Source: an uncultured virus (IMG/VR IMGVR_UViG_3300042879_002288) (taxonomy: Duplodnaviria; Heunggongvirae; Uroviricota; Caudoviricetes; Crassvirales). From it: a DNA stretch of 20,000 nt. This document shows, piece after piece, positions 1 through 20,000 of this stretch. The position numbers and the translations under genes were made by a program. The notes beneath the pieces were generated by a model. The model had not been told where the DNA came from, did no database searches, and worked only from the letters and a program-made list of their open reading frames with translations. The DNA lies in the IMG/VR virus record IMGVR_UViG_3300042879_002288. One strand, 5' to 3'. Numbering within the stretch: the first letter of the stretch is position 1; the number at the start of each line of letters is the position of its first letter.

Positions 1-601
1 CATTTGGGAATGTCTCCTTGACAAGCTGAGGTATAAAGGCCTGATTAGCTTTATCCTCAAGGGCCTTGCGTCTTGCTGCTATTATCTCTTCTTGACGCTG
101 GTCAACCATCTGAGGGAGTTCCTCCATAGGAGCCTCCATGGCCTGCTGAATCTGAGACGACCTCCAATCATCCTCAGTAAACCCGTACTTGGAAGCAGCC
201 TCATCAGAAATCTCTCCCAAGTCCCTCCCAGACAACAGGTTAGACTTTACGAAGTTGTTCATTACCTGACCGTACGATGGGCCAGAAGGAGGTGTGTAGG
301 TGCCTCTAAACGGCCTTATGGCCGTGGCAGACTGTAACTCAGCGCCTCTTAGGGAAGAAAAACCTCCCGAAGAAGGAGCAGGCGCTGGCGAAGAGTCTTT
401 TTTTTTTGGCTCACCTCCGAAGTAAGCCTGGTAGAACGACTCAGACGACAGGTCTGTCATCTGATTTTGAACTAAATAACCGTATAGCTGATTGTACTTT
501 TCCTTGTCTGAGCCGTAGACATTATAAAATTCATCGGCACCCAAGTCTGTCATGCCGTTAGACTGCAAGTACTGATACAGTTGTTGATATTTTTCGTTCA
601 T
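1..601 (-). CDS. Putative large internal virion/ejection protein, N-terminal 200 aa (runs off left edge; not in ORF track)
   Basis: Hand-translated from ATG at 601: MNEKYQQLYQYLQSNGMTDLGADEFYNVYGSDKEKYNQLYGYLVQNQMTDLSSESFYQAYFGGEPKKKDSS...QLVKETFPN, open to position 1. Starts 19 nt after the previous stop. Function inferred from position. Confidence 0.75.
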   Translation of the reverse strand, partial: MNEKYQQLYQYLQSNGMTDLGADEFYNVYGSDKEKYNQLYGYLVQNQMTDLSSESFYQAYFGGEPKKKDSSPAPAPSSGGFSSLRGAELQSATAIRPFRGTYTPPSGPSYGQVMNNFVKSNLLSGRDLGEISDEAASKYGFTEDDWRSSQIQQAMEAPMEELPQMVDQRQEEIIAARRKALEDKANQAFIPQLVKETFPN

Positions 602-620
602 GTCGTTTATCCGTTAAATG

Positions 621-2084
621 TCATTTTCTTACTGCCCCTTGGGACGTAAAGAACATTTTTTGACCACCACCCCCTTCTTGACTTGTAGGGGTCTGGAAGC
701 CAGTAAGAGTCTGATATACTCTTCCGCTACTCCAGTCACTCAAAGCTAAGTTACCGCCGTACACAAGCTTTAGCAACCCCTCAATATCTCTTGCCGCATC
801 AGTATTGTAAGGGACAGTCACATCACCTATGTCAGTCCCGTCAGATGATGTAGCGTTCTTGATAATCATGCGGTCAGAAAGGAATGTGATGTTCTTTGGA
901 ACAACGGTGACCTTTCCTGCAAGCTGGTCTCTTATTTCTGAATTAACATACTGAGACAGGTTTATCCCTGCTGTTGCCGCCTTCTCTTCGGATATGTTGG
1001 GTAGTGAGTAGTTATATCCAGTTTGAGTTTTTGGTGCTCTGTTGAATATTCCTAATCCTCTTTGCTCTTTTTCCGGCTGGCTCAGTGGAATCTCAACCTG
1101 CTCTACTTGTGCGTTGACAAACGACAGGGCTGGTGGTTTTGTTGTGCCAGTTGAACGTGGAGCAGTCGCGCTTCTCGGAGCATACGTCTTTCTCATGTTC
1201 AAGAACGGGGCAAGAACTGCATCAGCGTACGACTCGGCATAAACTTCGTTGGGGTCTTTTCCTGGGGCATCGACCACCGAGGTACCCATGGTTTGCTCAT
1301 AGTACATCTTCGCCGAGGCCGAAAGAGCCTCGTCGTTAGACACAGACGCAATGATTTCTGGCTTGACTCTGGCTGCAAACGACTTACCAGTATCACTCTC
1401 ATTGACAGCCCTTGTTGCAAGCGGGCTGTATTGTGTAGACAGTTCAAGAGGGGCGATGTAGTTCCAGTCTATCTGAGGCAGGAACGGAGCTGGATTGGCA
1501 GCTATAGGGATGTCAAACAACGGCATTTGTCCGGTTGCTCCAAGACCGTTATACTCAACCATCACCGAACCATCCTCAGCAACAGTCCACCCATCTATCC
1601 CCATGTTCTGAGCCATGTCAGCCTTATGAGTATATGTGCTCAGGTCTTCAGTCACCTTCTTGGTCTTGTCTGGGTATAGTCCAGGAGCCTGCATGTACTT
1701 CATGGTCTCCTGAAGCACGGGCTTTACCGTCTCGTAGTGGTTGCTGAAGTACCCGTGCATATTAGAGACGTTGCCTATGTCTCTATAGAAGTCCTCAATG
1801 CTTGTGTACTGGCTGTTCTTGAGCTTGTCAGCTACCTGACCACGTACCTCATTGAAAATCTGTATGGGCTGGTCACCCCATCCGTTGGTCTTAAATCCGT
1901 ATAAGGATTCAAGTTGCTTCAGCCTAAACTCATTCTTTCTCTCTTGAGATTCAACTATTTGAGCTATGTTAGCTTTCTGCTGCTCCTGTATGAGGGCAAC
2001 TCTTTTTTGCAGGGCGTCTGCATAAGACTCCTGGGCGGCTACAGGAGCCACATAGCCATAGTACGGTGCTGCTTCTTCTGCCAT
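621..2084 (-). CDS. Putative internal virion (ejection/cargo) protein, 487 aa
   Basis: Long ORF starting 1 nt after the upstream stop; N-terminal coiled-coil-like Q/E/K-rich helix; lies in the ejection-protein slot downstream of the nozzle gene. Confidence 0.6.
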   Translation of the reverse strand: MAEEAAPYYGYVAPVAAQESYADALQKRVALIQEQQKANIAQIVESQERKNEFRLKQLESLYGFKTNGWGDQPIQIFNEVRGQVADKLKNSQYTSIEDFYRDIGNVSNMHGYFSNHYETVKPVLQETMKYMQAPGLYPDKTKKVTEDLSTYTHKADMAQNMGIDGWTVAEDGSVMVEYNGLGATGQMPLFDIPIAANPAPFLPQIDWNYIAPLELSTQYSPLATRAVNESDTGKSFAARVKPEIIASVSNDEALSASAKMYYEQTMGTSVVDAPGKDPNEVYAESYADAVLAPFLNMRKTYAPRSATAPRSTGTTKPPALSFVNAQVEQVEIPLSQPEKEQRGLGIFNRAPKTQTGYNYSLPNISEEKAATAGINLSQYVNSEIRDQLAGKVTVVPKNITFLSDRMIIKNATSSDGTDIGDVTVPYNTDAARDIEGLLKLVYGGNLALSDWSSGRVYQTLTGFQTPTSQEGGGGQKMFFTSQGAVRK

Positions 2085-2085
2085 A

Positions 2086-3192
2086 TTAGTCTTCTTCTTC
2101 GTCGTCCTCTTCGTCTTGGAACTGAGGCTGAGAGAACACGCCTCTTATTACGTCATAGAGCATCATGAGGTCCTGTCGAGAAATCTTCTTACCAGAGGAC
2201 TGCTTCTCCTTTATGCTCTCGTATGCGTCCTCTATGGCGTCAGCCTGGTCTGGGTTTATAATATATTCACCACCAGTCATCTCCCCAATCTTAGCCCCAT
2301 CCTTCATAATGTCTATGGGGTTTGTCTTGTGGCTAAATGGACCTGGAGTCTTACTTACGGAGCCTCCTGACTTATACATGACGTTATTAGACTGTAACCA
2401 TGCATTAAGAGAGGACTCTAAGGGTGAAGGTATCGACGATGGTGGTAAGGACGGAATTGGCTGCATGTTGGTTGGTGCAGCCCCACCTCCGCCTAACGCG
2501 CTCCCAAGCCCAAGTCCAGGTGCAGCCAGAGACATACCCACGTTAGCAACGCCTCCAAGTATATCTGCCCACGCTCCTCTCTTCTCGGCTTTAAGAGCCT
2601 CTATATTCTGAAGAGCCTGATTTCTTGCTGCCGTAGACTCTGCAAGCCCCATGAGGCCCATCCGCTGTCTAAGGCCTCTGTTGGCGTTCAGAGTCTGTTG
2701 TTCTATGTTGGCAAGGTTTGACTTAGCAGCAATCTCTCTCTTCATATCAGCCATTTGCTGCTGCTGCATCTGTTGAGCTTGATTACGTTGGATGTTACCA
2801 AGCATCCCTCCAAGTACTCTGGGGTCAGCTGATGCGGCCTGCAATGCTGTTGCTGAGGCTGACTGGATGCCTGAAGTGTCCGTGGGTCTAATCCCCATCA
2901 TGGCCAAGTCTCTCTGGGCCTGAGACACCTGCATGTCATACATCCCAGAGGCAAAGTCCTTCTTATACTTAGCTACATCATCTTTGGCCCTGTCCAAAAG
3001 GTCCTGCTGGTCTTTAGTCCTCTTCTTGTTTCCAATGAGGTCTATGACGCCGCCTACAATTCCAGCAGCACCACCTATAGCCCCGCCCCCTGGTATTTGG
3101 CCTGGGATAGGATTCCCTAATATATCTGTGCCCCCAGCAGTAGGAGAGTATCCAGATAGAAATGTATTCCAATCAAACTGACCGTTTGCCAT
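2086..3192 (-). CDS. Putative DNA ejection/pilot-like internal virion protein, 368 aa
   Basis: Two Gly/Ala-rich hydrophobic segments (GGGAIGGAAGIVGGVIDLIG; ILGGVANVGMSLAAPGLGLG) flank a Gln/Ala-rich helical region. C-terminal GG..GPFSH...GEMTGGEYIINP motif and acidic tail. First gene after the nozzle. Confidence 0.65.
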   Translation of the reverse strand: MANGQFDWNTFLSGYSPTAGGTDILGNPIPGQIPGGGAIGGAAGIVGGVIDLIGNKKRTKDQQDLLDRAKDDVAKYKKDFASGMYDMQVSQAQRDLAMMGIRPTDTSGIQSASATALQAASADPRVLGGMLGNIQRNQAQQMQQQQMADMKREIAAKSNLANIEQQTLNANRGLRQRMGLMGLAESTAARNQALQNIEALKAEKRGAWADILGGVANVGMSLAAPGLGLGSALGGGGAAPTNMQPIPSLPPSSIPSPLESSLNAWLQSNNVMYKSGGSVSKTPGPFSHKTNPIDIMKDGAKIGEMTGGEYIINPDQADAIEDAYESIKEKQSSGKKISRQDLMMLYDVIRGVFSQPQFQDEEDDEEED

Positions 3193-3196
3193 TTTA

Positions 3197-3204
3197 CAAA
3201 GGTA
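3197..3204 (-). promoter_or_regulatory. Bacteroidota-type -7 promoter element TACCTTTG
   Basis: Matches TAnnTTTG; sits in a 20-nt intergenic gap, 4 nt before ATG at 3192. No clear -33 element. Confidence 0.65.
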
Positions 3205-3212
3205 ATGTTTTG

Positions 3213-4214
3213 TTATGAACTTGCATCCAGCTTGGAGTGCGAGTATTCAGTATTTATAGCGTATAGTTCAAAAGGCTTTCCATCAGCCTTGGAATCCACA
3301 ACAATCATTGCATATTTCCCTCTAAGAGGGTCGCCATCCATTGCGGGGTCAGAAACCTGATAAAGAACACTTCCAGGAGTAAGACCTCTAAACACGTTTG
3401 AGCCTATCTCAAGCGCATTATTATATATCTGTTTAAAACCTAAAACAACATAAGTGCCAGGATATGCAGAGTTAATTTGGCTTCTTACTCCAGCAATATG
3501 ATAAACAGATTCATCATAACAACCAGCCACAGTAAATGGCTTTTCTACGGCTTGGCTTGATTCAATTTTTATATATTTTGGCTCTGAGTAAGACGGTGGA
3601 ACCGGCGGCTGGTTTATTGTTAATGTAGAAAAAGCCGCCTTGTATTTGGTTTCATCAGAAGAATACCTTGAATCGCCTATTATCTGTGCTGAAAAAGCTA
3701 TATACTTATATCCAGTTTTTATATTTTCTATAAATTTAAGTTGCTGTAATTGACTAGAAGTCAATGGTATATACCCTTGAATCCTGGCAACTATTTTAAA
3801 GTTTTTTGTCGTATTAACAAGAGATGGGCCAATGTCAGTATACAGGGCCTCTTCTCTTGCATCAAACGACTTTATGCTTGACGTCTGTCTTTTTGTAGTG
3901 GAAGAATCGCTTAAATCTAAGTTTGTGGAAACCACAGCATTAAAATTATTTTGATTGCTTTCTATTGACACAGCCTTGTAGACCTTCTCCATTGACGGGT
4001 CTTCGTTGGACACAACAGTAAGCCTACTTGGATATGTTTGCCCATAAAAATTATTTCTACTTTGATTTGTGTTGTGCAACCAACAGATGCTGTCAGAAGA
4101 GTCTACTTGATTGAAAGACAAAAAATAATTGTCTACAGAGCCATAGCAATGAGGCTCAAAACTGTATTTTGTCTTCCAAAAGTTTCCCGAAGTAGAAAAT
4201 GAAAACGTGGCCAT
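3213..4214 (-). CDS. C-terminal part of the tail nozzle/stabilization (muzzle-like) protein encoded as a separate ORF, 333 aa
   Basis: Motifs TFSFS..N.W.TKYSFEP, RNNFYG, K.YKAVSIES, GDPLRGKYA and ELYAINTE match my recollection of the C-terminus of this nozzle family. Same frame as the 2018-aa ORF, 3 nt after its stop. Confidence 0.7.
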   Translation of the reverse strand: MATFSFSTSGNFWKTKYSFEPHCYGSVDNYFLSFNQVDSSDSICWLHNTNQSRNNFYGQTYPSRLTVVSNEDPSMEKVYKAVSIESNQNNFNAVVSTNLDLSDSSTTKRQTSSIKSFDAREEALYTDIGPSLVNTTKNFKIVARIQGYIPLTSSQLQQLKFIENIKTGYKYIAFSAQIIGDSRYSSDETKYKAAFSTLTINQPPVPPSYSEPKYIKIESSQAVEKPFTVAGCYDESVYHIAGVRSQINSAYPGTYVVLGFKQIYNNALEIGSNVFRGLTPGSVLYQVSDPAMDGDPLRGKYAMIVVDSKADGKPFELYAINTEYSHSKLDASS

Positions 4215-4217
4215 ATT

Positions 4218-7200
4218 TTAAGAGTTTTGAGCAAGGAAGTCAAGAAACCCAGACACACTTGTAACGCCTGTAGCCCCAGCAGGAAGCTGACTGTCTTCCG
4301 AAAATCCAGTGGGACCAGAAGATAGCTCAGCCATTTTTGCCGCGTTATATGCTGACGGATTGTAGTTGAACACCTTTTCAGACGGGTCGTATTCAGGGTC
4401 TGGATTTGAATCACCGTACGACTGCAAAAAGTCAAGGAACTGGTCTGTCCCAACCTGGAAATAACCAGTGTTTTGAGACGGAGAAGAAGAGCTTGCCACA
4501 GATATTGTGGCATATATTTTCCTATCGAGCGTTGACCTATCGTCGTTTAGGTTCGTTAACGTTGGGGCGGTGGCAGATGCAACACGACCAGGCTCAAACC
4601 ACTTGTTCAATATGTTTGTTTCTTCACTCCACTCTGGTTGTCCTTGATACTCGAGCAGGCTTTTAATGACATACTGAAGTTGAGATTTAGTCATTTCGCT
4701 TACAGCAATAGAATGCAATAATCTATAAGCTGACTTTACTTTTTCAGAACCAGTTTGAGGTACGGCTGGGAGAGGAAGATTGTTTTTATCTACATATCCA
4801 GGGGAAACCTCTACTGGGCTGAATCTTGACACCGGGGTAAGCTCGGTGGTAGTAGAAGAGCCAGGTTGGTAGTTTGATAAGAAGTTGAGAAGGTCAGTTG
4901 AATTAGACACACCAGCAGGAACGTCTCCAACAAGCTGAGGAGCTGTTGGCGTTGGCGCGGCTGCTGAAGAAGGCTGCTGTGCTAAGAAAGAAAGAAGGTC
5001 GTTTACGCTTGACACTCCAGGTGGAACATCTCCAACAAGTTGGGGGCCCTGTCTCAAGGCAAGAACCTCTGGGTGTATACTTGGATGTATGGCATAGTCG
5101 TCTGGATTTATAAATGAGCCATAGGCAGACATAAAGCCAAGCAAGTCAGCTGAACCTACAGTTCCATCTCTGTTTATATCAAACTTGTTGTATAAGTAAT
5201 CGTTGGTTCCAGCGTATTCATTTAAAAGAGAAAGGCCTCTGTATGTCAACCCAAAAGCATTTATGTTTTTTACAAAATCATCCACAGCAACACCAGATGG
5301 CTCTCCATTGCAGTTGAATCCAAGTTCTGGATAAGAACACATAGAAGGCAGATAAAAAACATTTACAGCTGGCTCTACGTACTGACAAGATTCTGGGTCA
5401 TCACACCCAACTATAATCCCCATCAAATCAACTATATCCTGGCATATACCAGTGTCATATTCAACGCCATTTCTGTCAACATATACATATGTTTTAGTGC
5501 AGTTATTATTACAATCCCTGTATGGAGGCGGAAATACACATGAGCCGTCATTTGTGTTTGCAGATGGGTCGTAGTTGCATGCCGTGCTGGTGGTGCAACC
5601 GAAATATATACAGCCGCCAGGGTCAGTGCTATTAGGGTCGTAGTTATCAGCATCAGGGTCTTGACACCCTATAATCTCCTCCTCGTCGCATATCCCATCT
5701 CCATCAGAGTCATTTAAGCAGTTTCCGTTGCAGTCTTTGTAACTCAATGAATATGTACAGTTCCCGTCATTTATGACAGCCTCGGAGTCGTAACTGCATG
5801 ACGAGGGGTCCATACAACCATAAACATAGATTGGATAAACATCCGGAACCGCTGGAAGCCTGTCAAATAACTTTGTCGTGAACATGTACTCGTCATTGAC
5901 AGAGTCATACCCAGCAGGAACCTTGAATATCTTATTTTGAGCAGAGGCTGCTGCCGTTGCGTTAGCAAGTTCAGTCCTAATAGCAGTCTTCATGCCAACA
6001 GAGCTTATCTCCTCTGTAGACGAGCCCTGTATCATGAACACCTTACCAACAGACGTATTCACAAAATAAAGCGTTCCGTCCACGTCTACAATAGACTCAG
6101 GATGCATGTCACATCCTGCTTGACTCTGGAAATATCTCTCCTTGCCAAGAACGCTCGTGCTGGATGTTATAAGTTCACTTCCAGAAGCATCTTGTATTAT
6201 AGACCTATTGAGCGGTATTAAGGCGCTCTTATTCTCCTGTATGCTAAGTATGGAATCCCCTCTGTCAGCAAGATAACTTATAGAGCCATAGACCTCAGGA
6301 AGGTCCTTGAATCCAAGAAGAGACTGATTGAATGACGAGTACCTTATCCTTGGCGACGACTGCGCTGTTGGGTCAGAGTATATGATGCTGCTCTCATTGG
6401 TGGTCTCCTGAGCTTCTTTCAGTATAATGTTTGGACGACCAAGACCATACGAGTCACCCTTGTACATGTCGCTAAACGTCATGGACTCCACGTACCTGCT
6501 AAAGAACCTGGACTTGGAGTTGTTGCTACCATAGTTGTCCTCTGTATCTACTATGATGTCCTCAAACACAGAATCCTCTTCTTTCCTAAGGTTCAATGCT
6601 ATAGGCCTCCACCAGTAGTCGCCATTTGTTATGAGGTTTGACGCGGAAGCTAAAGTACCAGCAACTGGTATAAAGTCAGATATTTCGTAAAACACCCTTG
6701 AGCTGTCAGACACTTTTTTAGACGGAGTATATATCTCCATGAGGCAGTTGTTGCCCCATCTGTGGAGTTCGTTTTTGACAGCGTTATAGTCAAACCCAGA
6801 AGATGTTGGATTGTCCTTTAATACCAAAAAATGTCCCTTTTTGTAATATGGGACGTTGTTGTAATCCTCGTGAATTGGATTGCCATCATCGCCCAAGTCA
6901 ACAAGGTCTATAACTTCAAAATCGTATCCATATGGATAAACTGTGATTCCGTCAGAAGTTTCGTAAGAGATTATTCTAACCCTATCTCCTGGGGAAAACT
7001 TATATAAATCAAGACCGCCTTCTGAACTTCTTGCTCCAAAAGAACTCGAGTACGACACCGTGCTTCTTTGAAGATAGTTAAGAGACACATAGATGTTGTC
7101 AAACTCATCAGTGGTTGGGTTATGCCTAACATACGCTCCGCCAGAAGTGTACTGTATAAACCTGTCTACTGAGGTAGACCTTGAGTGAACTATTCTAAAA

Positions 7201-10200
7201 CTGTCGGCCCAAGATGGGTGTGAACTTGTTATCTGGATACTGACGTCTATCTTGCCCTTTTCGTTTCTTTCATCGTCAGAATAGCCTGGGGCATATTTTG
7301 TGCCTATGGGATTTACAAAGCCGTGCCTTCCTCTCCTGTCGTAGTAAACAACACCAAACTCGTGAAATGAGTTAGACTTAAATGTCCTAAAATCTGAAGG
7401 AGACCTTACGATGTAGTAGTCAATATATTTCTGAATAATCTCTATTTGTGCATGGGTGTGGACACTAACATCTGCTGGTATTGCCTTATATGGGCTTTGG
7501 TCAACTGCTGAGCCAGGGTTGTCCAGTCTACGAAGGGGGAGACATGATGAAGTTGTTTCAAAAAAAGAAAACGAAGGAACTTCCTGACTTGTCTGATTCC
7601 CTTGATAGTTAATCTCTATTTCATATATAACATCTTTTCCATTAAAGAAATAACCACCAAAGCCACCAAGAGGCGTAAATTTAACGAGCGAAAATATAGA
7701 GCCAGCGTTATTTATATTATACGCAGAATAATCACCATACCCAGGGCCACCGCCAATGCCTGCCTCGCCGTCAACTATGCAGACACCAACAAGGTCAGAG
7801 CTGTAGGTGTTTGACAGATAGTTATTGTACTTAAATTCCTTGACGTATGGGGCAGATGGGCTTTCGTAAATTAAGTAACCAAACTGCTTCTTAAAGTTTG
7901 TGTATCCAGTGTCGTCGTTTATTTCTATGTTTATTGAGCTATAAGTCTCAAGCTTGTAATAATCATTTAAGCTTGTAATTTCCTCGTTGGATATGTTGCT
8001 TATGAATTGATTTATTTTTTGAGCAGCAACATTGCTTCCGCCATAATCTGAGTTCATAAAAGACCTTGACAGCACAACCCACTCACCATCTTGAGCCGGT
8101 CTTCTTATGCAAGAAAAAAGCTCCATATCATAAAGCCTTTTTAGGCTCAACAACACCTCGTTTATTTGTCCATTTTGAGCGTTTTTAACTTTCTGGAACC
8201 CAAAATCAGCGCTGACTTTATTGGGAATCACATAGCCTATAGGACCGCCTTTGGGTATTGGGTTCGCAGAATTTCCAGAAGGAAACACTGGTGTTATAAA
8301 ATAAGCAAGGTTGCTTGATGGCTGTGGTGTTGGGTAAGAAAGATTTAATCTTGGCCCAAAGAACTTTATCCTGTCAAAATTTTGAAGTCCAAGACTTACC
8401 TCATGAGTGAATACTGAATCATTGGAAAGTACTTGAATACCCTGGCTTGGCTCAAGACCGCAAAGAACATTTGTTAATGAGTTACATATCAACTCTGCGG
8501 CATCACTTCCAAAAAGGCTCGGACCACTGTATAAAAACTCGACATAAAAAGAAAGCTGACCTCCTGGGATGATGAACGGTCTTGTAACATCACGACCTAA
8601 AACGGCGGTTTGTCCAGTTACATCAGCAGATGAGTTTATAGAAGACCATCTTGCGGCAATCAAAGACGAGTCGTCTTCAGGGGCATACGAGTCATTTTTT
8701 TCTGTGCTCGTTGGGTATCCCTGGCTAAGTGCTCCTTCCGCAATATATCTGTCTATAGTGTTATTATCCCTGGACGGAAGAGACCATCCGTTTTTATTGT
8801 ATATATGAAAATTTTTGTCTGGGGCTATCTTTAATCTAAACCTAACTACCGAGCTGTTCGGGAGAGAAAGGTCACTACTGTCTACATCAAAGATATAAGA
8901 CGCCCCACCGTTAAACGCTTTGTTCTTTTTCTGCTTTTGAGAATCATTAAGATTTCCTTCCCATTCGGCCTTGCCCCTTATGGAGGGGGTCACGTAGATT
9001 CTTACATCAGTCTCCTTAGGCACATCGTTATAAACCCAGTTTATGCTTGCCTCAACAGACACGTTGTCAAAACCCTCCGTGTAGTTACCATAGAAGAGTC
9101 TGTTGTTTGATATTGTCTGGGTGTATGCCTTTTTAGGAACGGCATCAAACTGCTTCTGCACAGTCTCAGCACTTACCGGGACAAGTATTCTGTCGTTGTA
9201 AAAAGAGTATGAGTAGTATCCGCTTTGTCCTGTAGCGGTTGACAGAGAGCTAACCATGACCTCTTCTATAAGCATAAAAGAAGACGTATCGTGCTCTCTA
9301 ACAAGTATCTTGATTGAAGCTACTTCTTTGTTTGCTGGAGGTATATAAAGCTCACACACGTTAACGAATGAGTAGTCAACGTATGGGGCCGCTCCTTGAG
9401 AAAGAAGCACCTGGGGAACAGCAAGGTCAGAGTAGGGAGATATTGATGACTCTATGCCATCGTTGTATACATACTGGTACGCAAATGTGAAGCAAGAGCC
9501 AGACGAAAAGTTAGAACCGTTGAATGCCGAGTCATACCCAAACTCAAACTTTATCTTCTTTAAGGGAGTTCTTGGGCAGGCAGAAATAAAATCGTCAACC
9601 TCTGGAAACGAGTAGTTCTCATATCCATAGGTATTAACTTGACCAACGGGGCTTTCTCCTTCGTAATACTGCTCAGTGTTATTTAGTAAGGCTCTATATA
9701 CGTTTATCTTTTTGGGTTCATTCTTTCCGTCCGTAAAGTACAGAATGGCATCGGCACTCATCTCATTCCAGTATCCATTGGACTCCATGTGAGACTTTAT
9801 GTTCTGGTGCTTTGCAAACTCAGAGCGCTTTGTGTGGACTACGTCTCCCTTCACAAACCCGTCTTGAGGGAACATAAACCTGCTTGAGGCCATGATAAGC
9901 CTTATGCTGTTAGGCTTCCCAGCGGGCTCTTCCTTGCTTTTAGGCAGTCTTCCTTGAGGGTCGTAAGCGAATATAGAGTTTATGTTGTTCTGGTTGGAGT
10001 AGACAAAGAAGTAAACAATCTTCGTCTTTTGGTCGGTTACGGTTCCTAAGATTCTATAGTTGTATATGTCTGGAAGAAGGTCAAAATCGTTGTATCCATC
10101 TACGGCAGTATTGCCAAGTACATTCTTAATCACGCCAACATCACCAGAACCCTCTTCACCAGATGACAACGAGTCTGTTATAGATACGTTCAATGCGTCA

Positions 10201-10274
10201 ATCATGGAGTCCTTAGGCGTGAGCTTAAGGTCCATCGAAGTGTCTAACTTCTTTGGTAGTATCTTGTCAATCAT
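4218..10274 (-). CDS. Tail nozzle/stabilization protein (P22 gp10 / crAss muzzle-like), main part with C-terminal Cys-rich/dockerin-like extension, 2018 aa
   Basis: Family-type motifs: IDALNV, LYFTDGKNEPKKIN, FAYQYVYNDG.ES.ISPYS, FDAVP.KA..Q.I.NNRL.YGNY.EG, GVVYYD..GR, HPES, GYD..NDEY. Located after two ring proteins. Confidence 0.75.
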   Translation of the reverse strand: MIDKILPKKLDTSMDLKLTPKDSMIDALNVSITDSLSSGEEGSGDVGVIKNVLGNTAVDGYNDFDLLPDIYNYRILGTVTDQKTKIVYFFVYSNQNNINSIFAYDPQGRLPKSKEEPAGKPNSIRLIMASSRFMFPQDGFVKGDVVHTKRSEFAKHQNIKSHMESNGYWNEMSADAILYFTDGKNEPKKINVYRALLNNTEQYYEGESPVGQVNTYGYENYSFPEVDDFISACPRTPLKKIKFEFGYDSAFNGSNFSSGSCFTFAYQYVYNDGIESSISPYSDLAVPQVLLSQGAAPYVDYSFVNVCELYIPPANKEVASIKILVREHDTSSFMLIEEVMVSSLSTATGQSGYYSYSFYNDRILVPVSAETVQKQFDAVPKKAYTQTISNNRLFYGNYTEGFDNVSVEASINWVYNDVPKETDVRIYVTPSIRGKAEWEGNLNDSQKQKKNKAFNGGASYIFDVDSSDLSLPNSSVVRFRLKIAPDKNFHIYNKNGWSLPSRDNNTIDRYIAEGALSQGYPTSTEKNDSYAPEDDSSLIAARWSSINSSADVTGQTAVLGRDVTRPFIIPGGQLSFYVEFLYSGPSLFGSDAAELICNSLTNVLCGLEPSQGIQVLSNDSVFTHEVSLGLQNFDRIKFFGPRLNLSYPTPQPSSNLAYFITPVFPSGNSANPIPKGGPIGYVIPNKVSADFGFQKVKNAQNGQINEVLLSLKRLYDMELFSCIRRPAQDGEWVVLSRSFMNSDYGGSNVAAQKINQFISNISNEEITSLNDYYKLETYSSINIEINDDTGYTNFKKQFGYLIYESPSAPYVKEFKYNNYLSNTYSSDLVGVCIVDGEAGIGGGPGYGDYSAYNINNAGSIFSLVKFTPLGGFGGYFFNGKDVIYEIEINYQGNQTSQEVPSFSFFETTSSCLPLRRLDNPGSAVDQSPYKAIPADVSVHTHAQIEIIQKYIDYYIVRSPSDFRTFKSNSFHEFGVVYYDRRGRHGFVNPIGTKYAPGYSDDERNEKGKIDVSIQITSSHPSWADSFRIVHSRSTSVDRFIQYTSGGAYVRHNPTTDEFDNIYVSLNYLQRSTVSYSSSFGARSSEGGLDLYKFSPGDRVRIISYETSDGITVYPYGYDFEVIDLVDLGDDGNPIHEDYNNVPYYKKGHFLVLKDNPTSSGFDYNAVKNELHRWGNNCLMEIYTPSKKVSDSSRVFYEISDFIPVAGTLASASNLITNGDYWWRPIALNLRKEEDSVFEDIIVDTEDNYGSNNSKSRFFSRYVESMTFSDMYKGDSYGLGRPNIILKEAQETTNESSIIYSDPTAQSSPRIRYSSFNQSLLGFKDLPEVYGSISYLADRGDSILSIQENKSALIPLNRSIIQDASGSELITSSTSVLGKERYFQSQAGCDMHPESIVDVDGTLYFVNTSVGKVFMIQGSSTEEISSVGMKTAIRTELANATAAASAQNKIFKVPAGYDSVNDEYMFTTKLFDRLPAVPDVYPIYVYGCMDPSSCSYDSEAVINDGNCTYSLSYKDCNGNCLNDSDGDGICDEEEIIGCQDPDADNYDPNSTDPGGCIYFGCTTSTACNYDPSANTNDGSCVFPPPYRDCNNNCTKTYVYVDRNGVEYDTGICQDIVDLMGIIVGCDDPESCQYVEPAVNVFYLPSMCSYPELGFNCNGEPSGVAVDDFVKNINAFGLTYRGLSLLNEYAGTNDYLYNKFDINRDGTVGSADLLGFMSAYGSFINPDDYAIHPSIHPEVLALRQGPQLVGDVPPGVSSVNDLLSFLAQQPSSAAAPTPTAPQLVGDVPAGVSNSTDLLNFLSNYQPGSSTTTELTPVSRFSPVEVSPGYVDKNNLPLPAVPQTGSEKVKSAYRLLHSIAVSEMTKSQLQYVIKSLLEYQGQPEWSEETNILNKWFEPGRVASATAPTLTNLNDDRSTLDRKIYATISVASSSSPSQNTGYFQVGTDQFLDFLQSYGDSNPDPEYDPSEKVFNYNPSAYNAAKMAELSSGPTGFSEDSQLPAGATGVTSVSGFLDFLAQNS
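4878..5045 (-). repeat. 63-nt direct repeat pair (4878-4940 and 4983-5045) within the nozzle gene
   Basis: 46/63 nt identical by manual alignment; encodes PQLVGDVPPGVSSVNDLLSFL and PQLVGDVPAGVSNSTDLLNFL. Confidence 0.85.
5304..5819 (-). repeat. Cys-rich GCxDPxxxNYxPxAxxxDGxC-type protein repeats (4 copies) plus a DxDxDGxCD Ca-binding-like motif
   Basis: GCMDPSSCSYDSEAVINDGNC, GCQDPDADNYDPNSTDPGGC, GCTTSTACNYDPSANTNDGSC, GCDDPESCQY; DCNGNCLNDSDGDGICDEEE. Confidence 0.85.
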
Positions 10275-11101
10275 TAGAATTTAGGCGACAGCTTGAAGTT
10301 CTTTCTGATGGTCTTTAGAGCTTCTTCTTTGGTAAAGTTAGATAGGCGAGCATTAGCAAGCCTGCGCTCATTATAATACTCAGCTCTTGCACGAGCTTTT
10401 TCATTAGCCGGAACGGTGGATTTTTTTTCAACAAGCTTGTAGTATATATATGCTCTGAGCGCCTCTTCTGCATAGACGTGTACACTTGGGTCTGATGACC
10501 GTGCCTCATCGCCTATGTACTCCATGACTATCTCAGAGACATTCGAGTTTGCTGATATTTCTATTCTGTTTTGGTCAAGATTGATTCTGTACTCACCAAT
10601 CCCGTGTCCGCCGCCAATCCCATACAGTCTGCCAACATTGCCCTCATAAAGATAGTTTTCAAAGATGAACTCGTAAAAATCATCCATTATAGACAGGTTA
10701 GTCTCTGTTGCCGTCTTACTCTCTTCGATATTTACAATCTCGTTTGCCTTTATGTCAAGAGGTCCAGCATTAAATGTTGTTCTTGACGCAGGAGACACCT
10801 TCTTGTGCGAGTAGTTCAGGTGCTTGTTTTGATTTAACACGTAAACCCTACCGTCCTCTCCAACCACACCTATCTTTATCAAGTCAACATAATCGTCTGG
10901 GAGCGTCACAGTGTCATTGCTGTTCACAGCAAGTTTCAAAGATTTAGTCTTCTTTCCTATGTCAAAACCTATGTCTCTTATTCCTCTAAGAGCTATGTTT
11001 CTAAGCTGTATGTCAGATACATTGCTTATGTAGTCGTCTGAGTCCAGGCCGATTCGAAAGTCAGCAAGTATGACATTGAGAGGTACTGTATTCATGCTCA
11101 T
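10274..11101 (-). CDS. Head-tail ring/adaptor (tail tubular) protein, 275 aa
   Basis: Motifs LPDDYVDLIKIGVVG, I..EYIGD, V.VYAEEAL.AYI.Y, R.A.ARLSN. TAATG-coupled to the nozzle gene. Confidence 0.7.
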   Translation of the reverse strand: MSMNTVPLNVILADFRIGLDSDDYISNVSDIQLRNIALRGIRDIGFDIGKKTKSLKLAVNSNDTVTLPDDYVDLIKIGVVGEDGRVYVLNQNKHLNYSHKKVSPASRTTFNAGPLDIKANEIVNIEESKTATETNLSIMDDFYEFIFENYLYEGNVGRLYGIGGGHGIGEYRINLDQNRIEISANSNVSEIVMEYIGDEARSSDPSVHVYAEEALRAYIYYKLVEKKSTVPANEKARARAEYYNERRLANARLSNFTKEEALKTIRKNFKLSPKF

Positions 11102-11883
11102 TACTCAACAGCAGTTTTAGCTTGCGCGTATTGTTGAACATCATTGTCTCTGAGATTAAGGCCAATCATACCTGCGATTTCTCCGATAAGCTCAGCCTCA
11201 TAACCAGGCGGAAGGTCAAAATCTCTTGAAGAAAACGGATTATATGACTCAACACCTTGAACAAGAGATATGGAGTATATCGGGGGAAGAGTAACCCTTG
11301 TCCCAGCTATAGAATTATTTATGCTTGCTGTGTTTTGATATGAGCCTGGCGTGCTGTAATAGTGAAGCCAGTACTCCTCTGTATCGTCATTTGGCCATAT
11401 CTCTATTTTATCTGAACCAACAAGAGCTACTTTGTATTGGTCTGTAGGCGCAGAAAGCCTGCTGATTTTCAGCTCCTCAAAGAATACTGGATTGTAGACT
11501 ATTTCGCATTTTCCGTAGTCTTGGTCTAAACCAGCGACATTTGACGACGCTGTATCTTTAAAAGTTATATATACAACCTTATAAAGGTCTATTGGTTTTA
11601 CTATAGTAGACGGGGCTGTTGATGGAGATGCTGAAGACAATACCTTCTTGTAGAAGTAAGACATGTCCTCCGACTTTCTCTCTTTCATCGACAAAACAGT
11701 TCCAACATCAACCCCAGCCTTAGCCAACTTTTTCGCCTCAATCTGTTCGTTCATAATCTCGTTGAACACGTTAAGCTGAGCCATGTGCGCGAACGAGTTG
11801 AACACCTCAGGAGTTACAAACCCCTTCTGCTCTTTGTTAGCTAAGTTCTTGAGGGTATTATACACCCTGTATATACTCACCAT
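11101..11883 (-). CDS. Head-tail ring/adaptor protein, 260 aa
   Basis: N-terminal VY.TLK.LANKEQKGFVTPEVFNSFA..AQL.VF and C-terminal DF.LP...EAELI..I..MIGLNLRD motifs. TAATG-coupled to the next ring gene. Confidence 0.7.
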   Translation of the reverse strand: MVSIYRVYNTLKNLANKEQKGFVTPEVFNSFAHMAQLNVFNEIMNEQIEAKKLAKAGVDVGTVLSMKERKSEDMSYFYKKVLSSASPSTAPSTIVKPIDLYKVVYITFKDTASSNVAGLDQDYGKCEIVYNPVFFEELKISRLSAPTDQYKVALVGSDKIEIWPNDDTEEYWLHYYSTPGSYQNTASINNSIAGTRVTLPPIYSISLVQGVESYNPFSSRDFDLPPGYEAELIGEIAGMIGLNLRDNDVQQYAQAKTAVE

Positions 11884-11887
11884 AATG

Positions 11888-11895
11888 CAAATATA
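11888..11895 (-). promoter_or_regulatory. Bacteroidota-type -7 promoter element TATATTTG
   Basis: TAnnTTTG match, 4 nt before ATG at 11883, directly after a terminator hairpin. Confidence 0.65.
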
Positions 11896-11927
11896 ACAAG
11901 AAAGGCCCCCTCGGAAGGAAGCCTTTC
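11896..11927 (-). terminator. Probable intrinsic terminator
   Basis: Minus strand GAAAGGCTTCCT-TCCG-AGGGGGCCTTTC then TTGTT; 12-bp stem with two G-U pairs, downstream of the 278-aa gene. Confidence 0.7.
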
Positions 11928-11948
11928 AGTTGTGTGTGAGTCAGTTGT

Positions 11949-12785
11949 TTACGTGTTGGTAAGGTGGTCCTCTATAGACAAGAGTGCGCTTGAGCCTCTC
12001 TCAGTCATACAGAATCTTGTCAGGGTATCCAATGGGTCCTGTCCAACAGGAACCGCAACAATCAAGTTGTTGCTGTCTGTCCAGTAACATCCGTCTGGCT
12101 TGAGCGTCACAACATTGTATTCAGAAGCCTTGAACACCAGTGAGCGTGTCTTGACGATTGGGTTATCAAATGAGCTAACGAACTCATGCGGCTTTGACTT
12201 GGCTATTCTAAGCAGGTCGTACTTGATGTCAGACACGGGTCTGTTCACGTTGACACCGTAAAATATAGCCACTGGCAAAAGCTCATCTATACTCTTGTCT
12301 TTAACCAATGATACCGAGTCAAAAACATTAAACTCCTTTTCAAGCTCTTTCTCGATATTGACTTTATTGTCAACCTTGTGATACGTTGAACCACCATTGG
12401 CTTTATTTGATGGGTGAGCCTCCATAAAGTGCCTTAGATTAGGCTTATCTACAGGAACTACGAGATACCCATCTCTAAAAATAATAGCCTCTTTTTTTGC
12501 GTTCTGGCTTTGCTCATCAACAAATATACTTCTTTCGTTTGGACAATATCTAATCTGTCTGACGGTATCTGATTCTTTGTCATAAACAGTGACGCTTGAC
12601 TGAGACAGCATATAGGCGATTCCACCGCCCATCTCAATGTGATAAACAACAGCTTTAGGCCCCTCTTCTTCCTTGTATGAGTGAGAAATTAAAGGCTTAG
12701 TCGTTTTTGAAACAGTTGTTTGTTTCACTTCTTCTTGGCCCTCCTGTCTAACAGGCGGTCTGCCAACTCTTTTGGGTTGTTCCAT
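11949..12785 (-). CDS. Conserved phage structural-module protein of unknown function, 278 aa
   Basis: Motifs RQIRYCPNERSIFVDEQ, IIFRDG.L.V, L..FM..HP.N, VP.GQDP resemble a protein I recall following the capsid gene in Flavobacteria podophages. Confidence 0.65.
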   Translation of the reverse strand: MEQPKRVGRPPVRQEGQEEVKQTTVSKTTKPLISHSYKEEEGPKAVVYHIEMGGGIAYMLSQSSVTVYDKESDTVRQIRYCPNERSIFVDEQSQNAKKEAIIFRDGYLVVPVDKPNLRHFMEAHPSNKANGGSTYHKVDNKVNIEKELEKEFNVFDSVSLVKDKSIDELLPVAIFYGVNVNRPVSDIKYDLLRIAKSKPHEFVSSFDNPIVKTRSLVFKASEYNVVTLKPDGCYWTDSNNLIVAVPVGQDPLDTLTRFCMTERGSSALLSIEDHLTNT

Positions 12786-12791
12786 TATATA

Positions 12792-14162
12792 TTATTTAAG
12801 TGGTTTATATTTCTCGTAGAATGCCTTTGCAAGTCTTGACGCCTCAGAGGCTCCTATGTCTCTTTTTATGACCCCAAATCTTGCAAGAACAGCATATAAG
12901 TGTTTATAGTCTAATTCGTCAAAATCTGCAATTCCTAAATGCCGAAGACTAAAAACTCCATCTGTCCTTCCTGGACTTGAAACCGTGCCTCCAACCTTAG
13001 CAGGTATTACACACACAAGGTCTCCCTCATGATTGTGCAGATACACATTAAATTGTTTATCTCTTCTAATCACAAATACATAACAGGTCTGTTGCAGCTC
13101 AGCACCCCTGTTGTCTGGAACTTTGTATGCGATGGTTCCATTGTCTTCGTTATATGTTGGAACTGTCGCTGGGGCTCCTTTAAGCTCATCATGCCTTACA
13201 GAAAAAGAAGAAAATCTTGATTGGTCAAAAGAGGCAAAAGACTTATAGTCGTCTCCAGAATAAAACGGGCCAATCTTGGTATCATATCTTTCCGTATATA
13301 AATTAGAGGAAGACTCAAGGGCTCTCCAGTCATCTGGAATACCAATAACAATATATGTTGTATAATCTTCTTCTATAGATATTTCTTTAATTAAACCCCA
13401 GTAATTTGCTTTGCTAATGCTTATTCCAGTGGTTCCAATGCCAGTATTTGACTTTTCCCCTGGGGCGTAAACTCTAACCGAACTAATAAGTAACTCAGGA
13501 ACTAAATCATACCCAGATGGACCTACACCGTCGTTAATCAATGAATTATTTCCTATTCTATTGAAAGCTGTACCCCCTCCAGTAAACCCATAATATGTAA
13601 TCCCAATTCCACCAGTAGCAAAGATTCCAGTAGCTGAACTGGCAGTAAATCCTATAGGACTATAGTCTGCTATGGGGTAAGAAACTTCAGTAAACTCTAT
13701 ACCATCAAGAGCGAATGACGTCAGGCCAGTGTCCCCAAGAAGCAGTTCTTTTGGCTTTATGAGTTCTGGGGACGTAAACACCTTGCTCTGTATGCTCTTG
13801 GCTGTCTTGATAGACGCCTGCTTGAAGCTTGACTTGCCAATATAGTCAAAGCTCATCACGTTCTTGTTGGGTGGTGAGTTTGCTATAAAGTTCAGAATGT
13901 CTTCTATAAGAGCCTGCTCCTGCCCTATATCACACTCCACATCTATAGTAGTCTTTCTATAGGCCTCTCCCTCCACATTCTGCATAAAATCATATATGCC
14001 AGAGTCATTAAATATCAGCGTGACTCTTCCCTGGCTTGCTGTCATGTAAGACAGATTATTCGCCTGTAGGGCTATAACGCTGATACCAACACCAGTGTCC
14101 GACTCTGTGGTGCTGCCAGTATTTACCTTCTCCTTATTAAAAAGGAAGAACTTGCTTAACAT
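12792..14162 (-). CDS. Putative virion surface protein with C-terminal LamG/ConA-like domain, 456 aa
   Basis: C-terminal beta-rich pattern (YVFVIRRD...VYL...G; LRHLG; RFGVIKRDI..SE...L...YEKY) resembles LamG-fold endings. Has its own promoter-like element. Confidence 0.5.
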   Translation of the reverse strand: MLSKFFLFNKEKVNTGSTTESDTGVGISVIALQANNLSYMTASQGRVTLIFNDSGIYDFMQNVEGEAYRKTTIDVECDIGQEQALIEDILNFIANSPPNKNVMSFDYIGKSSFKQASIKTAKSIQSKVFTSPELIKPKELLLGDTGLTSFALDGIEFTEVSYPIADYSPIGFTASSATGIFATGGIGITYYGFTGGGTAFNRIGNNSLINDGVGPSGYDLVPELLISSVRVYAPGEKSNTGIGTTGISISKANYWGLIKEISIEEDYTTYIVIGIPDDWRALESSSNLYTERYDTKIGPFYSGDDYKSFASFDQSRFSSFSVRHDELKGAPATVPTYNEDNGTIAYKVPDNRGAELQQTCYVFVIRRDKQFNVYLHNHEGDLVCVIPAKVGGTVSSPGRTDGVFSLRHLGIADFDELDYKHLYAVLARFGVIKRDIGASEASRLAKAFYEKYKPLK

Positions 14163-14166
14163 GAAG

Positions 14167-14174
14167 TAAATTTA
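14167..14174 (-). promoter_or_regulatory. Variant -7 promoter element TAAATTTA
   Basis: One mismatch to TAnnTTTG; same 4-nt spacing to ATG (14162) and same post-terminator position as the 11888 element. Confidence 0.45.
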
Positions 14175-14207
14175 AGAAGAAAAGCAAGGGGGCCGAAGCC
14201 CCTTTGC
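14175..14207 (-). terminator. Intrinsic terminator with C(UUCG)G tetraloop
   Basis: Minus strand GCAAAGGGGC-TTCG-GCCCCCTTGC-TTTTCTTCT, just after the 121-aa gene that follows the capsid gene. Confidence 0.85.
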
Positions 14208-14214
14208 AAAGTAA

Positions 14215-14580
14215 TTAAGAGAATGTGGCTCCGGCAAAAGAGACCAAAGCCCATGCCTCACCGTTCCACATCAACGTGATATGCTCGTCAGCTGCATTAA
14301 GAACAAAAACGTCGTATCCACCGTCAACAACTGTACTGATAGTTAGTGTAGCATAATTTGTGTCGCTGGCTGCTTCCGCCCAAATCATAAGCATCTGGCC
14401 AGGAACTTCTCCATTGGGAAGAGTCAATGCGTTGTTGGTATTTCCGTCAATTACCAACTTGATAAAGCTCGTGTCAACGGGAAGCGTTTGAGCCGTAGCC
14501 GCATCTTCTATAGTAGCCACATCAGCCTTAAGATAAAGCGGAAAGACGTGGTTTTTTCTGTTTGTATTTACTACTGCCAT
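14215..14580 (-). CDS. Small beta-rich head-fibre/decoration-like protein, 121 aa (start revised to 14580)
   Basis: MAVVNTNRK... with an A-rich upstream context (AAATAAAAGAAATC-ATG). Motifs LTLPNG..PGQ...I and L.WNG.AW.LV are typical of small phage fibre domains. The ORF-track start lies inside a hairpin. Confidence 0.6.
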   Translation of the reverse strand: MAVVNTNRKNHVFPLYLKADVATIEDAATAQTLPVDTSFIKLVIDGNTNNALTLPNGEVPGQMLMIWAEAASDTNYATLTISTVVDGGYDVFVLNAADEHITLMWNGEAWALVSFAGATFS

Positions 14581-14602
14581 GATTTCTTTTATTTGTGAGT
14601 TA

Positions 14603-14628
14603 AGGGGAGGAGCCAAAACCCCTCCCCT
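14603..14628 (-). other. GC-rich stem-loop directly after the major capsid gene (no U-tract)
   Basis: Minus strand AGGGGAGGGGT-TTTG-GCTCCTCCCCT followed by TAACTCAC. Confidence 0.7.
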
Positions 14629-14642
14629 CTCCCCAGGTTATT

Positions 14643-16010
14643 TTATGCAGACTTCAGGACAACGTGTTGGTTAGCAGCACGAGTGATGAGGTTGCACTCC
14701 GAACGGTAGTGGAACGTAGCAACGTCCTTACCAGCATCACCGTTGTTTGTGTAACCCAACACACCACCACCAGTCACCCAATGCTCAAGCTCTCTGCTGT
14801 AGCCATTTGCAGCCTTGTAGTTCATCTCCAAAGCAGGAGACTTCACTCCAGTGCGAGCGTCAGCAACTTGAGTCATAGGAATCATTGCACCAGCATACTT
14901 AGAACCAGCCAACAGCGTTGGGTCGTTCAGCAACTTCCAGCTGTGCTTGTGGAAGGTGTAACCACCTCTCGTGAAGGATTTGAAGCCCAACTGAACAGCC
15001 ATGTCTGCGCTGTTGTTGAATGCCCCAAACTGTCCGGGGAGACCAGCAGTGACCTGCGTAGCAACACCGAAGGCAAGTAAGTCATCGACAGCCAAGTCAA
15101 AAGCTCTGTTGAGATACATAGCGTACTCAGAAGGAGCGCCCTGCTTGTCAAGCTCAATGATGATGTTATCAATATCTGTCATTGTTTCGAACGTGCCAGT
15201 AGCGATGTTGCCTCTTTCTTCTACTGCGCTGAAGTATCCTTCAGAACCAGCTCTACCCAAGACGCCATCATTAGTATCTCCAAGCTTGTTAGAGAACAAC
15301 ATCATCATCTCACGCTTGTCCATGAAACGCTTACGAGCCTCTTGCTCACCATACATGAACCATCTGTAGTCACCGTTGCCAGTGTTGACGTATCCAATGT
15401 TGGTTGCTTGCGAGCCATTCACTTGGAAACGCTCTTTAATAATCATGAATGGGTTGATAAGTCTGTCTACTCCAGGCTCCGTAAATCCAGCGGGCTGGTC
15501 GGTTCCTTGAGCATACATGTTGCCGATAATTGCAAGCTCTTGGTCTGCAACCACGGCGGTAATGTCGCCAGTAAGTGCAACAAGGGAACAAGAAGTGCCC
15601 AACCCATTTGAAGTAGCACAGATGTATCTAGCGCCAGTAGCAATGTTAATCAAAACATCATTGACAAGTGGCTGAAGGCTGTCGTCGAAAGAAACACCCG
15701 CAGCGGTAATCCCTACTGCGGTTCCAATGGTATTGACTACAAGTCTCTTGTGTCTACGTCTTTCTTCGAAGTATTCAACCTGGTCGGCTTGACCAGCGTT
15801 CTTCGTGGCGCCAGTCAGCGTCAAGAAACCAGTGATGCCTTGGTCTCCAAACGTCTTGACAAGCATCTCACGAACGTCAGGTCTGTTGTACGCATCTGCG
15901 CTAGTCAACAGGTCGTTAATAGCTGTGTACTTGGAAGGGTCTGTCTTAATCGTACCAGCAGCCAAATTGCCACCAAGAGAGCTAGCTTTTTGTGTTTGTG
16001 TAAGGGCCAT
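14643..16010 (-). CDS. Major capsid protein, 455 aa
   Basis: Motifs FG.Q.ITGFL.L.GA, DQV...E..R.H, N...I.K....V.GS, G.EG.F..VE.RGN, LD.QGA..E, LGF.SF.RG.YTFHK..WK.LNDPT, HY.SE.NL.T..AN recalled from Flavobacteria podophage capsids. Follows a scaffold-like gene. Confidence 0.85.
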   Translation of the reverse strand: MALTQTQKASSLGGNLAAGTIKTDPSKYTAINDLLTSADAYNRPDVREMLVKTFGDQGITGFLTLTGATKNAGQADQVEYFEERRRHKRLVVNTIGTAVGITAAGVSFDDSLQPLVNDVLINIATGARYICATSNGLGTSCSLVALTGDITAVVADQELAIIGNMYAQGTDQPAGFTEPGVDRLINPFMIIKERFQVNGSQATNIGYVNTGNGDYRWFMYGEQEARKRFMDKREMMMLFSNKLGDTNDGVLGRAGSEGYFSAVEERGNIATGTFETMTDIDNIIIELDKQGAPSEYAMYLNRAFDLAVDDLLAFGVATQVTAGLPGQFGAFNNSADMAVQLGFKSFTRGGYTFHKHSWKLLNDPTLLAGSKYAGAMIPMTQVADARTGVKSPALEMNYKAANGYSRELEHWVTGGGVLGYTNNGDAGKDVATFHYRSECNLITRAANQHVVLKSA

Positions 16011-16015
16011 TTTTT

Positions 16016-17095
16016 TTAGATTTTAAAGGTTAGAGTGTTGCCCATCCCTATGATATTTTTTAGTTGGTCTATAACAGGGTCGGCTTGGTTGTTAATGTTT
16101 TGTTGTTGCGGGGAACCTACAGATACATTGGCAGCCTTGTCAACTAAGGACCTTTGACCATCACCAAGTCCTTTTTGATAAGCAGATTTCACGATGGAGT
16201 CTATGTTATCAATAACGGTCATGTGAGATGAAAGAAGGTCATAGTCCCAGGTGCCATTGTCACGAACGTAAGAGTCAAAGAAGTTGGGCAACTGCGAGTT
16301 CTTTTGCTTGAGGTTGTTTCTTAGCTTGTCATCGATTCCGAAGGTGAACGTATTTCCATTCCCTAAATCGAACTCGATGCCTTCAAGAGCATCAACCTCC
16401 TTATACATGTTGTTCACCCAAGTATCATCAATTATTGACTCATACTGAGACTCTTTTTTTTCGGGGGCGGCATAGCGACTTCTTACTTCTTCTATAGACT
16501 GCTTAGCCTTTTGGGCATCAATCTTAAGCTGAAGTTGAGAGAGTCTAACCTCGCCATCCTCGTAGATGTCTGGGTTCAACTTGTACTTAGAATCCAGGAG
16601 AAGGTTGATTTCCTCATAGGACAAGTTGGGATATTCTGACGCCATGCTTACCCTTACGGCAGTCATGTCATCCATTTCGGATGGGTTAAGCGCCTGGAAT
16701 CTAAACCAGTCCTCTGGGGCTCTGCCTGTCTCCTGGACAAACTGCGCGATTGCAGCAACTCGTTCGTCAATCTGAGACTGAGGACTATTCATCAAGTCAT
16801 CAATAGAGCTGAGCTGCTTCCCCAGCCTTTCGCTGAGGTAAGTGACAACCGCAGACTCTATATCAGAATCGCTAAAGTCGTTCGAGGGCTCAGAGTACGT
16901 TGCCTCTTGTTGTTGCTGTGGTTCAGCCGCCGCGCCAATGCTTCCACTATCATCAATCGCTTGCTGTATAGGGGAGTCAGTTGGTTCGGATGCGGGTTGA
17001 TAATCTTCAACTACCGCTTCTTGAGTGGGAGCTGCTTCAGCCTCCATGCTCTTTATCAGCTCTTCTTGTGAGCTGAGTATTTCAAATTTCTCCAT
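16016..17095 (-). CDS. Capsid scaffolding protein, 359 aa
   Basis: Acidic low-complexity N-terminus, helical core (F..ETG...EDW), AYQKG..D motif; ends 5 nt before the capsid ATG. Confidence 0.7.
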   Translation of the reverse strand: MEKFEILSSQEELIKSMEAEAAPTQEAVVEDYQPASEPTDSPIQQAIDDSGSIGAAAEPQQQQEATYSEPSNDFSDSDIESAVVTYLSERLGKQLSSIDDLMNSPQSQIDERVAAIAQFVQETGRAPEDWFRFQALNPSEMDDMTAVRVSMASEYPNLSYEEINLLLDSKYKLNPDIYEDGEVRLSQLQLKIDAQKAKQSIEEVRSRYAAPEKKESQYESIIDDTWVNNMYKEVDALEGIEFDLGNGNTFTFGIDDKLRNNLKQKNSQLPNFFDSYVRDNGTWDYDLLSSHMTVIDNIDSIVKSAYQKGLGDGQRSLVDKAANVSVGSPQQQNINNQADPVIDQLKNIIGMGNTLTFKI

Positions 17096-17111
17096 TTATA
17101 AGTTAATTTAA

Positions 17112-17420
17112 TTAAGAGTAGTATGCAATAAGGCCTCCAGAATTAAGGTTAAACGCTCTCCACTTACCTTGTATTTCTGCGCCTGATATTCCAGTAAAAT
17201 TGCTAGAAGTTATAGTGGTTGCTCCAGTTCCAAATCCTATAGTTGATGCTGAATAATTGCTTCCAATGCAGTGAGCACCAGTTGCGGCCAGCAACGTTGT
17301 AAACGTAGTGTTTTGAGTAAACTGCAACTTGTAGAAATAACTATTTTCAGGAGCAGTAAGGCCAGTGCTAGCCCCGCTTACTAAAAGAGATTTCGGTGAT
17401 TGGTAGTCGGCTGGATGCAT
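17112..17420 (-). CDS. Small beta-rich virion decoration/fibre-like protein, 102 aa
   Basis: Thr/Gly-rich; C-terminal GAEIQGKW..F.L.SGG.IAY motif typical of small phage structural proteins. Confidence 0.55.
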   Translation of the reverse strand: MHPADYQSPKSLLVSGASTGLTAPENSYFYKLQFTQNTTFTTLLAATGAHCIGSNYSASTIGFGTGATTITSSNFTGISGAEIQGKWRAFNLNSGGLIAYYS

Positions 17421-17423
17421 GGC

Positions 17424-17825
17424 TTACGATAAGGTTACAGATGAGCTATCAAGACCAAATACACCGTACTCAATGATTTGGTCCACTTCGGTAACGTACG
17501 CCTTAAGCGTAACGTCATTTTTCACAGGCATGAAAGCAAACTCGTTTCCCGCGAGCTTAAGGAATACAGCGTCGTCTGTGGTGTCGGCAAACACATAAGC
17601 AAACTTCTCACGTTCTTGGTGCATGTTCTTTATATACACGTAGGCAGAGTCAAGCTTGTCGTTTGCCTTGTAGATGGTTATTGCCCCAGTGGTGCCAGTG
17701 GCAGCAACCTTAGAACGAGTTATGTTTCCTGAGTCTGCGTTTACCCCCACACCAACAGATACGCTGACAACACTCGACAGTATGTCGGGGCTGTTCAGAG
17801 AGAGTGATGCGTTGAGTAAACCCAT
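17424..17825 (-). CDS. Small beta-rich putative structural protein, 133 aa (paralog B)
   Basis: VYIKN, L.GNEFAFMP and IEY motifs shared with the upstream gene; TAATG coupling. Confidence 0.65.
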   Translation of the reverse strand: MGLLNASLSLNSPDILSSVVSVSVGVGVNADSGNITRSKVAATGTTGAITIYKANDKLDSAYVYIKNMHQEREKFAYVFADTTDDAVFLKLAGNEFAFMPVKNDVTLKAYVTEVDQIIEYGVFGLDSSSVTLS

Positions 17826-18226
17826 TATGCTTCGTAGATAAGAGCGTACTCCAACGTCATGTTGGTGGCGACGCTATTGGTTACTACGATGTCAGCAGTA
17901 GGTCCGCCATTCCAAGGCATGAATGACCAGTCACCAGCGTACAGTCTACCAATCTCTTGGGTGTTAACCTTGAGGGTGATATATTCAGTTGCTGTGGACG
18001 AGGTGTTCTTCAGGTATACCTTGTGGGCTTTTGCATCGCCATAGTTGGCAGAAGAAAGAAGCGTGTAATCTGCTGTAGAGCCTCTGGTGATTCTACCAAC
18101 TCCTGTCGTCTGGTCCAGGCCAGTCACAGTACCAGCCTTGTTCAGATTGGTTGTCTGAGTCAGAGCCAGGGTATCGTTAGTCAGGTCAGCGCTGGAGAGT
18201 GTGATTGTCGCGGTCGTGGTTGCCAT
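17825..18226 (-). CDS. Small beta-rich putative structural protein, 133 aa (paralog A)
   Basis: VYLKN, LYAGDWSFMP and LEY motifs; Thr-rich; promoter element upstream. Confidence 0.65.
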   Translation of the reverse strand: MATTTATITLSSADLTNDTLALTQTTNLNKAGTVTGLDQTTGVGRITRGSTADYTLLSSANYGDAKAHKVYLKNTSSTATEYITLKVNTQEIGRLYAGDWSFMPWNGGPTADIVVTNSVATNMTLEYALIYEA

Positions 18227-18240
18227 GTGTGTGTTTTTTG

Positions 18241-18248
18241 CAAAGATA
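18241..18248 (-). promoter_or_regulatory. Bacteroidota-type -7 promoter element TATCTTTG
   Basis: TAnnTTTG in an intergenic gap, 14 nt before ATG at 18226. Confidence 0.65.
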
Positions 18249-18252
18249 TATA

Positions 18253-18459
18253 TTAGTTGTCTACGCCATTTTTAGCAAGAAGAACCTTAATCTCCTGCAC
18301 GTCCTTGAGGAGTCTGTCTATGCTCTCTTGTATTTTAACAGTCTGCTTCTCGTGTATATCAAGCCTCAGAGCAAGCTTGCTTATGTCAACACTCAACTTT
18401 ACGTACACGCCAACGACCCCCGCTGACAGAAGTATTATTTGGTAGAGGCTCATATCCAT
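18253..18459 (-). CDS. Small membrane-anchored coiled-coil protein (holin-like), 68 aa
   Basis: Hydrophobic N-terminus (LYQIILLSAGVVGVYV) followed by a heptad-rich helix. Confidence 0.55.
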   Translation of the reverse strand: MDMSLYQIILLSAGVVGVYVKLSVDISKLALRLDIHEKQTVKIQESIDRLLKDVQEIKVLLAKNGVDN

Positions 18460-18467
18460 GACAAATG

Positions 18468-18475
18468 CAAAGATA
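18468..18475 (-). promoter_or_regulatory. Bacteroidota-type -7 promoter element TATCTTTG
   Basis: TAnnTTTG, 8 nt before ATG at 18459; shares the 12-mer TATATCTTTGCA with the 18241 site. Confidence 0.65.
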
Positions 18476-18483
18476 TAATGTTT

Positions 18484-18771
18484 CTACCACTTTACTTTAT
18501 TTGCCCAATAGGCCGCGCTCATCTTTCCCTTGGATATGTTCTTGGCATGCCTAGCTTGAAAAGACTGTCTTCTGTTCTTGTATGATTCCGACTCCCCTTC
18601 CTTTCTTGGGGAGCCAGACACGCCCTGCTGTCCAAAACGAATGAGCTTTATTTGCCCTCCAACCTTGGCTAGCACTACGTGAGACTTTGTTGGGTGAGAC
18701 GGGGTAGCCTTGGGTTTGTTAACCCCAGATAGGCCATTTTTCTTTAGGATTGAGGATATTCTGTTGTCCAT
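18484..18771 (-). CDS. Small basic protein widespread in aquatic phages, unknown function, 95 aa (start revised to 18771)
   Basis: NKPK.TPSHPTKSHVVLAK.G..IKLIRFGQQG...RR.SF.ARH...KMSAAYWANKVKW. ATG at 18771 has an A-rich context and avoids overlap with the upstream gene. Confidence 0.7.
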   Translation of the reverse strand: MDNRISSILKKNGLSGVNKPKATPSHPTKSHVVLAKVGGQIKLIRFGQQGVSGSPRKEGESESYKNRRQSFQARHAKNISKGKMSAAYWANKVKW

Positions 18772-18794
18772 GTGTTTTATTATAATTAACGCAT

Positions 18795-19007
18795 TTATAA
18801 AAATGGGTCGTTGTTTTGCCACTCGTCAGTTTTGCTCAGCGCCGCAGCCTCATCGCGAGTCAGCACGCCCGTCTTGTCAGTAGGCTCTTCTTTGTACTCC
18901 AAGATGAACTCGGTGCCAGCAAGGTTCCACAGCAGCGTTTGCTTAAACAGAGGCCACGCAACGCTTGGCAGTTCCGTGAGCGTGTAAAGATGATACCAAT
19001 AATTCAT
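18795..19007 (-). CDS. Small hypothetical protein coupled to the LamG gene, 70 aa
   Basis: ATGA overlap with the upstream gene; L.G..FILEY and T..E....L...EW pattern of small proteins that follow phage LamG genes. Confidence 0.6.
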   Translation of the reverse strand: MNYWYHLYTLTELPSVAWPLFKQTLLWNLAGTEFILEYKEEPTDKTGVLTRDEAAALSKTDEWQNNDPFL

Positions 19008-20000
19008 AATCCGTAGTTTGTTTTGGTACTGTTGTAGTTGTTGCTGATTTCAGTAGCGGTTAATGGTCGGTTGTATTGCAAGATTTCACCTAGCCGGATG
19101 TTGTTAAAACGTATCATAGAACCGTCAAGGTTTACAGCTCCAAAGAATGGCCTCCTATAGTTCAAATCATCCCAGCTCCTTCCGCTGCTTAGTGTATGGT
19201 CTTCGGTGGTTACTTCGCTGCCGTTTTTGTAAATCTTAAACGTTGCAGTTGTCGCTGTGTTGTAGATGAACGTGGTAGTAATTTGCGTCCAGGTCCCCGT
19301 CGGGACAGTTTCTGCGTATGTCGTTCTCCTGTCAATAAGTGGGGCGCCTGAGTATACCGAGAAACAATATCCCGCGCCCGTTCCTGTTCCTGCGTCTGTA
19401 TTACGGTGGTCAAATGCTGAGTATTTCAAATTCACACCTGCTGGACTTCCGGAGGTATCAAGATATGTGACAGCAATACCATCAAGAAGCTGGGGAGAGG
19501 TAATCCAGTAAATCCAAAAGGACCATGTGTTACCGCTGGTATTCATGTCGAAGATGCTGGTATCGCTGTTTCCCTCCATGTAGTCGTTCACCCCATCAAA
19601 CTCGAAGTATCTCCGGCCTCCGCTGGTGGTCCATGTCGGTCCTGTGATTGTGAAGTTGTACCCGCTATTTGAGAGGTCATTCCAAGTGGAGCCACTACCG
19701 CTATAACTTTCTGTATTGTAAGCGTCTAAATGTAATTTTAATCCGTCAGTGTTTACTGATTTGCCGTAATTTGATTTTGTTGCATTATAATTTTTGTTTA
19801 CTTCAGTGGCTGTGAGTGGTCGGTTGTATCGCAATATCTCACCCACCCGGATGTTGTTAAATCGGCCGAACGTGCCGTCGACGTTAATGCACCCCACGGT
19901 TGGCTTGCGTGTGATGTTGGCAGTGGCCCACGTTCCGCTTGAAAGGGTGTGGGCTTCATTGGTTATTTCTGCGCCGTCTTTGTAAATGCGGAAGGTTCCC
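19004..20000 (-). CDS. Tandem LamG/concanavalin A-like domain protein (partial; true start beyond right edge)
   Basis: The frame stays open to the window end (GTFRIYKDGAEITNEAHTLSSG...). Motifs GLKLHLDA...SYSGSGSTWNDLS, FEFDGVNDY, W.QIT, IY.NG, and YNRPLTATE...NYN.TK (twice). Confidence 0.85.
   Translation of the reverse strand, partial: GTFRIYKDGAEITNEAHTLSSGTWATANITRKPTVGCINVDGTFGRFNNIRVGEILRYNRPLTATEVNKNYNATKSNYGKSVNTDGLKLHLDAYNTESYSGSGSTWNDLSNSGYNFTITGPTWTTSGGRRYFEFDGVNDYMEGNSDTSIFDMNTSGNTWSFWIYWITSPQLLDGIAVTYLDTSGSPAGVNLKYSAFDHRNTDAGTGTGAGYCFSVYSGAPLIDRRTTYAETVPTGTWTQITTTFIYNTATTATFKIYKNGSEVTTEDHTLSSGRSWDDLNYRRPFFGAVNLDGSMIRFNNIRLGEILQYNRPLTATEISNNYNSTKTNYGL

Follow-up and report, generated by a model that had tools for sequence, protein, structure and literature searches.

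Organization of the muzzle locus

The window analysed here (a stretch of 20,000 nt from an uncultured virus of the Crassvirales, IMG/VR record IMGVR_UViG_3300042879_002288) contains two neighboring genes on its minus strand, coding for proteins of 2018 aa (P0001, chain A) and 333 aa (P0002, chain B), which correspond to one crAss-like phage muzzle (nozzle) protein, chain A to its N-terminal and chain B to its C-terminal part. The muzzle caps the tail tip; no other tail protein of crAss-like phages is as conserved, and it is presumed to control ejection and to contact the cell. In crAss001 gp44 both parts are on one polypeptide; here a TAA lies between them, making the window protein a split member of the family. 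Chain A consists of a core and of 555 residues that come after it, referred to below as the tail, and chain B opens with MATFSFSTSGNFWKTKYSFEPH (Table 1). The predicted N-terminus of chain B is of the (M)ATFSFSTSGNFWK type, and the predicted C-terminus of chain A is ...FLAQNS.

Table 1. Features of the split muzzle locus, in window coordinates
Feature	Position	Strand	Basis
Muzzle chain A gene, 2018 aa (P0001)	4218..10274	-	ORF list, Pfam, phrog_14478
Muzzle core, chain A residues 1-1463; last strand GYDSVNDEY (residues 1455-1463, window 5886-5912)	5886..10274	-	motif position, L061 identity
Chain A C-terminal tail, 555 aa (P0153), residues 1464-2018	4221..5885	-	absent from fused homologues
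Cys-rich repeat region, tail residues ~24-192	5310..5816	-	sequence; TSP3-like DSDGDGICDEEE stretch
EF-hand/dockerin-like Ca-binding-type loop plus helix, DINRDGTVGSADLLGFMSAY, tail residues 236-255	5121..5180	-	motif scan
Two degenerate repeats, PQLVGDVP.GVS...DLL.FL...	4869..5048	-	sequence, motif list
C-terminal GVTSVSGFLDFLAQNS helix motif ending chain A	4221..4268	-	similar endings in relatives
Stop TAA of the chain A gene	4218-4220	-	ORF list
Spacer AAT, three bases, between chain A stop and chain B start	4215..4217	-	sequence
Muzzle chain B gene, 333 aa (P0002)	3213..4214	-	ORF list, AlphaFold2, VIA-align
Chain B residues 1-51, five predicted strands	4062..4214	-	model; read as the missing last propeller blade
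Chain B residues 52-128, crAss_MUZ_C domain	3831..4061	-	PF25729
Middle domain of chain B, residues ~135-290, variable and without counterpart in gp44	3345..3812	-	variable block in alignment A1
Chain B residues 291-333, conserved C-terminus (GD..RGKYA...PFELYAIN.EY..SKLD)	3216..3344	-	conserved A1 columns

Identification of the two muzzle parts

Chain A matched the Pfam family crAss_MUZ (PF25731; 51.9 bits against a cut-off of 27, E 4.7e-14), the best stretch aligning residues 1328-1468 with positions 1054-1187 of the profile (length 1224), as well as phrog_14478 (E 2.7e-67). In chain B, crAss_MUZ_C (PF25729) was found with 46.6 bits against a cut-off of 27, and the same family was matched by 34 of 35 B-like homologues. 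The AlphaFold2 model of chain B (pLDDT 87.2), the chain for which the gp44-like fold was computed, was aligned by VIA-align with the crAss001 muzzle gp44 (7qok_A, 7qol_P) at Z 9.2-9.3 and rmsd 3.0 with 152 aligned residues, and its residues 1..326 correspond to 1199..1371 of the gp44 chain, i.e., the C-terminal 173 residues. The gp44 rows were well above the next unrelated ones (Z 5.5); weaker alignments were found to the C-terminal parts of the Carin-1 nozzle (8ck1_A, Z 5.8) and the T7 nozzle (9jyz_P, Z 5.1). With Foldseek on its own, this model had no match at E<=0.001, although 7qok_A was placed at probability 1.00. No match was obtained against PDB sequences by phmmer of the two proteins or with the profile of alignment A1, and NCBIfam had nothing meaningful for chain B or for the tail. 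A single-sequence IMG/VR scan with chain B returned no relative; the alignment-based scan did find relatives.

Homologues of chain B numbered 808 at E<=0.001. Among the best 150 of these, 117 are separate proteins whose N-terminus is no more than 30 residues away from the same motif, and 21 are long fused proteins in which the match lies about 250 residues before the end. An earlier, sequence-only reading of this DNA had taken the two ORFs as two parts of one nozzle and proposed their alignment with unsplit homologues; the two Pfam families and the gp44 alignment agree with this assignment, and the 333-aa protein aligns to the C-terminus of single-gene forms (gp44, P0124).

The five strands predicted at the start of chain B (residues 3-7, 12-16, 23-27, 30-38 and 41-47 of the AlphaFold2 model) belong to a segment that aligns to the stretch directly after GYD..EE in the fused protein P0124 and, judging from the domain description of gp44 (PMC10172136), may be the missing last propeller blade. 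The middle domain is a confidently folded alpha/beta domain in the model, and a co-occurring relative has 813 other letters in its place. The conserved end of chain B aligns to the C-terminus of P0124.

In its published description, crAss001 gp44 (PDB 7QOK, 7QOL; PMC10172136) has the same Pfam families, the same fold for the C-terminal part, and the same place in the crAss-like structural gene module as the window muzzle. However, gp44 is a single polypeptide (about 1361-1371 residues), whereas the window muzzle is cut at the equivalent of residue ~1199, its first piece adding the 555-aa tail and its second piece the middle domain of ~155 aa. The gp44 paper (Bayfield et al. 2023, PMC10172136) attributes differences in length to insertions in the crass and IG2 domains, and its text on the muzzle makes no mention of a split. 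The same core and C-terminal part form a single chain in Flavobacterium phage elemo gp22 (NC_055854, 1470 aa) and in P0124, P0144, and P0152; unlike the window muzzle, these single-chain muzzles of environmental Bacteroidota phages have no stop at the loop. Literature searches yielded no paper on split crAss-like muzzles.

Distribution and history of the split

Related contigs had been suggested as the place to look for the same split, and among 59 loci of IMG/VR relatives 38 were found to be split at this loop and 21 to be fused. The tails are 92-842 aa long in the 34 split loci with an adjacent chain A, and 391 and 279 aa long in two further split loci, where one or three other ORFs intervene before B. 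The core alignment stops at about residue 1466 of P0001 in 25 relatives out of the 34 whose first chain is adjacent, and at ~1436-1441 in the ten L030/L038-type loci. In the 12 of 21 fused IMG/VR loci in which both ends could be located, the gap measures 8-42 aa, and 21 long fused representatives have either a loop of 5-62 aa (nine) or a compact insert of 135-157 aa (twelve), none with a stop. The family rule applied in the sequence-only reading, namely that GYD..DEY is soon followed by the strand T.(A/S)FS...W..(R/K)YSF.P, holds in single-gene homologues such as P0124, with 5-62 residues between the two motifs, and the large extra stretch it had placed at the loop corresponds to the 555 extra residues found exactly there in the long ORF.

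The muzzle-core tree (70 rows; a quick LG+G4 search from which 13 of the 82 pool rows were left out, among them six L038-type split loci) needs two changes of state. In this tree 26 split rows, including the window, form one clade (SH-aLRT 99), and the nearest fused neighbors of the clade are P0124, P0144, and P0152. The split at this loop is inherited by the whole clade; it is an old arrangement, neither unique to the window phage nor recent. It probably arose a second time in another lineage, the second split group being on a long branch flagged by the tool. The closest relative (L061/L062) is split likewise, with a core identity of 54% over the whole length and a tail identity of 50% over the full length, and relatives at 32-55% identity share the split and keep intact, conserved B proteins.

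A fission that follows from this insertion of ~550 aa and is particular to this phage is not supported: the split is common to the 26-row clade, in which the tails range from 92 to 842 aa. As for homologues split the same way without the insertion, named beforehand as evidence against the insertion-and-fission proposal, loci with tails of only ~100 aa (L026, L036, L037) are also split, which comes close to that case, but every measurable split first chain has a C-terminal tail and none is wholly tail-less.

C-terminal tails of chain A

The tail of the window protein has no Pfam family above its cut-off, the sub-threshold matches including TSP3_bac, EF-hand_1 (17 bits, cut-off 25.4), and EF-hand_6. 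It contains 18 Cys in total. Among the 120 database matches listed for the tail, 118 have no muzzle core at E<=1e-5 and cover 14-52% of the 555-aa query, seven of them being Flavobacteriales or Bacteroidetes MAG proteins according to their source names; the part shared with these core-less proteins is presumably the Cys-rich repeat region. Only one canonical Ca-binding-type loop is present, together with degenerate copies, and the copy number of the PQLVGDVP-type repeats differs in the close relatives P0157 and P0189. Endings like that of chain A are found in L061 (...NDLLNFLSNQ-stop), P0157 (...GFLDFLAQNA), and P0189 (...DLLGFLSNQ). AlphaFold2 with a 4-row alignment gave an unusable model of the tail (pLDDT 33, pTM 0.25). 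In the contigs of one co-occurring strain, five of the 11 tail SNPs are synonymous and six non-synonymous, few sites that would be consistent with only mild constraint on the tail.

Overall, 33 copies of the strict EF-hand/dockerin-like motif were counted in the 15,227 aa of tails, spread over 21 of 35 tails, and none in 48,393 aa of cores (mean of 0.02 over 200 shuffles). In most motif-bearing tails 25-40 residues separate the motif from the C-terminus; it is the main feature of the minimal tails of ~100 aa, and is the one element common to otherwise unrelated tails, which fall into at least 10 unrelated sequence groups. Sub-threshold EF-hand or Dockerin_1 matches were obtained for 12 of 23 tails, and an Ig-like domain is above the Pfam cut-off in three tails (L022, L038, L030) and just below it in two more. 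The tails of the second split group (L030-34 and L038-type) have Big_9 Ig domains and no EF-hand/dockerin-like motif. The earlier idea of swappable binding modules is plausible, with at least 10 unrelated tail groups, some of them with Ig-like domains; the binding itself is putative.

The tails share with type I dockerins and EF-hands (PF00404, PF00036) the pattern D.N.DG.V...DLL..L, by which Ca binding is predicted, although no tail match to these families reaches the Pfam cut-off. A profile of 23 motif segments matched only EF-hand chains (calmodulin) and dockerin chains in PDB, weakly (E 9e-4 to 10). A dockerin would have two tandem segments and PF00404 above its cut-off; the window tail has no Dockerin_1 match at E<=10, and the best among the relatives, L004, in which two motif segments are spaced by 29 residues, reaches 21.9 bits (cut-off 22.9).

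Proposed two-chain muzzle

Here it is proposed that the muzzle of this freshwater crAss-like phage likely consists of two polypeptides, encoded by adjacent and tightly coupled genes, with the tail as an exposed, exchangeable arm. By homology to the single-chain proteins, chain B would contribute both the last propeller blade and the ring-joining/platform domain at the C-terminus, and one muzzle would therefore have to be built from six A and six B chains held together non-covalently; co-translation and about equal amounts of both chains may follow from the short distance between the genes. The cut in the propeller loop would turn the loop into a free C-terminus, to which long linkers, Ig-like domains, Cys-rich repeats, and EF-hand/dockerin-like modules could be appended without returning to the fold, and the tail would thus be an exposed and exchangeable arm of the muzzle. 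In a three-chain co-fold (A 1-250, A 1100-1475, and B), one chain-replaced control of this three-chain design stayed high, and the result speaks neither for nor against binding.

The most likely role of the tail, suggested only tentatively, would be a Ca-dependent contact with the host surface. Next comes a role that is possible though rather doubtful, in which the split is real and the EF-hand/dockerin-like module of the tail docks on the virion (chain B, the ring protein, or the fibres), either as a non-covalent clasp in place of the peptide bond that was lost or, in the manner of the nozzle-rope of Pseudomonas phage A1002, as a mount for other tail proteins. Docking is favored by the motif being the sole element common to unrelated tails, near the C-terminus, and the main part of the shortest ones, a conserved distal module that suggests a conserved partner, and by the fibre-docking rope carried by one half of the split A1002 nozzle in its description (PMC13730344). 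However, no partner was found, and no cohesin-like domain is present among the 19 proteins scanned in the window, which covers 20 kb of phage; the tails of the second split group lack the motif, and the Cys-rich repeats shared with bacterial surface proteins fit an outward-facing role. A more specific form, with the terminal module of the main split clade as a Ca-dependent docking plug of the cohesin-dockerin kind that re-anchors the arm or recruits exchangeable fibres or adhesins, and with the fission selected for its free C-terminus, is improbable.

If a large environmental clade builds its muzzle from two chains, annotation pipelines built around a single gene will take the small second gene for an unknown one, and the loop between the last two propeller blades would be a natural, tolerated cut and display site that is useful for engineering. 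With exchangeable modules carried by the free end of the first chain, host-range determinants may then be located on the muzzle as well as on the fibres. Besides the recently described split nozzle of Pseudomonas phage A1002 (PLoS Biol 2026, PMC13730344), in whose description gp39 is the nozzle-rope and gp42 the nozzle-base, the two-chain muzzle would provide another, independent case of the same principle. What the two would have in common is a podophage nozzle in which two chains complete the propeller and the platform, and a long extension of one chain that serves other tail parts. As described there, the A1002 rope is at the N-terminal side of the platform-C/propeller-C piece and binds fibre dimers, whereas in the window it is the large piece that is extended, at its C-terminus; the phages belong to different groups.

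The junction and the stop codon

On the minus strand the junction reads ...CAA AAC TCT TAA AAT ATG GCC..., the 333-aa ORF restarting in the same frame one codon past the TAA, as previously described from the letters and confirmed by the ORF list. Adjacent ORFs share a frame in about one of three cases, which is not remarkable by itself. Programmed or occasional readthrough of the TAA, giving a functionally needed fusion of ~2350 aa, had been suggested on account of this frame, and a 10-bp stem that brackets stop and start also speaks for it. This explanation is very unlikely, because the shared frame is a matter of chance: only 2 of 34 adjacent split loci have a same-frame junction, below the one in three expected by chance, and the junction of the closest relative (TAA gc ATG) is out of frame. 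In the relatives, A-B spacing is -8 to +16 nt in varying frames (excluding two loci with an unsure start guess), overlaps such as ATGA and TAATG are common among the split-locus junctions, and in two loci one or three genes lie between A and B. The RNA fold around the junction is unremarkable (z -1.66; 11 of 200 shuffles fold equally well), and the stem-forming codons differ in L061. Moreover, TAA is the usual stop in the window, terminating 15 of the 18 complete ORFs listed, and the tRNA scan found no tRNA gene there, suppressor tRNA included. The same-frame spacing is not conserved, and the in-frame stop with its possible readthrough is without importance for the two-chain muzzle.

Reassignment of TAA, as in some crAss-like phages, was ruled out by the same TAA usage and lack of a suppressor tRNA in the window. 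An intein or intron at the junction was discarded because no more than 3 nt separate the two parts, and chain B as a pseudogene because it is conserved in 808 homologues.

That the TAA arose by a mistake in assembly or sequencing, or else by a recent inactivating mutation, the locus being one long gene now or until recently, is hardly credible, although single-gene homologues exist (Elemovirus gp22, 1470 aa; the 21 fused IMG/VR loci), since the split is common to relatives with intact B at the identities given above, the fusion would hold 555 extra residues that no fused form carries at the loop, and contigs from three studies share the junction. The junction check, proposed earlier as read support at the stop, used assembled contigs of four runs, in which rare variants could escape; the fourth run (X9) had no bridging contig, and contigs of the other three, from three independent studies, bridge positions 4214-4220 unchanged, with no other letter and no indel listed (X4 record 2, 3716-6000; X7 record 4, 4142-4383; X8 record 11, 4162-4312). 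The stop of chain A is a normal, verified TAA.

The muzzle is encoded by two adjoining genes

The genes around the junction form a minus-strand series within the window (ORF listing). The coding strand reads CAA AAC TCT TAA AAT ATG GCC there, so the short ORF (chain B), which begins MATFSFSTSGNFWKTKYSFEPH, starts one codon past the stop of the long ORF (chain A) and in the same frame, as the sequence-only reading had it.

Features of the two muzzle ORFs
Feature	Coordinates	Strand	Source or remark
Chain A ORF, 2018 aa	4218..10274	-	ORF list
Chain B ORF, 333 aa	3213..4214	-	ORF list
Core strand GYDSVNDEY	5886-5912	-	residues 1455-1463 of chain A; then 555 residues
Tail of chain A	4221..5885	-	

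The long ORF matches crAss_MUZ (PF25731; 51.9 bits against a cut-off of 27), its residues 1328-1468 aligning to positions 1054-1187 of the 1224-position profile, and the short ORF matches crAss_MUZ_C (PF25729; 46.6 bits against 27) at residues 52-128. PHROGs are consistent with Pfam, the long ORF corresponding to phrog_14478 and the short one both to phrog_18548, a family of short proteins, from family position 3, and to positions 1552-1638 of phrog_15100, a family of 1783 positions; adjoining ORFs in the window match PHROGs of crAss-type 'virion structural protein'. The AlphaFold2 model of chain B (alignment with 35 homologues, pLDDT 87.2) superposes on crAss001 gp44, a single-chain muzzle protein (7qok_A, 7qol_P), with 152 residues aligned (VIA-align Z 9.2-9.3, rmsd 3.0; model 1..326 on gp44 1199..1371). 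The next rows are the nozzle C-terminal parts of Carin-1 (Z 5.8) and T7 (Z 5.1), with unrelated beta-sandwiches at about Z 5.5, and Foldseek returns 7qok_A at probability 1.00 yet with an E-value of 0.01. The second chain is the C-terminal end of the single-chain muzzle fold; five strands are predicted in its residues 3-47, probably forming the last blade of the propeller, and it probably contributes the C-terminal domain as well. An extra middle domain of about 155 residues is confidently folded in the model and missing from gp44. The pair belongs to the crAss muzzle family as a split form, the single chain being the only family feature that it lacks.

A high-depth contig of metagenome run X4 matches the B gene only over 3200-3287 and 4140-4178, at its two ends, and has 813 other letters where the window has 852 (3288-4139); the contig represents a co-occurring relative whose chain B differs in its middle part.

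The stop between the two chains is real. The junction stretch is present in lake and freshwater metagenome runs, and the TAA at 4218-4220 is unchanged in contigs from three studies. Positions 4214-4220 are spanned without another letter or indel in three of the four runs examined. The contigs are X7 record 4, X8 record 11 and X4 record 2, the last covering 3716-6000 and belonging to a strain that shows 15 differences outside the junction; because this bridging evidence consists of contigs, rare variants there could be hidden. The stop codons of the 18 complete minus-strand ORFs listed are TAA (15), TGA (2) and TAG (1), and a tRNA scan found no tRNA genes in the window.

Distribution of split and fused forms

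Searching 1.84 billion representatives with HMMER (E<=0.001) returned 808 homologues of chain B. Among the best 150 of these, 117 stand alone, with the match starting at most 30 residues into the protein, 21 are long proteins (1135-1890 aa) matching about 250 residues ahead of their end, and 12 are partial or intermediate. An alignment-based scan of IMG/VR yielded 59 loci, of which 38 are split and 21 fused. At 34 split loci the muzzle core sits in an ORF that ends beside a B-like gene; for most of them the match to chain A stops near residue 1466, for the ten loci of the L030/L038 type near 1436-1441, and the ORF runs on for 92-842 residues beyond the core. In the split loci L003 and L008 chain A lies farther upstream, with one ORF (191 aa, L003:8426-9001) and three ORFs (504, 698 and 708 aa, L008:3322-8974) in between, so the break is also an insertion place for whole genes. 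L002 is truncated where its contig stops, and L052 yielded no core. A first-chain tail is present in all split forms open to measurement.

In the fused loci the gap from core end to B start is 8-42 residues (12 of 21, those with both ends placeable). Of the 21 long proteins among the best 150, nine have a gap of 5-62 residues and twelve (P0083, P0095, P0100, P0137 and eight others) one of 135-157; these twelve share a compact insert domain in the loop without fission. Fused protein P0124 reads ...AGYDPMNEEVIFTYFGANENFTIAFSDGSNFWKSRYSF..., its two strands about ten residues apart; this and the fused gaps agree with the spacing given in the sequence-only reading, a GYD..nDEY strand closely followed by the T.SFS motif. 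Within the sample measured, a stop at the loop is always accompanied by a tail.

The pattern W..W..WE..G.G.V..D is common to the twelve compact inserts. Some B-like proteins (P0034, P0113, P0075) are themselves extended at the N-terminus by 80-145 aa, where linkers rich in Gly/Asn or Pro/Gly come after a Y.G.YH.HP..GAMVG motif; thus the new N-terminus also takes additions. Two others, P0097 (343 aa) and P0138 (312 aa), start about 45 residues earlier and include a GYD..nDEY-like strand; either the cut lies at another point in them or their gene calls are partial.

Age and inheritance of the split

A core-segment tree (70 rows, 557 columns; IQ-TREE quick search, LG+G4) was built after leaving out 13 of 82 pool rows with no core hit, a match below 250 residues or a duplicate, among them the six L038-type split loci. 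Two changes between split and fused states are needed on it. One group joins 26 split rows including the window (SH-aLRT 99), its nearest fused neighbours being P0124, P0144 and P0152, all with short linkers; a small second split group, L030-L034, is placed elsewhere on a long branch flagged as unsafe by the tool. The closest relative with context, the metagenome loci L061/L062, shares 55% identity in B, 54% in A and 50% along the full tail. Two proteins from the databases, P0157 (95% for the core segment) and P0189, show the tail plan and the kind of C-terminal ending found in the window. In the window's lineage the tail was therefore inherited with the core and is no recent insertion. The split is ancient and heritable, shared by the 26-row clade, and fission as a consequence of the 550-aa insertion is not supported.

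Reading frame at the junction

Where the two split genes adjoin (34 loci), stop and start are spaced by -8 to +16 nt, except for two loci with an unsure start guess, and ATGA and TAATG overlaps are frequent. The conserved feature of the junction is this tight juxtaposition and not the frame, which is shared at L007 and L011 only; the L061/L062 junction, ...CAG TAA gc ATG GCA..., is out of frame. The junction RNA fold has a z of -1.66, equalled by 11 of 200 shuffles. It is concluded that the window's shared frame is chance and a fusion product no part of the design; the readthrough envisaged in the sequence-only reading was rejected, the frame not being conserved among the 34 loci. Within this fold a perfect 10-bp stem (GCUCAAAACU / AGUUUUGAGC) flanks the A stop and B start (window 4139-4232, minus strand); the codons forming it differ in L061.

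Assembly model and known systems

Here it is proposed that A and B would assemble non-covalently into a single muzzle subunit, six of each per virion, with equal amounts kept by gene coupling. The cut would make the inter-blade loop a free C-terminus, lifting the geometric limit on loop insertions, whose two ends must meet. A freed C-terminus would account for the restriction of fused forms to short linkers or a single compact domain at this place, where split forms have linkers, repeats, Ig domains and Ca-binding modules of up to 842 residues. The split crAss-like muzzle would work like the split nozzle of phage A1002, which is apparently unrelated and is cut differently (PMC13730344).

No description of a split crAss-like muzzle was found in literature searches on crAss muzzle proteins, Crassvirales splits and tail dockerins; one muzzle/Crassvirales paper uses 'split' for gene modules. 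Added here are the test and rejection of readthrough, the clade-wide link between split and tail, and an EF-hand/dockerin-like module common to tails of the main split clade.

Sequence content and possible role of the tails

The tails fall into at least 10 groups without BLAST similarity between groups. No Pfam family scores above cut-off in the window tail; sub-threshold matches are an EF-hand (tail residues 231-256) and a bacterial TSP3 repeat (59-71). Cys-rich repeats occupy residues ~24-192, with 18 Cys in the whole tail. Its AlphaFold2 model (pLDDT 33) is unusable. Above cut-off, Big_9 Ig-like domains occur in the L030 and L038 tails and a HYDIN-like Ig domain in L022.

A recurring element, D.N.DG.V...DLL.FL..(Y/F)G, is present in one to three copies, usually 25-40 residues from the C-terminus. 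The strict EF/dockerin-like pattern occurs 33 times in 15,227 tail residues, in 21 of 35 tails, all 21 from loci of the main split group, against none in 48,393 core residues of the same proteins and a mean of 0.02 in 200 shuffles. Sub-threshold EF-hand or Dockerin_1 matches were found in 12 of 23 tails, and the L004 tail has two segments 29 residues apart (Dockerin_1 21.9 bits against 22.9). Run against the PDB, a profile of 23 such segments matches no chains other than EF-hand and dockerin ones, at weak E-values (9e-4 and above). The window tail has a single canonical loop (DINRDGTVGSADLLGFMSAY) and four more DLL.FL-like helices, the last ending the protein, and the minimal tails of about 100 aa (L026, L036, L037) consist of an acidic linker and this element.

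The tail search gave at least 120 proteins. Among the 120 listed, 118 have no muzzle core at E<=1e-5, and their matches cover 14-52% of the tail; the sources name seven of them as Flavobacteriales or Bacteroidetes MAG proteins. The shared part is probably the Cys-rich repeat region. In many of these proteins the precomputed Pfam domains include PF18962, PF13573 and PF18884, respectively the T9SS sorting domain, the SprB repeat and TSP3_bac. The tail may quite possibly make Ca-dependent contact with the host surface, given the Cys-rich and TSP3-like repeats that it shares with surface proteins of the Flavobacteriales type, and given that other tails have Ig or cadherin-like domains. Alternatively, it may dock onto another part of the virion, a somewhat less likely reading for which the conserved distal module and the analogy with the nozzle-rope of A1002 speak (PMC13730344).

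In the B-like protein P0014, two DLL..L..FG-type segments lie inside the variable middle domain (alignment columns 230-290); the EF-hand/dockerin-like element is therefore on chain B too in some phages. Elsewhere in the window, a 133-aa ORF (14215-14616, minus strand) matches PF25692, the C-terminal beta-sandwich of phage depolymerase (29.9 bits; cut-off 25), which suggests a fragment of a depolymerase-type tail protein or a small gene nearby.
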